A DNA stretch of 64,000 bases. Source: Pseudomonadota bacterium (GTDB taxonomy: Archaea; Thermoplasmatota; SW-10-69-26; JACQPN01; JAJPHT01). Within the stretch, counting starts at the first letter, position 1. Each line of letters begins with the position of its first letter. Below the pieces are notes generated by a model. That model saw nothing but the letters and a program-made list of their open reading frames with translations. It was not told where the DNA came from and did not search any database. The stretch covers positions 32,001 to 96,000 of the forward strand of contig JAJPHT010000026.1 in NCBI GenBank assembly GCA_021325135.1. The letters run 5' to 3'. This document shows positions 1-64,000 of the stretch, piece after piece. Position numbers and translations under genes: made by a program.

Positions 1-185
1 CTTGTCTCCCCCAAAGGTGACAACGGACCGATTATGGCCCGGCAGACCGGCTGCGGAGACCGAAGTGGAGGCGAATGCGTGAACCCCGTTGAGGCCGTGG
101 GCAGCGTGCCCCGGGTCCCCCTTGGGCGATCCTCGCGGGTGAGCCACTTCTACGCAATCTGAGGCAATAAGGAGGTGTCCCCTAC

Positions 186-1664
186 ATGGTCAACAAGAGA
201 ATGCTGGCCGTCGCGGCCGTGCTGGTCCTCGCGGTGCCCGCCTTGGGCGCTGCGGCGACCATCGTCACGGGCCCCGTCCAGGAGCAGCTCGTGGAAGGCC
301 ACACGGTCTTCACGGTCATCCAGGTCGCGGTCAACAACACGACGGTCTCGGCGAAGTTCGCCGCGGCCGTCGCTGTCCTCGTCCGCGAGCAGACCAACTC
401 GAATGCCAACTTCCGCTTCCCCGGCGTCCTGTGGTTCAACGACCAGTACCTCGTGAACCCCAGCTCGCCCAGCAGCGGCTCCAACTCGTACCGCTACCCC
501 TGCGGCGGCGCCGTCATGGCCGTCAACCAGGGCGACCCGGACCCCCGCATGCTCCTCGTGGACGCGGGCGACCGCACGCTGCCCACGGCCACGCGCCAGG
601 GCGGCTCGGACCACGACCTCGTGACCGGCGTCGGCTACGGCGACAACCGCTCCCTCGTGGGCGTCAACACCGCCAACCCCGACGTCTACACCGACACGGG
701 CCTGAGCGTGATCCAGGGCGGCGCGGGCTCCGACTACGTGGAGTCCTACACCATCACCGACCCCAACGACCACACCTGGCAGATCGACAAGTACCAGGCC
801 TACACCCACGACGGCCTGACCAGCGGCACGGGCCAGACCATCTACAACTACCCCGTGTGGGTCGTCAACATCATGGGCGGCCGCGTCTTTATCCCCGACG
901 ACGGCACCACCAGCTGCCAGCCCTACGTCGACCAGGTCCTCAGCCAGGTCTACGGCACCGCCCCGGTGCCCCCGGCGGACCAGGTGTACCCTGAGGAGCA
1001 GTCCAGAAGTCTCTACTGCAGCACGCCGACCCTCCAGGGCCACGGCAGCCCGCTGGACATGCCCGCGCGCGACCAGCCTGGCGAGCCCTGCAAGACCAAC
1101 TACGTCGAGCCTGCGGGCAACTCGCCCTCGGGCGCCGGCGTCCCTGGTGACAACACCAGCGGCGGCTACTGCTACGACGGGAACGTGCACACGGCGGGCA
1201 CGAACTGCACGGACACGAACCTGTACCCCGTGCGGATTTACAACGCCCTGCTGTACTTCCACTTCGAGGACCTGCACACGACGGGCGTCATCACCCACGA
1301 CGCGTCCAACACGGACACCAACGGCTGTCAGGCGGGCACGGAGTGGGCTTGCCCCAACGGCGACGACAACGCCGAGGGCAACAGCCACCCCTTCAACCCG
1401 TACGGCGACAGCTCGGTGAGCCCCGGCAGCGGCCCCAACACGGCCCAGGCCTGCCCGCCCGCGGCGGAAGGCAGCAACCCCGTGAACCACGGCGGCTCGG
1501 ACGGCAGCAACCTGTGCAACCACTCCCACGCGGTCGCGCAGATTGACCTGTACTTCTCGCCCGCCGGCCGCCCGATGCCCCCGCTCAACCCCCACCCGGG
1601 CGACGCGACGCGGGACTCGGACACCCAGGGCAGCAGCGCGCCCTTCGCGGGCACGGGCCCGTAA
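186..1664 (+). CDS. Secreted Cys/Gly/Pro-rich hypothetical protein (492 aa)
   Basis: Signal peptide MVNKRMLAVAAVLVLAVPALGAAA; strong SD AAGGAGGTG upstream; C/G-ending codon bias; 10 Cys; no recognisable catalytic motif. Confidence 0.8.
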   Translation: MVNKRMLAVAAVLVLAVPALGAAATIVTGPVQEQLVEGHTVFTVIQVAVNNTTVSAKFAAAVAVLVREQTNSNANFRFPGVLWFNDQYLVNPSSPSSGSNSYRYPCGGAVMAVNQGDPDPRMLLVDAGDRTLPTATRQGGSDHDLVTGVGYGDNRSLVGVNTANPDVYTDTGLSVIQGGAGSDYVESYTITDPNDHTWQIDKYQAYTHDGLTSGTGQTIYNYPVWVVNIMGGRVFIPDDGTTSCQPYVDQVLSQVYGTAPVPPADQVYPEEQSRSLYCSTPTLQGHGSPLDMPARDQPGEPCKTNYVEPAGNSPSGAGVPGDNTSGGYCYDGNVHTAGTNCTDTNLYPVRIYNALLYFHFEDLHTTGVITHDASNTDTNGCQAGTEWACPNGDDNAEGNSHPFNPYGDSSVSPGSGPNTAQACPPAAEGSNPVNHGGSDGSNLCNHSHAVAQIDLYFSPAGRPMPPLNPHPGDATRDSDTQGSSAPFAGTGP

Positions 1665-1776
1665 AACGGGTGCACAGCAAACTTGAATAAGCCGGGGAGG
1701 GAGCCAAGCTCCCTCCCCGCACCCCATCTTTTCCGATCCTCGAACGCGACACGAAGACGACCCGGAGCGCGACGAC

Positions 1777-2388
1777 ATGGCCGACCCCGAGAGCTGGACG
1801 CCCTATGGCCTGGAGGCCATCCGCGTGCGCCACCTCCGGAGGCGCCGCATCATCGCCGCCATCGTCCTGGGCCTCGTCGCGCTCCTCATCCTGGCCTTCA
1901 CGGGCACGACCTCCAACCGGCAGACCCAGATCTTCCAGAACGGGCAGCAGGTGGGGGACGGCAACCAGATCAGCATCGACGTCCCGGACCAGAGCAAGCC
2001 CAAGGACGGGCCCGTCACGGTGGCCCTCTCGCCCGGACGCATCACGCTGGCGGACACGTCGCAGCAGGCGCCGGCCTCCAGCATCACGCGCGCCGACGTG
2101 CCCGGCTTCTCCGGCGCCGCGGCGCTCAACTGGAACTACTATCTCATCCTCTACGGCCCGTGGGCGCTCCTGGGCCTCGCGGCGTTCCTGCTGGCCAAGC
2201 GGCGCGGGAAGCACGACGAGATCAACTACGGCGTCTACAAGGGCTCCATGCCCCTGGAGATGATCAGCGCCCAGGCCCGCCACCACGTCTTCACGACGCG
2301 CCACGCCAAGACCAGCGTCTTCGGCAAGCGCCGCGAGGACCATGTCCCTGGCCACGCGGTGCGCGTCCCCCAGGAGGGCGACCCGTGA
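1777..2388 (+). CDS. Hypothetical two-TM membrane protein (203 aa)
   Basis: Hydrophobic segments IIAAIVLGLVALLILAF and YYLILYGPWALLGLAAFLL flanked by basic residues; typical codon bias. Confidence 0.75.
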   Translation: MADPESWTPYGLEAIRVRHLRRRRIIAAIVLGLVALLILAFTGTTSNRQTQIFQNGQQVGDGNQISIDVPDQSKPKDGPVTVALSPGRITLADTSQQAPASSITRADVPGFSGAAALNWNYYLILYGPWALLGLAAFLLAKRRGKHDEINYGVYKGSMPLEMISAQARHHVFTTRHAKTSVFGKRREDHVPGHAVRVPQEGDP

Positions 2389-2466
2389 GCCCCATCACCT
2401 TCACCAATCCGCCGGCTGGCGCGTGGGAGCGCGCGGCGCGGCGTCCGCAACAGGGAGGCGACTTCG

Positions 2467-3165
2467 TTGACCAACGGGAGGAAGGGGGGCCGCGACCCGC
2501 GGCCAGGATTGCAGGGCCGCGCCCCTGAGTGGACGCTGTTGGGCCTCGCGGCGATCGCTGCGCTGGGCCTGGGCGCGCTGGGGCACCCCGCGTGGGGCTC
2601 GCTCCTCGGCGCGGTCGCGCTCTACAACCGCGTCCAGCGCGAGGGCTCCTTCGAGAACGAGACGCGCCGACGCATCTTCGAGGAGGTCCGCACGCACCCG
2701 GGCCAGTCCATCGCCGAGATCGCGACAACCGTGGGCGTCAGCCACAGCACCGCGAGCTATCACCTGGAGCGCCTCAGCGCCTTCAGCCTCCTGGCGTCCA
2801 CGCAGGATGGCAACAAGATGCGCTTCTTCGTGAACGGCGGCACGTTCACCGAGGAGGAGCGACGCGTCCTCTCCGCCCTCTCCAACGCCGAGACGCGCAA
2901 CGTCCTGGCCACCGTGCTCGCGCGCCCCGGGAGCTACCGCGCCGAATTGACGCAGGTCCTCGGCGTCTCCAGCCCCACCGTGAACTGGCACCTGGCGCGC
3001 CTCCTCGCGGCGGGGCTCGTGGCGGAGGAGCCGCGCGGACGCAACCGTTACCTCTTCGCCGACGCGCGGAGGCTGAAGCTCCTCTTCGAGACGCTGGCCT
3101 CCAAGGTCAACGGCACGCAGTATGATGAGGCGGGGCTGCAGGAACTGTTGCGGCTTTGTGGATGA
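2467..3165 (+). CDS. Membrane-anchored tandem winged-helix (ArsR-like) transcriptional regulator; start uncertain
   Basis: N-terminal hydrophobic stretch then LYNRV...RRRIFEEVRTHPG...STASYHLERL and a second wHTH ...SPTVNWHLARLLAAGLV; paralogous to the C-terminus of 48180-49820. Confidence 0.8.
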   Translation: MTNGRKGGRDPRPGLQGRAPEWTLLGLAAIAALGLGALGHPAWGSLLGAVALYNRVQREGSFENETRRRIFEEVRTHPGQSIAEIATTVGVSHSTASYHLERLSAFSLLASTQDGNKMRFFVNGGTFTEEERRVLSALSNAETRNVLATVLARPGSYRAELTQVLGVSSPTVNWHLARLLAAGLVAEEPRGRNRYLFADARRLKLLFETLASKVNGTQYDEAGLQELLRLCG

Positions 3166-3223
3166 TCCTTTCACGGGATTTCTCCATAAGCTTCATGTCG
3201 AGATTCCTTGTGCTGCGCGGTGC

Positions 3224-4033
3224 ATGTTATCACAGTCAGGTTCGGTTTGCATCGCCTTCCTTTTTGTTTCCATTGCCTTTCTTGCTTGTGCTCCAGCGGG
3301 CTCTGCCGCAGAAACAACAGTCGTCGTCAATGGGGCCGGCGTGCTCGACGCCTTTGGCACCTATCGAGATTCATCTGGGCAGACCCAATCCTGCTTCACC
3401 GACAGCGGGGTAAGCATCAGCATTGCTCTCGAAGGGTCAGACGTCCTCTCGTTCACCGCCTTTGGTGGAGGCACGGGAATTGGACAGTTCCTTCTGGCCG
3501 GGAACGGCGAGAGTGCAACGTTTGTCAACGGCCAGGTTGGAGCCGCTCTGCCGTGCGTCACAGACAGCATTCAGTTCAGCACATTCGTCGTGGATTGCGC
3601 GACGAATCATGTCACCATCCAGGGATCTGGGGCCGTCTACTCGATCTCCGTAACGTCCTCCAATTCCCCGTGCACCTCCTCGCCTGACGAAGTCGTTTGC
3701 TTCGTCTACAATCCAGCTGCGCTGCTTAATACGTGCATCCAGTTGGGCGACGATACCGTGAGCGTCCCTGTCCCCGCAGTCGGAACGGAGCCCCAGACGG
3801 AGAACGTCCCCACGGTCACGCCGACGACGACTCCGCTCCCCGTCTGCGTGCTCGGCCCCGAATGCGTGGACGTGCCCGTCCCAGGGGTCATCCTCGGGAG
3901 CGAGCCCATCACAGTGCCGTTCCCGACAGTGGGCACGCAGGACCTGCCGGTCACCGTCCCCACGCCCACCGGCTACGTCGAGATCACCGCTCTCTGCGGC
4001 TCCGTGGGCTCGCTCTGCCGCGTGACCCTGTAG
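3224..4033 (+). CDS. Secreted Cys-rich protein with Pro/Val/Thr-rich tail; locally low GC
   Basis: In-frame ATG at 3224 precedes signal-like IAFLFVSIAFLACAPAGSAA; many A/T-ending codons in the 5' two-thirds. Confidence 0.6.
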   Translation: MLSQSGSVCIAFLFVSIAFLACAPAGSAAETTVVVNGAGVLDAFGTYRDSSGQTQSCFTDSGVSISIALEGSDVLSFTAFGGGTGIGQFLLAGNGESATFVNGQVGAALPCVTDSIQFSTFVVDCATNHVTIQGSGAVYSISVTSSNSPCTSSPDEVVCFVYNPAALLNTCIQLGDDTVSVPVPAVGTEPQTENVPTVTPTTTPLPVCVLGPECVDVPVPGVILGSEPITVPFPTVGTQDLPVTVPTPTGYVEITALCGSVGSLCRVTL

Positions 4034-4100
4034 AGAGCGAACCCCCAACCCGCCGGGCGCGCCGCTGCCGCGGCCCGGCACGCCCTCCTTTTTCCCGCTC

Positions 4101-5894
4101 CTAAGCGCCCACGGCCCTCAGCACGAGGAACAGCACGGCGGTCCCCATGGCCTGGATGCCGATGGTGGCGGCGGTGAGCTCCAGCGTGATGGAGGCCATG
4201 GTGTTGATCGACGCGGTCAGCTGCACGGTCTTCTGGTTGCCGAAGACGCGGAAGTCCTCCAGCACGCCCTTCTTGCCGCCGCTGGCGACGGGCTCCAGGT
4301 CCGCGATGGCCTTCTCCACGGCGGCGCGGGTGGCCTTGGCGATCTCGCGGGGCGGGGCCGCGTGGCCCACGGGTCCGTAGCTGCCGGCGATGGCGTTCAC
4401 GGAGTGGTTGTCCGTGGTCATCACCTGGAAGCCGTCCACGAGGTCCTTGAGCGCCTCGCCCACGGCGCGCGTGACGTCGGGCACGGCGTTGTTGCCGTCC
4501 CAGAGGACGTAGGCGAAGCGCTGGCCGCCGGTTTCGGTGACGAGCGCCTGGACGCCCTGCGCGCCGATGAGGTGGTCCTTGCCGAAGGTCGTCTTGTCCT
4601 GGGCGATGCCGACGCGCAGCGCGCCGGTGGGCGTCTCCTTGCACGCGCGCGAGGCGCCGCGGGCGGCCTCGGCGATGGCGTCGGCGCGCGGCGTGCACAT
4701 GAGCACCTGCCCCGCGCCGGGGAGGAGGCTGTTGTGGCAGTCGACGAAGAACGCGCGGTCGACGCCCTCCAGCTCCGCCTGCAGCTCGGCGATGTGGCCC
4801 ACGCCGTAGTCCACGTCGTCGATGGGCAGCGGCCAGGAGGTGTAGGTCAGGAGCGCGGTGTCGCCGAAGACCTGGGACGTGACGCGGATGTCCTCGCCGG
4901 CGGTGTGCGCGGCGCTGCCCCCTTCGGCGTACTTGATCTCCTTGAGGAGGTCCGCCGCGGCGCGGCCGAAGCGCTCCACCTCCTTGCTGGAGACGGGGTT
5001 GTAGTCGTGGGTCGCCGCGCCGTGGGGCACCATCACCATGTCGGCCTGCGGCATCGCCTCGGCGACCTTGGCGGGCAGGTCGCTGCCGCCCAGCTTCCCG
5101 ATGGGCCCGGGGTGCAGCGCGGGCACGACGATGGCCGCCTTGATGGAGCCGTCGCGGCGCTGGAACGCGATGAGGCCGAAGCGCGCGCGGATGGGCTCCG
5201 CGAAGCGGCTGAGGATCTCCTCGCCGTCCATGCGCCCGCTGGTGAGGTGGTCCAGGTAGTAACGGAACAGCTCGGACGCGCTCACCTTGAAGTTGTTCTT
5301 CAGCGGCGTGTCGAAGACGTGCAGGAAGAAGACCAGCGGCGCGAGGAAGATGACGCCCAGCGCCAGGAGGATCAGAAGCTCGCGCTGCCCGAAGCCGGGG
5401 ACCAGCGCGGCCATGAAGGGGACCGCGGCGAGGACCTGGAGGATGGCGACGAGCATGCTGCGCCAGTGGCGGTTGTCGCTGGTGATCCAGAGCGCGGTAT
5501 GGCGGAAGCTCGTCCCCATGAGGTAGCCCACGAGGAGGACGTGCGCGACGGGCAGGCGCCACGCCACCCGCAGCGGGATGCTGGCCACGAGCGCCACGCC
5601 CACGAGGCTCATGGCGACGGCGCTGATGAACGCCGCGCGCTTGTAGTAGAGCGTGCCCCCCAGCGCGTTGGCCAGGGGCGCCGAGAGGGGGCCCGCCAGG
5701 AGCGCCGGGACGCCCAGCGCGAGGAGGCCCACCAGCATGCCGTGGGGCGTCGCCTCGATGGCGAGGCCCAGCACCGCGGCGGCCACGACGACGTAGGCGT
5801 AGGTGAGGAGGGTGGGCGGCGCGTTGAACACGACCGAGGAGATCTTCGCGGACTGCTCCAGGCTGCCCTGGATGCTGTCCTCGTCGTGGGCCAC
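4101..5894 (-). CDS. DUF2070-family archaeal membrane protein
   Basis: N-terminal multi-TM half; motifs HPGP..LGGSDLP, HGAATHDYNP, DCHN, DGNN, TTDNH; TTATAA box 30 nt upstream of GTG. Confidence 0.8.
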   Translation of the reverse strand: MAHDEDSIQGSLEQSAKISSVVFNAPPTLLTYAYVVVAAAVLGLAIEATPHGMLVGLLALGVPALLAGPLSAPLANALGGTLYYKRAAFISAVAMSLVGVALVASIPLRVAWRLPVAHVLLVGYLMGTSFRHTALWITSDNRHWRSMLVAILQVLAAVPFMAALVPGFGQRELLILLALGVIFLAPLVFFLHVFDTPLKNNFKVSASELFRYYLDHLTSGRMDGEEILSRFAEPIRARFGLIAFQRRDGSIKAAIVVPALHPGPIGKLGGSDLPAKVAEAMPQADMVMVPHGAATHDYNPVSSKEVERFGRAAADLLKEIKYAEGGSAAHTAGEDIRVTSQVFGDTALLTYTSWPLPIDDVDYGVGHIAELQAELEGVDRAFFVDCHNSLLPGAGQVLMCTPRADAIAEAARGASRACKETPTGALRVGIAQDKTTFGKDHLIGAQGVQALVTETGGQRFAYVLWDGNNAVPDVTRAVGEALKDLVDGFQVMTTDNHSVNAIAGSYGPVGHAAPPREIAKATRAAVEKAIADLEPVASGGKKGVLEDFRVFGNQKTVQLTASINTMASITLELTAATIGIQAMGTAVLFLVLRAVGA

Positions 5895-5918
5895 GGGGCG
5901 GGGAGCCCGCCTGGAGGG

Positions 5919-7289
5919 TTATAAGGGTTCGGCGCTCAGGAGCGCCCCCGCCGTGTCGAACGAGCGTCCGTCCTTCGTGGTGGTCCACACGGCGAAAGCG
6001 CCCGCGGGCCCGGCGGCGAGGCCGAGGTAGTCGCCCAGGGACGAGGGGGGCGCTGCGATGTCCGGGTCCAGCGTGAGGTCGGCGCGCCACGAGCCGGGCC
6101 GCAGCGCGACCGCCATCATCCGCGCCCCCTGCGCGGTGGCGTGGGCGAACGTGACGTAGACGACGCCGCGCGCGTCCGCCGCCACCGAGGGGAGGATGCG
6201 GCCGGGCGCCTCGGGTTGGTCCAGCGGGAGGGGCGCGGTCCACGTCGCGCCGCCGTCGTCCGACCACGAGAGGGTGGGCGCGTGCGGGACGCTCTCCATC
6301 TCGCCGGACGCCTGGGGCGCGGGCGCCACGAGAAGGACGCGCTCCCGCCCGCTCTCCCGCGCCACGGCGAGGGAGGGCATCCAGTCGGCGGGCGCGACGG
6401 CACGGTCGGTCCACGTCGCGCCCTGGTCGCGGGAGGCTGCGACGTGGGCCGTGCGCGCGGCGAGGTCCACGTACCCGACGTACCAGGCGCCCTCCGAGCC
6501 GATGGCCGGAGCCGAGCCCTGGAGGTCGGCGCCGCGGGCGACGAAGCCGGGCGCGCTCCACGAGCGGCCGCCGTCGCGGGAGACGACGAAGGCGATGTCG
6601 GAACGCCTCGCGGGCGCGGAGGGCTCGCCCCCGGCGATGTCCGTGTAGGTGAGCAGCGCCGTGCCGTCGGGCCCCGTGGCGAGCCACGGCTTGTCGGGCG
6701 TGCGGAAGAGGGGCGGGGACGGGAGCGGCACGGGGAGCGAGGCCTCTGCGCCCGCGCCCTGGCTGCGCGCGACGGTCACGGGCTCCTCGAAGTGGCGGCC
6801 CCCGTCGGGCGACCTCACCGAGTAGAGCCGCACGTCCGTGAGGACGCCGCCGCCCGGCGTCGAGACGTAGCGCAGCGTGGCGCCCGTGGCCAGGAGCGTG
6901 CCGTCCGGCAGGAACGCCAGCACGGGGTCGCCCACGACGTTGGGCGCGGTGGGGTCCGAGGGGGTGCCCATGGGCTCCGTGTAGCGCAGCTCGGTGACGT
7001 TCCACGTGCGGCCCCCGTCGCGGGAGTCGTGCACGTCGAACCAGAGCACGTAGTTCACCGGGAGCGTGGCCGCCAGCGTGCGCGTGGCCACCACGACGTG
7101 CTGCGGGTCGAGCGGGTCGACCGCCGCGTGGGGCTCCCAGCCGGAGTGGGCCGTCGCATCGATGGGCAGCTTGCACGGGCCCACGCACGAGAAGGAGGGG
7201 GCGTCGGTGGCGGCCGGCCGCAGGGGGGCCCCGACGCAGCCGGGCAGGAGGAGGACGAGGATCGACGCCGCCAGCAGGCCGCGCAACAA
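5919..7289 (-). CDS. Lipoprotein with BNR/Asp-box repeats (sialidase-like beta-propeller)
   Basis: Lipobox LLLPGC; repeated S-x-D-x-G-x-x-W/F boxes (SRDGGRTW, SPDGGRHF, SRDGGRSW, SRDQGATW, SDDGGATW); DKPW and GDY motifs. Confidence 0.8.
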   Translation of the reverse strand: MLRGLLAASILVLLLPGCVGAPLRPAATDAPSFSCVGPCKLPIDATAHSGWEPHAAVDPLDPQHVVVATRTLAATLPVNYVLWFDVHDSRDGGRTWNVTELRYTEPMGTPSDPTAPNVVGDPVLAFLPDGTLLATGATLRYVSTPGGGVLTDVRLYSVRSPDGGRHFEEPVTVARSQGAGAEASLPVPLPSPPLFRTPDKPWLATGPDGTALLTYTDIAGGEPSAPARRSDIAFVVSRDGGRSWSAPGFVARGADLQGSAPAIGSEGAWYVGYVDLAARTAHVAASRDQGATWTDRAVAPADWMPSLAVARESGRERVLLVAPAPQASGEMESVPHAPTLSWSDDGGATWTAPLPLDQPEAPGRILPSVAADARGVVYVTFAHATAQGARMMAVALRPGSWRADLTLDPDIAAPPSSLGDYLGLAAGPAGAFAVWTTTKDGRSFDTAGALLSAEPL

Positions 7290-7448
7290 GCCACCAGGCA
7301 GGGAATCGAGGGGTCGAGCTTGGCCTTGACGGGTGGACCCGGATAGGCTCTCCCGAAGGTTGTCGACCCGCCGCGTGACACGGAATCGGCCATGCGGCGG
7401 CGCGTCGAAGGGAGGCCGGGAAGGCTCAGCGCCAGGGAGGGGAAGGCG

Positions 7449-10400
7449 TTGCTACAGAAGATTCTCGTGATCCTTGTCGGGCTCGTCATGTCGCTGGTGG
7501 GCGCGTTCGCGCCCAGCTCCAGCCTGTTCGCCTCGCACCCCGCGCCGGACGCCGGCTTGAGCCTCGCGTCCTCGGCCGCGCACGACGAGACGCTGGCCAC
7601 GGTGCGCGTGGCCGACGGCACCGCCTTCGCCAAGGTCAGCGTCCTCTGGGTCGAGGTCGACGGCCAGCGCGTCAGCGAGGACGCCTGGGGCACGGGCGAC
7701 GTGAAGGAGCTTCGCTTTAAAATTGGCACCAAGGACGTCGACGGCCTCGCCCTCGCCGTGGGCGACAAGGTGATCGCGGTCCACCCCACCGACGTGCTCA
7801 CCGTGCGCACCTTCAACGGCCAGTTCGCGTACCGCGGCCTGGGCACGCCCGCCGCCACCCTCGCGCTCCAGGGCACCGTGAAGACGGCGCTGGTGAGCCA
7901 GGGCGCCGCGACGCAGCGCGTGCAGACCGAGGCGGCCGCGCCGCGCGTCGCGCAGCCGGCCCCCGCCGACGGCCGCCTCGCCTACGTCGTCCTCGACACG
8001 GGCGAGCATCTCGACACCGTGGACGTGCAGTCCACCTCGCAGCGCTTCTACACCGAGGAGACGGCGGCCACGTCCCCCCAGCCCGGCAATCTCCTCGCGC
8101 GCTACGTGAAGATCGACGGCCGCCTCGTGAAGGACTACACCAGCGGCGACGGCAGCCTGGGCACCATCGAGTTCCAGCCCGCCGCGGCGGACACCGCGGG
8201 CGGCCTCGTCGCCGTGGACGGCCAGCCCGCCACCGTCGACGCCAACGCCAAGGTCCTCGTCAAGGACTTCGTGGGCGAGTACCTCGTCTACCAGGTGGCC
8301 GACGGCCTCGTGCGCCTGCGCCTCGACGGCTACGCCGCCAACTACACCACCGGGGACGCCGCGAGCCTCCCCGCGTCGGCGGGCGCGGACGTCCTCAACG
8401 CCGCGTTCGACTTCGAGCCCAAGAGCCCGCGCACGTCCGACACCCTCGCGTTCCACGACCGCTCCTCCGCCGAGGGCTACGTCGTCTTCCGCCAGTGGGA
8501 CTTCGGCGACAACCAGACCAGCGTCGTCTCCGACCCCACGCACCGCTACGCCCTCCCCGGCGTCTACGAGGTGCGCCTCAACGTCACCGACAACGACCTC
8601 CACCAGCGCGAGGTCGTCATCCCGGTCATCGTGCGCAACGCCGACCCCGTGCCCGCCTTCGACTTCGCCCCGCGCGTCGTCGACACCGGCACCCTCGTCG
8701 CGTTCACCGACCGCAGCGACGACGCCGACGGCGCGGTCGTCAACTGGAGCTGGGACTTCGGCGACGGCGCCCACGCCTTCCAGCGCAACCCCACCCACCA
8801 GTACCAGGCCGCCGGCAACCTCACCGTCACCCTCACCGCCACCGACAACCTCGGCGGCCGCCAGAGCCTCTCGCGCGTCATCATCGTGCGCGACGCGCCC
8901 CCCCTGGCCAACTTCGTCTTCGAGCCCACCGACGCGCAGACGCTCACCCCCGTGCAGTTCATCGACCGCTCCACCGACCGCGACGGCGTCGTCGTCGCCT
9001 GGAACTGGAGCTTCGGCGACGGCTCCTACGCCGAAGGCAGCGCGCCCACGCACACGTTCGAGAAGCCCGGCGCCTACTCCGTGAGCCTCACGGCCTACGA
9101 CAACAACGGCGTCGCCAGCACGCTCACGCAGCAGGTCATCGCCCTCAACCGGCCGCCCGTCGCGGACTTCGCGTGGACGCCCCAGGGCGGCCCCGTGAAC
9201 GTCCCCGTCACGTTCACCAGCACCTCCTACGACCCCGAGGGGCTGCCGCTGATCACGCAGTGGGACTTCGGCGACGGAAGCTCGGGCTCCCTGGGCCCCA
9301 CGGCGCAGCACGTCTTCCCGCGCCACGGCGAATACAACGTCACCGTCCACGTCACCGACGGCCTCGCGCAGACCTCGCTCACGCGCTCCGTCTCCGTCGC
9401 CGACAGCGCGCCCCGCGCGAGCCTGAGCCTCACGCCCAACCCCGCCTACCGCGGCACGGTGGTCCTCTTCGCCGACACCAGCACCGACCTCGACGGCGAC
9501 CCCATCGTCGCGCGCTCGTGGAGCTTCGGCGACGGCCAGACCAGCACGCTGGCGTTCCCCAACCACACGTATTCCGCGCTGGGCGACTACCCCATCACGC
9601 TCACCGTGCGCGACGGCGCCAACATGTCGTCCTTCGTGACGACCACGCTGCACGTCATCAACCGCCCGCCCATCGGCGCCGCGCGCTTCTCGCCCGCGCT
9701 CCCCGTCGCGCGGCAGCTCATCACGCTGGACGCCACGGCCACCGACCCCGACGGCCCCGCCAACGAGACGTTCACCTACGCGTGGACCTTCTCCGACGGC
9801 GGCGCCCCCGCCAGCGGCCCCGAGGTCACCCACGCCTTCCAGGCCACCGGAGACTACACCGTCACCCTCGTCGTCACCGACGCGGAAGGGGGCGTCAGCT
9901 CGCCGGTCCTCACGCGCATCCACGTCGGCCTCGCCGATCCCCTGCCCGCGTTCACCTGGAATCCGCTGATCCCCAACGCGGGCGAGACCGTCACCTTCAC
10001 CGACCAGTCCACGAGCCCCAACGGCGCCATCCAGTCGTGGGCGTGGGACTTCGGCGATGGCTCCCCCGAGTCCGGCGCGCGCAACCCCACGCACGCCTTC
10101 CCCAGCGACCAGGTCTACGCGGTGCTCCTCACCGTCACCGACTCCGAGGGCCAGCTGGCCACCACCGCGCAGAACGTCACCGTGAACGGTTTCCCCGTCG
10201 CGGCGTTCGTGGCGCCCACGGCGCCCCTCTCCGCGGGCGGCGTCGCGCAGTTCACCGACGAGTCGCACGACCCCGACGGCGACGCGCTCACCTACGCGTG
10301 GGACTTCGGCGACGGCGCCCACAGCACCGCGCAGAACCCCTCGCACCCCTACCTGTCGCCCGGCGCCTACACCGCGCGCCTCACCGTCACCGACCCCCAC

Positions 10401-11555
10401 GGCGCGGCGGACAACGCCACGCGCGTCGTCGTCGTGCAGGACCGCGCGCCCACCGCCGGCTTCTCGGCGAGCCCCAACCCCGCCATGGCGGGCCAGCCCG
10501 TCTCCTTCGAGGGCGCGACGTTCAGCCACGACCCCGACGGCGACTCCACCCTCCGCTTCTTCAACTGGACCTTCGGCGACGGCGGTGGCGCCACCGGGCA
10601 CGCCGTCTCGCACGCCTACGCCAACTCGGGCACGTACCCCGTGACGCTCATCGTCAGCGACGGCTCGCTGGCCAGCGCGCCCGCCACGTCCTTTGTGCGC
10701 GTCGGCAGCGACCACCAGGTGCGCGTGCGCGTGCAGGCGATCCTCCCCGGCGAGCGCCAGGCCATGCTCAACGACTCGCACTACCTCCTCAACGTCACCG
10801 TGCGCAACGCGGGCGCCAACCCCGTCGCGCTGGGCAAGGGGGACCTCGTCCCCGACGGCTCGGGCTACGACGTCGTGCTCAACGCGGGCACCTGGATGGC
10901 GGGCGACAGCGTCACCGTCTCCGTCTTCGACGACCGCTGGATGCACGCGCCCGTCTCGCGCAACCTCCCCCTCACCGACGCCGACGGACGCGCGGGCCCC
11001 GTGGCGCTCCCCATCGAGTTGAACGTCCCCCTGAAGCCCACCGTCGCGGCGGACGCCGGAGACGGCTACCTCCAGGTGGCGGGCATGGGCGTCCCGGGCC
11101 TCCCCAACGAGACGCAGGACGGCCGCGGCGACCCCGTCTACCGCACCGCGACCGAGGCGTTCCACGGCGCGGGCACCGTCTTCTACGCCGACGGCGCGCC
11201 CGCCGAAGGCGCCAGCGTCGTCGTCGAGGCGCGTTACCTCCCCCTGGAGCTCGTCGCCGGGGTCCGCGACGGCCAGGCGCTCACGGGCCAGCCCCTCGTC
11301 CCCGACAACGTGGCCCTGGGCTGGTGCCGCGCCGACGCGACCCCCGTGGTGGACGCGGCGGGCGCCTACTCGTGGCGCTTCCAGGGCGGCGGCTGCCTGC
11401 TGGGCACGGCCGGCGTCTTCCCCGTGGGCGTCTGGGAGATCCGCGCCACCGCCACCTACAGCTTCGCCGCCTCGGGCGTCTCCACCGTGCAGACCGTCAT
11501 CGTCGACCCCACCGGCGGCCTGCTCTGGCAGAGCACGGGCGGCACGCCCCCTTGA
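7449..11555 (+). CDS. Large secreted surface protein with nine tandem PKD domains
   Basis: TTG start after GGGAGGGG SD, signal peptide; nine W[DST]F[GS]D[GN] PKD cores each followed by an H-x-[YF] motif. Confidence 0.92.
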   Translation: MLQKILVILVGLVMSLVGAFAPSSSLFASHPAPDAGLSLASSAAHDETLATVRVADGTAFAKVSVLWVEVDGQRVSEDAWGTGDVKELRFKIGTKDVDGLALAVGDKVIAVHPTDVLTVRTFNGQFAYRGLGTPAATLALQGTVKTALVSQGAATQRVQTEAAAPRVAQPAPADGRLAYVVLDTGEHLDTVDVQSTSQRFYTEETAATSPQPGNLLARYVKIDGRLVKDYTSGDGSLGTIEFQPAAADTAGGLVAVDGQPATVDANAKVLVKDFVGEYLVYQVADGLVRLRLDGYAANYTTGDAASLPASAGADVLNAAFDFEPKSPRTSDTLAFHDRSSAEGYVVFRQWDFGDNQTSVVSDPTHRYALPGVYEVRLNVTDNDLHQREVVIPVIVRNADPVPAFDFAPRVVDTGTLVAFTDRSDDADGAVVNWSWDFGDGAHAFQRNPTHQYQAAGNLTVTLTATDNLGGRQSLSRVIIVRDAPPLANFVFEPTDAQTLTPVQFIDRSTDRDGVVVAWNWSFGDGSYAEGSAPTHTFEKPGAYSVSLTAYDNNGVASTLTQQVIALNRPPVADFAWTPQGGPVNVPVTFTSTSYDPEGLPLITQWDFGDGSSGSLGPTAQHVFPRHGEYNVTVHVTDGLAQTSLTRSVSVADSAPRASLSLTPNPAYRGTVVLFADTSTDLDGDPIVARSWSFGDGQTSTLAFPNHTYSALGDYPITLTVRDGANMSSFVTTTLHVINRPPIGAARFSPALPVARQLITLDATATDPDGPANETFTYAWTFSDGGAPASGPEVTHAFQATGDYTVTLVVTDAEGGVSSPVLTRIHVGLADPLPAFTWNPLIPNAGETVTFTDQSTSPNGAIQSWAWDFGDGSPESGARNPTHAFPSDQVYAVLLTVTDSEGQLATTAQNVTVNGFPVAAFVAPTAPLSAGGVAQFTDESHDPDGDALTYAWDFGDGAHSTAQNPSHPYLSPGAYTARLTVTDPHGAADNATRVVVVQDRAPTAGFSASPNPAMAGQPVSFEGATFSHDPDGDSTLRFFNWTFGDGGGATGHAVSHAYANSGTYPVTLIVSDGSLASAPATSFVRVGSDHQVRVRVQAILPGERQAMLNDSHYLLNVTVRNAGANPVALGKGDLVPDGSGYDVVLNAGTWMAGDSVTVSVFDDRWMHAPVSRNLPLTDADGRAGPVALPIELNVPLKPTVAADAGDGYLQVAGMGVPGLPNETQDGRGDPVYRTATEAFHGAGTVFYADGAPAEGASVVVEARYLPLELVAGVRDGQALTGQPLVPDNVALGWCRADATPVVDAAGAYSWRFQGGGCLLGTAGVFPVGVWEIRATATYSFAASGVSTVQTVIVDPTGGLLWQSTGGTPP

Positions 11556-11595
11556 AGGAGCAGCCTTCAAACCCCTCCAGGGGCGTCGCGGGCGC

Positions 11596-12315
11596 GTGCG
11601 GGCCCCCGACCCCGAGGCCATCGAGCGCGCCGCCCCGTGGCTGCGCAAGGTGCGCGCCTACTGCCGCGTCCAGGTGGAGGGCGTGGAGAAGATCCCCCAG
11701 GGCCCCTGCATCCTCGCCGCGAACCACACCGGCTGGGCCGGCATCGACTACTGGAACCTCTTCATCACCGTCTACGACGACGCGAAGCGCATCCCCCGCG
11801 TCGCGGTCCACCCGTCGTACTTCCGCTTCAAGAAGGTGCGCGACCTCGCCGACCAATTGGGCTTCTTCGAGGTGAGCGTCGCCACCAGCACGGAGATCCT
11901 TGACGAGGGTGGCCTCGTGACCTTCTTCCCCGAGGCGGAGGAGGGGAACTTCAAGCCCATCTGGAAACGATATCGCCTCCAGCCCTTCAAGCCCGGCTTC
12001 GCCCGCGTCGCGCTGGCCACCGAGGCGCCCGTCGTCCCCGTCGTCATCGTGGGCGGCGAGGAGGCGAACCCCACGCTGGGGCGCCTCAAGCCGCTGGAGG
12101 AGGTCCTCCAGGCGCCCGTGCCCATCCCGGTGAACCTGCTGCCCTTCCCCGTGAAGTGGCGCATCGCCTTCCTCGACCCCGTGAGCCCCTCCACCTACCT
12201 GGAGCGCGAGAGCCCCGACAAGGACGTCGCGGAATTGATGGCGCGCGACCTGCGCCACCGCATGCAGGACGCCTTGGACGAGCAGGTCCGCAAGCGCGGG
12301 CACCCGATCCTGTAG
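11596..12315 (+). CDS. Lysophospholipid/glycerolipid acyltransferase (PlsC/LPLAT superfamily)
   Basis: Block I ILAANH...D, block III FFPEAEEG, FKPGFARVAL..APVVPV..VGGEE. Confidence 0.82.
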   Translation: MRAPDPEAIERAAPWLRKVRAYCRVQVEGVEKIPQGPCILAANHTGWAGIDYWNLFITVYDDAKRIPRVAVHPSYFRFKKVRDLADQLGFFEVSVATSTEILDEGGLVTFFPEAEEGNFKPIWKRYRLQPFKPGFARVALATEAPVVPVVIVGGEEANPTLGRLKPLEEVLQAPVPIPVNLLPFPVKWRIAFLDPVSPSTYLERESPDKDVAELMARDLRHRMQDALDEQVRKRGHPIL

Positions 12316-12373
12316 GGCGAGCATCGGCCCATCCGCCACGAGCTTCATCCCCACGCTCCTGCCACGCCTCCGT

Positions 12374-13144
12374 ATGCCCCAGGGTCGCGTGCACGTCGGC
12401 ACGTCGGGCTACGTCTACGACCACTGGAAAGGCCCCTTCTACCCCGAGGACCTGCCGCGAAAGGCCTGGTTCCGCTTCTACGCGGAGCGGTTCTCCTCCG
12501 TCGAGATCAACAACACGTTCTACCGCCTTCCGGACGAGGCCACGGTCGCGCGCTGGCGCGACGAGGCGCCCCCGGGCTTCGTCTACGCCTTCAAGGCCAG
12601 CCGCTACGTCACGCACCGCAAGCGCCTCCGGCCCGGCGGCTCCTATCCCCACGCCCTGGAGACGCTCGTCCACCGGCTCGAAGGCGCGGGGGACCGCCTG
12701 GGGCCCATCCTCTTCCAGACGCCGCCGGGCATGCGACGCGACGACGAGCGCCTGCGCGCCTTCCTCGCGCGGCTGCCGCGGCGGGACGTGCGCTACGCCT
12801 TCGAGTTCCGCGACGCCTCGTGGCACGACGAGGCGGTGTACGACCTCCTGGGCGAGCACGGCGTCGCGTTCTGCCTCCACGACTGGCCCGACGCGCCCAC
12901 GCCCCCCTCCGTCGTCACGGCGGACCTCGTCTACGTCCGCTTCCACGGCCCCCGGAGGGCCTATGCGGGGCTCTACGGCCCGCGCCGCATGGAGCCCTGG
13001 GCGCAGCGCGTCGCCCGCTGGCGCGGCGAAGGGCGCGAGGTGCTCTGCTTCTTCAACAACGACGAGAAGGCCTACGCGACGCGCGACGCCGCATGGCTCG
13101 CCCGCCGGCTGGGGGTGGATGCGCGTGCCCCGGCCGCGCAGTGA
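12374..13144 (+). CDS. DUF72 domain protein (YecE-like)
   Basis: VGTSGY.YDHW.G.FYP, VEINNTFYR.P, LFQTPP, EFRD.SW, YVRFHG, FFNND. Confidence 0.9.
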   Translation: MPQGRVHVGTSGYVYDHWKGPFYPEDLPRKAWFRFYAERFSSVEINNTFYRLPDEATVARWRDEAPPGFVYAFKASRYVTHRKRLRPGGSYPHALETLVHRLEGAGDRLGPILFQTPPGMRRDDERLRAFLARLPRRDVRYAFEFRDASWHDEAVYDLLGEHGVAFCLHDWPDAPTPPSVVTADLVYVRFHGPRRAYAGLYGPRRMEPWAQRVARWRGEGREVLCFFNNDEKAYATRDAAWLARRLGVDARAPAAQ

Positions 13145-14057
13145 GCGCGCGCTGCGCCGCGAGGCGCTCTACGGCCCTCCACTGGAAGGTCCCGGCCTGG
13201 AGGAGGAGCTTCCCCCCGTCGCGCGCTGGCCCGCGGACCTGCGCCTCCGCGTGGGCACCTCGGGCTGGGCGTACCGCCACTGGCTGGGGCGCCTCTATCC
13301 GAGGCGCCTTCCGGGCGCGCAGATGCTCGCGTTCCACAGCCGCCGCTTCGCCACGGTGGAGGTCAACAGCACCTTCTACCGGCCCCCCGCGCCCGAGGTC
13401 GTGGACGCGTGGCGCGCGCAGACGCCGCCCGGGTTCCGCTTCACGCTGAAGATGCCCCGCGCGATCACGCACGACAAGCGCCTTGTGGACGTGGCGCGGG
13501 AGACGGAGGCCTTCGTGGACCTGGCCCGCCGCCTTGGCCCCAAGCTGGGCGTGCTCCTCGCGCAGCTTCCCCCGGGCTTCCGCGCGGACCCGCCCCTCCT
13601 GGACTCCTTCCTCTCCCTCCTCCCCTCGTCGCTCCAGGTCGCGGTGGAGCTTCGCCACCGCTCGTGGCACGACGCCGCGACGGGCCGCCTGCTCGCGCGC
13701 CACGGCGCGGCCCGCGTCGTCCACGACTTCGGCCGCAAGGCGACGCCTCTTCCGCCCACCGCGCCCTTCGTCTACCTTCGCCTCCACGGCCCCTCGGGGC
13801 GATATCGCGGCGGCTACGACGCGGAGACGCTCCTCGCGTGGGCGGAGCAGCTGAAGGCGTGGATCCGCGAGGGGCTGGAGGCGTGGTGCTATCTCAACAA
13901 CGACGAGCGCGGCCACGCCGTGGAGGACGCGCTGGCGCTGCGCGGGTGGGCCACCCAGCCCGCCGCGGAGGAACGACCCCCGCCTCGTTTCCGGGCGCGC
14001 CGGCCTGACCAGGAGGCCGAAGCCGAAGCCGCTTTATGGCCGGCTCGCGCCCTCTGA
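13119..14057 (+). CDS. Second, tandem DUF72 domain protein
   Basis: VGTSGWAYRHW, VEVNSTFYR, QLPP, ELRHRSW, YLRLHG, YLNND; in-frame ATG at 13119 overlaps the end of the previous gene. Confidence 0.82.
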   Translation: MRVPRPRSERALRREALYGPPLEGPGLEEELPPVARWPADLRLRVGTSGWAYRHWLGRLYPRRLPGAQMLAFHSRRFATVEVNSTFYRPPAPEVVDAWRAQTPPGFRFTLKMPRAITHDKRLVDVARETEAFVDLARRLGPKLGVLLAQLPPGFRADPPLLDSFLSLLPSSLQVAVELRHRSWHDAATGRLLARHGAARVVHDFGRKATPLPPTAPFVYLRLHGPSGRYRGGYDAETLLAWAEQLKAWIREGLEAWCYLNNDERGHAVEDALALRGWATQPAAEERPPPRFRARRPDQEAEAEAALWPARAL

Positions 14058-14063
14058 GCCTGG

Positions 14064-15338
14064 TTGGACCTCAACGCTTTCCTCGTCGAGCTTGCCGTCT
14101 CCGGCGCCGTGGGCGGCCTCGTGGGCATCGAGCGCGAGCACCGCCCCGATGGACAGGACGTGGTGGCGGGCGTGCGCACGTTCCCGCTGGTCAGCATCGC
14201 GGGCTTCCTCATCGGGATCATCGCCATCGAGAACGCCTCGCCCCTCATCCTGGGCGCGGGGCTCCTGGGCATCTTCGCCTTCGCGCTGATGTTCATCCAG
14301 ATGCGGCTGAAGCTCAACCAGACCGGCGTCACGACGCCCGTCGCCATGATCGTGACGTTCCTCCTGGGCGTCCTCATCGCCTACGGGCACCAGTTCGAGG
14401 CCGTCGTCGTGGGGATCGCGATGACGTTCCTCCTGGTCACGAAGCGGCGCCTGCACAACTTCGTCTCGCTCCTGGACGACGACGAGATCCTCTCGACGCT
14501 CCAGTTCATCACGGTCCTGTTCATCCTCCTGCCCCTCACGTACAACCTGCCCGAGCACGTCTGGGACCTCTCGTGGCTGGGCCGCCACCAATTGGTCGAC
14601 CCCTTCAGCATCGTGCTCGTGGTGGTCTTCGTCTCGGCCATCAGCTTCGTGAGCCTCGTCGCCATGCGGCAGATCGGGCCGGGGCGCGGCCTGGAGTTCT
14701 CGGGCCTCATGGGCGGCCTCGTCAACAGCGAGGCGACGACGGCGGGGCTCGCGCAGCGCGCGCGGGAGGAGCCCCGCCTTGCCAGCGCGGCCTTCGTGGG
14801 TGCCATCCTCGCCACCATGACCATGATGGTGCGCGGCGTCGCGCTGGTGGCCTTCAGCGACCCCAGCCTGCGCCTCATGATCCGCCTGGTGCCGTGGCTT
14901 CTCCCCGTCTTCCTCGCGGGCGCGTTCTTCGCGTGGAGGGAGCGCGTCGCCACCGACGAGTCCATTCCCGCCGTGCGCGTGAAGAACCCGTTCGCGATCC
15001 TCCCCGCCGCGCGCTTCGCCCTCATGTACGCGGGCGTCTCGCTCCTGGTCGCCCTCGCGCAGCAGCAGTTCGGCCCCGTGGGCGCCTACGTCGCGACCCT
15101 GGGCGGCTTCCTCTCCGCGGGCGCCGTCATGGCCAGCGTCGCGGCCCTCTTCGCCGGGGGCGCCCTGGACTTCACCACCGCGCTGCGCGTCTGCCTCCTG
15201 GCCAACGCGGCCTCGGTCCTGGGCAAGCTCCTCATCCTGCGCGCGACGAACCCCGACCTCGCGCGGCGGGCCCTCGTGCCCTACGGCGCCATGGCCGCGC
15301 TGGGCCTCGCCACCGTGGCGGGGTCGTTCCTCGTCTGA
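14064..15338 (+). CDS. MgtC/SapB family membrane protein with DUF4010 region
   Basis: GGLVGIERE...AGVRTFPL; GVTT; ILLPL.....P; GGLVNSEATT. Confidence 0.85.
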   Translation: MDLNAFLVELAVSGAVGGLVGIEREHRPDGQDVVAGVRTFPLVSIAGFLIGIIAIENASPLILGAGLLGIFAFALMFIQMRLKLNQTGVTTPVAMIVTFLLGVLIAYGHQFEAVVVGIAMTFLLVTKRRLHNFVSLLDDDEILSTLQFITVLFILLPLTYNLPEHVWDLSWLGRHQLVDPFSIVLVVVFVSAISFVSLVAMRQIGPGRGLEFSGLMGGLVNSEATTAGLAQRAREEPRLASAAFVGAILATMTMMVRGVALVAFSDPSLRLMIRLVPWLLPVFLAGAFFAWRERVATDESIPAVRVKNPFAILPAARFALMYAGVSLLVALAQQQFGPVGAYVATLGGFLSAGAVMASVAALFAGGALDFTTALRVCLLANAASVLGKLLILRATNPDLARRALVPYGAMAALGLATVAGSFLV

Positions 15339-15340
15339 GG

Positions 15341-15382
15341 CCTGGGCTCCCGGGCTCCCGGGGCCCCTGGGCCCAGGTCCCC
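15341..15382 (+). repeat. 8-bp periodic GC-rich array (CC[CT/A]-GG-core units)
   Basis: cctgggct cccgggct cccggggc ccctgggc ccaggtcc; related arrays at 45215-45240 and 57572-57612. Confidence 0.6.
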
Positions 15383-15451
15383 CCGCGTCGGGAGGATGAA
15401 CCCCGGCTGCCGAAGCCTGCTTCACAGGTGATCCACCTGAACTGGCAACCG

Positions 15452-15730
15452 ATGCTTGCGACAGCCCTACTGACCACCGCGCTGCTCCCCTTTGCGGGCG
15501 CAGCGGCCCCCCCGCCGGATTGCGCGCCCTCCGCCGCGCCGGCCACGCAGGTCCACACGGACCCCGTGACCTATGAGCGCGTCTACAGCGCCTTCGGCAG
15601 GACCTACGTCGAGCTCTGGCAGGAGAGCAACGGCGTCTCGGGCCTCCAGCCCAGCTCCACGTGGAACTGCGGCGGCGCCGCGGACACCCTGCTGGACTCG
15701 GCCTGCTACGGCTGCCCTCTGATGCTGTAG
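15452..15730 (+). CDS. Small secreted Cys-containing protein (92 aa)
   Basis: Signal peptide MLATALLTTALLPFAGAAA; mature part has 4 Cys and LWQESNGVSGLQ. Confidence 0.6.
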   Translation: MLATALLTTALLPFAGAAAPPPDCAPSAAPATQVHTDPVTYERVYSAFGRTYVELWQESNGVSGLQPSSTWNCGGAADTLLDSACYGCPLML

Positions 15731-15800
15731 GCAGCCCCTCCTCTGGCCGTCCGATGAGGCGGCCAGAACCCTTCTTCTTCCGCCAGCCCCCCATGGCGGC

Positions 15801-17378
15801 ATGCCGTTCCCCCACCCCCTGGGCAACGAGCGCTCCCCCTCCCTCTGGATCGAGACCGCGGGGACCACCTCCCACGGACCCGTGGACGCCGACCAGCGCG
15901 CGGACGTCATCGTCGTGGGCGCGGGCATCGCAGGCCTCACCTCCTCGTACCTCCTCGCCAAGGCGGGGAAGTCCGTCGTCCTCGTGGACCGCGAGCGCGT
16001 CGCCATGAGCGAGACGGGCCACACCACCGCGCACCTCCAGATCGTCGTCGACACGCGCCTCCAGGACCTGGTGGACCGCTTCGGCCTCGAAGGCGCGAAG
16101 AAGGGGTGGGACTCGCAATTGGAAGCGGTGCGCCTCATCGAGCAGATCGCGCGGGAGGAGCGTATCGCCTGCGGCCTGGAGCGCCTGCCCGCCTACCTCT
16201 ACTCGCCCCGCGAGGAGGACGTGGACGCGCTGCGCCGCGAGATGCGCCTCGCGCGCCGGATCGGCTACGCCGCGGAGTGGGCGGACCCGCGCGAGGTGCC
16301 CTTCCCCGCCAAGGCCGCGGTGCGCTTCCCCCACCAGGGCAAGCTCCACCCGCGGCAGTACGCGCTGGGCCTCGCCAAGGCGTGCGAGCGCCTGGGCGTC
16401 CGCATCTTCGAGGGCACCGAGGCGACGAAGGTCCACGAGGGATCGCCCGTCGTCGTCGAGACGCGGGAAGGGCACAGGCTCACGGGGGATTGGTTCGTGA
16501 GCGCCGCGAACACGCCGTGGCACGTGAAGATCGCGCTGCACACCAAGCTCCACCCCTACCGCACCTACGCCATCGGCGCGCGGGTCCCGCGGGGAATCTT
16601 CGGCGACGCGCTCTACTGGGACACGCTGGACCCGTACCACTACACGCGGGTTGAGCGCGAGGGCGATCGCGACCTCGTCGTCCTGGGCGGCGAGGACCAC
16701 GAGCTGGCCGAGGAGCCCGACACCGAGCGCCACTGGGAGAGCCTCCTCGACCACCTGCGGCAGGCCGTGGACGACGTCGAGCCCGCGTACCGCTGGAGCG
16801 GCGAGGTCATGGAGACCGAGGACGGCTACCCCTACATCGGCCGCGTGCCGGGGCGCCCGGAGAACGAGCTTGTCGTCACCGGCGACTCGGGCACGGGCAT
16901 CACCAACGGCACGCTGGGCGGCCTCATGGTGGCGGAACGCATCCTGGGCCGCGGCACGCCGTGGGACGAGCTGTACGACCCCGCGCGCGTCGCGACGGGC
17001 GCCGAGGCGGCGAAGGGGTGGCTGGCGAAGAACCTCGGCGACGCCAAGGAGCTCGCCGTGCGCTACCTCAAGCCTGGCGAGATCGAAGGGCCCGACGAAC
17101 TGGCGCCGGGGCAGGGGGGCATCCTGCGGCGCGGCGCGCAGCGCATCGCCCTCGCGCGCACGCTGGACGGCGCGCTCGTCGCGCGCAGCGCCGCCTGCAC
17201 GCACGCGGGCTGCGTCGTGGGCTGGAACCACGCCGAGCAGTCGTGGGACTGCCCCTGCCACGGCGGCCGCTTCACGCCGGGGGGCGACATCCTCCACGGG
17301 CCCCCCGCGGCGCCCCTCAAAGAGGTGGACCTGGACGAGGTGCTATCAAAGAAGGAGGCCGAGGGGAAGAAGGGCTGA
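15801..17378 (+). CDS. FAD-dependent oxidoreductase with C-terminal Rieske [2Fe-2S] domain (YhfW-like)
   Basis: GAGIAG dinucleotide fold, ETGHTTAHL, DGYPYIG; Rieske CTHAGC...WDCPCHGGRF. Confidence 0.9.
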   Translation: MPFPHPLGNERSPSLWIETAGTTSHGPVDADQRADVIVVGAGIAGLTSSYLLAKAGKSVVLVDRERVAMSETGHTTAHLQIVVDTRLQDLVDRFGLEGAKKGWDSQLEAVRLIEQIAREERIACGLERLPAYLYSPREEDVDALRREMRLARRIGYAAEWADPREVPFPAKAAVRFPHQGKLHPRQYALGLAKACERLGVRIFEGTEATKVHEGSPVVVETREGHRLTGDWFVSAANTPWHVKIALHTKLHPYRTYAIGARVPRGIFGDALYWDTLDPYHYTRVEREGDRDLVVLGGEDHELAEEPDTERHWESLLDHLRQAVDDVEPAYRWSGEVMETEDGYPYIGRVPGRPENELVVTGDSGTGITNGTLGGLMVAERILGRGTPWDELYDPARVATGAEAAKGWLAKNLGDAKELAVRYLKPGEIEGPDELAPGQGGILRRGAQRIALARTLDGALVARSAACTHAGCVVGWNHAEQSWDCPCHGGRFTPGGDILHGPPAAPLKEVDLDEVLSKKEAEGKKG

Positions 17379-17385
17379 GCGGGGC

Positions 17386-18130
17386 TCAGTGCGCGGGGCC
17401 CGCGTGGACGGTGCCGTCCGCGTGGGTGTGCGTCTCGCCGGAGGCCGCGCTGGGCTCCGCGGTGACGTACTCCTCGACAAAGCGCGTGGTCTTGACGCCC
17501 GCGAAGGTGCGCAGGTCGCTGACGAGGCGGTACTTCGCGACGAACCAGCGCTGGTCGTACTTGCACGAGTCGGGCAGCGTGATGGAGACGACGTCGCCCT
17601 GCGCGTCGACCTTGAAGCCGTCCGCGCGCCCCTGGCCGTAGGCCAGCTCGATGAACCCCTTGATCTTCTCCACGGGGTCCGTGATCTCCTGGACGATGGT
17701 GAACTTGTACGTGAGCGCCTTGCCCGCGAGGGGCGGGTTGTAGTCGACGCGCACGCGGCCGGGGCTCACGGAGACGACGGTCGCCATCTTGCCCTGGTGC
17801 TGGAGGCGCATGCCCGGGTACCGGTTGACCTCCTGCTTCGAACTCGCGCAGCGGGATCGTGTCGACCTTGGCGGGGTCCTTCTCGCCGAACGCCTTCTGC
17901 GGGGGGATCGTGACCTCCTGCGCCTCGCCGGGCTTCGCGCCCTCCAGGGCCTCGTCGAAGCCGGGAATGACGCGGCCGGTGCCCACGAGCACGGGGAGCG
18001 GCTCGTAGACGACCTCGGCGTTGTACTTGCCGTGGGACTGGGCGACGTCGCGCTTCGTCGTGTCGAAGAGCTCGCCGTCCTCCGTCCAGGCCTCGTAGTC
18101 GACCTTCACCAGGGTGCCCTTGGCGACCAT
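17386..18130 (-). pseudogene. slyD: Archaeal long-type FKBP peptidyl-prolyl isomerase (SlyD-like) split by a frameshift near 17840 (true lesion or sequencing error)
   Basis: N-half VKVDYEAW..DGELFDTT...VIPGFDEAL...IPPQKAFG in one frame; C-half PGMR...RVRVDYNPPLAGKALTY in another. Confidence 0.8.
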
Positions 18131-18180
18131 ACGAGGCGGCCCAAGCGGGGCCCGGTATATGAAGGCTGGGGGTGGCTTGC

Positions 18181-18639
18181 TCACGTCGAGCCCGGCGGCC
18201 GCACCGCGCGCTCGCGGTAGGTCCACGGCGGCGCGTAGGCGACGCCGAACCACCGCTGGACGGGCGGGCTGAGGAGGTACCACGCGGCGACGCCCGCGAG
18301 GACCAGCTGCGCGAGGCCGCCCACGAAGGCAGCGCCCAGGAGGGTGAGGAGCCCGAAGACGACGTTCAGCGCGGCGAGGCCGACGCAGGCGTACCACGCC
18401 CAGCGGCGGCGCGCGAAGAGGCCCCACGCGACGGCGGCCGCGAAGAGGGCGTAGGCGAGGACGAGCACGCCGCCCGCGGCGCCCAGCGCGACGAGGCTGG
18501 AGGAGTTCACGGCGGCGCCGGCCAAGGCGCCCGCGGCGAAGATCGCGAAGGCCGCGAAGAGGGCGAAGAGCGCGACGATCAGGGCGAGCGCGGCGAGGAC
18601 GGTGACGCCCGCGGGGCGGCTGGGCAGCGGCGTGGCCAT
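18181..18639 (-). CDS. Four-TM hypothetical membrane protein
   Basis: RPAGVTVLA...GL..RRRWAW...YLLSPPVQRWF; four hydrophobic helices. Confidence 0.7.
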   Translation of the reverse strand: MATPLPSRPAGVTVLAALALIVALFALFAAFAIFAAGALAGAAVNSSSLVALGAAGGVLVLAYALFAAAVAWGLFARRRWAWYACVGLAALNVVFGLLTLLGAAFVGGLAQLVLAGVAAWYLLSPPVQRWFGVAYAPPWTYRERAVRPPGST

Positions 18640-18688
18640 GGGCGCCTTGGGCGCGCGACGTGCATCAAGGGCGCGCGCGGTCAGGCGG

Positions 18689-21463
18689 TCAGGCGAACGT
18701 CACGGGCACGGCGTCGCCGTGGAGCACCGCCGCGTCGGGCACGTCGAGGGCCGCCTGCCGGCCGCCCGCGTCGACGACCACCTTGGAGACCGCGTGCACG
18801 ATGCTGTTGGTGCCGCCCTGCGCCGCGGGCACGGGCGCCGTCGTGCTGTACGGGAAGGTGATATCGAACGTCCCGTCGGGCCCCGCGACACCCTCCACGG
18901 TGTGGCGCAGGGAGCGCGATTGTCCCCCCTGGTCCACCTGGAGGTCGACGGCGGCGACGACGCGCGCGCCGGGCGCGGCCGTGCCCGTGAGGTGCGCGCC
19001 CTCGACGCGCTCGAAGAGCTTCAGGCGCGACGCGACGAAGAGGTCGTAGCCGCGCGCGTCGGACGCGAAGTCCACGATGCTGTCGGGCGACGCGCCGGCC
19101 GCCTTCGCGGGGTCGATGCCCACGGGGCAGGAGCCGCTGGGGATGACGTCGTGGAAGCAGCGCACGTCGCCGTTCTGGTTGAGCATGCTGCCCACGATCT
19201 CGTAGGAGGGGTCCTCCCAGACCAAGCGGTAGTTCGTAAGGCCGTCGCCGTCGCGGTCGTAGAGGCGCCCCATCATGCTGTCGGTGTAGACGGGGCTCAT
19301 GGAATAGACGCTGCGCGGCTGGCCGTTCTCGACGCGCGTCGTCTGCGTGATCCAGTCGCGCACGAGCTGGTGCTCGACGGGGTCCACGAGGGGCTTGCGC
19401 GAGGCGTTGCTGTTGCTGGCCCAGACGGTGATGGCGCCGAACTTGCCGGTGGCCATCTCGTCGTCGATGAAGACGTAGCGCACGGGGCCCTTGCCCTGGA
19501 CCCAGTCGTTGAGCATCTTCTCGGCCTGCGGCGGGTCGCGCTCGGTGAACCAGAGGCTCGCGAAGGGCGCGGCCTGCTGGAAGGGGTTCGCGACGGGCGG
19601 GCGCTGCGCGGTGGTCTCGATCCAGTGGCCGTAGTCCCACCACGATAGCACGCCGTAGCTGTTGGCGGGGTAGTCGTAGAGCTGGCCCGCGGGGGGCTTC
19701 TGCGCGATGAGGCCAAGGTCCACCCCGGCGTCGGGCGTGTTGTTGCGCATCCAGTCGAGGCCGCGGAACCAGAGGACGAGGTCCCCGTCGGGCTGCGTGA
19801 TGTGCGCGGCGTCCCACGCGGGCTGCGCGCGCTGCGAGGCGAGCACGTTGCCCGGGAGCACGAGGAGGAGGCACGCGGCGACGGCGGCCACCTGCACGGG
19901 GCGCGAGACGCTGCGCGAGGCCGCGGCGCGTCCGGTCTTGCGCCCCTTGGCCTTCTTGGCGGGCTGTTCCTCGGCGACGCGCTCCTCCTCGGGGCGGTGG
20001 AGGCCGAGGACCTCGGCGACGCGGGCCGCGACCCAGCCCGTGAGGAGCGCGAGGTTCACCGCGAGGTAGTACGAGAAGCGGATCTGCGTCTCGGTGGCGT
20101 TGAAGATGACGAGGCTCCAGAGGGCGAGGAGGATGTCGCTGCGGCGGCGCTTCCACAAGGCGAAGCCGCAGAGCGCGACGAGGAGGAAGACGCCCAGGGG
20201 GGCGAGGAAGCCGAAGTCGTCGGGGAGGCACGTCACCTGGCTGCGGTCGGTGCCGTCGTTGCAGAAGTACGCCGAGGGGCGCGCCTCCGCGATGGTGGTG
20301 GTCGTGCGCGGCGCGTTGATGCCGGTGATCCACGAGAGGCCCCAGCTGACGCTCCCCCACACGTCGGGCATGCCGAAGCGGACGACGAGAAGACCCGCCA
20401 GCACGAGGGCGGCCACCGCGCCGGGCACGATCCACGGGGAGAGGCCGCGGCGGCGCGCGGCGCGCGACGCGAGGTGCACGGCGACGAGCCAGAGCGCGGA
20501 GGCGAAGCAGAGGACGGGCTGGAGGATGCCGTAGGTGTTGTACTCGCCCAGGAACGTCGTCTCGATGCTGGGCAGCATGAGGAGGCCCGCGGCGAGGAAG
20601 GCGATGGCGCCGCCGAAGACGAGGCCCGTCGCGTCCTTGTCCTGGCCGTTCTCCAGGAGGACGACGAGGGTGAGCCACGCGGCGAGGATGCCCAGGAAGA
20701 GGATGGCGGGGGGCCAGGCGTAGAAGTTCGCCGCGAGCGCGACGCCGCCCACGATGGCGAAGACGAGGGCGAGCCAGAAGGCGCGGTCGCGTCGGCGCGC
20801 GCCCAGGGACTCGCGAGCCGCGTGGCCGCGCTCCACCGCGACGACGACGCCCAGGATCGCGATGATGCTGAAGAGGTCCTCCGCGACGTGGTGGTCCGAG
20901 TAGCCGGCGACGCTGCGGATGAGGAACTCGCCGGGAAGGAGCGCCAGCGTGATGGCGGCGACGATGGCGCCCGGCGCGCCCAGGAGGCGCTTCGCCAGGA
21001 AGTAGAAGGGGACGATCATGAGCGCGCCCAGCACCGCGGGGAACACGCCGAGGACCTGCTGCACGACGGCCTCGCTGGCGTCGCGGCCGTGGCCGATGAC
21101 GATGACCGCCGCGGCGAGCCAGTCGAAGAGGGAGCCGAACTGTCCCGTGCCCGTGCCGATGGGGTAGTACGTCCACGGGTCCCAGCGCGGCACGCGGGGG
21201 AACGCGCGCACGGTGCCCAGCGTCTCGCGATAGTGATAGAAGGGGTCCGTGCCGATGTAGAACGCGCGCCCGCTGCCCACGAGCGCCTTGTAGGGCAGCA
21301 TGCGGACCCAGAACATGAACGCGCCCAGCGCCGCAAGCAGCGGCGCCTCCCAGAGGAGCGGCCAGCGCAGGGCCTTCTGGAGCGCGGGGGGCGTCGGGGC
21401 CATCGGGCCGCGAGGCGGGCGGCGGGCTTTGAGGGTTTCCCTCTTCGGCGACGCAGAACTCAT
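18689..21463 (-). CDS. aglB: Oligosaccharyltransferase AglB (STT3 family)
   Basis: GTDPFYHYR, DHHVAE, TTTIAEA, WWDYGH, ANPFQQ, DDEMATGK; multi-TM N-terminal half. Confidence 0.95.
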   Translation of the reverse strand: MSSASPKRETLKARRPPRGPMAPTPPALQKALRWPLLWEAPLLAALGAFMFWVRMLPYKALVGSGRAFYIGTDPFYHYRETLGTVRAFPRVPRWDPWTYYPIGTGTGQFGSLFDWLAAAVIVIGHGRDASEAVVQQVLGVFPAVLGALMIVPFYFLAKRLLGAPGAIVAAITLALLPGEFLIRSVAGYSDHHVAEDLFSIIAILGVVVAVERGHAARESLGARRRDRAFWLALVFAIVGGVALAANFYAWPPAILFLGILAAWLTLVVLLENGQDKDATGLVFGGAIAFLAAGLLMLPSIETTFLGEYNTYGILQPVLCFASALWLVAVHLASRAARRRGLSPWIVPGAVAALVLAGLLVVRFGMPDVWGSVSWGLSWITGINAPRTTTTIAEARPSAYFCNDGTDRSQVTCLPDDFGFLAPLGVFLLVALCGFALWKRRRSDILLALWSLVIFNATETQIRFSYYLAVNLALLTGWVAARVAEVLGLHRPEEERVAEEQPAKKAKGRKTGRAAASRSVSRPVQVAAVAACLLLVLPGNVLASQRAQPAWDAAHITQPDGDLVLWFRGLDWMRNNTPDAGVDLGLIAQKPPAGQLYDYPANSYGVLSWWDYGHWIETTAQRPPVANPFQQAAPFASLWFTERDPPQAEKMLNDWVQGKGPVRYVFIDDEMATGKFGAITVWASNSNASRKPLVDPVEHQLVRDWITQTTRVENGQPRSVYSMSPVYTDSMMGRLYDRDGDGLTNYRLVWEDPSYEIVGSMLNQNGDVRCFHDVIPSGSCPVGIDPAKAAGASPDSIVDFASDARGYDLFVASRLKLFERVEGAHLTGTAAPGARVVAAVDLQVDQGGQSRSLRHTVEGVAGPDGTFDITFPYSTTAPVPAAQGGTNSIVHAVSKVVVDAGGRQAALDVPDAAVLHGDAVPVTFA

Positions 21464-21487
21464 CCGGGTTGCTCCTCATCGCGCCGC

Positions 21488-22027
21488 GTGGACCCAGGGA
21501 CGCTGGACTTCCTGCTGCGCGCGGAGGCGCTCAAGGACCGGCCGCGACGAGGCTGGCTGCGCGCGGGCGTCGCGCGCCCCGAGAGCGTCGCGGATCACGC
21601 GTGGGGCGTCGCGCTGCTCGCCGCGCTGCTCGCGCCGGAGGGCGTCGACCGCGCCCGCGCGGTGGAGCTTGCCGTGCTGCACGACGCGTGCGAGGCGGCC
21701 ACGGGCGACCTCGTGCCGGGCGAGTACGCGAGCCGCGAGGAGAAGCTCGCCCGCGAGCGCGCGGGGCTCCTCGCCATGCTGGAGGGCGCGCCGGACGCCG
21801 CGCGCTCGCGCGTGCTGGGCGCCTTCGACGAGATGGCCCGCGACGAGACGCCCGAGGCGCGCTTCGTCCACGAGATCGACAAGCTGGAGATGGCGCTCCA
21901 GGCGAGACGATATCAGGAGCGCGGCGTGCCGGCCGCGGCGCTGGAAAGCTATCGCGCCACCGCGCGGCGGGGCGTCGCCTCGCCCGCGCTGCGCGAGGCG
22001 CTCGACGCCCTCACGAGCGGCCCGTGA
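21488..22027 (+). CDS. HD-domain phosphohydrolase (5'-deoxynucleotidase/YfbR-HDDC2-like)
   Basis: LKDRPRRGW...ESVADH...LHDACEA.TGD...EARFV.EIDKLEM..QA. Confidence 0.85.
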   Translation: MDPGTLDFLLRAEALKDRPRRGWLRAGVARPESVADHAWGVALLAALLAPEGVDRARAVELAVLHDACEAATGDLVPGEYASREEKLARERAGLLAMLEGAPDAARSRVLGAFDEMARDETPEARFVHEIDKLEMALQARRYQERGVPAAALESYRATARRGVASPALREALDALTSGP

Positions 22028-22400
22028 GGAAGCGGCGCCTCAAGGGGCCGTGCGCGAGCAGGCCCACCACCATGCCCCCCGCGAGGCCCACGAGGAGGAG
22101 CGCCGGGAAGATGGCGTCGGGGTGGTCCGCCGGGTGGAGCGCGAAGCCCAGCGTGGCGAGGAAGCCCAGCGCGAAGCCCGCGACGGCGCCCACCGCCGCG
22201 GCGGCCAGGATGGGCCCGCTCCGGCGGTAGCGGTTCAGCAGCTCGGTCGCCAGCACGTTCGCCAGCAAGGGGTCGCGCGACCGGCTCGCGGCCGCGAGGG
22301 CCTTCACGACGTCGACGTAGGGCATGCCGCGGACGGCGGCGGCGCGGTCGGGCGCCCGCTCGATCGCCTCAAGCCCCGCGTCGAACCGGGTGTCGCCCAC
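22011..22400 (-). CDS. Small hypothetical protein with two C-terminal TM helices
   Basis: Soluble N-half, then two hydrophobic segments. Confidence 0.55.
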   Translation of the reverse strand: MGDTRFDAGLEAIERAPDRAAAVRGMPYVDVVKALAAASRSRDPLLANVLATELLNRYRRSGPILAAAAVGAVAGFALGFLATLGFALHPADHPDAIFPALLLVGLAGGMVVGLLAHGPLRRRFLTGRS

Positions 22401-22453
22401 GGGGGCGCGCTTGCTCCTGCTCGACCATCAAGCTGCGGCTGGGCGGAGAGAAG

Positions 22454-22526
22454 TGCCGTGGGCCGGGCTCGAACCGGCGACCTTGGGATTATGAGTCCCA
22501 CGCGCTACCAGCTGCGCCACCACGGC
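22454..22526 (-). tRNA. tRNA-Met(CAT), elongator-type, intron-less, no encoded CCA
   Basis: GCCGTGG/CCACGGC acceptor stem, anticodon arm TGGGA-CTCATAA-TCCCA, T arm GCCGG-TTCGAGC-CCGGC, discriminator A; G1-C72 and A31-U39 argue against initiator; TTCAAATA box upstream. Confidence 0.93.
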
Positions 22527-22575
22527 TGGTGGTGCGCGGGCAAACCCACGGCCCTATTTGAAGATTCGCGGGCGC

Positions 22576-23994
22576 TCACGATCGCTGCGTCGCGTCCTCG
22601 CCCATCTCCTCGGCGAGGCGCTGCTTGCGAAGCTGCCTCCACTCCTTGCGGCGGGCGCGGGCCTCGCGGCGCTCCTGGATCAGGGCGCGGAAGAGGCGGT
22701 TCTCCAGGAGGAGGAGCGCCACGACGAGGCCCACGGCGAGGCCGCCCAGGAGGTTCACCGCGACGAGGTCGGGGAGCGTGTAGGTGAGGACGGCGAAGAG
22801 GAGGAGCGCGACGCCGAACCAGACGGGGAAGAGGATGAGCGGCTTGGAGCGGTCCGAGATGGGGGGCACGAGCCCCTGGTCGCGGCGGCCGAGGATGCGC
22901 TTGAGCGTGCCCGTGAGGGCGAGGCCCACGAGCACGCCCACGAAGAGGCCGGCGAGGAGGCCGTAGAAGATGTCGAGGCCCGCGGCGCCGAAGGCAGCCA
23001 CCACCACGAGCGCGGCGGCGAGGCTCACCGCCAGGTAGACGGGCAGGCGGGCGCGCGGAGGGAGGCCGGGCTGGTAGTCCGGGTAGCGGCGCCAGCGGCG
23101 GGGGCCTCCCCAGAGGGCTGCGGCGATGCCGAAGCTCGCGGCGAAGCCCAGGACAAGGGCGATGGGGAGGAGCGCGTCGGCGGGGATCACGTCCTTGCTG
23201 CGGGCGTTGACGCGGGTGAAGCCGGTGAGGAGCGCGCCCACGACGGCGGTGAAGGGGACGCCCAGGACGACGGTGGTCGCAACGAAGAGGCGGGGCCGCG
23301 CCTTGCCGCCCACCTTCTGGACGTACTCGGCGGGGTTGCGCTTGGGCGTCGGGATGCCCACCATGAGGTAGCCGGCGAGGCCCGCGAGGAGAATGCACAG
23401 CGGCAGCAGCACCAGGGGCTGGAGGTTGAGAAGCTCCGGCACGCGGTCCGGGTAGCGGTCCATGAAGCCCGTGGTGAGCACGCCCAGGAGGACGTAGAGG
23501 AGGAGGAAGAGGACGACGAAGAGGGGCCAGAAGAGGTGGCGGCGCTGCTCCTGCGGGAGGTTGCGGTAGAGCTCCACCAGGCGCACGTTCACGGTGGGGA
23601 AGCCCACGGCGAGGTACGCCAGCACGCACGCGCCCGTGGCGGCGAGGGCGATGCTGAGGTAGCTCGCGAGGTCCAGGGGCACGCGCGCCTGCGTGATGGG
23701 GTAGCCCACGACAGGGTAGAGGAGGAGCGCGAGGAAGATCGCGAGGGGGAAGAAGAGGTACGGCTTGATCTTGGGGTCGAGGATGGGCTTGCCGTCCTTG
23801 TGCGTGAGGATGGGCCAGCCCAGGACGTACCACGCCGCCGCGATGCCCAGGGGGAGCGAGAAGACGACGGGGTAGTAGATGTCCGGCGTGAGGATGGCGA
23901 GGAGGATGAAGGCGAGAAGGAAGCCGCCCGCGGCCACGGGCACGAAGAGGAGGGTCCTCCGCTCGGCGGAGAGCTTCGCCAGGACCGGCTTCAT
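22576..23994 (-). CDS. Hypothetical ~12-TM protein built of six two-helix repeats
   Basis: Units begin with basic residues + LF-type motif; the first four end in G-x-P (GWP, GFP, GIP, GGP); charged C-terminal tail. Confidence 0.75.
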   Translation of the reverse strand: MKPVLAKLSAERRTLLFVPVAAGGFLLAFILLAILTPDIYYPVVFSLPLGIAAAWYVLGWPILTHKDGKPILDPKIKPYLFFPLAIFLALLLYPVVGYPITQARVPLDLASYLSIALAATGACVLAYLAVGFPTVNVRLVELYRNLPQEQRRHLFWPLFVVLFLLLYVLLGVLTTGFMDRYPDRVPELLNLQPLVLLPLCILLAGLAGYLMVGIPTPKRNPAEYVQKVGGKARPRLFVATTVVLGVPFTAVVGALLTGFTRVNARSKDVIPADALLPIALVLGFAASFGIAAALWGGPRRWRRYPDYQPGLPPRARLPVYLAVSLAAALVVVAAFGAAGLDIFYGLLAGLFVGVLVGLALTGTLKRILGRRDQGLVPPISDRSKPLILFPVWFGVALLLFAVLTYTLPDLVAVNLLGGLAVGLVVALLLLENRLFRALIQERREARARRKEWRQLRKQRLAEEMGEDATQRS

Positions 23995-24048
23995 GGGTGG
24001 CTCTCCGAGGGGAAGGACCCACTTATCCCTTTTGAAGACGGAGTTTGC

Positions 24049-24684
24049 TCAGTCCGCCCGGGAGAGGTACTTGGCGGGCACCTCGTCGGTGATGTAGACG
24101 GTCTTGCCCGCCTGCTGGATGAGGTGGCCGTCCATGCGCGCCTGGTACGAGTCGACCTTGAGGATGATGGGGTTCTCGGCGCGGCGGAGGCCCGCCGCGA
24201 GGGCGTTCTCGTAGGTGCGCGAGAGGTGCACCTTCTGGCGGTCCGTGGGCGCGAGGCCGCGCTCCAGGATCAGCTCGACCTCCTCCTCGGTGACGGGGTA
24301 GTAGAGGTCGTCGGGGACGTCGTCGCCGGGGAGGTCCTTGAGATCCAGCTTCATGCTGTGGCCGTAGGTGGCGCGCACCTTGTCCCCCTCGATCTGGTAG
24401 CGCCCCTTGGGGTCCGTGGCGACGATGGCCACGAGGTGGTAGGGCTTGATCCAGTGGAGGCGGTCCTTCTGCGTGCGAAGCTGGCCGATGAACGCGTCGA
24501 TGTCCACCCACCCCTGGGGGTCCATCTCGACGCCGAACTTCTCGGGGAAGTGGCGCAGCACGCCGGCCATGATGCGGCCGACCCTGTTCAACTCGTGCTC
24601 GTTCATGAGGAACCGGCCCTCTTGGCCACAGTCGGGGCACGTCTCGCCCCGGAAGTAGCCATGGCTTTGGCATTCCCGCAGCAT
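24049..24684 (-). CDS. kptA: RNA 2'-phosphotransferase with N-terminal Zn-ribbon (alternative start 24702)
   Basis: C..HGYFRG..CP.CG, LRHFPE.FG..MD.QGWV, RATYGHS, GL.P.DRQKVHLS. Confidence 0.9.
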   Translation of the reverse strand: MLRECQSHGYFRGETCPDCGQEGRFLMNEHELNRVGRIMAGVLRHFPEKFGVEMDPQGWVDIDAFIGQLRTQKDRLHWIKPYHLVAIVATDPKGRYQIEGDKVRATYGHSMKLDLKDLPGDDVPDDLYYPVTEEEVELILERGLAPTDRQKVHLSRTYENALAAGLRRAENPIILKVDSYQARMDGHLIQQAGKTVYITDEVPAKYLSRAD

Positions 24685-24795
24685 CTTGATCGGGCGCGCC
24701 ATCCGGGCGTTGGCCTTTAAGGATTCTGGGGGCGGGGTGCCGAGAACAGAACGTTCTTCGCGTCCGGCCCGGCTCCCAGGGGCGGAGGCTTCGCC

Positions 24796-26034
24796 GTGCC
24801 CAACCGTTCCATCGTCCTCGCTCTCGCCTTCGTCCTCGTGGCCCCCTCCGTGGCCGCGCTCCCCCTGCCCTGCCTGCCCGTCATCATCACGTGCGCGCCC
24901 ACGACCCCCGGCTGGCTGGCGTGGGAGCAGCGCGCGCCGTCCAACTCGTTCAACGCCACCGCGATCTCGCCCGACGGCAGCGTCGTCGTGCTGGAGAGCG
25001 CGAACCTCTCGGGCGCGTCGCCCAGCTACGGGCTGCGCGGCGTGGAGTGGTCCACGGGCCACACGCTCTGGACGCTGGCCTTCGCCTCGCCGCCCGCGGC
25101 GTTCGCCCTCGACTCCTCGCGCGTCTACGTGACGACCACGTCCTACGAGGCGCTCAACACCACCGCGTACGGCCTGCGCAACGGCACGCTGGCGTGGGCC
25201 CAGACCAACTTCACCCTCAGCGGCGGCGAGAGCATCCTCGTCACGCCCAGCTGGGTGGGCACCGTGGAGGTCGACGCGTTCAACGGCCACGAGACGCTGC
25301 TGCGCTACGCGCCCGCCAACGGCACGCTCCTGGGCACGCTGGACACGGGCATCGACTTCTACGACCACATGGTGGGCACGGACGGCAGCAGCGTCGTCTT
25401 CGTGGGCACCAACGGCTCCAGCGCCCACGGCCTCAACGCGTTCAGCCTCAACGGGACGCTCCTCTGGTCGACGCCGCTGCCCGACACCCTTCAGTTCTTC
25501 CAGATGGGAGGGCCCACGTTCATCTACGACTACTTCCAGTGGTTCGGCCCCAGCCGCATCGGCGCGGTGAACCTCACCACGGGCGCCGTGGCGTGGGACG
25601 AGCCGGAGCCCAGCTTCGTCGAGTCGCTGGTCGTGAGCGCCGATGGCCGCACGGTGGAGATCACGCACTCGGGCGACTACTTCTATCCCCCCGAGATCAC
25701 GGCCCTCGACGGCGCCACGGGCGCCACGCGCTGGACGACGTCCTTCAGCGGCGACTCGGAGACGGTGGCGGTCTCGGCCAACGCCAGCCGCACCTACGTC
25801 TCCCTCCACATCCAGACGTCGGGCAACACGACCGGCAACGCCACGGGCGGGCCGGCGTGGAACGCGACGCAGACGTGGGCCCTCGACGCCTCGGGGAACC
25901 CCCTGTGGAACCGCACGCTGGACCACGCGTTCCCCGTGGGCATCGCCACCGACGCCCTGGGCTCGCGCGTCGTGGAGCTGGCCGCCAACGAGACGGCGGT
26001 GGCGGGCATTGCGCGCGGCTACTACGGAGGCTGA
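24796..26034 (+). CDS. Secreted PQQ/BamB-like beta-propeller glycoprotein
   Basis: Signal peptide; repeated A.D..TG...W motifs; 15 N-x-S/T sequons in the mature chain. Confidence 0.75.
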   Translation: MPNRSIVLALAFVLVAPSVAALPLPCLPVIITCAPTTPGWLAWEQRAPSNSFNATAISPDGSVVVLESANLSGASPSYGLRGVEWSTGHTLWTLAFASPPAAFALDSSRVYVTTTSYEALNTTAYGLRNGTLAWAQTNFTLSGGESILVTPSWVGTVEVDAFNGHETLLRYAPANGTLLGTLDTGIDFYDHMVGTDGSSVVFVGTNGSSAHGLNAFSLNGTLLWSTPLPDTLQFFQMGGPTFIYDYFQWFGPSRIGAVNLTTGAVAWDEPEPSFVESLVVSADGRTVEITHSGDYFYPPEITALDGATGATRWTTSFSGDSETVAVSANASRTYVSLHIQTSGNTTGNATGGPAWNATQTWALDASGNPLWNRTLDHAFPVGIATDALGSRVVELAANETAVAGIARGYYGG

Positions 26035-26069
26035 CAAAGCTCATCCGTCGCCCCCTCCGTGCCCGCCGC

Positions 26070-26765
26070 ATGACCCTCTCGCCCCAGGACGCCGCCAAGA
26101 AGGCCGCCGCGGAAGCCGCGTGCAAGCACGTCCGCGACGGGACCATTGTGGGCCTGGGCACGGGGAGCACGGCCGACTTCGCCGTGCGCCACCTGGGCGA
26201 GCGCGTCAAGGAGGGCCTCCGCATCCGCGGCGTGCCCACGTCGCTGAAGACCGAGCGGCTCGCGCGCGAGGTGGGCATCCCCCTCGTCGACCTCAACGAG
26301 GTGGAGGCCATCGACGTCACCATCGACGGCGCCGACGAGGTGGACCCCAAGCTCGACCTCATCAAGGGGTTGGGCGGCGCGCTGCTGCGCGAGAAGATCG
26401 TCGCGTCCCTCACCGCGCGGCAGGTCATCGTCGTCGACCCCAGCAAGATCGTCCCCAAGCTGGGCACGCGCTCCCCGCTCCCCGTGGAGGTCCTCCCCTT
26501 CGGCTGGGCCGTCGTCGAGCGCCGCCTCCGGAAGGAAGGGCATCACCCCACGCTGCGCCAGAAGGAGGGCAAGCCCGTCCTCACCGACAACGGCAACCTC
26601 GTCCTCGACGTGCGCTTCCCCGAAGGCATCGCCGACGCGGCCAGGCTGGAGCGCGACCTCAACAACGTGCCCGGGGTCGTGGAGAACGGCCTCTTCCTGG
26701 GCATGACGTGGCGCGTCGTCGTGGGAGAGGCCGACGGGCGCGTGCGCGAGATCGTCCGCGGCTGA
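26070..26765 (+). CDS. rpiA: Ribose-5-phosphate isomerase A
   Basis: GLGTGST, DGADEVD, IKGLGGALLREKIV, TDNGN, PGVVENGLF. Confidence 0.95.
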   Translation: MTLSPQDAAKKAAAEAACKHVRDGTIVGLGTGSTADFAVRHLGERVKEGLRIRGVPTSLKTERLAREVGIPLVDLNEVEAIDVTIDGADEVDPKLDLIKGLGGALLREKIVASLTARQVIVVDPSKIVPKLGTRSPLPVEVLPFGWAVVERRLRKEGHHPTLRQKEGKPVLTDNGNLVLDVRFPEGIADAARLERDLNNVPGVVENGLFLGMTWRVVVGEADGRVREIVRG

Positions 26766-26771
26766 GCGCGC

Positions 26772-27092
26772 CTACGGGCGGCCGACACCCTTGCCCGCCT
26801 CGTGGCCCGGCGCGGCGCTCTTGCCTTCGCGCACCATCTTGGCCTGGAGCAGGATGCGCGAGCGCCACTGCGTCCAGTCCGCCTCGGTGGGCAGCAGGAG
26901 GAGCTGCTCCACCAGCGCGGGCGCCACGAGGCCCTGGCACGCCTCGCGCAGGAACGCCTGGAACGCCGCGAGGTCGGGCGTGGCGCGCAGCGCGTCCAGG
27001 ACGCCCGGCTCCCCGCGGGCGCGCTCGCCCAGCCTCGAGCCGATGGCGCTCACGAGGCCGTAGGCCTTCTTCGCGTCGGGGGGCAGGCTTAT
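26772..27092 (-). CDS. Small hypothetical helical protein; start either ATA at 27092 or GTG at 27053
   Basis: Typical codon bias; SD GAGGTGA lies just before ATA at 27092. Confidence 0.55.
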   Translation of the reverse strand: MSLPPDAKKAYGLVSAIGSRLGERARGEPGVLDALRATPDLAAFQAFLREACQGLVAPALVEQLLLLPTEADWTQWRSRILLQAKMVREGKSAAPGHEAGKGVGRP

Positions 27093-27101
27093 GCTATCAC
27101 C

Positions 27102-27425
27102 TCACTGGATGGGGGGCGGCGGGCCCTTGCGCTTCTCGGCCTTGCTCGCCTTGACCTGCTGCGCGATCTGGCCGCGCTTCCCCTTGGGCGGGGGCGGCGG
27201 CGCGTCGTGCTTCTTCTGCGGCAGGAGCCCGAAGAGGAGCGTGCACCCCGCCACGATCCAGATGAGGTACGCCAACGGCTCGTTGGGATAGCGATAGACG
27301 AGCCACCCCAACGCCGCGATGGCCACGGCGATGACCGCCCAGAAGAGGATCTCCAGTACGCGACCGTAGGGCGGCGTGTGGAAGACCTCGATGAGGCGCG
27401 CAAAGGGGCCAGGACGCGGGGCCAC
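27102..27425 (-). CDS. Small two-TM membrane protein with Pro/Lys-rich tail; start uncertain
   Basis: ILFWAVIAVAIAALGWLVY and LAYLIWIVAGCTLLFGLL. Confidence 0.6.
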   Translation of the reverse strand: MAPRPGPFARLIEVFHTPPYGRVLEILFWAVIAVAIAALGWLVYRYPNEPLAYLIWIVAGCTLLFGLLPQKKHDAPPPPPKGKRGQIAQQVKASKAEKRKGPPPPIQ

Positions 27426-27471
27426 GCGCGGGCAAACCTGCCGCGACGTTTGGCGCTTGCGCCCAAAACGC

Positions 27472-27561
27472 GGGGGGTTCGGGGGGCGCAGCCCCCTGAC
27501 GTGAAGGAAACGCCCAGCAGACGACTTCACGTCAGGGGGGCGAGCCCCCCTGAAACCCCCC
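27472..27561. repeat. Palindromic REPIN/MITE-like element, copy 1
   Basis: GGGGGGTTCGGGGGGCGCAGCCCCCTGACGT - 26 nt - ACGTCAGGGGGGCGAGCCCCCCTGAAACCCCCC; arms recur at 32160-32255 and 57665-57980. Confidence 0.85.
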
Positions 27562-27602
27562 ATTTTGCGCGCGCTGCGGCGCGCGCGACGAAACTACAGT
27601 TT

Positions 27603-27863
27603 CTAGTAGGCGTGCATGAGGCGTCGGCTGGCCCGGTAAGGGGGACGGCGCCCGCGGCGGCCAAGCCCCTGGATGACGGCGCGCTTGTGCTTGCACATCT
27701 TCCCATACAGGCTTGCCTCGCAGAGGCACGAGAGGCGCCCCTCGCCCTCGTCGTGCAGGTCCACGAGAAGCTCGTGCTTGACGCCGGGACGGCTCTCGCT
27801 GTCGAAGACGAAGCGGTGGAGCCCGGGGCCCAGCGTCTCGTGCCGGTAGCGAAGCACGCACAC
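27603..27863 (-). CDS. Small stand-alone SWIM zinc-finger protein (86 aa)
   Basis: F.SESRPGVKH.L.V....SCLCEASLYGKMCKH = CxC-x(n)-CxH SWIM signature; GTG start after GAGG. Confidence 0.7.
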   Translation of the reverse strand: MCVLRYRHETLGPGLHRFVFDSESRPGVKHELLVDLHDEGEGRLSCLCEASLYGKMCKHKRAVIQGLGRRGRRPPYRASRRLMHAY

Positions 27864-27907
27864 GGTATGATTTTCCTCGACTTGAAGGTGACCTTCCGGT
27901 GGGCATT

Positions 27908-28276
27908 TCACTCGGGGTGGAGGGGGCGCTGAAAGATCTCCACCATGGGCCACGCGGCGAGGCGCCAGAACGTCCAGCCCCCCACCTCCTCGGGCACCAC
28001 GATGCGGGCCGATTCCAGGACGCGCAGGTGATGGGACAGGGTGGAGGACGCGATGCCCAGCGCCGCCTCGATCTCCGTCGTCGCCAGGGCGCCGTGCCTC
28101 CGGAGAAGCTCGCCCACGAGGAACCGGTTGGGGTCGCCCAGGGCGCGGAACATGGCGAGGCGCAGCTGCGCGAAGTCGTCGGCCGCCACCTCGAGCGCCG
28201 CCGCGGCGGGGTCGGGCAGGCGGGCGCCCCCGGCGTCGCGCAGGCGGGCATAGCGGCCAGAAAGGGGGGCGGGCAT
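27908..28276 (-). CDS. ArsR/SmtB-family transcriptional regulator
   Basis: FRALGDPNR...EIEAALGIASSTLSHHLRVLESARIV....G.W.FWRL. Confidence 0.85.
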   Translation of the reverse strand: MPAPLSGRYARLRDAGGARLPDPAAAALEVAADDFAQLRLAMFRALGDPNRFLVGELLRRHGALATTEIEAALGIASSTLSHHLRVLESARIVVPEEVGGWTFWRLAAWPMVEIFQRPLHPE

Positions 28277-28375
28277 ATCTCGATGGCCATCGAGATGATG
28301 GGATAAAGCTCCGGCGGAAACGGTTATGTGGGGGCGGCGCTTTCGGCGGCCGTTCCCCCAACAGGAGGGGCCCCA

Positions 28376-29119
28376 ATGGCGAAGCAGAAGCGTGGCGCGC
28401 TCTACAAGCAGATCAAGTCCCACTCCAACACCCGCCGCGAGTACATGGGCGGCGTCCCCGGCTCGCGCATCACCCAGTTCGACCTCGGCGACAAGAACGG
28501 CAACTTCAACGTCAAGGTCAGCCTCGTCGCCGGCGAGCGCGTCCAGATCATCCACAACGCCCTCGAAGCCTGCCGCGTCGCCGCCAACCGCGTCCTCATG
28601 AAGAACTGCGGCAGCGCCGGCTACCACCTCAAGGTCCGCGTCTACCCCCACGAGGTCCTCCGCGAGAACAAGCAGGCCTCCGGCGCCGGCGCCGACCGCG
28701 TCTCCCAGGGCATGCGCCAGAGCTTCGGCAAGGCCATCGGCACCGCCGCCCGCGTCGAGGTCGGCCAGCCCATCATGACCGTCCGCGTCACCCCCGAGCG
28801 CTTCCAGTTCGTCAAGGAGGCCTTCCGCAAGGCCAACACCAAGCTCCCCATCCCCACCCGCCTCGTCATCGAAGAGGGCGAGGACGAGGTCAAGAAGTTC
28901 ATCGCCAGCGGCATCAAGGTCAAGGTCGTCGCCATCGGCAGCACCGGCGAGGCCGAGGCCAAGGCCGCCAAGGACGCCGCCAAGGCCGCCGCGGGCGCCG
29001 CCGCCGGCGCCGAAGGCGAGGCCAAGGAAGGCGACAAGAAGGAAGGCGACGCCAAGGCCGGCGACAAGAAGGCCGAGCCCGCCAAGGGCGCCGGCAAGCC
29101 CGCCGACAAGAAGAAGTGA
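28376..29119 (+). CDS. rpl10e: 50S ribosomal protein uL16 (archaeal L10e) with long Ala/Lys/Glu-rich tail
   Basis: TRREYMGGVPG, HNALEACR, YPHEVLRENK.ASGAGADRVSQGMRQSFGK; SD AGGAGG. Confidence 0.95.
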   Translation: MAKQKRGALYKQIKSHSNTRREYMGGVPGSRITQFDLGDKNGNFNVKVSLVAGERVQIIHNALEACRVAANRVLMKNCGSAGYHLKVRVYPHEVLRENKQASGAGADRVSQGMRQSFGKAIGTAARVEVGQPIMTVRVTPERFQFVKEAFRKANTKLPIPTRLVIEEGEDEVKKFIASGIKVKVVAIGSTGEAEAKAAKDAAKAAAGAAAGAEGEAKEGDKKEGDAKAGDKKAEPAKGAGKPADKKK

Positions 29120-29146
29120 ACCGGCCCCAGGGCCTGGCTTGCTTCT

Positions 29147-29190
29147 CGGGGGCGCCTTTTGGGCGCCTCCGGCTTTTTTCTTCGTTTTTT
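29147..29190 (+). terminator. Hairpin plus T-tract terminator of rpl10e
   Basis: CGGGGGCGCC-TTTTG-GGCGCCTCCG then TTTTTTCTTCGTTTTTT. Confidence 0.7.
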
Positions 29191-29208
29191 CGTGATGAGG
29201 AGTGTGAG

Positions 29209-29330
29209 CCAGGCGGCGCCAGGTGGGTACGGGCGTGCACGGCTGCGCCCGTCCGTGCACGCCCGTACCCGCCCGGTTCCACCCGTGCACGCCCGGCTCC
29301 ACCCGCCCCCGCCTGGCGGCACCTGGCGCC
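29209..29330. repeat. 10-bp periodic repeat tract with nested inverted repeats
   Basis: 18-bp perfect IR 29225-29242/29253-29270; 11-bp IR 29215-29225/29320-29330; decamer units gcccgtaccc, gcccggttcc, acccgtgcac, gcccggctcc. Confidence 0.7.
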
Positions 29331-29358
29331 AGCCGGGGACAGGTGCCCCCTCCCCTTT

Positions 29359-29375
29359 GTGACGTCCCACGTCAC
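29359..29375. promoter_or_regulatory. Palindromic operator candidate GTGACGT-CCC-ACGTCAC
   Basis: Perfect 7-3-7 dyad about 15 nt upstream of the putative TATA of the HTH-ppsA unit. Confidence 0.5.
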
Positions 29376-29419
29376 GTCCAGTCGACACCCTTTTGCGCAC
29401 GCCGGCCTGAGCCCCCCGC

Positions 29420-29848
29420 ATCACCCACGACCTCTTCCTCCCCTCCGACCTGCGCGGGTTCCAGCAGGAGCTTGCCGGCCGGCTCGCGACGCTGGACCAG
29501 CCGGGGGGCGAGGTGAAGGCGCTGCGGGAGCGCTACGGGTTCACACAGGACGTCCTGGCGCGGCTGCTGGGGCTGCGGCGGGAGAGCCTGTCGCGCATCG
29601 AGTCCGGCCGCGTCGCGCTCACGCTGCCGGTGCTGCAGCGGTTCGTCCGGGTGGTGACGCTGGCGCGGGGCGTGCGCGAGCACCTGGCCTACGCGGAGGC
29701 GCGGGGGAACATCCCCGACGAGCGCCGCCTGGACGTGCTCGCGCAGTCGCTCCGCATCGAGAAGGATGCGGCCGACGAGGTCGTGCTGCTCTCGATGATG
29801 GCGTACGACAAGAAGCGCAAGGACACTCTCACGCAGTCTCTCCGGTGA
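29420..29848 (+). CDS. XRE/Cro-type HTH regulator; probable non-canonical ATC start (first canonical start is GTG at 29513)
   Basis: VKALRERYGFTQDVLARLLGLRRESLSRIESGR; open frame upstream encodes ELAGRLATLDQPGGE, resembling the N-terminus of archaeal COG1709-like regulators. Confidence 0.7.
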   Translation: MTHDLFLPSDLRGFQQELAGRLATLDQPGGEVKALRERYGFTQDVLARLLGLRRESLSRIESGRVALTLPVLQRFVRVVTLARGVREHLAYAEARGNIPDERRLDVLAQSLRIEKDAADEVVLLSMMAYDKKRKDTLTQSLR

Positions 29849-29854
29849 TCTCAC

Positions 29855-32191
29855 ATGACCTCGAAGCCTACCTCGGAAGTCGTCTGGGCGCAGAACATCG
29901 GCAAGGATGATATCCCGCTCGTGGGCGGGAAGGGGGCGAACCTGGGCGAGATGATCGGCATCGGCCTTCCGGTGCCGCCCGCGTTCGTGGTGTCGGCGCC
30001 GGCGTTCCACCATTTCCTGGTGGAGTCGGGCGTCGCGGAGAAGGTGTTCGGCGACCTGGCGCGGCTCGACGTGGAGGACAGCAAGGCGCTGCGCGAGGCC
30101 AGCGAGCGGGCGCGGGAGCTGGTGCTCAAGGCGAAGCTGCCGCCCGCGCTGGAGCGGCAGATCCGCGACGCGTACCGCTCCCTGGCGAAGTCCGAGGGGG
30201 GGAAGGACCCGCTGGTGGCGGTGAGGAGCAGCGCGACGGCGGAGGACCTGCCGGAGGCAAGCTTCGCGGGCCAGCAGGACACGTACCTCAACGTGCGCGG
30301 CGAGGATGCCCTGCTGGAGCACGTGCAGCGCTGCTGGGCGTCGCTCTACACGCCGCGGGCGGTCTACTACCGCGTGAAGCACAAGTTCCCCCACGAGAAG
30401 GTGGCCATCGCGGTGGTGGTGCAGATCATGGTCGACGCGGCCAAGGCGGGCGTCATGTTCACGCGGCACCCCACGACGGGCGCGGACAGCACGCTCATCG
30501 AGGCGGCGTGGGGGCTGGGCGAGGGGGTCGTGAGCGGCAACGTCACGCCCGACACCTACGAGGTGGGCGCGGACGGGAAGCCCACGAGCGTGCGCGTCGC
30601 GTCCAAGGAGACGATGTACGTGCGCGGCAAGCAGGACCGGACGGTGGTCGAGGCCGTGCCGGGCAACAAGAAGCAGGCGCGCGTGCTCTCGGACGAGGAG
30701 CTCAAGCAGCTCCACAACCTGGGCCGCGCCATCGAGAAGCACTACGGAAGCCCGCAGGACATCGAGTGGGCGATGTCGCAGGAGGGCGTCCTCAACGTCC
30801 TCCAGGCGCGCCCCATCACGACGCTCAAGGGCAAGCCGGGCGGCTCCGCGGCGGCTCCGCAGGCGGCGGGCTCGGGGGCGGCTTTGCTATCAGGCCTCGG
30901 CGCGAGCCCGGGCGTCGCGGTGGGCAAGGTGGCCATCATCGCCAACGTCGAGCAATTGGAGAAGTGCAAGCCCGGCGACATCCTCGTGACGCAGATGACG
31001 ATGCCCGACATGGTCCCGGCGATGAAGCGCGCGGCGGCCATCGTCACCGACGAGGGCGGGATGACGTGCCACGCGGCCATCGTGTCGCGCGAGCTTGGCG
31101 TGCCCGCGGTGGTGGGCACGAAGCAGGCCACGAAGCGGCTCAAGGACGGCATGGTGATCACGGTGGACGGCGAGAAGGGCACCGTGACCGAGGGCGGCGC
31201 GCCCGCGCAGAAGGCGGGCGAGGCGGGCGCGATGCCGGAGCGCCCCATGCCCAAGGTGGGCGCCTCGAAGCCCGTGACCGCGACGCAGGTGAAGGTCAAC
31301 ATCAGCATGCCCGAGGCCATCGATCGCGCCCTCGCCACGGACCCGGACGGCGTGGGTCTGCTGCGCATCGAGCACATCGTCCTGGGCCTGGGCAAGCACC
31401 CCCTCACGTTCATCCGCGGCGGCAAGGAGCAGGAGTACGTCGACTACCTCGTGAAGAGCATCAAGACCGTCGCGGAGCCCATGTACCCGCGCTCCGTCTG
31501 GGTGCGCACGCTGGATGCGCCCACCGACGAGTTCCGCCAGATGGAGGGCGGCGAGGGCGAGCCCCACGAGCACAACCCCATGCTGGGCTGGCGCGGCATC
31601 CGGCGCGGCCTGGAGCAGCCGGAGCTTCTGCGCGCGGAGCTGAAGGCCATCCGCAAGCTCCTCGACCAGGGCGTCACCAACGTGGGGATCATGCTGCCCC
31701 TCGTGCAGCACCCCCACGAGATCCGCCAGGCGAAGCAGATCGCGCGGGAGTGCGGCATCGAGCCCCACAAGGACTGCGAGTTCGGGATCATGATCGAGAT
31801 CCCCGCGGCGGCGCTGGTCATCGACTCGCTCCTGGACGAGGGGCTCGACTTCGTGAGCTTCGGCACCAACGACCTCACGCAGTACACGCTGGCGGTGGAC
31901 CGTAACAACGAGAACGTGGCGCGGCTCTACAACGAGTTCCACCCCGCGGTGGGCAAGCTCATCGAGATGAGCATCAAGGCGGCCCGCGCGCGCGGCGTGC
32001 AGACCAGCATCTGCGGCCAGGCCGGGAGCAACCCCAAGTTCGTGGAGAAGCTCGTCGCGTGGGGCATCACCAGCGTCAGCGCCAACATCGACGCGCTGGC
32101 GCGGGTGCGCGAGACCATCGCGAGGACCGAGCAGCGCATGCTCCTCGACGCGGCGCGGTCCAAGGGGGGTTCGGGGGGCGCAGCCCCCTGA
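29855..32191 (+). CDS. ppsA: Phosphoenolpyruvate synthase (pyruvate,water dikinase)
   Basis: VGGKGANLGEM, VAVRSSATAEDLPEASFAGQQDTYLN, TCHAAIVSRELG, NPMLGWRG, SFGTNDLTQYTLAVDR. Confidence 0.95.
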   Translation: MTSKPTSEVVWAQNIGKDDIPLVGGKGANLGEMIGIGLPVPPAFVVSAPAFHHFLVESGVAEKVFGDLARLDVEDSKALREASERARELVLKAKLPPALERQIRDAYRSLAKSEGGKDPLVAVRSSATAEDLPEASFAGQQDTYLNVRGEDALLEHVQRCWASLYTPRAVYYRVKHKFPHEKVAIAVVVQIMVDAAKAGVMFTRHPTTGADSTLIEAAWGLGEGVVSGNVTPDTYEVGADGKPTSVRVASKETMYVRGKQDRTVVEAVPGNKKQARVLSDEELKQLHNLGRAIEKHYGSPQDIEWAMSQEGVLNVLQARPITTLKGKPGGSAAAPQAAGSGAALLSGLGASPGVAVGKVAIIANVEQLEKCKPGDILVTQMTMPDMVPAMKRAAAIVTDEGGMTCHAAIVSRELGVPAVVGTKQATKRLKDGMVITVDGEKGTVTEGGAPAQKAGEAGAMPERPMPKVGASKPVTATQVKVNISMPEAIDRALATDPDGVGLLRIEHIVLGLGKHPLTFIRGGKEQEYVDYLVKSIKTVAEPMYPRSVWVRTLDAPTDEFRQMEGGEGEPHEHNPMLGWRGIRRGLEQPELLRAELKAIRKLLDQGVTNVGIMLPLVQHPHEIRQAKQIARECGIEPHKDCEFGIMIEIPAAALVIDSLLDEGLDFVSFGTNDLTQYTLAVDRNNENVARLYNEFHPAVGKLIEMSIKAARARGVQTSICGQAGSNPKFVEKLVAWGITSVSANIDALARVRETIARTEQRMLLDAARSKGGSGGAAP

Positions 32192-32255
32192 CGTCTTGAT
32201 CGTCTGCTCGACCTGATATCACGTCAGGGGGCTTCGCCCCCCGAACCCCCCTTGG
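32160..32255. repeat. Palindromic REPIN/MITE-like element, copy 2, overlapping the ppsA stop codon
   Basis: CCAAGGGGGGTTCGGGGGGCGCAGCCCCCTGACGT - 26 nt - ACGTCAGGGGGCTTCGCCCCCCGAACCCCCCTTGG. Confidence 0.85.
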
Positions 32256-32280
32256 GTGCGCACGGCGAAGATGGCGGCTC

Positions 32281-32472
32281 CTACTCCGTCGCCGCGGTGA
32301 TCGCGCCCATGAGGAGGCACGCGATGGCGAGGACGGCGAGGAGCGCCGCGCCCGCGCCGCCCAGGAGGACGGCGCCCGCCATGCCCAGGACGCCCAGCGC
32401 CAGCAGGATCCACGTCACGATGCCAAGTTCCACGAAGGCCGGACGACGGGGCGAGGGATAAGGCTCGCTCAT
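32281..32472 (-). CDS. Small two-TM protein (63 aa)
   Basis: ATG overlaps the stop of 32469-32801; two hydrophobic helices. Confidence 0.55.
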   Translation of the reverse strand: MSEPYPSPRRPAFVELGIVTWILLALGVLGMAGAVLLGGAGAALLAVLAIACLLMGAITAATE

Positions 32473-32801
32473 CCGTCGCCGGGCGCGGCGGAGGCCTCGC
32501 CGTGGGGGCGCTTCGCGCGGTCCCACGCCTCGATCATCTCGAAGCCGTGCAAGCCCACGAGGCCCAGGGCGGAGGCGAGGCTCGCGACGCCCACGAAGAC
32601 GGCCCACGACGTGGACATGACGCCCGCGGCGGCGAAGCGCACCTGGAGGATGGTGATGACGACGAGGAAGACGGAGAGCGTCGCGAGGCGGAGCCACTCC
32701 AGGCGGCTGCGGCGCGCGAGCCCTTCGCGACGGCCGACGCGGAAGACCCCGTAGACCGCCCCCAGGAGGAGCGGGTACGCGAGGAGGGCGCCGCCAGCCA
32801 T
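32469..32801 (-). CDS. Small three-TM membrane protein
   Basis: Three hydrophobic segments; TGAATA box about 30 nt upstream. Confidence 0.6.
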   Translation of the reverse strand: MAGGALLAYPLLLGAVYGVFRVGRREGLARRSRLEWLRLATLSVFLVVITILQVRFAAAGVMSTSWAVFVGVASLASALGLVGLHGFEMIEAWDRAKRPHGEASAAPGDG

Positions 32802-32898
32802 GCCGGAGCCCTCTCCCAGGGCCCCTATTCATACCCTGCGGAGCGAGTCCCAGGCTCCTCCCGAAAGCCTCATCACGGCCCGCCGGGTCCGAGCGCCC

Positions 32899-33663
32899 AT
32901 GGCGACCATCGCCCCCGGGGACCTCGTGGCCCTGGCCGACGAGGAGGGGGGCCGCACCCTGGTGCGGGCGCAGGGGGGCGCGCAGAAGCTCCGCGGCGTG
33001 GGCATCCTGGCCGGCGAGCGCCTGGTGGGCCTCGCCTGGGGCGACGTGCTGACCCACGGCAGCAAGACGCTCCGCCTCCTCAAGCCTGGTGTCGCGGACC
33101 TCACCGCGGGGCTCGCGCGCAAGGCGCAGATCGTCCTCCCCAAGGACGCCAGCCGCATCCTCTTCGAGTGCGACGTGCGCGCCGGCAGCCGCGTCGTCGA
33201 GGCCGGCATCGGCAGCGGCGCGCTCACCACCGCGCTGGCCTGGGCCGTGGCGCCCACGGGGCGCGTCTTCACCTACGAGATCCGCCCCGACTTCATCGAC
33301 TGGGCGCGCCGCAACCTGGAGGAGAGCGGCCTCGCCCCCCTGGTGGAGGTCAAGGAGGGCGATATCACCAAGGGCGTCCAGGAGCGCGACGTCGACGCGG
33401 TCGTCCTCGACGTGCCCAACCCGTGGGACGCCGTCCCCGCCGCGCGCGAGGCCCTGCGGGGCGACGGCCACTTCTGCGCCTACAGCCCCCTCGTGTCGCA
33501 GGTGGAGCTGACGCACAAGGCGCTCCGCGAGCACGGCTTCCACGACCTGCGCACGCTGGAGATCATCGAGCGGCGCTGGACCGTGGGCGAGCGCGGCTCC
33601 CGCCCGGATCACGAGATGCTCGGGCACACGGCTTGGCTGACCTTCGCTCGGAAGGGCGTCTAG
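32899..33663 (+). CDS. trmI: tRNA (adenine-57/58-N1)-methyltransferase
   Basis: RKAQIVLPKD, VVEAGIGSGALT, YEIRPDF, LDVPNPW, RP.H.MLGHTA. Confidence 0.92.
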   Translation: MATIAPGDLVALADEEGGRTLVRAQGGAQKLRGVGILAGERLVGLAWGDVLTHGSKTLRLLKPGVADLTAGLARKAQIVLPKDASRILFECDVRAGSRVVEAGIGSGALTTALAWAVAPTGRVFTYEIRPDFIDWARRNLEESGLAPLVEVKEGDITKGVQERDVDAVVLDVPNPWDAVPAAREALRGDGHFCAYSPLVSQVELTHKALREHGFHDLRTLEIIERRWTVGERGSRPDHEMLGHTAWLTFARKGV

Positions 33664-33681
33664 GGAAATTTCCCTGGTCAA

Positions 33682-33781
33682 GGGTCCAAAGAACGCGATG
33701 AGCGCGAAGAGCGCCAAGGACGCGACGAAAGGAGACTTCGCGACCTTGGCGCTCTTCGCGCTCATCGCGTTCTCTGGACCC
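33682..33781. repeat. Long near-perfect inverted repeat made of 9-nt periodic units
   Basis: GGGTCCAAAGAACGCGATGAGCGCGAAGAGCGCCAAGG ... CCTTGGCGCTCTTCGCGCTCATCGCGTTCTCTGGACCC. Confidence 0.85.
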
Positions 33782-33865
33782 GCCGGTCGGGGGGCATCCC
33801 TGGCCACGCGGGACCCGGCTTTCTTATAGAGAGACCCGCATCCGCGCCCCATCCGAGGACTCCCC

Positions 33866-35323
33866 ATGGGACGCAAGCAGGAGAACTTCTCCGAGTGGTA
33901 CAACGAGCTGGTCGAGAAGGCCGACCTCATCGACAAGCGCTACCCCATCAAGGGCATGGACGTCTGGAGGCCCTACGGCCTCAGCATCATGCGCGCCATC
34001 GACCGCTACACCCACGAGGAGATGGCCCGCACCAGACACCAGGAGGTGCAGTTCCCCCTCTTCATCCCGCAGACGGAGTTCAACAAGGAGGCCGAGCAGA
34101 TCAAGGGCTTCGGCGGCGAGGTCTACTGGGTGACCAAGGGCGGCAACAACGACCTGGACGTCCCCCTGGTCGTGCGCCCCACCTCCGAGACGGCGATGTA
34201 CCCCATGTTCAGCCTGTGGGTGCGCTCGCACAAGGACCTGCCCCTCAAGGTCTACCAGATCGTCTCCGTGTTCCGCTACGAAACGAAGCAGACGCGCTCG
34301 TTCATCCGCGTGCGCGAGATCCACTTCTTCGAGGCGCACACCGCGCACGACACCTACGAGGACGCCGAACGGCAGATCCACGAGGACGTGCAGATCTGGG
34401 CGCGCCTCGCGGAGAGGCTCTGCCTGCCCTACGTGCTCAGCAAGAGGCCCGACTGGGACAAGTTCCCCGGCGCGCACTACTCGGTGGCCGCGGACGCCAT
34501 GCTCCCCGAGCTCAAGACGCTCCAGGTCGCGACGTTCCACCACTACAAGGACAACTTCGCGAAGGCCTACGACATCAAGTACGAGTCGCAGGACTCCACG
34601 CACGTCTTCGCGCACCAGACGACCTACGGCATGAGCGAGCGCCTGCTGGGCGCCATCATCAGCGTGCACGGCGACGACAAGGGCCTCATGCTGCCCCCCG
34701 CCGTCGCGCCGCACCAGGCCGTCATCGTCCCCATCCTGTTCAAGGGCAAGGAGGCCGGCGTCATGGACGCCGCGCGCCACCTGGCGAACCTCCTCCTCGC
34801 CGCGGGCTTCCGCGTCCACGTGGACGACCGCGAGGAGACGGCGGGCTTCAAGTTCAACGACTGGGAGATGCGCGGCGTGCCCGTCCGCATCGAGCTGGGC
34901 CCCAAGGACGTCGAGAAGGCCCAGTGCGTCATGGTGCGCCGCGACAACGGCCAGAAGAGCTTCGTCGCGCAGGCCGACGCCGCCAAGGGGCTCGCCGAGA
35001 CGCTGGCCTCCTACGCCGACGGCCTCGTGAGCCGGGCGTGGAAGACCATGACCGAGAACGTCCGCGACGTCAAGACCGCCGAGGAGGCCAAGACCGTCTC
35101 CGGCATCGCCCGCGCCGGCTGGTGCGGCAGCGACGAGTGCGGCCAGAAGATCCAGGCCGTCACCGAGAAGACCGTCCTGGGCGTGCCCCTGGACGTGGCC
35201 TTCCCCTCCTTCAAGGAGGAGGCCCACGGCAAGCTCGTCCTCCCGGGCAAGGGCTTCTCGGGCCACTGCGCGGCGTGCGGGAAGGCGACGACGACGCCGG
35301 TGCACATCGCGAAGACGTACTGA
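33866..35323 (+). CDS. proS: Prolyl-tRNA synthetase, archaeal/eukaryotic type
   Basis: FSEWY, RPTSET, WVRSHKDLP, FRYETKQTRSFIRVREI, GDDKGL.LPP, C-terminal Zn site WCG...C..C. Confidence 0.95.
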   Translation: MGRKQENFSEWYNELVEKADLIDKRYPIKGMDVWRPYGLSIMRAIDRYTHEEMARTRHQEVQFPLFIPQTEFNKEAEQIKGFGGEVYWVTKGGNNDLDVPLVVRPTSETAMYPMFSLWVRSHKDLPLKVYQIVSVFRYETKQTRSFIRVREIHFFEAHTAHDTYEDAERQIHEDVQIWARLAERLCLPYVLSKRPDWDKFPGAHYSVAADAMLPELKTLQVATFHHYKDNFAKAYDIKYESQDSTHVFAHQTTYGMSERLLGAIISVHGDDKGLMLPPAVAPHQAVIVPILFKGKEAGVMDAARHLANLLLAAGFRVHVDDREETAGFKFNDWEMRGVPVRIELGPKDVEKAQCVMVRRDNGQKSFVAQADAAKGLAETLASYADGLVSRAWKTMTENVRDVKTAEEAKTVSGIARAGWCGSDECGQKIQAVTEKTVLGVPLDVAFPSFKEEAHGKLVLPGKGFSGHCAACGKATTTPVHIAKTY

Positions 35324-35528
35324 GGCTTCTTGGGGTCGGGCCGACCCCTCCATCTGAAATCCCTCAGCGTAGCCGCTGTTCCGATGGAGTCTCGTTCACC
35401 GGAAGCGCACGATGCATAGACCCACCGGTTCCATCGGAACCAGCCGATGCATATAGCGCACCGGTCGCGGTTTCGACTTATTAGAACGCTTCCGCCGAAA
35501 ATGATATCGCCACCGCGCGCGTAGTAGG

Positions 35529-36148
35529 GGTTGCCTCCTTGGAGGCGCAACGCGCGCAGGCGCCAAGGCCGGACCCGGCGACGGGGCTGGACGAAGCGTC
35601 TGCGGAACGACGCCGGCTCGGCATGCGCCGCCCCGACACGCGATTCGAACGCGGGGACGGGCACACGCGCGCGCCGGCGGGGCAGCCGCAACTCGAGCGA
35701 AGGACTGCCCGCCCCCGTCCGCAAGGGCCCGGGTCCGTTCAACCGCCCCCTCCGGAACCCGCCGGCGAACCACCCCGGCTTCGGAGGAACACGCCACGAA
35801 CCCGCCGAACTGACGGCAGGCCGCGCGTCCGTGTGATGGATCGCGGCCCATCGCAGACCGGCGCTGATCTCAGCGCCCCTGCGACCCCCTCCGACGCGCG
35901 AGCGTCGGGGAGCCCCGGCAAGCATGCACCGTGGAGCCGGGGGCCGGCCGAGGCCTGGCCAGGCCAAGGCGGCGGGACGGGTTCTCCCCGCTCGTAGCCG
36001 AGCGGGGACGACCGGCCAGCCCCACCCCCGTGGGGCCCGCCACCGGACAAGCCTCGTGCCGAGGGAGTCCGGAGCGCCCGCGCCCCGCGCGGGAGGACCG
36101 GTCGGTGGCAGGCGGCTCCGCGTCGCGCCTCCAGGAAGAGCACCTTTT
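35529..36148 (+). ncRNA. Candidate large structured non-coding RNA (~620 nt), family unknown
   Basis: ATGATAT box at 35501; 5' end 35532-35554 pairs with 3' end 36119-36142; more than 12 internal stems; TTTT at 36145-36148; no ORF with host codon bias. Confidence 0.6.
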
Positions 36149-36205
36149 CCGTGCCCACCTGGCCTCGTCGGGGAATAAATACGTGCGAGCCGGTGGTGGA
36201 TCCCC

Positions 36206-37051
36206 GTGCGCGTCCTGCCCTTCGCGCTGCTGGCCTTCCTGGCCGCGGCCCTGGCGCTTCCGAGCCCCTTCGCCCTCTGGGCCCTGAGGCCTGTGCCCGA
36301 TCCGCACCAGGCGTACCTCGACGCCCGGATGCTCGCCTCCGCCGCGCGCGTCGTGGCCGCGATTCTCTTCCTGGCGGGCGCGGTCGCGCTGGCCTTCGCG
36401 GTGCGGCGCGGAGAGGCTGCGCTCCCGCGGGCGCTTCCCGTCCTCGCCCTGGCGAGCCTTGCCCTGGGCGGCGCGCTCCTGAGCCCCTGGGGTTCCAGCC
36501 TCGCGACGGACTCGATCCACGAGCGCTACGAGCGCGGGGGCTTCCTGAAGCCCTACCCGGACGTGGACCTCGCCCGCGGCCCGCTGCCCAACGAGACGTA
36601 CTTCGCCTTCACCGGATCGCGCGAGGTCTCCAACGTGACCGCGCCCATCGACGTGGGGCCCGTCCACGCGCGCCGGGGGGACGTGTGGGACGTCGGGACG
36701 AGGGGCGACGGAGCGGGATGGCCGGGCGACGGTCGCCCCGCGATCTCCAGCGACTTGCCCCTGCGCTGCGTTCCCGGCCCCTTCCTCGACGAGAGGAGCG
36801 ACGCGCGCTCGCCCCTCGTCGTCTCATGGTGGCGCTGCGTCGCGCTCGCCTCCGGCGACGCGAGGGTGCAGGTCTCCCTGCCAGGGCCTGCGCCTGGAAC
36901 CGTCGTCGTGCTCGTGAACGTCCTCCCCAGCCTGGATGCAGCGGTCGCGACCACGCTCGCGCGGTCGGAGGCCCTCCTTGCGCTTGGCGTCGCGGCCGCG
37001 GCGGGCGCGGGCGCGTGGGCCGTGAAGAGGCGCGAATCCCGTCCGCGCTGA
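36206..37051 (+). CDS. Hypothetical membrane protein (281 aa)
   Basis: Three N-terminal TM segments, soluble region, C-terminal TM; AATAAATA box about 30 nt upstream. Confidence 0.6.
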   Translation: MRVLPFALLAFLAAALALPSPFALWALRPVPDPHQAYLDARMLASAARVVAAILFLAGAVALAFAVRRGEAALPRALPVLALASLALGGALLSPWGSSLATDSIHERYERGGFLKPYPDVDLARGPLPNETYFAFTGSREVSNVTAPIDVGPVHARRGDVWDVGTRGDGAGWPGDGRPAISSDLPLRCVPGPFLDERSDARSPLVVSWWRCVALASGDARVQVSLPGPAPGTVVVLVNVLPSLDAAVATTLARSEALLALGVAAAAGAGAWAVKRRESRPR

Positions 37052-37140
37052 AATTACAGATTGGCTAGCGGAGAACGTAACATATTTCGCCACCGCAGGC
37101 GTTCGGCTCGTCGTCCGGAGCATCCGGACAGGGAATTGTT

Positions 37141-37698
37141 GTGCTACCTACGTTGAGATCCAGATCGATCGCTGTCGCGCTCCTCCTCTTTTCGGTCGTC
37201 ACGCTGCCTGCGGTCCAGGCGGACTCCATCGCCTCCCCGGAGCGCGCCCGTCCCCTCGACACGCTCTGCTTCCTGCTTCCCGTCGCGCCGGGCGCGGTGC
37301 AATCGGAGCAGTGGTGCGCGAAGGCGCTGCGCGGGACCCCCCTTGACGAGATCCTGGCCAACGCCCCCGAGCCCTTCGCGTCGAGCCACACCAACGTCAA
37401 CCTCGGCGTGGACTACGAGAACTCGAACCTCGGCGGGGCCTCGTTCACCTGGTGGGGCACCACCGGCTGCACGTCCAGCATCAGCTACATCGGCAACTAT
37501 CCCGCCGAGTGGGTGGACCGGGTCTCGTCGGCCATCGTCGTGTCCGGAAGCGGATGCAACTGGTTCTACCACTTCAACGACAACGACGAGAGCGGCAGCT
37601 ACTACTACTGCGGGCTGACCGTCCACAAGTGCGACCAGGACCAGCTCTACATCCAGGGGTTCGACAACGCGGCCAACTCGATGCGCATCACGGCCTGA
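37141..37698 (+). CDS. Secreted protein with beta/gamma-crystallin-like (Greek key) domain
   Basis: Signal peptide; paired motifs DYENSNLGG...WVDRVSSAIV and FNDNDESG...FDNAANSMRI. Confidence 0.65.
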   Translation: MLPTLRSRSIAVALLLFSVVTLPAVQADSIASPERARPLDTLCFLLPVAPGAVQSEQWCAKALRGTPLDEILANAPEPFASSHTNVNLGVDYENSNLGGASFTWWGTTGCTSSISYIGNYPAEWVDRVSSAIVVSGSGCNWFYHFNDNDESGSYYYCGLTVHKCDQDQLYIQGFDNAANSMRITA

Positions 37699-37710
37699 GC
37701 CCCGCAAGGA

Positions 37711-37736
37711 GGCCCGCTCCGGCGGGCCCCCCTTTT
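37711..37736 (+). terminator. Hairpin plus T-tract terminator
   Basis: GGCCCGC-TCCG-GCGGGCC followed by CCCCTTTT between convergent genes. Confidence 0.6.
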
Positions 37737-37737
37737 G

Positions 37738-38541
37738 CTATCGCTCCTCGCGCCATCGGACAAGCTCCTGCGCGAAGCGCGCCGGCTGCTCCAGCTCGGG
37801 GAAGTGGCCCGCGTCCTCCAGCACGACCACCTTCGCGCGGGGCGCGTGGCGGCGGAGCCCTTGGGGGTCGCTGCCGCGGTGCGTGCGGTCCCTGGCGCCC
37901 CACACGGCCAGCACGGGCAGGTCCGTGGGGGGCGGGGGCGCGGCGCGCTCCAGGGCGCGGAAGGCGGCGGCGAGGGGGAAGCGCGCGCCGTGGTCGAACG
38001 ACTCGACGGCCAGCGCGCCGAAGGCGTCGCCCGCCTCGCGGGTGGGGAGCGCGGCGCGGTACCACGAGCGGGCGATCTCCGGGGCGCGCACGTAGCCCAG
38101 CGCGGGGCCCACGAGGGGCGCGCGCAGCGCGCGGCGCCTGTCGACGCGGTCGATCCACCGCAGCGCGTCGTCCCACGCAGGGGCCTGGAGGGCGACCAGC
38201 GAGTCCACGAGGTCGGGCCGCGCGGCCGCGACGCGCAGCGCGACGTAGGCGCCCACGCAGGGCAGCGCCAGGGTGCACGGCCCCAGGGCGAGCTTGTCCA
38301 GGAGGGCGATGGTCGCCTCCGCCTGCGCGTCGGGGGACTGCCCCGCGCCGCGGGCGGCCTTGGAGTGGCCGAACCCCACGGGCTCGAAGGCGACGACGCG
38401 CGCGTGGGGGCGCAGCGCGACCATGAGGGGGCCGTACTGCTCCAGCACGTTGGGCGGGTCCGTCGCCAGCACGAGCGGAGGCCCCTGGCCCGCCTGCCGC
38501 AGGCGGACGGAGCCCTGGGGGATCGCGACCTGGCGGATCAT
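37738..38541 (-). CDS. Alpha/beta-fold hydrolase with atypical nucleophile elbow (LPCVG)
   Basis: G.GPPLVL, VVAFEPVGFGHS, PVLAVWGARD, DAGHFPELEQP. Confidence 0.8.
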   Translation of the reverse strand: MIRQVAIPQGSVRLRQAGQGPPLVLATDPPNVLEQYGPLMVALRPHARVVAFEPVGFGHSKAARGAGQSPDAQAEATIALLDKLALGPCTLALPCVGAYVALRVAAARPDLVDSLVALQAPAWDDALRWIDRVDRRRALRAPLVGPALGYVRAPEIARSWYRAALPTREAGDAFGALAVESFDHGARFPLAAAFRALERAAPPPPTDLPVLAVWGARDRTHRGSDPQGLRRHAPRAKVVVLEDAGHFPELEQPARFAQELVRWREER

Positions 38542-38954
38542 TGATATCGCGAGACGAGGGCCGCGAGGGCGCGCTTCTGCTCGGGCCACGAGAGGCGCGT
38601 CTCCGCCTCGGCGGCGCTCACCCACTCGGCGCCGGTGTGCTCGTCGCTCAGGGCCTCGGTGACGCCGGGCTCGACGCGCGCCGCGTAGGCCGTCTCGTGA
38701 TAGCGCCCCTTGCGCGGGCCGTCCTTCAGCTCGTAGGTGAAGGTCACGCCCAGGGGCTCGGGGGAGACGTCGAAGCCCGTCTCCTCGTCCACCTCGCGCA
38801 CGGCGGCGTTGAGGAGGCCCTCGTGCGCCTCGACGTTGCCCGTGACGGGGTGCCAGAGCCCCTTCTCGGTCTTCGCGCGCTTCAGGAGCAGGATGCGGAG
38901 GCCGTCGGGCGTCTTGCGGTAGAGGAAGACCTGGACCTTCCGGCGCAGGGGCAT
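38538..38954 (-). CDS. NUDIX hydrolase (NudB/dihydroneopterin triphosphate pyrophosphatase-like)
   Basis: W.PVTGNVE..E....AAVREV.EETG; LS.EH....W. Confidence 0.85.
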   Translation of the reverse strand: MPLRRKVQVFLYRKTPDGLRILLLKRAKTEKGLWHPVTGNVEAHEGLLNAAVREVDEETGFDVSPEPLGVTFTYELKDGPRKGRYHETAYAARVEPGVTEALSDEHTGAEWVSAAEAETRLSWPEQKRALAALVSRYQ

Positions 38955-39074
38955 GGCAACGGCAAGCCTGGCGGGGGGCTTGAAGGTGGCCCTTCGCGGC
39001 CCACGCCCCCGGGCGGCGCGGGCGCCGCTGGAAAAGCCAAGGCATCGTCAAGAGGCAGGGCCCTTCAGGCGCCC

Positions 39075-39206
39075 ATGTATTGCGCAAGATGCGGACGCCC
39101 CTTCGACGACGAGCTGCTGGCGTGCCGCGTCTGCGAGCCCGGGGAGGGGCGCCGCCTCGCGCAGGCGCGCCTGCTCCGCCGGCGCCAGAGCCTCCTGGGC
39201 TGGTAG
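39075..39206 (+). CDS. 43-aa zinc-ribbon microprotein
   Basis: MYCARCG...CRVC; just upstream of cutA on the same strand. Confidence 0.5.
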   Translation: MYCARCGRPFDDELLACRVCEPGEGRRLAQARLLRRRQSLLGW

Positions 39207-39246
39207 GCCGGCAAACCTCCAAGCGCGGAGCCCCCGCTGCGTCGCC

Positions 39247-39564
39247 ATGGACCACGTCTCGGTCTACGTCACGTTCCCCGACGCGGACGTCGCGCGCCGC
39301 GTCTGCCGCGCCCTGGTGGAGGAGCGCCTCGTCGCGTGCGCCAACCTCGCGCCCACCGAGAGCCTGTACGAGTGGGAGGGGCGCCTGGAGGAGGCCCGCG
39401 AGGTGGCGGCCTTCTGCAAGACGCGCGCCGCGCTGGTGGGCCGCGTCGCGGCCCGCGTCAAGGAGCTTCACCCCTACGAGGTGCCCTGCGTCGTGGCGTT
39501 TCCCCTGCTGGGCGGCCACGGGCCCTACCTCGCGTGGATCGACGCGCAGACGCGCTCAGCCTGA
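39247..39564 (+). CDS. cutA: Divalent-cation tolerance protein CutA
   Basis: LVEERLVACAN...SLYEWEG...KT...HPYEVPC. Confidence 0.92.
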   Translation: MDHVSVYVTFPDADVARRVCRALVEERLVACANLAPTESLYEWEGRLEEAREVAAFCKTRAALVGRVAARVKELHPYEVPCVVAFPLLGGHGPYLAWIDAQTRSA

Positions 39565-40185
39565 GCGCACCGGCACGCCGAGGCCCTCCACGATGCGCCG
39601 CGCCCACGCGAGCTTGCGGAGCTTCGCGGCCGCGTCGCGGCCAGGCTTCGGCGCGGGCGTCTCGAAGTCGAACCCCACGAGGCGCAGCGACGCGGCGCCC
39701 ATGGCGACGGCGAGGCACGCGGCGCGGTCGCCGTCGGTGAAGCCGCCGAAGTCGCGCATGCGGCCGCGGGGCTCCGCCTGCGTCGTGCCCAAGACGGGGC
39801 CCAGGAGGCGCGGCACGTGGCGCGCGAGGGCGTCGCGGTTGTCGCCGTGCGCGTGCACGACCAGCGGAACGCCCAGGGCGGAGAGCGCGACCTGCAGCGC
39901 GACGTCGCCGTCCAGGTCCGTCACCACCGCCACGGGCTCGCGCGGCGGGGGTGCCCGGGGGTCTGCCACGAGGAGCGGGCCCTCGGGGACGTTCTCCGCG
40001 GGCGCGCCGCCGAGGATCACCGCCTCGCGGCCCGCAAGCTCCGCGCGGAACGCGTCGAGGTCCACGCAGAGGCGGTCCTCCAGCAGCGCGTCCAGCTCGT
40101 CGCGCGCCGCCTCGTCCGCCGCGCGCGAGAAGCCGAAGTCGGCGAGGATCGCCTCGTAGGTCGGCTCCCAGCGCGCCCAGTCCAT
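39556..40185 (-). CDS. mptE: 6-hydroxymethyl-7,8-dihydropterin pyrophosphokinase (archaeal MptE)
   Basis: W...Y..IL.DFGF...DE.A, VVTDLDG, VHAHGDN, GTTQ, FGGFTDGDRA, KL.WA. Confidence 0.88.
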   Translation of the reverse strand: MDWARWEPTYEAILADFGFSRAADEAARDELDALLEDRLCVDLDAFRAELAGREAVILGGAPAENVPEGPLLVADPRAPPPREPVAVVTDLDGDVALQVALSALGVPLVVHAHGDNRDALARHVPRLLGPVLGTTQAEPRGRMRDFGGFTDGDRAACLAVAMGAASLRLVGFDFETPAPKPGRDAAAKLRKLAWARRIVEGLGVPVRSG

Positions 40186-40247
40186 CGGGCGGCCAGCGGC
40201 GCGCCCCGCCATCAGGCTTCTTCCTCCCGCGCGCCCACTGCCGGCCG

Positions 40248-40823
40248 ATGCCCGAGATGTCGCGCGTCGAGCGCCTCCTGGTCAACGGCCCCCTCGTCCG
40301 CATGGCGCACCGCGACGTGGCCGTGCCGCGGCTGCTGCGCCTCGCGCTGGCGCCCCTGGAAGGCCCGCTGCTGGAGGTGGGCTGCGGCGAGGGCGCCACC
40401 ACCGAGGGGCTGCTGGACCGCCTCCCCGGCATCGAGGTCACGGCGCTGGACTTCGATCCCTTCCAGGTGGAGCGCGCCCGGAGGCGCGTCGAGGGCCGCG
40501 CCCTCGTCGTGCAGGGCGACGCCGCTGCGCTGGACTTTCCCGGAGGGTCGTTCGCGACGGTGGTGGAGATGAACGCGTTCCACCACGTGCCCGAGTGGCG
40601 CAAGGCCCAGCGGGAGGCGTTCCGCGTCCTGAGGCCCGGCGGCCAGTTCCTCTTCATGGACTACGCGCGGAGGTTCGCGCGGGGCCTCTTCGCGACGAGC
40701 GCTTTCCAGCCCGGCGCGTTCACGCCCGACGAGTTCGTCCACGGCCTCGCGGACGCGGGCTTCTCCCCGGTGGTGCTGCGCGGCTCGTGGGTGGTCACGG
40801 GCTGCGCCCGACGACCTCGATGA
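40248..40823 (+). CDS. Class I SAM-dependent methyltransferase
   Basis: LLEVGCGEG, QGDAAALDF, HHV..W...E.FRVLRPGG. Confidence 0.85.
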   Translation: MPEMSRVERLLVNGPLVRMAHRDVAVPRLLRLALAPLEGPLLEVGCGEGATTEGLLDRLPGIEVTALDFDPFQVERARRRVEGRALVVQGDAAALDFPGGSFATVVEMNAFHHVPEWRKAQREAFRVLRPGGQFLFMDYARRFARGLFATSAFQPGAFTPDEFVHGLADAGFSPVVLRGSWVVTGCARRPR

Positions 40824-43704
40824 TCCCCTTGCCGTACTTCTCCACCTTCTTGGGCCCCATGCCCTTCACCGCCAGGAGGTCGGACTCGGTGGCGGGCCGC
40901 GCCGCGGCGATGGCGCGCAGCGTCGCGTCGTGCGCGACGACGTAGGCCGGCACGCCCTCCTCGTCCGCCCGCGCCTTGCGCCACGCCTTCAGCGCCGCCA
41001 GCAGCGCGTCGTCCACGTCCGAGGGCTCGGCGCCCGCGGGCGCCTCGCGCTTGGGCGGCGCCTCGACGACCAGGGGCCGCTCGCCGAAGAGGGCGTCGAG
41101 CCCCTTGGGCGTGAGCTTCAGCATCGTGCCGCCGTGCTCCAGCGTCGCGCGCTCGACGTAGCCCATCTCCTCCATGCTGCCGATGAGGGCCTTCACCTTG
41201 CTCTCGCTGCGCAGGCCCAGCGAGCCGCGGGCGGGGAGCTTGTCGGCCCACGGCGGGCTGCGCGCGTCGCCGCGCAGGTGCCAGATGAGGTTGCGCTCGC
41301 CGATCCCGCGGCCCCCGGAGAGCGCGTTGAGGACGTGCCGGCGCGCCTCCTCCTCGGAGCCCGCGCCCTCCTCGGGAAGCTCGTGCGCGACGCCCAGGCA
41401 GTTGTCGCAGCTGCCGCAACGCTCCGGCACCCCCTCCTCGCCGAAGTAGCGGCGCAGGTACCAGTGGCGGCAGCGCGTCGTCTTCACGTAGTCGAGGATC
41501 TCCTTGCCGCGCTGCTCGGCCAGCGCCGCGTAGCGGTCCAGGACCGCGGGCGCGCCCTCCGCGGAGCCCGTGACCTTGTGCAGGATCGCGCGGGGGCCCA
41601 CCTGGAAGAAGAGCGCCCCGTCCGCCTCTTTCGACAGCAGGGTGGGCTCGACCTTCTCGGGGGCGACGCCCAGCGCGCGGGCCGCCTCGAAGAGGCCCAC
41701 CTCGCGGCCCGAGATGGGGAGGTCGCCGCCGTGGACCAGCACGCTGCGCGGCGCGTCGGCGAGGCGGACCGCGGCGCCGGCCTCCGCGAGGATGGAGAGC
41801 GCGACGCGGGGCTTCACGTCGTCCTCGGGGTCGAGCGCCGCCACCTGCGCGGGGTCCAGCAGGCTGTAGCCGTCCTCGCCCGCGCTCGCCAGCAGGAGGC
41901 CCCACGCCTCGTGGACGAGCTTCGCGCTGGGCAGGTCGCCCCGCGCGCGGCTCTTGAGCTGCCCGCCGTCCTGCGCGGTGGCGAGGAGCACGCAGCGCGC
42001 GGGAAGCCCGTCGCGCCCGGCGCGGCCCGACTCCTGCGAGTAGCTCTCGACGCTCTCGGCGGGGTCGGCGTGGAAGACGAAGCGGATGTCCCCCTTGTTG
42101 ATGCCCATGCCGAAGGCGACCGTCGCGACGAGCACGTCGACGCGCCCCTCCATGAACTCCTCCTGGCGGCGCGTCCGGTCGTCGAGCCCCGCGTGGTAGG
42201 GCGCGGCGCGCAGGCCCGCGCGGGAGAGCGCCTCGGCGAGCTGCTCGCACTTGGCGCGGCTGCTGGCGTACACGATGCCGGGGCCCGGCGTCTCGCGGCA
42301 GAGCTGCACGAGGTGCGCGAGCTTGTCGTCCGCGCTTCTGGCGAGGATCGCCTCGTAGCGGAGGTTGGGGCGCGCGGTGCTGGCGCGCACGACGGTCATG
42401 GGGCAGAGGCGGCGCACGATGTCGCGCTCCACGCGCGGGGGCGCCGTCGCGGTGAACGCCGCCACGGGAGGGCTCCCCAGGAGCGTGCGCGCGTCGGCGA
42501 TGCCCAGGTAGTCGGGGCGGAAGTCGTGCCCCCACACCGAGACGCAGTGCGCCTCGTCCACCACCAGGCGGACGACGCCCGCGCGGCGCAGCGCGGCGAG
42601 GAAGGTCGCGTTGCGAAGACGCTCGGGCGCCGCGTAGACGAGGCGGTAGCGCCCCGCCGCGATCTCGTCGAGCGCGCGCCGCGCCTGGGCCTGCGTCAGC
42701 TCGCTGGTGAGCGCGACGCTGGCGGCGCGCATGGGCGCGGGGAGCGAGTCGAGCTGGTCCTTCATGAGCGCGATCAAGGGGCTCACCACCAGCGTGACGC
42801 CGCGCGAGAGCACGGCGGGCAATTGATAGCACAAGCTCTTGCCGCCGCCCGTGGGCATGAGGGCCAGCACGTCCTCGCCGCGCAGGATGCGCGCCAGCAC
42901 CTCGCCCTGCCCCTCGCGGAGGCCCGCATAGCCGAAGTGGCGCCTCACGAGGTCCGCCGCGCGCTGGATCTCCTCCGGCGACACGGCGGGCCCGGAGGAG
43001 ACGGCCTTGGGCGCCGCCTCCTGGCGCGGCGCCGCGGCGGCGCCCACGAGCGCGGCGGCCTCGGCGCGCTGGAGGGAGAGCGCCTCGGCCATGGCCTGCG
43101 CATGGTGCTCCTCGCCCGCGCCCTCGAAGAAGCGGCGCAGCCTCTGGTGATAGCTCGCGGAAAGCGGGCCCTCCTCGTCGCCGCGCGTGTCGAGGAGGCG
43201 CGCCGCGAACGCGCTGCCCGACACCCAGTCGCCCATGGCGCCGCACGCCTCCGCGAGGCCCAGGAGGCCGCGCCTCCTCGTGGGGTGCTCCGCGACGGCG
43301 GCCTCGAAGGCGCGCCGCGCAGGTGCGGCCTCACCGGCCTCCAGCAGCGCCTCGCCCAGGATGACGCGCCGCAGGTAGGGAGCGAGCCCCGGCTGCGCGT
43401 CCAGGAAGGAAGGCACCTCGGCGACGCGGCCCAGGCGCGCGAGGGCGCGGGCGCGCAGGCCGAGGCTCACGCTGGAGGCGCCCTGCGCCTCGCGGCGCTC
43501 CACCGTGGCCAGCGCGCCTGCGGCGTCGCCCGTGTCCAGCTGCGCCTCGGCGAGGAGGTCCAGGGCGAGCAGGCCCGCGCGGGCCGGGTCCACGAGGCGG
43601 ACGACCTCCTCGGGGCGGCCGGCGACGAGGAGCGCGCGCAGGTGGGCGGCCTGCTCGCGGGGCGGGCGGTCCGCGAAGTCCATCGCGAAGCGCAGCGCCC
43701 CCAT
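40795..43704 (-). CDS. recQ: RecQ-family helicase with N-terminal TPR region and C-terminal HRDC domain (alternative start 43683)
   Basis: MPTGGGKSLCYQLP, DEAHC..WGHDFRPDY, QESGRAGRDG, CR....YFGE...CGSCDNC, HRDC LKAWRK.......PAYVV.HDATL. Confidence 0.92.
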   Translation of the reverse strand: MGALRFAMDFADRPPREQAAHLRALLVAGRPEEVVRLVDPARAGLLALDLLAEAQLDTGDAAGALATVERREAQGASSVSLGLRARALARLGRVAEVPSFLDAQPGLAPYLRRVILGEALLEAGEAAPARRAFEAAVAEHPTRRRGLLGLAEACGAMGDWVSGSAFAARLLDTRGDEEGPLSASYHQRLRRFFEGAGEEHHAQAMAEALSLQRAEAAALVGAAAAPRQEAAPKAVSSGPAVSPEEIQRAADLVRRHFGYAGLREGQGEVLARILRGEDVLALMPTGGGKSLCYQLPAVLSRGVTLVVSPLIALMKDQLDSLPAPMRAASVALTSELTQAQARRALDEIAAGRYRLVYAAPERLRNATFLAALRRAGVVRLVVDEAHCVSVWGHDFRPDYLGIADARTLLGSPPVAAFTATAPPRVERDIVRRLCPMTVVRASTARPNLRYEAILARSADDKLAHLVQLCRETPGPGIVYASSRAKCEQLAEALSRAGLRAAPYHAGLDDRTRRQEEFMEGRVDVLVATVAFGMGINKGDIRFVFHADPAESVESYSQESGRAGRDGLPARCVLLATAQDGGQLKSRARGDLPSAKLVHEAWGLLLASAGEDGYSLLDPAQVAALDPEDDVKPRVALSILAEAGAAVRLADAPRSVLVHGGDLPISGREVGLFEAARALGVAPEKVEPTLLSKEADGALFFQVGPRAILHKVTGSAEGAPAVLDRYAALAEQRGKEILDYVKTTRCRHWYLRRYFGEEGVPERCGSCDNCLGVAHELPEEGAGSEEEARRHVLNALSGGRGIGERNLIWHLRGDARSPPWADKLPARGSLGLRSESKVKALIGSMEEMGYVERATLEHGGTMLKLTPKGLDALFGERPLVVEAPPKREAPAGAEPSDVDDALLAALKAWRKARADEEGVPAYVVAHDATLRAIAAARPATESDLLAVKGMGPKKVEKYGKGIIEVVGRSP

Positions 43705-43708
43705 GGGC

Positions 43709-44464
43709 CTAAAGCTGTGCCCCTCTCGATCCGACGGCCACGTGGACCTCCACCGGGAAGGCGAGCCCGTGCGGGCCCGTCCAGGGCCGGAGCGCGTCGT
43801 CCACGTCGCGGAGCAGCCCCTCGCGCGCCTCGTCGATCGCCTCCGCCTCCGAGAGCGAGGAGCCCGCGACGTAGGCCTCGGCGAAGGCCGCGCCGCTGGC
43901 GAAGCGCGCCTCCCTGCGCAGCCGCTCCACGGTGACGCCCATCCCCGCCTTCTCGAAGAGGCCGCGCAGCCCCGCCTCGGTCTCCAGCGCGTCGTCGAAG
44001 CGCAGCGCGAGCCCTTGGCCCAGGCGCTTGCGCGCGGCCTCGTCCAGCGCGCGGAAGCCCGGGCTCTCCGCGAGGCCGGTCCACAGGAGGACGCCCACGC
44101 GCGGCGCGACGCGGGCCAGCTCCGCCACCGCCCGCGCCGGGTCCTCCGCGAAGGGGAGGCCGTGCTGGCAGAGCGCGACGTCGAACGCGCCGTCGTGGAA
44201 GGGCAGCCGCTCCACGTCGGCCAGCGTCCAGCGCGCGGAGGGGACGACGCCCCGCGCGAACGCGACCATGTCGTCCCAGCTGTCCGCGGCCACCACGCGG
44301 GCGCGCGGGAGGAGGCGCGCGAGGGCCCCGGTGCCCGCGGCGGCGTCCAGCACGCGCGCGCCGGGCGCGACCGGGACCCGCGATAGCAATTCCCGCGCGA
44401 GGGGGAGCATGAGCGCGGGGACGAGGCCGCGCTCGTAGCCTTGGGGGATGGGCGAGGTGGTCAC
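43709..44464 (-). CDS. UbiE-like SAM-dependent methyltransferase
   Basis: VLDAAAGTG, D.ERLPF.DGAFDVALCQHGL.F..DP; GTG overlaps upstream stop. Confidence 0.8.
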   Translation of the reverse strand: MTTSPIPQGYERGLVPALMLPLARELLSRVPVAPGARVLDAAAGTGALARLLPRARVVAADSWDDMVAFARGVVPSARWTLADVERLPFHDGAFDVALCQHGLPFAEDPARAVAELARVAPRVGVLLWTGLAESPGFRALDEAARKRLGQGLALRFDDALETEAGLRGLFEKAGMGVTVERLRREARFASGAAFAEAYVAGSSLSEAEAIDEAREGLLRDVDDALRPWTGPHGLAFPVEVHVAVGSRGAQL

Positions 44465-44784
44465 GCGGCCCACTCCAGCGCCCACTCGTAGCTCTCCCGC
44501 AGCCAGGCCATGAGCTGCGAGTCCACGTCGCCGGGGGCCTCCACGACGACGCGGTGCGGGAGGAGGGGCATGCGCGCGGCGCGGGCGTCGAGGATGCGGT
44601 CGTGGTCGGCGCGGCCCACCTTGCGGAACCCCACGTCGACGCGCCGCGCCAGGGGGCGCAGGACGGCGAAGGGCGCGCCGCCGCGGTGATAGCGCACGAA
44701 CCCGTTGCGCGTCTCCACCGTCACGTCGGGGCCGAAGCGGCGCAGCGTGCGGTCGAGGAACTCCGCGGCGGCTCGCGCGCTCAC
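44461..44784 (-). CDS. Small DUF5655-like protein
   Basis: FGPDV.VE....V.Y....FA.L.P...HRV.V....DVD.QL.AWLRESY. Confidence 0.6.
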   Translation of the reverse strand: MSARAAAEFLDRTLRRFGPDVTVETRNGFVRYHRGGAPFAVLRPLARRVDVGFRKVGRADHDRILDARAARMPLLPHRVVVEAPGDVDSQLMAWLRESYEWALEWAA

Positions 44785-44931
44785 GCCTCGGCAACGAAGG
44801 GCACCCGCTTCAAGGTCTCCGGTGGGACGATCTCCTCCCTTCCCCCGTTGGCGCCATGGCGCGGCGTCTTGGGAATCGTCGCGTCGTGGCGCCGTCGCGC
44901 CGTGGCGTCAAGTGGTGGCGAGAAGGCAGGC

Positions 44932-45174
44932 TCAGCACCCGGAGGCCATCATGGCCAGGGGCGACGCGGCGGCCTGGCCGTCGAGGTAGGCCTGGTTGGC
45001 CGTCGTCGTCTCGTGGAGGAGGAAGGCGCCCACGCAGGCCGAGAGGACGCCGAAGGCGAGCCAGACGGGGGGCGACGCGCACCGGGCGCGCAGCATGAGC
45101 GAGCCGCCCAGGAGGACGAGCACGTAGGCGAGGTCCAGGACGAGCCAGTCCCACGGCACGACGGGCCCGCACAT
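44932..45174 (-). CDS. Small two-TM protein; start uncertain
   Basis: Two hydrophobic helices; host codon bias. Confidence 0.45.
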   Translation of the reverse strand: MCGPVVPWDWLVLDLAYVLVLLGGSLMLRARCASPPVWLAFGVLSACVGAFLLHETTTANQAYLDGQAAASPLAMMASGC

Positions 45175-45278
45175 GACGACCGGCGCTGGGCGCTCCTCCC
45201 GGATGGCCCGATCGCCGGGGGACAAGGGGCCCTGGGGCCCGCGCAACCCTCATGCGGCGGCGGGGAATGGTCCGTGCG

Positions 45279-45587
45279 ATGCCGGCCGTCAAGGGGAACA
45301 GCCTGGGCGCGCGCATCCTGCTGCTCCTGGGCGAGCGATACCCCATCACCCTGCGGCAGGTGGCGCTGGCGCTCCAGACGCGGCCCGACGCCGTGGAGCG
45401 CGAGACGAAGCGCCTCCTCGCGCAGGGGCTCGTCGTCACGGAGCGGCTGGGCGAGGAGACGTACGTCGCGTTGAGCGGCGCGGGCGTCACGTACCTCGGG
45501 CTCCCCGCGAAGGAGGCGGAGCGCCTGAAGGGGCGCAAGCCCGCCCCCGCGAAGCCGCGCGACGAGGGCGACCCCGCGTTTGGCTAG
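45279..45587 (+). CDS. Small winged-helix DNA-binding protein
   Basis: ARILLLLGERYPITLRQVALAL....DAVERETKRL.AQGLV. Confidence 0.65.
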   Translation: MPAVKGNSLGARILLLLGERYPITLRQVALALQTRPDAVERETKRLLAQGLVVTERLGEETYVALSGAGVTYLGLPAKEAERLKGRKPAPAKPRDEGDPAFG

Positions 45588-45648
45588 CGCCTTCGGGGAA
45601 TGTACCAGAAACCCCCTTCTCTCCCGTCACGCGTGAGACTCGATCCTC

Positions 45649-46464
45649 GTGCCCGCTTCGTTCCGGCGCATCCTCCACATCGAAGACTCCGAGACCGACG
45701 CCTACATCGTGAAGCGCGCCTTCCGCGACCAGCCGGACGTCGAGATCGCCTGGGCCACGACGGGGAGCCAGGGGCTCCAGAAGCTCCTCGAAGGGAACTT
45801 CGACCTGGTGCTCCTGGACTACGCCCTGCCCGACATGACGGGCCTGGAGGTGCTGCTGCAGGTCGTGGAGAAGTCGCCCGGCACGCCGGTCGTCATCGTC
45901 TCGGGCTTCGGCAGCGAGTACGTCGCCGCGCGGGGCCTCCAGGTGGGCGCCATCGGCTACGTCAACAAGGACGCGCCCCACTTCCGCGAGGAGCTTCCCC
46001 GCACGCTGGAGCGCCTCCACGAGCAGAGCCGCTCGCAGCGCCGCGCGAAGGAGATCGAGGAGCGCATCCGCACGCGGCCCAACCTGCGCCACAGCATGGA
46101 GGACGTGCTGGGCACGCTGCGCGAGGCGCTCCCCGAGGCGCGCGGCACCTTCATCACCTCCTCCGACGGCCTGCCCCTCGCCCTCTCCAAGAGCGCCGAA
46201 GGCGGACGCGACATCGATCCGCTCTCGGCCATGGTGTGCGGCTCGGTGCTCCGCAACCTCGACATGATCGGCGGCAACCTGGACCTCGCGGAGCAGGAGA
46301 CGGGTGTTGTGCGTTACCGCGACGGCTCGCTGGTCTACCGGCGCGTCCCCGACGTGGGCAGCCTCGTCGTCGTCTTCGACCGCGAGGCCCACGCGCGGGA
46401 GGACCTGCGCGAGGTGGACGTCGCCGCGCGGGAGATCACGAGCCTCGTGAAGGACGTGGCCTGA
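45649..46464 (+). CDS. Response-regulator receiver domain fused to a roadblock/LC7 (MglB-like) domain
   Basis: ILHIED, DLVLLDYALPDMTG (phosphoacceptor Asp), VSGFG, YVNK; C-term ITSSDGLPLA...DPLSAM...VVRYRDGSLV. Confidence 0.85.
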   Translation: MPASFRRILHIEDSETDAYIVKRAFRDQPDVEIAWATTGSQGLQKLLEGNFDLVLLDYALPDMTGLEVLLQVVEKSPGTPVVIVSGFGSEYVAARGLQVGAIGYVNKDAPHFREELPRTLERLHEQSRSQRRAKEIEERIRTRPNLRHSMEDVLGTLREALPEARGTFITSSDGLPLALSKSAEGGRDIDPLSAMVCGSVLRNLDMIGGNLDLAEQETGVVRYRDGSLVYRRVPDVGSLVVVFDREAHAREDLREVDVAAREITSLVKDVA

Positions 46465-46477
46465 CCCAAACCCCCAA

Positions 46478-47338
46478 GTGCAGCATCCCTGGTTCCCCCG
46501 CGTGCTCCGCGCCCTGCTGCGCATGACGCGCCCCGGCAACGCCCTCGTCGCGGGCGCCGGCGCCTGGGCGGGCTCCCTGCTGGCGGGCGCGTCGCTTCTC
46601 CCGGCTTGGCGCGCGTGGCTCGCGATCCTCGCCTCGGTGGCCTTCGCCGCCGCGGGCAACCTCCGCAACGATGTGCTGGACGTGGAGATCGACCGCGTCG
46701 CGCACCCCGAGAGACCCCTCGTGCGCGGGGAGGCGACGCCGCGGGCGGCCAACGCGCTGGCCATCGCGCTCTACGCGGCCGCGCTGGCGTGCGGCCTCCT
46801 CGTGGGGCTCTGGGCGGGGCTCGTCGTGCTGGTGGCGCTTCCGCTGATGGAAGGGTACGAGCGCACGCTCAAGGCGCGGGGGTTGCCGGGGAACGTCGCC
46901 GTCGCGCTGCTGACGGGGGCTCCCTTCCTGGTGGGCGCGCTGGCCGCAGGGGGCATCCGCGCGCCCGCGCTGGCGGTGGCCGGGCTCGCCGCGCTGGCGA
47001 CGCTGGCGCGGGAGGTGCTCAAGGACGTGGAGGACGTGGACGCGGACCGCCCGCACCGCTGGACGCTCCCCATGCGCGTCGGGGCGCAGAGCGCGTGCGC
47101 GCTCGCGGCCGCGGCCCTCGTCGCGACGACGCTGCTCTCGCCCCTGCCGTGGCTTCAAGGAAACGTTTTAGGGTGGGCCTATGTTCCGGCGGTCGGCCTG
47201 GCCGACCTGGCCTTCCTCGCCGCCGCGTGGACGGGCTTCTCGCGACCGGGCCGCGGACAGCGCCTCGCGAAGGCCGGCATGGTGCTGGCGCTTCTCGCCC
47301 TCGTCGCGGGCCGGGCGCAGGCGGGTGGACTGGCGTGA
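46478..47338 (+). CDS. Digeranylgeranylglyceryl phosphate synthase (UbiA family)
   Basis: RP.N, GN..ND..D.EIDR..HP.RP..RG, LK..G..GN, REVLKDVED..AD; coupled to GGGP synthase. Confidence 0.88.
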   Translation: MQHPWFPRVLRALLRMTRPGNALVAGAGAWAGSLLAGASLLPAWRAWLAILASVAFAAAGNLRNDVLDVEIDRVAHPERPLVRGEATPRAANALAIALYAAALACGLLVGLWAGLVVLVALPLMEGYERTLKARGLPGNVAVALLTGAPFLVGALAAGGIRAPALAVAGLAALATLAREVLKDVEDVDADRPHRWTLPMRVGAQSACALAAAALVATTLLSPLPWLQGNVLGWAYVPAVGLADLAFLAAAWTGFSRPGRGQRLAKAGMVLALLALVAGRAQAGGLA

Positions 47339-48090
47339 GCGGGCGCGTGTGGAAGACCATCCAGGATCGCCTCCAGGGCGGCCCCATCCACATGACGCTC
47401 CTGGACCCGGCCACCTCGCCGGGCCCCGTGGGCGAGAGCATCGCCACCATCGCCGCCAACTACGGCACTGACGCCATCATGGTGGGCGGCTCCACCGACG
47501 TCTCCAGCGACAACCTCGACGAGCTGGTGCTCCACATCAAGGAGAAGACGCGCCTGCCCGTCATCTACTTCCCCAGCACCGCGGGCGCCATGAGCCCCCA
47601 CGTGGACGCCATCTACTTCCTCAGCGTCCTCAACTCCCGCGACCCGCGCATGATCGTGGGCGAGCAGGCCCGCGGCGCGCCGCTCCTGAAGGCGCTGGGC
47701 ACCGAGGCCATCCCCATGGGGTACGTCCTCGTCTCGCCCGGCATGAAGGTGGGCCAGGTGAGCCACGCCGACCTCATCACCCGCGACGCGGCCGGGGCCG
47801 AGCGCGCCGCCAACCTCGCCCTTGCCGCCCAGATGTTCGGCATGAAGCTGGTCTACCTGGAGTGCGGCAGCGGCTCCCCCGAGCCCTGCCCCGTGGAGAT
47901 CGTCCGCGCCGTCCGGCAGGTCCTGGACGTCCCCCTGGTGGTGGGCGGCGGCATCCGCACCGGCGCCCAGGCGGAGGCCCTCCTCGCCGCGGGGGCGGAC
48001 ATCCTGGTCACGGGCACCATCGCCGAGAACCGCCACTTCGACCGCCTGGCCGAGGTCGTGAAGGCCGTCAAGGGCGCCCGCAAGGCCTGA
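47335..48090 (+). CDS. Geranylgeranylglyceryl phosphate synthase (group II)
   Basis: HMTLLDP, GTDAIMVGGS, LSVLNSRDP, GMKLVYLECGSG, VGGGIR, AGAD..VTG. Confidence 0.92.
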   Translation: MSGRVWKTIQDRLQGGPIHMTLLDPATSPGPVGESIATIAANYGTDAIMVGGSTDVSSDNLDELVLHIKEKTRLPVIYFPSTAGAMSPHVDAIYFLSVLNSRDPRMIVGEQARGAPLLKALGTEAIPMGYVLVSPGMKVGQVSHADLITRDAAGAERAANLALAAQMFGMKLVYLECGSGSPEPCPVEIVRAVRQVLDVPLVVGGGIRTGAQAEALLAAGADILVTGTIAENRHFDRLAEVVKAVKGARKA

Positions 48091-48179
48091 AGACCGTCAA
48101 AACCCGGCCGATTTCATTTCAACGACGTTTCAACCGCCGGCCCACCATGCTTATATGTCGACCCCCCAGGTGGGAGGCC

Positions 48180-49820
48180 ATGCGAGCCGCAGCGATGCTG
48201 GTCCTCGTCGTCCTGGCCGTCGTGCCCCTGGCGGCCGCGGCGGCGCAGTTCGGGTCCGACAGCACGCTGGAGGCCAACGACCCCATCCTCCTGGACGGGC
48301 GCGCCGACTCCGCCTACGTCGCGGGCGTCGTGGGCTTCGTCTCCTCCAAGGCGGACACCCCCGTCTCCCTCCATCTCAAGGCCGACGAGGTCGGGCTCAA
48401 CGAGACCACCTACGATCCCGGAAGCTGCCCCTCCGGCACGCCCCTGGCCCAGCCCGCCTGCGTGGGCACGGCCCCCGCCTCAAAGACCGACACGCTGCGC
48501 GACGCCGTGCTCACCGTGGACGCCGCGTCCAGCGCGTACAAGGTGGCCGTCTCCAACAACCGCACCCAGGGCACGCCCTCCGCCAGCTTCGGCGCGCCGG
48601 GCAGCCTCGTCGCCACCACGGGCCCCTCCAGCGTGCTGGGCACCAACGCCGCGGCGGACCACCTCTCCCCCTACGAGGCGGACTGGTCCGGCAGCACCGC
48701 GCGCGCCCCCGGCGAGCCCTTCTACGCCGCGGACCCCGACGCGCCCAAGCTCTCCACCACCAGCGGCGGCTCCGTGAGCGCGGGGCAGGGCCTCCGCGTG
48801 CTCCTCCAAGGCGTCAAGGTCCACGTCACGGGCACCTCGGCCGCGGGCCAGCGCGTGGACGAGACGCTGGACCTCGCCTCCTCCGACTCCAAGGTCCACT
48901 TCCTCGTGGTCGACGCCAGCGGCGCGGACCTCGCCGCGCAGAGCAGCGCGCCCTTCACGGGCTACGGCCTCGCCATCGCGGACGTGCACGGCTCGGCGCA
49001 GCTCACCAAGGTCTCTGGCCACGCCACCGTGGACGGCCACCCCGTGGACTACAACACCAACAGCGACGCCGTCCTCCCCGGCCCCATCTCGCTTGGCATC
49101 GTGAAGGTCAAGCCCGGCGACACGGCGCGCATCGTCTTCACCCTCAGCAGCACGCTGCGCGTGATCGCGCCCCACCCCGACGCCACGCGCCAGAACACTG
49201 CTGCGCTCGTCGCCGCGGGCGCGGGCGGCGCGGCGGGCGCCGGCCTCCTGGCGGGCCTGATCTACTTCTGGCCCCGCCTGCGCTTCGCGCTCACGGCGCT
49301 CATGCTCCCCCTCTACAGCCGCATCGAGCGCACCGAGGTCCTGGAGCACACGAAGCGCGACGAGATCTACGAGCTCATCCGCGCGACGCCGGGCATCCAC
49401 GCCCACGAGATCGGCGAGAAGGCCCTCATCGGCTGGGGCACCACGGTCTACCACCTCAAGCTCCTGGAGAGCCACGGCCTCGTCGTGTCCAAGAAGAGCG
49501 GCCGCTACAAGCGCTTCTTCGTGAACACCGGCGAGTACACCAAGAAGAAGGACGTGTACGGCGCGCTGCGCAACGAGACCGCCAAGCGCGTCGCCGAGTT
49601 CATCGTCGAGCACCCCGGCAGCAGCCAGAAGGAGCTGTGCGCCGCCGTGGGCATCCAGCCCTCGCTGGCCTCGTGGCACGTCGAGAAGCTGGAGGGCGTC
49701 GGCCTCGTGAAGCGCGTGAAGGACGGCCGCCAGGTGCGCTACTTCGCGGGCCCCGCCTGGGGCGACCTCAACGTGCAGGTGACGCCCTCAGGCGGCGCGG
49801 ACACGCCGGCGGAGACGTAG
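48180..49820 (+). CDS. Membrane-anchored regulator: signal peptide, ~320-aa extracellular domain, TM, tandem cytoplasmic wHTH
   Basis: MRAAAMLVLVVLAVVPLAAAA; TM GLLAGLIYFW; PLYSRI...KRDEIYELIRATPGI...TTVYHL..L; second wHTH ...SLASWHVEKL; CTTATAT box about 30 nt upstream. Confidence 0.88.
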   Translation: MRAAAMLVLVVLAVVPLAAAAAQFGSDSTLEANDPILLDGRADSAYVAGVVGFVSSKADTPVSLHLKADEVGLNETTYDPGSCPSGTPLAQPACVGTAPASKTDTLRDAVLTVDAASSAYKVAVSNNRTQGTPSASFGAPGSLVATTGPSSVLGTNAAADHLSPYEADWSGSTARAPGEPFYAADPDAPKLSTTSGGSVSAGQGLRVLLQGVKVHVTGTSAAGQRVDETLDLASSDSKVHFLVVDASGADLAAQSSAPFTGYGLAIADVHGSAQLTKVSGHATVDGHPVDYNTNSDAVLPGPISLGIVKVKPGDTARIVFTLSSTLRVIAPHPDATRQNTAALVAAGAGGAAGAGLLAGLIYFWPRLRFALTALMLPLYSRIERTEVLEHTKRDEIYELIRATPGIHAHEIGEKALIGWGTTVYHLKLLESHGLVVSKKSGRYKRFFVNTGEYTKKKDVYGALRNETAKRVAEFIVEHPGSSQKELCAAVGIQPSLASWHVEKLEGVGLVKRVKDGRQVRYFAGPAWGDLNVQVTPSGGADTPAET

Positions 49821-49898
49821 CGCCGGGAGCAGCCCGGGACATCGCCTCGGCTGCGCCCCCGCCACGTTGAATCCAGGAGCGCCGCATCCGCGCCTCGC

Positions 49899-50081
49899 AT
49901 GCGCGCCACCCTCCTCCTCGTCGCCCTCCTCGCCGCCACCGCCCTGGCGCCCCTCGCCGCGGCGGACATCGTGATCGAGTTCCCCTTCTGCGGCCCCGAC
50001 GGGCCCCAGGACTGCGGCTGCCACGACGTGACGGTGCCCTTCCCCAAGGAGATCGACCCCGTCCACTGCCAGTGGGTCTGA
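49899..50081 (+). CDS. Secreted 4-Cys micropeptide, paralog 1 (60 aa)
   Basis: Signal peptide then DIVIEFPFC-x7-CGC-x15-C. Confidence 0.75.
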   Translation: MRATLLLVALLAATALAPLAAADIVIEFPFCGPDGPQDCGCHDVTVPFPKEIDPVHCQWV

Positions 50082-50089
50082 GCCGCGCC

Positions 50090-50272
50090 TCAGCGCACGA
50101 AGTTCTCGCGGTGCTTCGAGCGCCGCGTCTGCGCGTCCGCCCTCGGGGGGCGCGGCTCCAGCCATCCGGCCTCGCTGCCCACCACCGACTCGTCGCGCTC
50201 CTTGAGCACGCGCATGCGGAACTCGCGCATCGCCTCGTTGGACGTCACGGCGGGGTTCTTGCGGCCAGACAT
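50090..50272 (-). CDS. Small basic cytoplasmic hypothetical protein (60 aa)
   Basis: MSGRKNPAVTSNEAMREFRMR...; purine-rich SD-like stretch upstream. Confidence 0.45.
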   Translation of the reverse strand: MSGRKNPAVTSNEAMREFRMRVLKERDESVVGSEAGWLEPRPPRADAQTRRSKHRENFVR

Positions 50273-50420
50273 GCCGCTTCCCTTGGCGGCACGGGCAGAT
50301 GAACCGCGCGCCCTTTCCGAGCCCCCGATTGACTCGGCGCGGCGCGCCCGCACCGATTCGAGCAGCGCGCAGGATGCAGGGGCGGAACCGCGATTCGCCG
50401 CGCGCTGCGTGGGGAGCCCC

Positions 50421-50609
50421 ATGGCCCGCGCCATCCTGCTCGCCATGCTGATCCTGGCCATCCCGCTCACCACCGCGACCCTCGCGGCGGCGGACGTCAA
50501 CGCCAGCGTGCCCGTGTGCGACGGCGAGGGCCACTGCAAGTGCCAGCGCATCCACGTCTCCGAGCCCGTCGCTCTCGCCGACCCCACGAACTGCAACTTC
50601 TCCGGGTGA
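50421..50609 (+). CDS. Secreted 4-Cys micropeptide, paralog 2 (62 aa)
   Basis: Signal peptide then DVNASVPVC-x5-CKC-x16-C; GGGGAG SD. Confidence 0.75.
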   Translation: MARAILLAMLILAIPLTTATLAAADVNASVPVCDGEGHCKCQRIHVSEPVALADPTNCNFSG

Positions 50610-50615
50610 TCCCTG

Positions 50616-50798
50616 ATGTCCCGCGTCCTGCTCCTCGTCGCCCTCTGCGCCTTCGCCGCCGTCGCCCTCGCCCCCGCCGCCTCGGCGGACGTCACCGTGG
50701 GCGTCCCCGTCTGCAACGTCAAGAGCAACATCTGCGTCTGCGTGGTCGAGCACGTCCCCGCGCCCGTGGACGAGCGCGCCGGCTGCCCGCCCTTCTGA
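50616..50798 (+). CDS. Secreted 4-Cys micropeptide, paralog 3 (60 aa)
   Basis: Signal peptide then DVTVGVPVC-x6-CVC-x14-C; GGTGA SD overlaps the upstream stop. Confidence 0.78.
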   Translation: MSRVLLLVALCAFAAVALAPAASADVTVGVPVCNVKSNICVCVVEHVPAPVDERAGCPPF

Positions 50799-51227
50799 TC
50801 AGCGGAAGTCGCCAATGCCCCAGAAGGGGCCCACGGTGGCGGCGCCCACGTCCTTGCCGTCGGTCCAGTACGGGACGTAGTGCCCGTTGTTGTAGAGGTA
50901 GAGCTTGCACGTCCCGTCGGGGTACGTCTGCACCAGGGCGGCCTGCCCCAGCTTGGGCGCGTAGAGGGGCTTGCCCGCGGCGCAGCCCACGAACGCGCTG
51001 GGCAGGTCCACGGTCCACTCGCCCGAGCCGCCGCCCAGCGCGAGCGTGCCCGACTCGGTGGTGTGCGCCACGGTGACCTCGCCAAGGCCCAGGTCGGGCG
51101 GCGGGGTGACGTTGGGCAGGGTCCACGTCCACGTCCCCGTGAGGGCGCTGGTGGACGCGTTGGCGGGCGATCCCGCGACGGCCAGGGCCGCGCCGAAGAG
51201 AAGCAGGGCTGGTACCAGGATGCGCAA
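50799..51227 (-). CDS. Secreted beta-rich hypothetical protein (alternative start 51269)
   Basis: TTG after GGGAGGGG SD; signal peptide RILVPALLLFGAALAVAGSPANA; 2 Cys. Confidence 0.6.
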   Translation of the reverse strand: MRILVPALLLFGAALAVAGSPANASTSALTGTWTWTLPNVTPPPDLGLGEVTVAHTTESGTLALGGGSGEWTVDLPSAFVGCAAGKPLYAPKLGQAALVQTYPDGTCKLYLYNNGHYVPYWTDGKDVGAATVGPFWGIGDFR

Positions 51228-51313
51228 GCGCGTTTCCCCTCCCGCAGCGGGAAGGGTGCGCGCCGGCATTCCCCTTCGCGTGTCCCCTTGGCGACGACAC
51301 GTCTCGCGAGACC

Positions 51314-51961
51314 CTATGCGCCCACCGAGGGGACGCCGAGGCCGGGCAGCGCCTGGGAGAGGCCGTTGAGGATGAACTGCACCGCGACGGCCGCCAGGAG
51401 CAGGCCCATGACGCGGGTGAAGACCTGGAGGCCGCTGCGGCCCATGAAGCGGAAGAGGCGCTCGCCCGCGATGAGGAGGACCACCGCGATGGCGAAGGTC
51501 ACGAGGACGGCGCCGTAGATGACCGCGCGGTCCAGCCCCTCGGGGTGGCTCGCGACGAGGATCATCACGGTGGTGATGGCGCCGGGGCCCGTGAGCAGCG
51601 GCACGCCCAGGGGCGTGATGCCGATGCTCTCGCGCTCCAGGGCGTCGGCGATCTCCTGGTCGTTGCTGTCGGCCTTGGGGCGCTCGCCCTGGAGCATGTC
51701 GAAGGCGACCTTGAAGATCAGGATGCCCCCCGCGATGCGGAAGGCGGGGATGGTGATGCTGAACACGGCGAAGATGACCTGCCCCGCGAGCCCGAAGAGG
51801 ATGAGCAGCCCCGCGCCCACGAGGACGGCCTTGGCGATGACGCGGCGCCGCATGGCGGCGTCGTAGCCCCCGGTGAGGGCGAGGAAGGTGGGGATGACGC
51901 CGATGGGGTTGACGATGGCGAAGATGCTCACCTGGATCGCCAGGAGCGTCGCCCAGTCCAC
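51314..51961 (-). CDS. MarC-family membrane protein
   Basis: FAIVNPIG.IP.F, FRIAGG, PLGVPLLTGPGAIT, RVMGLLLAAVAVQFI. Confidence 0.9.
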   Translation of the reverse strand: MDWATLLAIQVSIFAIVNPIGVIPTFLALTGGYDAAMRRRVIAKAVLVGAGLLILFGLAGQVIFAVFSITIPAFRIAGGILIFKVAFDMLQGERPKADSNDQEIADALERESIGITPLGVPLLTGPGAITTVMILVASHPEGLDRAVIYGAVLVTFAIAVVLLIAGERLFRFMGRSGLQVFTRVMGLLLAAVAVQFILNGLSQALPGLGVPSVGA

Positions 51962-52079
51962 GGGCGGAAGCGAGCCCCCGACGGAGAAGAACGTTTCGGA
52001 GAACGCCGGGCGTCACCCCTTGGAGGCACGGCTCGCCTTTATAACCCGGAAGGGGGGTCGAGCGCCGGAGGCTTCCCCG

Positions 52080-53630
52080 GTGAAGGCCCTCGCGCTGGCT
52101 CTCGTCCTGTCCCTCCTGGCCGTGGGCGTCCCGGCCCAGGGCGCGGCCGGCCTCCCCACGGGGTGCCGCGCCGACGGGGCGCGCTACGTCTGCGAGTGGA
52201 CCGACGACGACACGCAGCCCGGGGCCGTGACCGGCCGCTCGGGCGTCTCGGGGCCGCCCCTCTTCGACCACCCGATCCCCGCCTTCCCCCGGACGCTGGC
52301 CACCATCACCGTCACGCTGGAGCAGTACCGGCCGCCCACGCCGGGCTCGCCGATGCCGCCCCTGGGCTTCGACGCGGGCTGGCACGTCAAGGTCCTCGAC
52401 GGCGCGAAGCCGCTCTCCGTGAGCCGCCACCCGGGCGACAACCGCGGGCTCCAGCGCCCCAACGAGACGGTCACCGACACCAGCGTCCACCTCCTGCTCC
52501 ACGAGGGGGGCGGGGCGCCCGTGCTCCAGCTGGTCCCCACCTACGCGGACCCCGAGCAGCCCCCCTCCGGGACCGGCGACGCGCAGAGCGTGGGCACGTT
52601 CCACGTGCGCTACGTCGCCGAGGACCTGCCTGAGGGCGTCGCCCCCCGGCGGCCCGCCGCGACGGAGCAGGACCCGCAGCTTCTCGACGCGCCCGACGAC
52701 GTGGTGAACCCGGCCCACGACCTGCGCGCCGCGTGGCTGGACGACGCGGCCCTGGGCGACGGCCTCTTCGAGGTCCACCTCACCGTCGCGAACCTCACCA
52801 ACCCCGACTTCTCCCAGGCGCCGACCCCCGACCCTGGCACGGGCGGCACGCCCGCGCTGCGCTGGCTGGTCCACTTCGACGTGGCCGGCCACAGCTACGG
52901 CCTCCTCTACCGCCTCCCCAGCCGCGGCGACGCGGACTGCGAGCTTCTCAGCGAGGACGACCTGGCCAACGTGCGCGTCATCATGTCGCCCGCCTGCGAC
53001 GCGTGGCCCGCGCGCGGCACGATCAACTGGAGCGTCCCCGAGCGTAGCGTCGGCTCCCCCGGCTCGGGCGTCCTCTTCACCAACCTCCACGCCACCACCG
53101 ACGAGTGCCCCGAAGGGGGCCAGGCGAGCTGCCCCTCGCTGGACGACATGCAGGGCGAGCGATATCCTTTCGCGCTGGGGGGCCCGGACGTGTGGAGCCG
53201 CCTCAACCCGCGCCTCGACCCGCCCGTGCTCCCGTGGTACAAGGACCCCGTGAGCGAGGACAACCTGCCCAACACGCTCCAGGTGGTGGGCACGATCCTC
53301 GCGGGGCTCACGTTCCTGGGCGGCGCCATCGCCGTCACGCACCGCCGCCGCCAGACGCGCCGCCTGCTGGACCGCATCGACGCCGCGGAGCAGAAGGCCG
53401 GCGTCGACTCCCGCGCCGTCCTCGTGGCGCTGGGCCGCCTGGAGGAGGAGTTCACGCTCCTCTTCCGCCGCCACCGCATCAGCGAGGCGCAGTACCAGAT
53501 CCTCAGCCAGCGCATCGCGTCGGTGGCCACGCGCTTCGCGCTGCGCCGCGAGCTGGGCCTCGTCACCGGGGAGGCCAGCGCGGTGCGCGTGCCGGTGCGC
53601 GACGCGACGCCAGAGGACGCGCCCCGCTGA
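52080..53630 (+). CDS. Single-pass surface protein with large extracellular region and helical cytoplasmic tail
   Basis: Signal peptide, paired Cys, TM VVGTILAGLTFLGGAIAV followed by HRRR. Confidence 0.75.
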   Translation: MKALALALVLSLLAVGVPAQGAAGLPTGCRADGARYVCEWTDDDTQPGAVTGRSGVSGPPLFDHPIPAFPRTLATITVTLEQYRPPTPGSPMPPLGFDAGWHVKVLDGAKPLSVSRHPGDNRGLQRPNETVTDTSVHLLLHEGGGAPVLQLVPTYADPEQPPSGTGDAQSVGTFHVRYVAEDLPEGVAPRRPAATEQDPQLLDAPDDVVNPAHDLRAAWLDDAALGDGLFEVHLTVANLTNPDFSQAPTPDPGTGGTPALRWLVHFDVAGHSYGLLYRLPSRGDADCELLSEDDLANVRVIMSPACDAWPARGTINWSVPERSVGSPGSGVLFTNLHATTDECPEGGQASCPSLDDMQGERYPFALGGPDVWSRLNPRLDPPVLPWYKDPVSEDNLPNTLQVVGTILAGLTFLGGAIAVTHRRRQTRRLLDRIDAAEQKAGVDSRAVLVALGRLEEEFTLLFRRHRISEAQYQILSQRIASVATRFALRRELGLVTGEASAVRVPVRDATPEDAPR

Positions 53631-53691
53631 CCGCTCCACTTTCGGGGACCCCGGAGCGAGGCCCATCCAGGGCGCGGCGCTCGCATGGGGC

Positions 53692-54153
53692 GTGTACGCC
53701 GTCGTCGCGTGCCCGCGCTGCCGCCGCTCCCTCGTCGTCGAGGAGGGGCGCCGGCAGGCCGCCTGCGTGCGCTGCAGCCGCCCGTTGGACCTCGCCAGCG
53801 TGCGCGCGTTCCACCGTGGCGAGGACGCGGAGGAGGCGCGCCGCGTGGCGGGGCTCGTGAACGCGCGCCTCGCCGGCCGCGAAGGAGAATGGGAGCGCTC
53901 CCTCGTCCCCCCACCTCCGCGAGAGGCGCGGCACGACGACCGCCACCACGCCGCCGCGGCGGCCGCGCGCAAGGCCCGCAGCGAGAAGGACCGCGCCGAC
54001 GCCATCGCCCGCGCGCTGGGCGAGTTCACCCAGGAGGACCTGGAGCGCGCCTTCGCGCTGGCGCGCGTGGGCAAGCCGGAGGCGCACCTGGCGCGCATGC
54101 TCGCGACGCAGGTGGTCCACGAGCCGCGGCCGCTGGCGTATCGCGCGCTCTGA
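53692..54153 (+). CDS. Archaeal Zn-ribbon protein (DUF5817/DUF1922-like)
   Basis: MYAVVACPRC...ACVRC; C-terminal wHTH-like L.RM.....V.EPRP..YR.L. Confidence 0.7.
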   Translation: MYAVVACPRCRRSLVVEEGRRQAACVRCSRPLDLASVRAFHRGEDAEEARRVAGLVNARLAGREGEWERSLVPPPPREARHDDRHHAAAAAARKARSEKDRADAIARALGEFTQEDLERAFALARVGKPEAHLARMLATQVVHEPRPLAYRAL

Positions 54154-54160
54154 AAAGCGA

Positions 54161-54475
54161 TCAGCGGTGGGCGGCCTTGCCGCCCTTGCGGCCCGCCTTG
54201 GCGTGCTGCGCCTTGCTGCCGCCGCGGGACTTGCCGCCCTTGCGGCCGGCCTTCTTCGAGGCGCGGCTCGCGGCCTTGCGGCCCCCCTTCTTCGCCTTGC
54301 GCGCGCCCTTGCTCTTGGAGCCCGAGCGCTTCGCGGGCGTCTTCTCGCCCTTCCGCCGCGCCTCGCTCATGGCGGCGGCGACGGCCTGGTCCTGAGGCAT
54401 CCCCTCGTGGCGGTGCTTCTTGACGTGGCGGCTGATGGTCTTGCGCGCGGACGAGGAGTAGGCGCTTTCGGCCAT
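54161..54475 (-). CDS. Small Lys/Arg-rich stress protein (DUF6496-like core plus KGG repeats)
   Basis: QAVAAAMSEARRKG.K.P; three KGGRK/GRKGG repeats. Confidence 0.7.
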   Translation of the reverse strand: MAESAYSSSARKTISRHVKKHRHEGMPQDQAVAAAMSEARRKGEKTPAKRSGSKSKGARKAKKGGRKAASRASKKAGRKGGKSRGGSKAQHAKAGRKGGKAAHR

Positions 54476-54619
54476 GCGGCGGTGGTGCGTCGTCACATGC
54501 TAAACCCTGTCGCCTGCCCGCGCATCGTTCGCAGGCAGCCGCGCTCTCGGCGGGGACGCGGCCTCCGGACGGGCGCAACGCACTTACCCTGCGCCCGGCA
54601 TCCGCCGCGCGGGTTAACT

Positions 54620-55255
54620 ATGGCGTTCCAGCTTCCGAACCTTCCCTACGCGACCGACGCCCTGGAGCCGTCCATCGACAAGATGACCATGGAGATCCAC
54701 CACGGCCGCCACCACAAGGCCTACGTGGACAACCTCAACAAGGCGCTCGAAGGCAAGCCCGACTGGGAGAAGAAGGGCCTCGACGCGATCCTCGCCGACC
54801 TCAACGCCGTTCCGCAGGACGTCCGCATGGCGGTGCGCAACAACGGCGGCGGCCACTGGAACCACAGCCTCTTCTGGCAGATCATGGCGCCCAAGGGGAA
54901 CGGCGGGCACGCCAGCAGCGAGCTGGCCCGCGCCATCGACGCGGACCTGGGCGGCATGGACAAGATGAAGGCCGCCGTGAACGACGCGGGCGTCAAGCGC
55001 TTCGGCAGCGGCTGGAGCTGGATCGTCCTGGGCAACGACGGCAAGCTCCACGTCACGAGCACGCCCAACCAGGACAACCCGCTCATGAAGGGCGTCGTCG
55101 AGGTCACGGGCCACCCCATCCTCGGCGTCGACGTCTGGGAGCACGCGTACTACCTGAAGTACCAGAACAAGCGCGCCGACTACCTCGCCGCCTGGTGGGA
55201 CGTCGTCAACTGGGGCAAGGTCTCCGAGCTCTACGCGCAGGCCAAGAAGCACTAA
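54620..55255 (+). CDS. sod: Superoxide dismutase (Mn/Fe family, Mn-type signatures)
   Basis: HHGRHHKAYV, NNGGGHWNH, FGSGW, TPNQD, DVWEHAYYL.YQN. Confidence 0.95.
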   Translation: MAFQLPNLPYATDALEPSIDKMTMEIHHGRHHKAYVDNLNKALEGKPDWEKKGLDAILADLNAVPQDVRMAVRNNGGGHWNHSLFWQIMAPKGNGGHASSELARAIDADLGGMDKMKAAVNDAGVKRFGSGWSWIVLGNDGKLHVTSTPNQDNPLMKGVVEVTGHPILGVDVWEHAYYLKYQNKRADYLAAWWDVVNWGKVSELYAQAKKH

Positions 55256-55256
55256 G

Positions 55257-55299
55257 AAAAGACCGGCGGCCGATCAAGGCCGCCGTGACGTCTCTTTTT
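55257..55299. terminator. Probable bidirectional terminator between convergent genes
   Basis: AAAAGA..CGGCGGCC-GATCAA-GGCCGCCG..TCTCTTTTT. Confidence 0.6.
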
Positions 55300-55591
55300 A
55301 GGCCGCCAGGATCGGGTACGTCGTGCTGTAGCACGGGTGGCCGCCGATCTCGTGGTCGACGACGGCGCAGATGACGCCGTCGTAGTAGATCAGCTCGCCG
55401 TCGACGTAGTTGATGGTGGGCTGGGCGACGACGATGATGCCCTGCGCGGTGTCGTAGACGGCGCACTCGCCGCGGTGGACGGCGTCGGGCTGGGTGCGGT
55501 CGCAGATGCTCACGGAGCCCTGCGCGGACGCCAGGGGAAGGGCGGCGAGCACGAGCAGCAGCGAGGCGGCGAGGGGGACGATGGTCTTCAT
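55298..55591 (-). CDS. Small secreted 4-Cys protein (97 aa)
   Basis: Signal peptide MKTIVPLAASLLLVLAALPLASA; GGAGG SD. Confidence 0.7.
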   Translation of the reverse strand: MKTIVPLAASLLLVLAALPLASAQGSVSICDRTQPDAVHRGECAVYDTAQGIIVVAQPTINYVDGELIYYDGVICAVVDHEIGGHPCYSTTYPILAA

Positions 55592-55688
55592 GGTGGGGAA
55601 CCTCCGGAGCCAACGGCTCCGGCCCGCTGGAGCCCGCTGGCAGGCGATGAAGACTTCGCCCTAGCAGTTACTGAAGTGCGCGCAAGCG

Positions 55689-57494
55689 TTAGCGTGGAAC
55701 CTTGCGCGCGCGGCCCAGCGCGGCGCCCATCGCGCACGCGGCGCCGATGGCCAAGGCGCCCACGAGGAGGGGCGAGGCGTTGACGACGCCCAGGAGGCGC
55801 GTCGCGCCGGACTGCGGCACGAAGAAGCCGCCCTCGGGCACGAACGCCGCGTGGGCGCGCATCGCGGCGGGCACGTCGACGACGCGCTCCGTGCGCACGG
55901 TGATGGCGCCGTCCACGGCGTAGGTCGTGCCGGGCATGACGCCGTTGGGCCGCGCGCGCAGCGCGTAGGCGCCGGGCGCCACGGCGTGCGCGAGGTGCAG
56001 GTGCCCCGCGGCGTCCTGGTCAAAGGGGAAGGAGCCCTCGGGGCCGTCCAGCTCGGCGCTGAACGCGCCGGCCGAGCCCGAGGCGTTGAGCCACAGGTCC
56101 GCCGCGACGCCGCCCTGCGGCACCGTGACGGGAAGGACGATCTCGCTGGCGGGCGGCAGCTTCGCCGCGCCGTCGTCGGCGAGCACGAGCCCCGCCGCGG
56201 CGAGCACGGTGCCCGACGCGTGGACGGGAAGCTGCGTCTCGACGACCACCAGGCGGCGCCCCTCCTCGCTCGCGCGCGCCGCGTCCAGCGCGGCCGCCAC
56301 GTCGAGCATGCCGTAGCCCGTGCCCGAGTCGGGACCCGCGGGGCCCATGTCGCGCGCGCTGCCGGTGAGGATCGCCGCGACGCTGGCGGGCGTGAGCGCC
56401 GGGTGCGCGTCGAGCAGGAGCGCGGCCGCCGCGGCGACCTGCGGCGCGGCCATGCTCGTGCCGTTCATGACCGTGTAGTAGCGGGCCTCGGCGCTGGACG
56501 CGCCCGAGAAGGTGGCCGCGTTGGCGCGCGCGCTCTCGATGGCCGTGCCGGGCGCCGCGAGATCGGGCTTCACCCACGCGAGCGCGCGGCCCCCGGCATC
56601 CGTCGCCGGCCCGCGGCTGCTGTACGGCTCCGCCTGGCCCGAAGGAGAGCCCGCCGCCACCGTGAGCACGTTGGGGTTCGTCGCCTCGGTCGTCAGCGTC
56701 GCATCGCCATCGCGCCCCCGGTTCCCCGCGCTGAACACCACCACGAGCCCATCCGCCACGAGCCCATCCGACGCCCGGATCACCGGATCGTCCGCATCGT
56801 AATGCGCATCCGGCTTCTCGCGCCCCCACGAATTGCTCACCACCCGGATGTCGTACTGGGCGTGGTGCTCGTGGATCCAGGCGAAGGCGCGCACCGCCGT
56901 CGTCGTCGTGAAGGAGGAGCTGATGTCCACCGCGACGAGCTTCGCGCCGGGAGCCAGGCCGTGCAGGCGGCCGTTCTGGCTCTGCGCGCCGCTCCCCGCC
57001 ACGATGCCCGCGACGTGCGTGCCGTGGCCGTCGGAGTCGCCGCGCCCCGCGTCCACGCTGCCGTCCGCCTCGATGCGCACCGAGGCCGCCACGCGCCCCG
57101 CGAAGCCCGGGTGCTGCGCGTCAAGGCCCGAGTCCACCAGGGCCACGGTCACGTTGCGGCCCGTGGGCCAGTCCGTGGCGCCCGCGGGAGGGTCCGCGTG
57201 GTCGATGGCGCGGGCGCGGTCCAGGAGGAGCGTCACCGGCTCGTCGCGGTAGACGCCCGCGACGCCGGGCAGCGAGCGCAGCGCGTCCAGGGCCGAGGCG
57301 GGGCCTTCGAGGAGCGCCACGCGAGCGAAGGGGAAGGCCTCGACGACGCGCGCCGGCCCGAAGCTTGACCCCACCGCGGGGGGCGCGTCGTCGAAGCTCA
57401 CCAGGCGCCGCTCCGTCCCCTCGGCCGTGGCCGCCGGCAGGAGGACCGGGGCGACGAGCAAGAGCGCGAATCCGAGGAGGACGGCGCGGCGCAC
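55689..57494 (-). CDS. Membrane-anchored S8 subtilisin-like serine protease
   Basis: VALVDSG, HGTHVAGI, FSAGN, GTSMAAP; signal peptide and C-terminal TM. Confidence 0.92.
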   Translation of the reverse strand: MRRAVLLGFALLLVAPVLLPAATAEGTERRLVSFDDAPPAVGSSFGPARVVEAFPFARVALLEGPASALDALRSLPGVAGVYRDEPVTLLLDRARAIDHADPPAGATDWPTGRNVTVALVDSGLDAQHPGFAGRVAASVRIEADGSVDAGRGDSDGHGTHVAGIVAGSGAQSQNGRLHGLAPGAKLVAVDISSSFTTTTAVRAFAWIHEHHAQYDIRVVSNSWGREKPDAHYDADDPVIRASDGLVADGLVVVFSAGNRGRDGDATLTTEATNPNVLTVAAGSPSGQAEPYSSRGPATDAGGRALAWVKPDLAAPGTAIESARANAATFSGASSAEARYYTVMNGTSMAAPQVAAAAALLLDAHPALTPASVAAILTGSARDMGPAGPDSGTGYGMLDVAAALDAARASEEGRRLVVVETQLPVHASGTVLAAAGLVLADDGAAKLPPASEIVLPVTVPQGGVAADLWLNASGSAGAFSAELDGPEGSFPFDQDAAGHLHLAHAVAPGAYALRARPNGVMPGTTYAVDGAITVRTERVVDVPAAMRAHAAFVPEGGFFVPQSGATRLLGVVNASPLLVGALAIGAACAMGAALGRARKVPR

Positions 57495-57571
57495 GCTCCG
57501 TGTCTCTGCACGGACCGGCCATCAAGCGCCACGGCTGGCGCCCCGGGGACGCTGGCGCGTGGGCGTTTCGG

Positions 57572-57612
57572 CCAAGGGGGACCAGGGGACCTGGGCCCCT
57601 GGGGCCCAGGGG
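57572..57612 (-). repeat. 8-bp periodic array upstream of the S8 protease
   Basis: Minus strand CCCTGGGC CCCAGGGG CCCAGGTC CCCTGGTC CCCCTTGG. Confidence 0.6.
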
Positions 57613-57664
57613 TTTTGTCGACTCCCTGGCATCGTATTCCCTGCGCCGCAGCGCGGTGACATGA

Positions 57665-57980
57665 GGGGGTTTCAGGGCGAAGCCCCCTGACGTGAAGGGA
57701 AAGCCTGGCAGACAACCCAGACTTCAGGGGGCTGTGCCCAGCACCGCGCACGTAGGCCATCGCGAGTGGCGGGCGACTTGAGGAAGCGCCCTCGTGGGTT
57801 CGCTCCGCCAAGGGATTTGCCTCCAGAAAAGGCGGGACTCCGCGCAACGAGGGACCACGCCACCGTGCAGGGACCTCAAAAAATCCCTTGCGTGGGCGAT
57901 GCTGGGCACAGCCCCCTGGTGCTAGGTCGTCGGATCGGGAGAACGAGACGTCAGGGGGGCGAGCCCCCCTGAAACCCCCC
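57665..57980. mobile_element. Extended (~315 bp) MITE/REPIN-like element, copy 3, with nested inverted repeats
   Basis: Outer arms match copies 1 and 2; inner perfect 19-bp IR 57725-57743/57900-57918; no transposase; mobility is inferred. Confidence 0.65.
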
Positions 57981-58021
57981 GGTTTGCGCGCGCAATACGC
58001 GAAGCAGGGGGCCGGCGTTTC

Positions 58022-59929
58022 TTACGAGGACGTCTGATAGCTTCCCGTCAGCGTCCAGGCGTTGCCGCCCGTGTCCGAGGGCGCCGAGACGGGCGTGCCC
58101 GCCGGGGGCTGCACCGGGAGCGGGCCCGTGGGGCCGTCGGCCGAGTAGCCGCCCTGGTCGCTGTGGACGATCTCCACGGTCCAGACGCCGCCCGTCGCGC
58201 CGTCGACCTTCACGTCGACCGTGCCCTTGCCGTCGGCGCCGTTCTTGGCCGTGGCCATGCCGACCATGGTGCCGTTGGGCGCGATGACGTGGACGGCGTA
58301 GCCGTCGGGCGTCGACGAGTAGCCGGTGGGCGCGGGGGCGTCGGTCCAGGCCAGCTTGACCTCGAAGGCGCCCGTCGCGTTGTCGGGGAGCGTGAACGTC
58401 TGCGTGGCGTTCGCCTTGGGGGCGGTGGTGCCCTTGGCGTCGGGGAGCGCGTGCGTCACCAGCGAGGCCGCCGAGAGGGGCTCGCTGCCGCCCGCGCTGC
58501 TCGTGACCTTCTGGACCGGGACCGCGCTGCCCGCGAGGACGAGGGCGGGGATGGCCAGGAGGATGAGCAGGGCGGCGACGAGGCCCATGGGGAGGCGGCG
58601 GCGCGGCGCGGGCTCCGAGGGGGCCTCGCGCGTCTTGCGCGTGACGATCCAGTTGTAGATGAGGAACGCGCCCGCGCTGGCGAAGCCGATGCTGGCCATG
58701 ATGGCCCAGTAGAGCTCGGGGCGGCCCAGCTCGACGCCGAACTTGGCGTAGAGGTCGCCGCCCACCTTGGCGCCCAGGAACTGGCCCACGCCGATGGGGA
58801 TGAAGCCGTAGCCCAGGAAGGTGCTGACCTTCTCGGAGGGCGCGATGCGGGAGACGTAGGCGAGCCACGCGGGGTAGGTGATCAGCTCGCCGATGCTGTA
58901 GACGACGACGCCGCTTGCGAAGAGGAGGCTCGTGCCGGTGAAGCCGATCATGATCAGGCCCACGGCGTAGACGAGGACGCCGGTGGCGATGAGGGTGAGG
59001 GGCTTGAAGCGCGTCGCCAGGGGCGCGATGAGGGGCGCGCCCACGACGATGACCAGCGGGTTGAGCGTCTGGAGGTAGAGCTCGTTGAACCACGAGGGCA
59101 TCCGGTGGAAGTCGTCCATGTAGGCGGGCAGGAACGAGAGCACCAGGCCGTACATGAACCAGAAGCCGGCGTAGATCGCCATGAGCACGAGGAAGCTCGG
59201 GTAGTGGCGCACCTCGCCGAGGACCTTCATGCTCTCGCCGAAGCTCTTGTCCTTCTGCGGCGCGCGCAGGTTGCGGTAGACGAAGAGCGCGACGAGGACG
59301 TTGAGGGCGACCAAGGCCGCGGAGACGGCGAAGGTGAGGTGCCAGAGGCGCGTGTCGCCCTGGTTGCCCCAGCCGAGGATCGTGCCCGCCAGCGCGATGC
59401 CCAGGGGGAAGATCAGCGCGCCCAGGTTGATGCACGCGTAGTAGATGGAGAACGCGAGGCTGCGCTTCTCGTCGCTGGAGGTCTGCGTGACGATGGAGGC
59501 GGGGATGGGCTTGAAGATGCCCGCGCCCACGCCGATGAGGAGGACGTAGGCCACGACCATCCAGGGGACGCTGGTGAGGAAGCTCGTCGTGTAGCCCGCC
59601 GCGAGGAGGACGAAGACGAGGACGAGGCTGGAGCGGTAGCCGAAGCGCTCCGTGAAGGGGGACGCCACGACGGGGACCGCGTAGAGGAGCAGGAAGAGCA
59701 GCGCGCCGAAGGTGGCGGCCAGGGAGGTGGCGGCGACCGCGGTCATGCCGGCGCCCTGGAAGACGCTGCGCATGAACACGGTGGAGACGGCGGCGAAGGA
59801 GTAGTACGCGCCGCGCTCCAAGAGCTCGATGCCGTTCACGACCCAGAAGGTCTTGGGGAAGGCGAAGGCCGACCGCATGCGGTCCTTCGTGGAGGGCTTC
59901 GCGTCGGGAGTGGCAGCCGGGCTCGACAC
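58022..59929 (-). CDS. MFS transporter (POT/peptide-like) with extra TM and C-terminal extracellular beta-sandwich; start uncertain
   Basis: ELLERGAYY, ERFGYR, G.GIFKP, FSIYYACINLG, LNPLVIV, SIGEL...P; C-terminal ~150-aa Thr/Gly-rich domain. Confidence 0.85.
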   Translation of the reverse strand: MSSPAATPDAKPSTKDRMRSAFAFPKTFWVVNGIELLERGAYYSFAAVSTVFMRSVFQGAGMTAVAATSLAATFGALLFLLLYAVPVVASPFTERFGYRSSLVLVFVLLAAGYTTSFLTSVPWMVVAYVLLIGVGAGIFKPIPASIVTQTSSDEKRSLAFSIYYACINLGALIFPLGIALAGTILGWGNQGDTRLWHLTFAVSAALVALNVLVALFVYRNLRAPQKDKSFGESMKVLGEVRHYPSFLVLMAIYAGFWFMYGLVLSFLPAYMDDFHRMPSWFNELYLQTLNPLVIVVGAPLIAPLATRFKPLTLIATGVLVYAVGLIMIGFTGTSLLFASGVVVYSIGELITYPAWLAYVSRIAPSEKVSTFLGYGFIPIGVGQFLGAKVGGDLYAKFGVELGRPELYWAIMASIGFASAGAFLIYNWIVTRKTREAPSEPAPRRRLPMGLVAALLILLAIPALVLAGSAVPVQKVTSSAGGSEPLSAASLVTHALPDAKGTTAPKANATQTFTLPDNATGAFEVKLAWTDAPAPTGYSSTPDGYAVHVIAPNGTMVGMATAKNGADGKGTVDVKVDGATGGVWTVEIVHSDQGGYSADGPTGPLPVQPPAGTPVSAPSDTGGNAWTLTGSYQTSS

Positions 59930-60006
59930 GGGGATCAGCACGAACCTCGCGGGGGACTTAAAAGGGCTTCTTGGCCAAGCCTTGATCAAGGCACGCCCCC
60001 GATTGG

Positions 60007-60297
60007 TTGAAGAGGGGCCCCCCGGATGCGCGGCGCGTGCTCCAGAAGCTGCGCTCGCGCCACAGCATCGACCTCCCCGCCGAGACGTGGGGCCGCCGAC
60101 GCCCGACGCTGGCCATCCTGGGCCTCATCGCCGTCGTCTTCCTCATCGTGCCCTTCCTCATCGCCCTCCTCTCGGGCTTCTACGACGGGGGCGTCCAAGT
60201 CTCCCGCGCCGAGGGCATCGCCGCCGGCGTGGGCCTCCTGCTGCTGGTCCTCATCGTCGCGGGCCTGCGCGGGAAGCCGGGCTGGAACAGGAAGTAA
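60007..60297 (+). CDS. Small two-TM membrane protein
   Basis: Two hydrophobic helices; host codon bias. Confidence 0.55.
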   Translation: MKRGPPDARRVLQKLRSRHSIDLPAETWGRRRPTLAILGLIAVVFLIVPFLIALLSGFYDGGVQVSRAEGIAAGVGLLLLVLIVAGLRGKPGWNRK

Positions 60298-60424
60298 CCG
60301 CGCTCCAGCCACCATCGGCAGATTCAACGTTCTGTCCCCGGGCGCGCGGCCCCAGGGAATTCACGGTTTTGCTCGCATAGGATGATGATATCGCCCCGGA
60401 TTTTTCCGGCGGCGTGATCCCCCC

Positions 60425-61210
60425 ATGCGTCTCCGATCCCTTCTCCTCCTGGCCCTCCTCCTGAGCGCGCTCGCCGCGTGGGTCCCCGCGCCCGCCGACG
60501 CCGGCTGCACCGTCCCCTTCGTCTTCACCGGGAGCGGTCCTCTCCCGCCCGCCGGGGTGTTCGCCAGCAGCACCGCGGCCGACGCGTGCCAGAACGTCAC
60601 CCTCTCCTCCGTGGACGCGAAGGTGGTCGCCACCCACTGCGACGCCGCCGTCGACGTCGCCCTTGCCACGGCGTGCGCGGCGCTCAGCGTCGCGGCCACG
60701 GTGCCCGTGGGCGGCACCCCCTCGGTGACCGAGGTGGCCATCGCCAACGCGTGCGTCTCCGAGGCCGTGACCACGCCGCCGCAGTCGGTCTGCACGTCCA
60801 CCATCGTGCCCTCCGTCGCCCTGCCCCCCGCCGGGTTCATCACCCTCGCGGACGTGGGCACCGGCCTCCAGGTCGTCACCGGCTACGACCCGGCCGACTG
60901 GTCCTGCGGCGTCGTCTCGGCCGCGCCAACGCCCATCGCAAGCTGCGTCCCCCTCCAGGGCTCGCCGACGTGCACGGAGCTCGTCGTCTACGCGCAGTCG
61001 CTGGGCCCCAGCGGCGCGGTCCACGGCCGCGGCTCGTGCGCAGGGGCCGGGCTCCCCGAGGTCCAGACCGGCGACGCCATCGGCGCGGGCCAGTTCGGCG
61101 TCTTCTACGCGCCCCAGGGCCCCGCCACGGAGATCCGCTGCGAGGCGCGCGGCGTCTTCGGCAGCCCCACCCCCTCGCCCCCCTACAGCGTGACGTGCGC
61201 CACCGCGTGA
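60425..61210 (+). CDS. Secreted Cys-rich hypothetical protein (261 aa)
   Basis: Signal peptide; 12 Cys; ATGATATCGCC promoter-like motif upstream. Confidence 0.7.
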   Translation: MRLRSLLLLALLLSALAAWVPAPADAGCTVPFVFTGSGPLPPAGVFASSTAADACQNVTLSSVDAKVVATHCDAAVDVALATACAALSVAATVPVGGTPSVTEVAIANACVSEAVTTPPQSVCTSTIVPSVALPPAGFITLADVGTGLQVVTGYDPADWSCGVVSAAPTPIASCVPLQGSPTCTELVVYAQSLGPSGAVHGRGSCAGAGLPEVQTGDAIGAGQFGVFYAPQGPATEIRCEARGVFGSPTPSPPYSVTCATA

Positions 61211-61305
61211 GCCCGGCTCCCGGCCTCGGCAGGAGCGGGCGGCGCCAAGCCCCTGCCGAGGCGCAAGGTTTCTGCCTGCCAGCCGCCCTCCGGCGGCCGG
61301 TTCCC

Positions 61306-61701
61306 ATGGCGATCGCCACCGCGACGACGGCCCAGAAGCCGATGACCCTCTTCCAGGAGTTCCGCGCCTTCCTCGACAAGTACGGCGTCGTGGGCCTGGC
61401 CATCGCATTCGTCATCGGCGCCGCGCTCACGACCCTGGTGAAGGCCGTCGTCAACGACGTGCTCATGCCCATCGTGGGCCTCGTGACGCCCGCGGGCGGC
61501 TGGGAGAAGGCCGTCCTCTACGTCCCGCCCCTCCCCGCCGGCGCCGACCCCAGCGCGCCCGGCTTCGTCGTGCCCGCGCACACGCTGGCCATCGCGTGGG
61601 GCGACCTCCTCTCCAACGCGATCAACTTCGTCATCATCGCGGCGTTCGTCTTCCTCGTGGCGAAGTACCTCCTGCGCCAGAGGGAAGTGGGGAAGATCTG
61701 A
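61306..61701 (+). CDS. mscL: Large-conductance mechanosensitive channel
   Basis: EFRAFL....VVGLAIAFVIGAA...LVKAVVNDVLMP; WGD.L..AINFVIIAAFVF. Confidence 0.88.
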   Translation: MAIATATTAQKPMTLFQEFRAFLDKYGVVGLAIAFVIGAALTTLVKAVVNDVLMPIVGLVTPAGGWEKAVLYVPPLPAGADPSAPGFVVPAHTLAIAWGDLLSNAINFVIIAAFVFLVAKYLLRQREVGKI

Positions 61702-61718
61702 GGCGGGGGCGCGGGGCC

Positions 61719-63140
61719 TCACACCTTCATCGTCTTCCACCTGCCCTGGCCGAAGCGCGCCGTCGTGACGGCCGCGCGCAGGTAGTATTCCACGAGGTAG
61801 CCCGCCCAGATGCCCGTCATGCCCATCCCCAGGTGGAGGCCGAGGTACCACGCGACGGGGAGGCGCACGAGCCAGAGGCCCGCGAAGCTCACCATGAGGG
61901 GCCAGCGCGTGTCGCCTGCGCCGCGCAGCGCGCCCGCGGCGGTGAAGTGGAACGCGATGGCGGGCATGGCGAAGACGAGGACGTGGATCCACGTGACGGA
62001 GAGGCGCAGCGCGTCGGGGTCCGAGGTGAAGAGGCCCGCCATCTGGGGCGCGAAGACGAACATGGGAATGCTTAGCGCCACCATGCACGCGAGGCCCATG
62101 ACGGTCGCGACCCAGCCGTTGGCCTCCGCCTCCTCGGGGCTGCCGCGGCCGAGGCCTTGGCCCACGAGGGCGGAGGCCGCGGCGGCGAAGCCGAAGCCCG
62201 GCATGAAGGCGAAGCTCTGCACGCGCAAACCGATCTGGTGCGCGGCGAGGGAGGCGGCGCCCAGGTGCACGATGAGGAGGAGGTACGCCAGGAAGCCGAC
62301 GTTAAGGAGGAGCTGCTCCAGGAACGCGGGGCCGCCCACGCGGACGACGCGGCGCGCCGTGTCGGGGAGGCGCAGGTCCCGCGTCGCGAGGCGCACCGGC
62401 CGCCGGCCGCGCAGGAGGAGGACGAGGAAGATCGCGCCGCCCACGGTGTAGGAGGCCGACGTCGCGACGGCGGCGCCCACGAGGCCCAGCGCGGGGAAGC
62501 CCCAGTGGCCGTAGATGAGGAGCCAGTCGAGGCCCAGGTTCACGACGTTGACGCCGATGCCGACGTAGAGGGCGGGCCGCGTGTCGCCCGCGCCCTGCAT
62601 GGCGCCCGTCGCGGTGGTCATGACCATGTAGCCCAGGATGCCCCACGCGAGGACGTGCAGCACAAGGCTGCCGTTGGCGACGATGCCCTCGATGTCCGCC
62701 CCCGTGGAGCCGAACGTCATGAGGCGCAGCAGCGGCGCGTCGAAGAAGTACGTCAGCGCCAGGAGCGGGACGCTCAGCGCGGCGGCCACGAGCACGGCCG
62801 AGGTCGCGCTACGGTCGCTCTCGGCCTGGTCGCCCGCGCCCACCGCGCGCGCCACGAGGGCGGTGGCGCCCGTCGCGAGGCCCGTGGCCAGCGTCATGCC
62901 CACCATGAAGAGCTGCGTCGCGAAGCCCATGGCGGCCTGCTTCACGACGCCCTGGGACGCGACCATCACGAGGTCCACCGTGAGGGCGAGGCTCTGGAGA
63001 AGGTTCGTGACGACCACGGGCCACGCGATGGCGAGGACCTTCTTCGACGTGGGCAGGTCGGGCCGGACGACGCGGCGCCAGACGGTGCCGAAGGTGGCCG
63101 CGGTCTGGCCCCCCACCGGCGCGCGGCCTGGCGTCGTCAC
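61719..63140 (-). CDS. MATE-family efflux transporter
   Basis: IAWP...NLLQ....VD..MV, GAGDTRP, N..LD.LLI.G.WGFPALG..GAA.AT, second half LRGAGDTR. Confidence 0.9.
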   Translation of the reverse strand: MTTPGRAPVGGQTAATFGTVWRRVVRPDLPTSKKVLAIAWPVVVTNLLQSLALTVDLVMVASQGVVKQAAMGFATQLFMVGMTLATGLATGATALVARAVGAGDQAESDRSATSAVLVAAALSVPLLALTYFFDAPLLRLMTFGSTGADIEGIVANGSLVLHVLAWGILGYMVMTTATGAMQGAGDTRPALYVGIGVNVVNLGLDWLLIYGHWGFPALGLVGAAVATSASYTVGGAIFLVLLLRGRRPVRLATRDLRLPDTARRVVRVGGPAFLEQLLLNVGFLAYLLLIVHLGAASLAAHQIGLRVQSFAFMPGFGFAAAASALVGQGLGRGSPEEAEANGWVATVMGLACMVALSIPMFVFAPQMAGLFTSDPDALRLSVTWIHVLVFAMPAIAFHFTAAGALRGAGDTRWPLMVSFAGLWLVRLPVAWYLGLHLGMGMTGIWAGYLVEYYLRAAVTTARFGQGRWKTMKV

Positions 63141-63198
63141 GCGCGGGCCATCCGGCTCTCCCCTTTAAGAGTCACGCGAACCCGCCGGTGTGCCTGGC

Positions 63199-63945
63199 CT
63201 AGCCAAGGGCGCGGAGGCGGGCCGCAATAAAGTCCATCGTCTCGCGCAGGTTCCGCGCGGGGTCGAACGCCTTGGCGACGCGCTCGCACGCGGCGCGGTC
63301 CCCGCGGAGCGCCTCGACCTCGCGCGTGATGGCCGGCACGGCGCGGCGCACGTTGTCGGTGACGCTCACGCTGGCGGACTTCGCGGTGCGGCTGAGCGGG
63401 TTGAGGTCCACGACGACGACGGTCTTCCCCATGTCGCGCAGCGCCTGGCAGCGGTCGCCGTCCTCCAGGGGCACGAGCACGACGTCCGCGCTGAAGATGC
63501 CCTCCACGGTGCTGCGGCCGCGCTCGTGGTCGAGGCCGGGGATGGTGGGCTGCGCGCCTTCGCCCAGCACGCGCTCACAGCCGTGCGCCTCCAGGAAGGC
63601 CGCGAGCCTGCGCACGCGCTCCTCGGTGCGGTGGAAGAGGTTGACCTCCACCTTGCAGCGCAGCGCCTTCTGGAGCGCGGCCAGCTCGTCGGGGACGAGC
63701 ACGGCGGTATTGCCGTTGACGGAGAGCACCGGGTTGCGGGCGAGGAGAAGGTGCGCCGCGGCGGCGCGCTCGGCCTCGGCGGCGGGGGGGATGGTCCCCT
63801 CGCCCAGGAGGTAGTCGAACGCCTCGCCGCGGCCGTGGGCGATGAGCCCCTGCATGGAGACGAGGCCGCTGCGCACGCCCTCCTCGACGCGCGCCCGCGT
63901 CATGAGCGACTCGTAGCGCGGGTGCGAGCGGGGGACGTCCGTCAC
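63199..63945 (-). CDS. Phosphopantothenate synthetase (4-phosphopantoate-beta-alanine ligase, archaeal CoA pathway)
   Basis: HPRYESL..R, GLIAHGRGEAFDYLLGE, SVNGN, EVNLFHR, VPLEDGDR, DLNPLSRT. Confidence 0.93.
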   Translation of the reverse strand: MTDVPRSHPRYESLMTRARVEEGVRSGLVSMQGLIAHGRGEAFDYLLGEGTIPPAAEAERAAAAHLLLARNPVLSVNGNTAVLVPDELAALQKALRCKVEVNLFHRTEERVRRLAAFLEAHGCERVLGEGAQPTIPGLDHERGRSTVEGIFSADVVLVPLEDGDRCQALRDMGKTVVVVDLNPLSRTAKSASVSVTDNVRRAVPAITREVEALRGDRAACERVAKAFDPARNLRETMDFIAARLRALG

Positions 63946-64000
63946 GCCGCGGCCATCGGGCGCGCGGCGGATGGAGCTTTCGCCGCGCCCTCACGAGGCG

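Follow-up and report, generated by a model that had tools for sequence, protein, structure and literature searches.

Evidence for a large, structured non-coding RNA gene in a genome of the archaeal phylum Thermoplasmatota

The gap that follows proS in the window (the whole stretch of 64,000 nucleotides of DNA that was analysed) almost certainly holds a real and conserved gene for a structured non-coding RNA (Table 1). We consider it probable that this gene is free-standing and that its product is a stable, abundant and structured RNA which acts in trans as a scaffold. Homologues were found in four of the five species of the genus, namely in the source genome (G000) and in the genus members G001, G002 and G003, with G001 carrying two tandem copies (a and b), and a more distant copy is present in a genome of another family of the same order (G013).

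Gene limits, promoter and presence in RNA libraries

Reading frames taken from stop to stop across positions 35400-36200 were found to have flat GC at all three codon positions (0.61-0.87), whereas the genuine genes of the window have a GC3 of 0.89-0.99 and a GC2 of 0.40-0.59. The region 35532-36148 of the plus strand is non-coding, as the GC3 bias of the neighbouring genes is missing from it, and the gap is free of host-like coding frames as the initial annotation had described. The promoter, the T-tract, the GNRA loops and the A-rich unpaired regions all lie on the plus strand, and the structure read as this strand contains 51 G.U cells against 24 A.C cells. In G000 the RNA has proS and genes for a membrane protein, a hydrolase and a NUDIX protein as its neighbours. 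A second RNA considered at the GC-rich, A-skewed positions 37744-38541 was rejected, since the minus strand of this segment encodes an alpha/beta hydrolase.

About 140 nt upstream of the RNA can be aligned among G000, G003, both G001 copies and G002 despite their differing flanking genes. Two direct repeats in this region are possible regulator sites or additional promoters, judging from their sequence. The motif TTCG..TTATT..T(T/G)CC(G/T)CCG is common to all six copies, the distant G013 copy included, as is the candidate TATA box TTATTAGA; within the genus the motif lies 62-64 nt from the closing helix, and it occurs once in the 3.77-Mb genome. An earlier assignment had placed the TATA element at ATGATAT and the start of transcription near 35530. 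The ATGATAT sequence is indeed there, and words resembling ATGATATCGCC are enriched in the window (four observed, 0.19 expected), but its role as a TATA box did not stand: its counterpart is CGATAT or CGATTT in G003 and G002 and it is not conserved in two lineages (G001 and G013), whereas the TTATTAGA box is. As the conserved TTATT box lies 23 nt further upstream, transcription may start near 35505-35512 and not at 35530. A scan for bacterial-type promoters and terminators found nothing, as expected with an archaeal host. At the other end of the gene, the CC and TTTT described after the closing stem are present directly behind it, and a T-rich run follows the closing helix in six of six copies.

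Part of the stretch occurs in 24 runs, 15 of which come from RNA libraries. Four metatranscriptomes, each from a different study, have contigs (170-561 nt) that are confined to 35551-36148 and do not extend to the flanking genes, the flanks being represented in those RNA runs only by pieces of about 35 nt with three to five mismatches. The uncovered parts are 35156-35539 and most of 36180-36800, gaps which are no proof of silence. The empty flanks make carry-over of DNA into these libraries unlikely, though no more than that. The check for a transcript proposed earlier finds the element represented by contigs that do not leave it. Contig ends at 36138 (two studies) and 36148 are a weak hint for the 3' end, as the evidence consists of Logan contigs, which give neither transcript ends, strand nor RNA level. 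The sequence variants seen in these contigs preserve base pairs.

Table 1. Features of the RNA gene and its upstream region (positions in the window)
Feature	Position	Strand	Remarks
Upstream conserved region, two direct repeats	35400-35456	+	CGGAAGCGCA-CGATGCATAG at 35400-35419; CGGAACCAGCCGATGCATATAG at 35435-35456
Likely promoter	35472-35497	+	TTCGAC; TTATTAGA at 35478-35485 (candidate TATA box); TTCCGCCG at 35490-35497
ATGATAT, TATA-like	35501-35507	+	Doubtful or secondary promoter element
Large non-coding RNA gene	35532-36148	+	In gap after proS; about 620-645 nt
P1, 5' strand of closing helix	35532-35554	+	Core GGAGGCGCA; partner 36119-36142 in MFE fold
P2, long hairpin with GNRA cap	35555-35604	+	Loop GCGA at 35578-35581
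5' domain with variable-length region	35605-35741	+	Closed by GAACG (35605-35609)/CGTTC (35737-35741)
Central domain	35798-35984	+	Long-range helix GAACCCGCC (35798-35806)/GGCGG..CGGGTTC (35971-35984)
Hairpin GGCGCTG-atct-CAGCGCC	35860-35877	+	Covaries in all relatives
GNRA-capped hairpin	35889-35910	+	Loop GCGA; stem different in each lineage
Hairpin with self-complementary UGGCCA loop	35952-35965	+	Loop at 35956-35961, invariant
10-bp hairpin TCCCCGCTCG-tagc-CGAGCGGGGA	35985-36008	+	Covaries among relatives
Linker CGGCCA	36013-36018	+	Possible pseudoknot partner of UGGCCA loop
P1, 3' strand of closing helix	36119-36142	+	Core GCGCCTCC
CC and TTTT	36143-36148	+	Likely archaeal oligo-T terminator/3' end

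Fold and compensatory changes

The plus strand folds at -384.9 kcal/mol compared with -337.6 +/- 8.2 kcal/mol for dinucleotide shuffles (z = -5.8, with none of 20 shuffles as good), so that the RNA passes the shuffling control suggested in the initial annotation; the minus strand has a z of -3.8 against dinucleotide shuffles. Sequence identity among the genus homologues is only about 57%. The comparison comprises five sequences from four species and one distant copy. In an anchored MAFFT alignment, 204 consensus pairs were found to be 85% canonical among the relatives, with compensatory double changes in 65 of them, compared with 35-42% canonical and 10-18 double changes when the 3' partner was shifted by one to three columns, although these counts are biased in favour of the structure because it was derived from the same sequences. 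The 5' module has 87.6% of its cells paired (69% in shuffles, none of 500 being as high) and 22 of its 34 pairs changed on both sides, a number which none of 500 shuffles reached (9.0 +/- 2.1). Between any two species, 16-26 pairs are maintained through double changes. The sequence drifts fast while its base pairs are maintained, and the homologues, whose collection had been suggested in the initial annotation, carry abundant compensatory changes.

The fold consists of the P1 closing helix, a GNRA-capped P2, a 5' domain (GAACG/CGUUC), a central domain (GAACCC/GGGUUC) and 3' hairpins. About eleven short sequence blocks are invariant within the genus, and each molecule contains three to seven GNRA loops. 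Both arms of the closing stem are present where they had been placed and are paired in the MFE fold; the P1 core is invariant in five copies and the three P1 pairs outside the core are variable and still paired in G000, G002 and G003. The 5' leader is also able to pair locally with the 5' strand of P1, which makes the 5' end of the fold ambiguous. The two helices of P2 are 94% and 90% paired in a model-fitted alignment of six sequences, with double-sided changes in six of nine and five of seven pairs, respectively. This local hairpin is favoured by the comparison over a 9-bp pairing (35570-78/35729-37) listed previously, which could not be upheld.

In the closing helix of the 5' domain, an A-U pair is replaced by U-A in G002, and the inner helix of this domain is CGCCGGC/GCCGGCG in G000 with CGCGGAC/GTCCGCG and other variants in the relatives. 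The second pair of the long-range helix in the central domain is A-U in G000 and G003, G.U in G001 and G-C in G002. For the hairpin at 35860-35877, a variant from an environmental transcript (run X23) carries four double changes, which preserve four of the seven pairs. The loop of the hairpin at 35889-35910 is always of the GNRA type (GCGA, GAAA or GCAA), and the substitution G35900>A, found in two RNA runs, converts it to GCAA. Two concurrent substitutions in the 10-bp hairpin (G35990>T and C36003>A) replace a G-C pair by U-A in RNA runs X2 and X3. Among the helices listed in the initial annotation, compensatory changes uphold GGCGCTG/CAGCGCC, the GCGA-capped hairpin 35889-35910, CCCCGG/CCGGGG, the 10-bp hairpin 35985-36008 and the long-range GAACCCG/CGGGTTC pairing.

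The UGGCCA loop is identical in all five genus copies and its stem varies (GGCC/GGCC, GCC/GGC and GGGC/GCCC). The linker contains an invariant CGGCC; its last base is usually A, but in G002 it is G, which would preserve a U.G pair. By analogy with L9.3 of OLE RNA, the loop may form either a pseudoknot or a symmetric kissing dimer. Both GGCC elements are invariant save for the one wobble-compatible change, and neither arrangement has support from covariation. The terminal helix was found to lack a BHB motif (two 3-nt bulges staggered by 4 bp) and has a symmetric internal loop instead (3 x 5 nt and similar). Direct reading of the sequences and alignments revealed no 11-nt tetraloop receptor, and neither the internal loop of the terminal helix nor the conserved GUGUGA hairpin has a convincing K-turn.

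Homologues and comparison with known RNAs

The RNA is single-copy in G000. In G003 it is convergent with a neighbouring NUDIX gene, whose 3' end it faces, while in G001 each of the tandem copies has its own promoter, and these two arrangements indicate an independent gene and not a leader. The earlier proposal of an independently transcribed RNA gene is supported by this convergence, by the duplication, by the differing neighbours and by the RNA-library contigs confined to the element. The neighbours elsewhere are NUDIX and S8e in G003, ribH and an aminotransferase in G001 and G002, and MarR and HxlR in G013; the downstream genes are different in every genome, and the neighbours are without a consistent clue to function, partner or target. 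Synteny with proS, which had been put forward as a guide to homologues, is not conserved: the RNA is missing after proS in four relatives whose ProRS is 80-84% identical.

Searches beyond these copies gave no further member. Neither G004 (88% complete) nor the other genomes searched yielded a copy, a result which at the sensitivity reached does not amount to absence. Across 401 genomes of the phylum, the 5' motif GGAGGCGCA..ACGCGC is accompanied by its 3' partner and the TTATT box only in the four species of the genus, and one locus from this search (L145) was rejected as a toxin-antitoxin locus. The core model R1 had zero matches outside the genus at the order, class and phylum levels and, with its filters off, returned noise on weak BLAST loci. 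The pattern GTGGRRCCGGGG..TGGCCA..GGGTTC was found at 44 loci in genome contigs and 42 in metagenome contigs, of which only the already known contigs are real; the others are chance matches in GC-rich bacteria, and a single viral-contig match is likewise due to chance and fails the model. BLAST with the G002 and G013 copies as queries gave only short GC-rich chance matches.

The RNA of G013 (G013:C313) is 747 nt long and GNRA-rich, with a z of -8.1. A second model, R2, covering the promoter and the 5' domain and built without G003 and G013, matches the left-out G003 copy with 62.7 bits and, along its full length, the G013 RNA with 26.2 bits (E = 2e-4 per genome). As R2 finds the G013 RNA, the genus RNA appears to be a shorter, divergent member of that GNRA-rich family, with the link coming mostly from the promoter and the first hairpins. 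In both RNAs the promoter is laid out as TTCG..TTATTTTAG..TTGCCGCCGGCA, a T-rich tail comes after the closing helix, the first hairpin has a GNRA cap, and the motifs CAACCGCC and GGAGGACCGG are arranged in the same order. On the other hand, the G013 RNA exceeds the genus RNA in length by about 125 nt and is far richer in GCAA/GCGA hairpins, it has in the same place an 11-bp closing helix of different sequence, and neither a UGGCCA loop nor most of the blocks conserved at genus level can be recognised in it. It is unmatched by R1, and beyond the 5' part only the short motifs CAACCGCC and GGAGGACCGG are shared in order.

A cmscan of the whole window against Rfam 15 at gathering thresholds found only a tRNA (22454-22526), and the region 35300-36300 has no match even at E<=10 to any family, those of OLE, ROOL, GOLLD, raiA, HEARO, group I/II introns, RNase P, SRP and tmRNA included. 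The homologous loci have no Rfam match either, save for a sub-threshold plant miRNA match outside the RNA. The scan agrees with the initial annotation, in which no RNase P, SRP, tmRNA or group II intron motifs could be found. Identity with RNase P or SRP RNA was rejected, as the genome carries both on other contigs (RF00373 at G000:C34:57542-57927, full model, 68.5 bits; RF01857 on G000:C5, 99.9 bits) and neither is similar to this RNA. Archaeal RNase P and SRP RNAs are abundant and stable; like the RNA described here they are structured, are encoded by genes of their own and have terminal helices, but they are about half as long.

OLE RNA (ornate, large, extremophilic; RF01071) of Bacillota is a highly expressed, multi-domain RNA of about 600 nt with a stand-alone gene, and the RNA described here is like it in size, multi-domain fold and gene organisation. 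OLE dimerises through L9.3, a symmetric kissing loop that contains a GGCC palindrome (PMC12286853). The invariant UGGCCA loop resembles this palindrome; unlike OLE, however, the RNA is archaeal, shows no sequence or model similarity to it and is far less conserved (about 57% identity within the genus). No oapA/B/C-like partner genes adjoin any of the six copies. ROOL and GOLLD are large ornate RNAs of bacteria and phages that form RNA-only nanocages as seen by cryo-EM. The likeness to them lies in size class (about 580-800 nt), in the many hairpins with GNRA and other caps and in the closing long-range helices; the RNA differs from both in having no Rfam match and in its chromosomal location among housekeeping genes, being neither in a prophage nor adjacent to a tRNA.

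Alternative explanations and significance

The G+C content of 74-80% inflates chance pairing and gives rise to long spurious ORFs, and a chance fold of a GC-rich spacer or an unrecognised protein-coding gene might be suspected for this reason. The covariation and composition data refute this reading, to which we attach next to no credence: the fold is well beyond that of dinucleotide-preserving shuffles, double changes keep the pairs at such low identity, the strong local GC3 bias is seen in no frame, and RNA libraries contain the element and not the flanking genes. A cis-acting leader, riboswitch or attenuator of the membrane-protein gene (36179-37051) would explain why this gene is on the same strand and starts about 30-60 nt after the RNA, but this too has a negligible probability, given the T-tract after the closing helix, the change of downstream gene from genome to genome, the convergent gene in G003, the second copy following the first in G001 and the RNA contigs that stop short of the downstream gene. 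The varying position between pairs of species and the tandem duplication in G001 might instead point to a relic or a non-autonomous mobile element (an ORF-less intron, a retroelement RNA or part of a provirus). This is extremely unlikely, since group I and II intron models are unmatched, no host gene is interrupted, end repeats are absent, there is one copy per genome except for the one tandem pair, the flanks are housekeeping genes, and the sole viral match to the pattern fails the model.

The RNA could also be a guide or scaffold for a nucleic-acid-acting protein encoded elsewhere, like the omega RNAs of IscB/TnpB or bridge RNAs, for which a conserved scaffold with fast-evolving parts is typical and with which the differing gene location among related genomes would agree. 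We regard this as very unlikely: no transposase, nuclease, integrase or reverse transcriptase adjoins any of the six copies, and the RNA is single-copy in G000, has no terminal repeats and is unmatched by HEARO and related Rfam models. Alternatively, the RNA could be a ribozyme whose fold builds an active site, either for processing its own ends or for some reaction in trans. In its size, its multi-domain fold, its GNRA loops and its blocks invariant within the genus (about eleven) it recalls RNase P and large introns, and its occurrence in many RNA libraries suits a housekeeping role. The ribozyme reading nevertheless seems rather improbable, as the RNA matches no Rfam ribozyme family, neither a substrate nor a processing site is evident, and few of the conserved blocks are left in the G013 relative, which is unusual for a catalytic core.

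Under the preferred reading of a stable scaffold acting in trans, the gene would span about 35505/35531 to 36148 on the plus strand, with its own promoter, and would end at the oligo-T after the helix that joins the 5' and 3' ends. The RNA would serve as the core of a ribonucleoprotein or as an RNA-only assembly, as do bacterial OLE, ROOL and GOLLD; its GNRA loops would make tertiary contacts, and the invariant UGGCCA loop would lock the fold by pairing with the CGGCCA linker or through a symmetric kissing dimer. A bolder version, which we offer tentatively and hold to be unlikely, is that this is the first archaeal ornate class working like OLE, ROOL and GOLLD, that its GGCC-centred loop and its GNRA contacts drive self-assembly into a symmetric dimer, or a larger complex, made of RNA alone, and that the family extends over one order of soil Thermoplasmatota or more. 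Under this version the family would perhaps be related to other large RNAs of the phylum.

To our knowledge, large intricate RNAs of unknown function are rare, and the known ones (OLE, ROOL, GOLLD and raiA) are all bacterial or phage RNAs. No archaeal counterpart is described in the open-access literature searched. The clean gene structure, the compensatory evolution and the presence in soil metatranscriptomes make the RNA a concrete target for cryo-EM, probing and a search for partners. The link to the sister family's RNA of about 750 nt suggests a fast-evolving family that is under-detected by sequence searches, and archaea may have more such RNAs than the catalogues list.

A non-coding locus in the proS downstream region

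The window (G000:C49:32001-96000) belongs to a MAG of 3.77 Mb in 51 contigs. In it, 855 nt separate proS from the next gene with host-like codon usage. Local genes have a G+C content of 0.89-0.99 at the third and 0.40-0.59 at the second codon position, whereas all open frames across 35400-36200 are flat (0.61-0.87 at all three positions); therefore this stretch carries no coding-like signal, in agreement with the initial annotation, which had reported no ORF with host codon bias here. Its coordinates for the pairing of the RNA ends (helix P1), for the CC and TTTT that follow (36143-36148) and for ATGATAT (35501-35507) were exact. The RNA region has a G+C content of 74-80%, with A well above T. 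The alpha/beta hydrolase gene further downstream (~80% G+C, strong A>T skew on the + strand) is superficially similar in composition, and the NUDIX gene abutting it is the sole neighbour common to the source genome and its congener G003.

Features of the RNA locus, its homologues and matching RNA-library contigs (window coordinates unless another contig is named)
Feature	Position	Strand	Remarks
proS	33866-35323		ProRS domains
Inverted repeat (9 bp) TCCGATGGA / TCCATCGGA	35380-35388 / 35430-35438		brackets first of two direct repeats
Direct repeats (CGGAA..GATGCATA)	within 35400-35456		upstream of RNA promoter; partly kept in relatives
Candidate TATA box TTATTAGA	35478-35485	+	block conserved in all six copies
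(A/G)(T/C)GATATCGCC sites	11967, 33358(-), 35501, 60385		within one mismatch
RNA	35532-36148	+	non-coding RNA candidate
P1	35532-35554 / 36119-36142	+	joins 5' and 3' ends
P2	35555-35604	+	GNRA-capped hairpin
UGGCCA loop	35956-35961	+	hairpin loop
CGGCCA linker	36013-36018	+	50 nt downstream of loop
Gene after proS	36179-37051		codon usage
Alpha/beta hydrolase gene	37744-38541	-
NUDIX gene	38541-39047	-
X2 contig, 520 nt	35620-36138		11 differences
X3 contig, 239 nt	35569-35807		1 difference
X3 contig, 170 nt	35970-36138		4 differences
X6 contig, 189 nt	35576-35764		0 differences
X6 contig, 213 nt	35989-36148		3 differences
X23 contig, 561 nt	35551-36106		57 differences and 7 gaps; related variant
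G003 copy	C286		full length; BLAST
G001 copies (C25)	L012:6046-6842, 7206-7999		two in tandem, 82-84% identical; BLAST
G002 copy	C12		more divergent; weak covariance-model match, then direct reading

Fold, covariation and presence in RNA libraries

The RNA adopts a compact, multi-domain and GNRA-rich fold closed by a helix between its 5' and 3' ends. The 620-nt + strand folds at -384.9 kcal/mol, compared with -337.6 +/- 8.2 in dinucleotide-preserving shuffles (z = -5.8; reverse strand, z = -3.8), so that the highly structured character first proposed is borne out. In the comparative model, A makes up 21-27% of unpaired positions and 6-11% of paired ones, and each copy has three to seven GNRA tetraloops on the + strand. 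There are 51 G.U cells and 24 A.C cells, an excess that, with the promoter and T-tract, fixes the + strand as the encoding one.

Of the five species in the genus, four carry the RNA; G004 (88% complete) gave no match. Its between-species identity is 54-61%, compared with ~80% for ProRS of relatives. In an anchored five-sequence alignment with 204 pairs placed by RNAalifold, 85% of cells are canonical and 65 pairs have both sides changed, versus 35-42% and 10-18 when the 3' partner was slid by 1-3 columns; between any two species, 16-26 differing pairs are kept through double changes. The sample is four species, and the structure is derived from the same sequences. For the 5' module, a six-sequence alignment was fitted to R2, a model of the promoter and 5' part. 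Paired cells amount to 87.6% (69.0% in shuffles) and 22 of 34 pairs are changed on both sides (9.0 +/- 2.1 in shuffles), values reached by none of 500 shuffles, although such cmalign-type alignments are biased towards their own model. The 5' domain is closed by GAACG/CGUUC in most copies and by GAUCG/CGAUC in G002; in the long-range GAACCC/GGGUUC helix, A-U, G.U or G-C stands at the second pair, depending on lineage; and the hairpin at 35889-35910 has a different stem in every lineage and always a GNRA loop. Double changes preserve eight pairs that differ between the G001 tandem copies, both of which therefore seem structurally constrained.

One proposed element did not hold: instead of the 9-bp helix 35570-78/35729-37, comparison of homologues favours the local P2 hairpin. 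The 5' leader can pair locally with the 5' strand of P1 (helix 3 of the 5'-module alignment), which may represent a folding intermediate. No bulge-helix-bulge motif was found in the terminal helix, and hence nothing indicates circularisation by the splicing endonuclease.

Part of 35400-36200 occurs in 24 public runs, 15 of which are RNA libraries spanning several studies. Four of the RNA runs, each from a different study, were compared with 34900-36800. The contigs tabulated above are all confined to the RNA interior, and the flanking genes appear only as ~35-nt pieces with 3-5 mismatches. Since DNA carry-over would also cover the flanks, these assembled contigs, which are uninformative on transcript ends, strand and level, are most simply read as coming from a stable, abundant transcript. 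The variants behave like RNA under structural constraint: hairpin 35860-35877 keeps four of its seven pairs in X23 through four double changes, G35990-C36003 is U-A in X2 and X3, and G35900>A converts a GCGA loop to GCAA. In X23, a soil RNA library, a separate 251-nt contig of depth 187 matches the RNA over just 84 nt of the 5' domain (35603-35686, 12 mismatches) and could derive from another, more abundant relative.

Promoter and gene independence

Upstream of the RNA, ~140 nt can be aligned among all copies despite different flanking genes, and both G001 copies carry this full region. The block TTCG..TTATT(A/T)..T(T/G)CC(G/T)CCG is kept in six of six copies, including that of G013, a genome from another family of the order; in the genus copies it lies 62-64 nt before the closing helix. 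The genome contains this block a single time, so it does not serve as a promoter for stable RNA genes in general. Because the block is kept in all copies, TTATTAGA is a better TATA candidate than ATGATAT, and would place the start near 35505-35512. The TATA-like ATGATAT put forward initially is present; G003 and G002 retain it, whereas G001 and G013 do not, and it may serve as a second promoter element. The ATGATATCGCC-like words (A/G)(T/C)GATATCGCC occur four times in the window within one mismatch (0.19 expected) and are candidates for a promoter-type or regulator word used by this organism. The upstream inverted and direct repeats may be regulator sites.

Every copy has a T-rich run after the closing helix. 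The reading of the RNA as a leader of the gene downstream was rejected, upholding the proposed independent transcription: the RNA is convergent with a NUDIX gene in G003, is followed by its own second copy in G001, and has neighbours that vary by genome. It is flanked by ribH (lumazine synthase) on one side and an aminotransferase gene on the other in G001 and G002 (L012, L107), lies near NUDIX in G000 and G003, and in G013 has MarR and HxlR regulators beside it. At least one relocation of the RNA gene within the genus follows from this. No copy has a mobility, nuclease or reverse-transcriptase gene beside it.

A family new to Rfam and its possible role

In both sequence and structure, the RNA represents a family absent from Rfam. 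The Rfam 15 search of the whole window returned a tRNA only, with nothing at 35300-36300 even at E<=10 or at the homologous loci, as the claim of novelty had implied. RNase P RNA and SRP RNA were rejected as identities; both are encoded on other contigs (G000:C34:57542-57927, full-length match to the archaeal model, 68.5 bits; G000:C5:41268-41527, 99.9 bits) and bear no resemblance to the RNA, of which the family profile finds one copy in this genome. Although the RNase P match covers the full model, its score is below the Rfam gathering score of 84, suggesting that this lineage has a divergent RNase P RNA; the SRP RNA is situated at the extreme end of its contig, and its model match is split into two pieces.

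Model R2 (promoter, P1 and P2), built with G003 left out and searched across the class, recovered G003 at 62.7 bits and one further locus, in G013 (26.2 bits, E = 2e-4 per genome). This locus has the same promoter block, a T-rich tail, an 11-bp closing helix unlike genus P1 in sequence, and a 747-nt body dense in GCAA and GCGA hairpins (z = -8.1). The RNA is probably a shorter, divergent member of one family with it, judging mainly from the promoter and first hairpins; further in, only the short motifs CAACCGCC and GGAGGACCGG are shared. The core model R1 gave no match between the two forms, and nothing was found in ~150 further genomes of the phylum at the sensitivity of these model searches.

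The hairpin loop UGGCCA is identical in all five genus copies while its stem varies, and CGGCCA is a second invariant element. Since GGCC is self-complementary, the loop would be able to form a pseudoknot with this linker, in which a U.G pair would be retained despite the A-to-G change in G002; alternatively, two molecules may pair with each other through this loop. OLE RNA dimerises via a symmetric kissing loop with a GGCC core, and ROOL and GOLLD assemble into RNA-only cages through kissing loops and A-minor contacts (PMC12286853). The putative kissing role of the invariant UGGCCA loop is assigned by analogy with OLE. All three are large, ornate and abundant, and in kind the RNA resembles them; in the literature searched, no large ornate RNA is described in archaea or in Thermoplasmatota. 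Self-assembly of this RNA specifically seems unlikely, and a ribozyme, ranked next after a trans-acting structural RNA, is decidedly improbable. The loop and the parallels with OLE, ROOL and GOLLD favour a trans-acting structural RNA, which as a class of explanation is likely and would act as a ribonucleoprotein core or an RNA-only assembly.

Follow-up and report, generated by a model that had tools for sequence, protein, structure and literature searches.

A new family of predicted secreted four-cysteine peptides within a cysteine-peptide repertoire of a Thermoplasmatota archaeon

Genes at the locus

The window analysed here is a stretch of 64,000 nucleotides from the metagenome-assembled genome of a high-GC member of the Thermoplasmatota (3.77 Mb, 71.6% GC, 94% complete). 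The GC profile is flat and shows no sign of a foreign island. Logan contigs matched positions 49352-51388 with 0 mismatches; the best-matching run, possibly the source, is a soil metagenome, and a second study contains short pieces identical to the locus. A scan for sigma-70 promoters and terminators, which is not suited to archaea, found nothing. The features of the locus are listed in Table 1.

Table 1. Features at the peptide locus (positions in the window)
Feature	Position	Strand	Description
DGGGPS-like UbiA prenyltransferase and GGGP synthase	46478..48090	+	archaeal lipid synthesis; conserved 5' neighbours of the regulator
Transmembrane transcription regulator (predicted)	48180..49820	+	signal peptide, ectodomain of about 315 aa, one TM, tandem wHTH (HVO_0163-type)
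p1 promoter	49848..49873	+	GGCTGCGC box and BRE/TATA-like core, -51 from ATG; score 6th of 83 peptide genes
p1	49899..50081	+	predicted secreted 4-Cys peptide; 60 aa (22-aa signal, 38-aa mature part); net charge -6
Conserved basic cytoplasmic protein, 60 aa	50090..50272	-	antisense; tracks the regulator neighbourhood, not the peptides
p2-p3 promoter	50371..50396	+	weaker copy GGATGCAG, -50 from ATG; the orthologue has GGCTGCGT
p2	50421..50609	+	predicted secreted 4-Cys peptide; 62 aa, 38-aa mature part; net charge -3
p3	50616..50798	+	predicted secreted 4-Cys peptide; 60 aa, 36-aa mature part; net charge -2
2-Cys protein, 142 aa	50799..51227	-	convergent; plausibly secreted; probably unrelated to the peptides

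In p1, p2 and p3, a hydrophobic leader with an A-x-A end is followed by Asp as the first mature residue. The mature parts share a motif of Cys9, loops of 7/5/6 residues, C-x-C, x4-V-x-x-P and a last Cys, which corresponds to a two-disulfide frame of C-x(5-7)-C-x-C-x(14-16)-C. p3 starts 6 bp after p2 and is probably co-transcribed with it. A profile HMM built from the mature parts of seven distant homologues ranked p2, p3 and p1 first, second and third among the 47,677 six-frame ORFs of the genome (E values of 1e-6, 3e-5 and 8e-3, respectively). Because only mature parts entered this profile, the paralogy is independent of the signal peptides; a leave-one-out profile from the other two peptides alone was too weak (best E 0.17). 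The preliminary description of the locus, which had read three paralogous secreted 4-Cys peptides at these ORFs, was confirmed in coordinates, leader, first residue and motif; its mature length of 37-38 aa holds for p1 and p2 and not for p3.

The codon scores of p1-p3 (0.47-0.55 per codon) are at the level of housekeeping genes. Orthologues with 72-80% identity were found in two other (JGI) metagenomes: P0005 for p1 (80% identity, dN/dS 0.48), P0004 for p2 (79%, dN/dS 0.32) and P0006 for p3 (72%), and L055 keeps the same tandem order. The pooled dN/dS against these orthologues was 0.40 (p 2e-5). Thus, p1-p3 are genuine paralogues under purifying selection. An AlphaFold model of p2 placed a beta-hairpin at residues 26-33 and 39-46 with low confidence (pLDDT 64, pTM 0.28), and Foldseek with this low-confidence model returned no match at E 0.001.

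The regulator upstream has a beta-rich ectodomain (residues about 23-337) with one Cys pair. A TM segment follows at about residues 343-361; this is a heuristic call, as the segment is weakly hydrophobic (peak hydropathy 1.8) and Gly/Ala-rich. The wHTH domains were matched by PF24266 at 391-450 and by HTH_24/MarR_2 at 465-517, all above cut-off. The protein therefore has a predicted DNA-binding domain and at least one TM region, and by this predicted architecture it is a true transmembrane transcription regulator (TTR); the profile matches and the hydropathy bear out the extracellular domain, single TM and two wHTH domains described earlier. It forms a single-copy lineage among about 30 paralogues, with orthologues across the order. 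The ectodomain model was uninformative (pLDDT 48; best VIA Z 3.9). PADLOC matches to the regulator were generic wHTH matches.

The antisense ORF and the 142-aa gene had been put forward as possible accessory or immunity genes; neither looks like an immunity gene, since they occur without peptides, or peptides occur without them. The antisense ORF is a real gene (dN/dS 0.31) with homologues in G002, G003 (partial), G004, L056 and L069; in G002 and G003 it sits by the regulator without peptides, and an immunity role was rejected. The 142-aa gene was not found beside the p2/p3 orthologues, where it is replaced, and its immunity role was rejected on synteny; in the ESM Atlas, this protein matched only unnamed clusters. 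No immunity gene was identified for p1-p3.

The peptide family, the repertoire and a shared promoter box

Database searches revealed a family of 13 proteins, comprising p1-p3, their three orthologues and seven further proteins with about 30-50% identity; a fourteenth, divergent copy is found in L068. All four Cys are invariant across the family, and His is present in most members without being invariant. No match was found in Pfam, NCBIfam, PADLOC or PDB sequences, and the ESM Atlas gave nothing usable for p2. A match to a known structural or metal-binding family, the alternative named in the preliminary description, was thus absent from Pfam, NCBIfam and PDB. As judged from sequence comparison, p1-p3 represent a new 4-Cys family; the peptides are real and conserved, belong to no known family, are predicted to be secreted in a Sec-type manner and are probably disulfide-bonded. 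Weak family-HMM matches in relatives were mostly signal-peptide matches to other Cys peptides.

A census of secreted proteins of 130 aa or less relied on a self-trained gene finder and on a heuristic rule for signal peptides. Among the 3,788 genes, 158 such proteins were found, about 113 of them (3% of the genes) with four or more Cys. Even Cys numbers outnumbered odd ones by 124 to 9 (p 3e-27) across 2, 4, 6, 8, 10 and 12 Cys, and small non-secreted proteins showed no such parity; the strict even parity therefore fits disulfides. Neither a DsbB nor a VKOR oxidase was found in the genome (94% complete), which yielded only proteins of the CcdA type and exported redoxins. The Cys peptides fall into about 95 sequence clusters and occupy 79 loci, 17 of which carry several peptides. 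They are rich in Pro, Val, Gly and Cys and poor in Lys (0.9%), and 97% of them are neutral or anionic; an anionic character is likewise seen in larger secreted proteins. An alternating Val pattern is seen ahead of Cys1. Thus, p1-p3 are one small family, duplicated locally, within a genome-wide repertoire of about 113 disulfide-type peptides, and their locus is one of about 79 such loci, a context that lay beyond the preliminary description. In samples of related genomes, the density of Cys peptides was 58/Mb in G002, 55/Mb in G010 and 24/Mb in G001. The repertoire is patchy within the class, because no such peptides were seen in samples of 80-175 kb from G007, G009, G015, G017, G023 and G054. 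Literature searches, whose coverage lacked most subscription papers, found no description of such an archaeal repertoire.

Peptide genes of this repertoire share an upstream element. TGCGC was enriched before them (48/99 vs 425/2567), and an EM search gave the motif CGGCTGCGC-N3-CGCAAGGCT-AT positioned between -62 and -58, or near -51, relative to the start codon, with a likelihood of 188 against 75-112 for random sets. In three-fold cross-validation, 18 of 69 held-out sequences scored above the background 95th percentile, where 5% are expected (p 6e-9). The right half of the motif is a general BRE/TATA-like core that also precedes about 1,040 other genes. The specific part is the GGCTGCGC box, which lies 10 nt ahead of the core promoter and was found in 19 of 50 peptide genes and 7 of 1038 others in a core-anchored count that is partly circular, as the motif was trained on the same set. 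In G002, the box precedes 6/12 peptide genes vs 1/115 others, and some of these genes may be orthologues. The motif was not seen before the few peptides of G001 (0/4) and G010 (0/6) or before P0008-P0011 and P0016, and the strict box regex was not enriched before the class of other secreted proteins with two or more Cys (2/96, p 0.32). An apparent TGCG..CGCA dyad was discarded because the core promoter common in this genome makes up its right half. Elsewhere in the family, L055, L056, L069 and L070 retain the box at -49 to -51, with the same offset as before p1 in L056, L069 and L070.

Readings of the locus

The reading that we prefer, and that we hold about evenly balanced between right and wrong, is that p1-p3 would be co-regulated secreted effectors acting in microbial interactions. 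Sec export and a signal peptidase I cut after A-x-A would release a free peptide of 36-38 aa, to judge from the leader. Two disulfides would lock a beta-hairpin with variable loops; the Cys parity is observed, and the hairpin comes from the low-confidence model. Own promoters would drive p1 and p2-p3, which would be switched on with dozens of other peptide genes. Archaeal activators act just upstream of the BRE, and a common factor, for which an activator or one of the three TFB paralogues of the genome is a candidate, may bind the observed GGCTGCGC motif at this position. The boxes of ArnR lie at -43 to -84 (PMC6396743). Outside the cell, the peptides may serve as diversified binding effectors against or on other microbes, in a microhalocin- or defensin/NCR-like manner, which is the least secure step. 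The adjacent regulator would be an older resident tied to the lipid-synthesis genes, with an insertion hot spot on its 3' side that is occupied by peptides in some lineages. Some observations count against an effector role: no immunity gene was identified, and an anti-archaeal toxin would need one; dN/dS below 1 indicates no diversifying selection; neither DsbB nor VKOR was found; the motif was not seen before the few G001 and G010 peptides; and the family recurs near the regulator above chance, though shared descent explains this recurrence. Negative charge does not exclude antagonism, because microhalocins are non-cationic (PMC11509114).

A wider reading concerns the genome as a whole. There are 54 PF24266 matches, about 30 of them membrane-tethered, and about 50 tandem-wHTH paralogues. 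With the locus studied here left out, 7 of 29 TM-wHTH regulators adjoin Cys peptides (4.3% expected, p 2e-4); the same adjacency was weaker in G002 (4/28 vs 6.8%, p 0.15). In a midpoint-rooted tree of the wHTH domains, the signal comes from particular regulator clades with peptides on their 5' side, and the regulator studied here belongs to a separate lineage. Candidate pairs are co-oriented at C33 (72757-74596), C39 (70242-72013) and C42 (14039-15805) and head-to-head at C21, C23, C30 and C40; these are better targets for receptor tests than the p1-p3 locus. The more than 100 disulfide miniproteins might constitute a eukaryote-style extracellular peptide system, one part being a promoter-switched effector arsenal that includes p1-p3 and another being paired one-to-one with about 30 DNA-binding single-chain membrane receptors. 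We regard this as tentative and rather improbable; if true, it would give archaea their first known large repertoire of peptide ligands and receptors.

An unlikely alternative is that the peptides are structural subunits of a surface or matrix, amphipathic beta-hairpins that, under a single developmental switch, would assemble on the surface of the cell or at soil air-water interfaces. Chaplins and hydrophobins are likewise small, secreted, disulfide-bearing, hydrophobic, paralogous and co-regulated. The Lys-poor, neutral or anionic composition, the alternating Val before Cys1, the shared regulon and the purifying selection fit such a coat. However, about 95 unrelated clusters with rapid gain and loss exceed what a coat needs. 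The repertoire is far more diverse in sequence than chaplins and hydrophobins, no profile of either gave a Pfam match at E 0.1, and p1-p3 have four Cys instead of the 8-Cys frame.

Another alternative concerns the regulator itself, for which p1-p3 might be cognate ligands (pheromones), sensed by its ectodomain in a peptide-signalling circuit. In GCA_035553695.1, too, a family peptide comes immediately after the regulator orthologue (84% identity across the C-terminal 180 aa), and two further members are found in this neighbourhood, one behind AzlD (L070) and one behind the membrane protein that trails the regulator in G002 (L056). In all, the family recurs near the regulator in 3-4 lineages (G000, L069, L070 and probably L056), which is above chance. 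The enrichment of TM-wHTH genes beside Cys peptides across the genome points the same way, as does the ectodomain (38-65% identity), which diverges faster than the wHTH part (80-90%). However, a family peptide lies directly downstream in only 2 of 9 close orthologous loci, the locus here and that of GCA_035553695.1, and in none of 5 more distant ones; among the seven without it is L190, which at 90% has the highest C-terminal identity. Four same-genus genomes (86-99% complete) contain the regulator, and no family member was found in them; five members lie at loci unrelated to its neighbourhood; members follow an M29 peptidase, a NUDIX gene, a DUF1905 region and AzlD. The lipid-synthesis genes (GGGPS above cut-off, UbiA below its equivalog cut-off) are kept 5' of the regulator in G001, G002, G003, G004 and L193, with GGGPS constant, while on the 3' side almost each orthologous locus has a different gene next to the regulator (AzlC, a membrane protein, cytochrome bd, acyl-CoA dehydrogenase, PRPP synthetase or the antisense-ORF homologue). 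The regulator also stands outside the peptide-pairing clades. Finally, p1 and p2 carry the box, which is missing from peptides paired 5' of regulators (0/5 vs 41/78, p 0.03), so p1-p3 fall into the globally controlled class and not the regulator-paired class. Co-folding of the ectodomain with p1 gave no verdict (score 0.00, fold of the partner uncertain). The positional association is real but dispensable, and descent within an insertion hot spot accounts for it best. Thus, the adjacent regulator is probably not the p1-p3 receptor, and a ligand role at this locus seems quite improbable. The preliminary description had inferred that the peptides are ligands or regulated outputs of this regulator in a candidate signalling or defence module; the shared upstream box lends general support to regulated outputs, and the linkage counts argue against ligands and against a dedicated module at this locus. 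The locus is a real feature with a new peptide family, and probably not a dedicated signalling module.

It is very unlikely that the same regulator acts on the GGCTGCGC box as a master activator, with p1-p3 and many other peptide genes as its outputs instead of its ligands. Its single copy, its conservation across the order, the very conserved wHTH pair and the rank of the p1 box among the best in the genome would suit this role, and ArnR is a membrane-bound archaeal activator that acts on upstream boxes of surface genes (PMC6396743). However, about 50 tandem-wHTH paralogues and three TFBs are equally good candidates, and G007, G009, G015 and G017 have the regulator, with no peptides seen in samples of 135-175 kb. 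Extracellular binding of Cu or Zn by Cys/His ligands is the least probable reading, far down the scale: the C-x-C motif, the acidic residues, the His of most members and the missing DsbB/VKOR would agree with it, but the strict even parity fits disulfides, the His is not invariant, and no metal transport or resistance genes were found among the neighbouring genes.

Comparison with known systems

Microhalocins and halocin C8 are, like p1-p3, archaeal, smaller than 10 kDa, secreted and non-cationic (PMC11509114), and the 36-38 aa and net charge of -2 to -6 of p1-p3 lie within the size, secretion and charge range of microhalocins and archaeocins. The precursor of halocin C8 has 283 aa, is exported by Tat and also gives rise to the immunity protein HalI (PMC11509114), whereas p1-p3 come from 60-62-aa Sec-type precursors with no pro-region, Tat motif or immunity gene. 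A Tat-like motif was found in 0 of 113 repertoire peptides, and the halocin C8 domain (TIGR04449) had no match in the peptides or the genome, with a positive Haloferax control.

Many short signal-peptide genes, a fixed even Cys frame, variable loops and tandem arrays are shared with the plant CRP/NCR and defensin repertoires of eukaryotes (PMC7230169, PMC5557327). The archaeal repertoire differs in its lack of sequence homology, in being anionic instead of typically cationic and in its many unrelated Cys frames; no defensin/NCR match was found in Pfam or PDB sequences, and the two-disulfide frame of p1-p3 is not the defensin Cys frame. The peptides thus appear to resemble eukaryotic CRP repertoires or microhalocins in their workings and are members of neither. 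Large sets of secreted disulfide peptides are considered a trait of plants, fungi and animals, and in archaea only a few peptides, all single halocins, have been characterised. In an uncultured soil archaeon, about 3% of the genes, a shared promoter element and about 30 membrane-tethered regulators point to an unstudied extracellular biology, for which peptides short enough to synthesise, a defined box of 8 bp and named candidate pairs of peptide and receptor provide concrete test material.

ToxR carries its wHTH at the N terminus. In ArnR, the HTH is N-terminal and two TMs lie at the C terminus (PMC6396743). The regulator studied here is like these and other TTRs (ToxR/CadC; ArnR/ArnR1) in joining a DNA-binding domain and a TM in one chain, with a single pass and a putative external sensor (PMC10269533, PMC6396743). 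It differs in its predicted N-out/C-in arrangement, with a signal peptide and tandem C-terminal HVO_0163-type wHTH, a topology inverted relative to ArnR and ToxR. In number, the roughly 30 copies of this genome compare with 4 +/- 2 TTRs per genome in a survey of archaeal genomes (PMC10269533).

Regulator-peptide pairs at other loci

In a single clade of membrane-tethered tandem-wHTH (TM-wHTH) regulators of the soil Thermoplasmatota MAG (G000), every listed regulator has a 4-Cys peptide gene 16-39 nt on its 5' side and on the same strand; the co-oriented pairs on contigs C33, C39 and C42 are the best candidates for cognate peptides and regulators. Variable Cys-rich secreted genes also lie head-to-head with TM-wHTH clades across gaps of about 105-210 bp, in G000 and the related genome G002 alike.

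Coordinates of features in the window and in the two genomes (C, G000 contigs; L099, L160, L167 and L173, G002 loci)
Feature	Location	Strand
Co-oriented 4-Cys peptide and TM-wHTH regulator	C33:72757-74596, C39:70242-72013, C42:14039-15805	
Head-to-head TM-wHTH and Cys-rich secreted gene	C21:11090-13098, C40:224910-226796, C30:42466-47255, C23:97996-99606; L160, L167, L173	
Larger tandem peptide arrays	C7:53405-54376, C15:218835-220593, C39:81168-82618, C40:183882-185397, C8:62293-63110, C42:19242-20973	
W/Y-x-E-x-N-G-x-x-G-L-Q family	C5:39356, C6:50666, C15:134049, C19:46856, C24:99857, C48:21135; L099	
CcdA/DsbD-type membrane proteins and exported redoxins	C2:56629-58399, C44:42053-42538, C50:9992-10675	
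97-aa secreted protein with 4 Cys, family other than that of p1-p3	window 55298-55591	-
RecQ-like helicase	window 40795-43704	-

Possible turnover of the p1-p3 family

At locus L056, the p1 orthologue is separated from the antisense gene by an inserted, unlike 6-Cys peptide (1239-1472), and at L068 a divergent tandem copy of the family (1851-2036) follows the member P0011; both are consistent with turnover at hot spots. Family members in L065 and L068 are flanked by ProRS, NUDIX, CutA and MptE genes. Since these genes sit 8-14 kb from the regulator in the window (33866-40185), the family may hop locally inside one chromosomal region.

Other secreted proteins and disulfide formation

The 97-aa protein has no NCBIfam match, and its gene lacks the promoter box, the upstream element marking many Cys-peptide genes of G000. 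The six arrays, larger than p1-p3, each hold 3-5 paralogous peptides of 4-10 Cys. Neither DsbB nor VKOR was found in the G000 genome; a DsbA-like protein (C8:19582) has no signal peptide.

The W/Y-x-E-x-N-G-x-x-G-L-Q motif defines a recurring secreted family of about 100 aa that is kept across G000 and G002, and some of its genes adjoin wHTH regulators. The RecQ-like helicase carries a long N-terminal extension, putatively TPR-like when read by eye.
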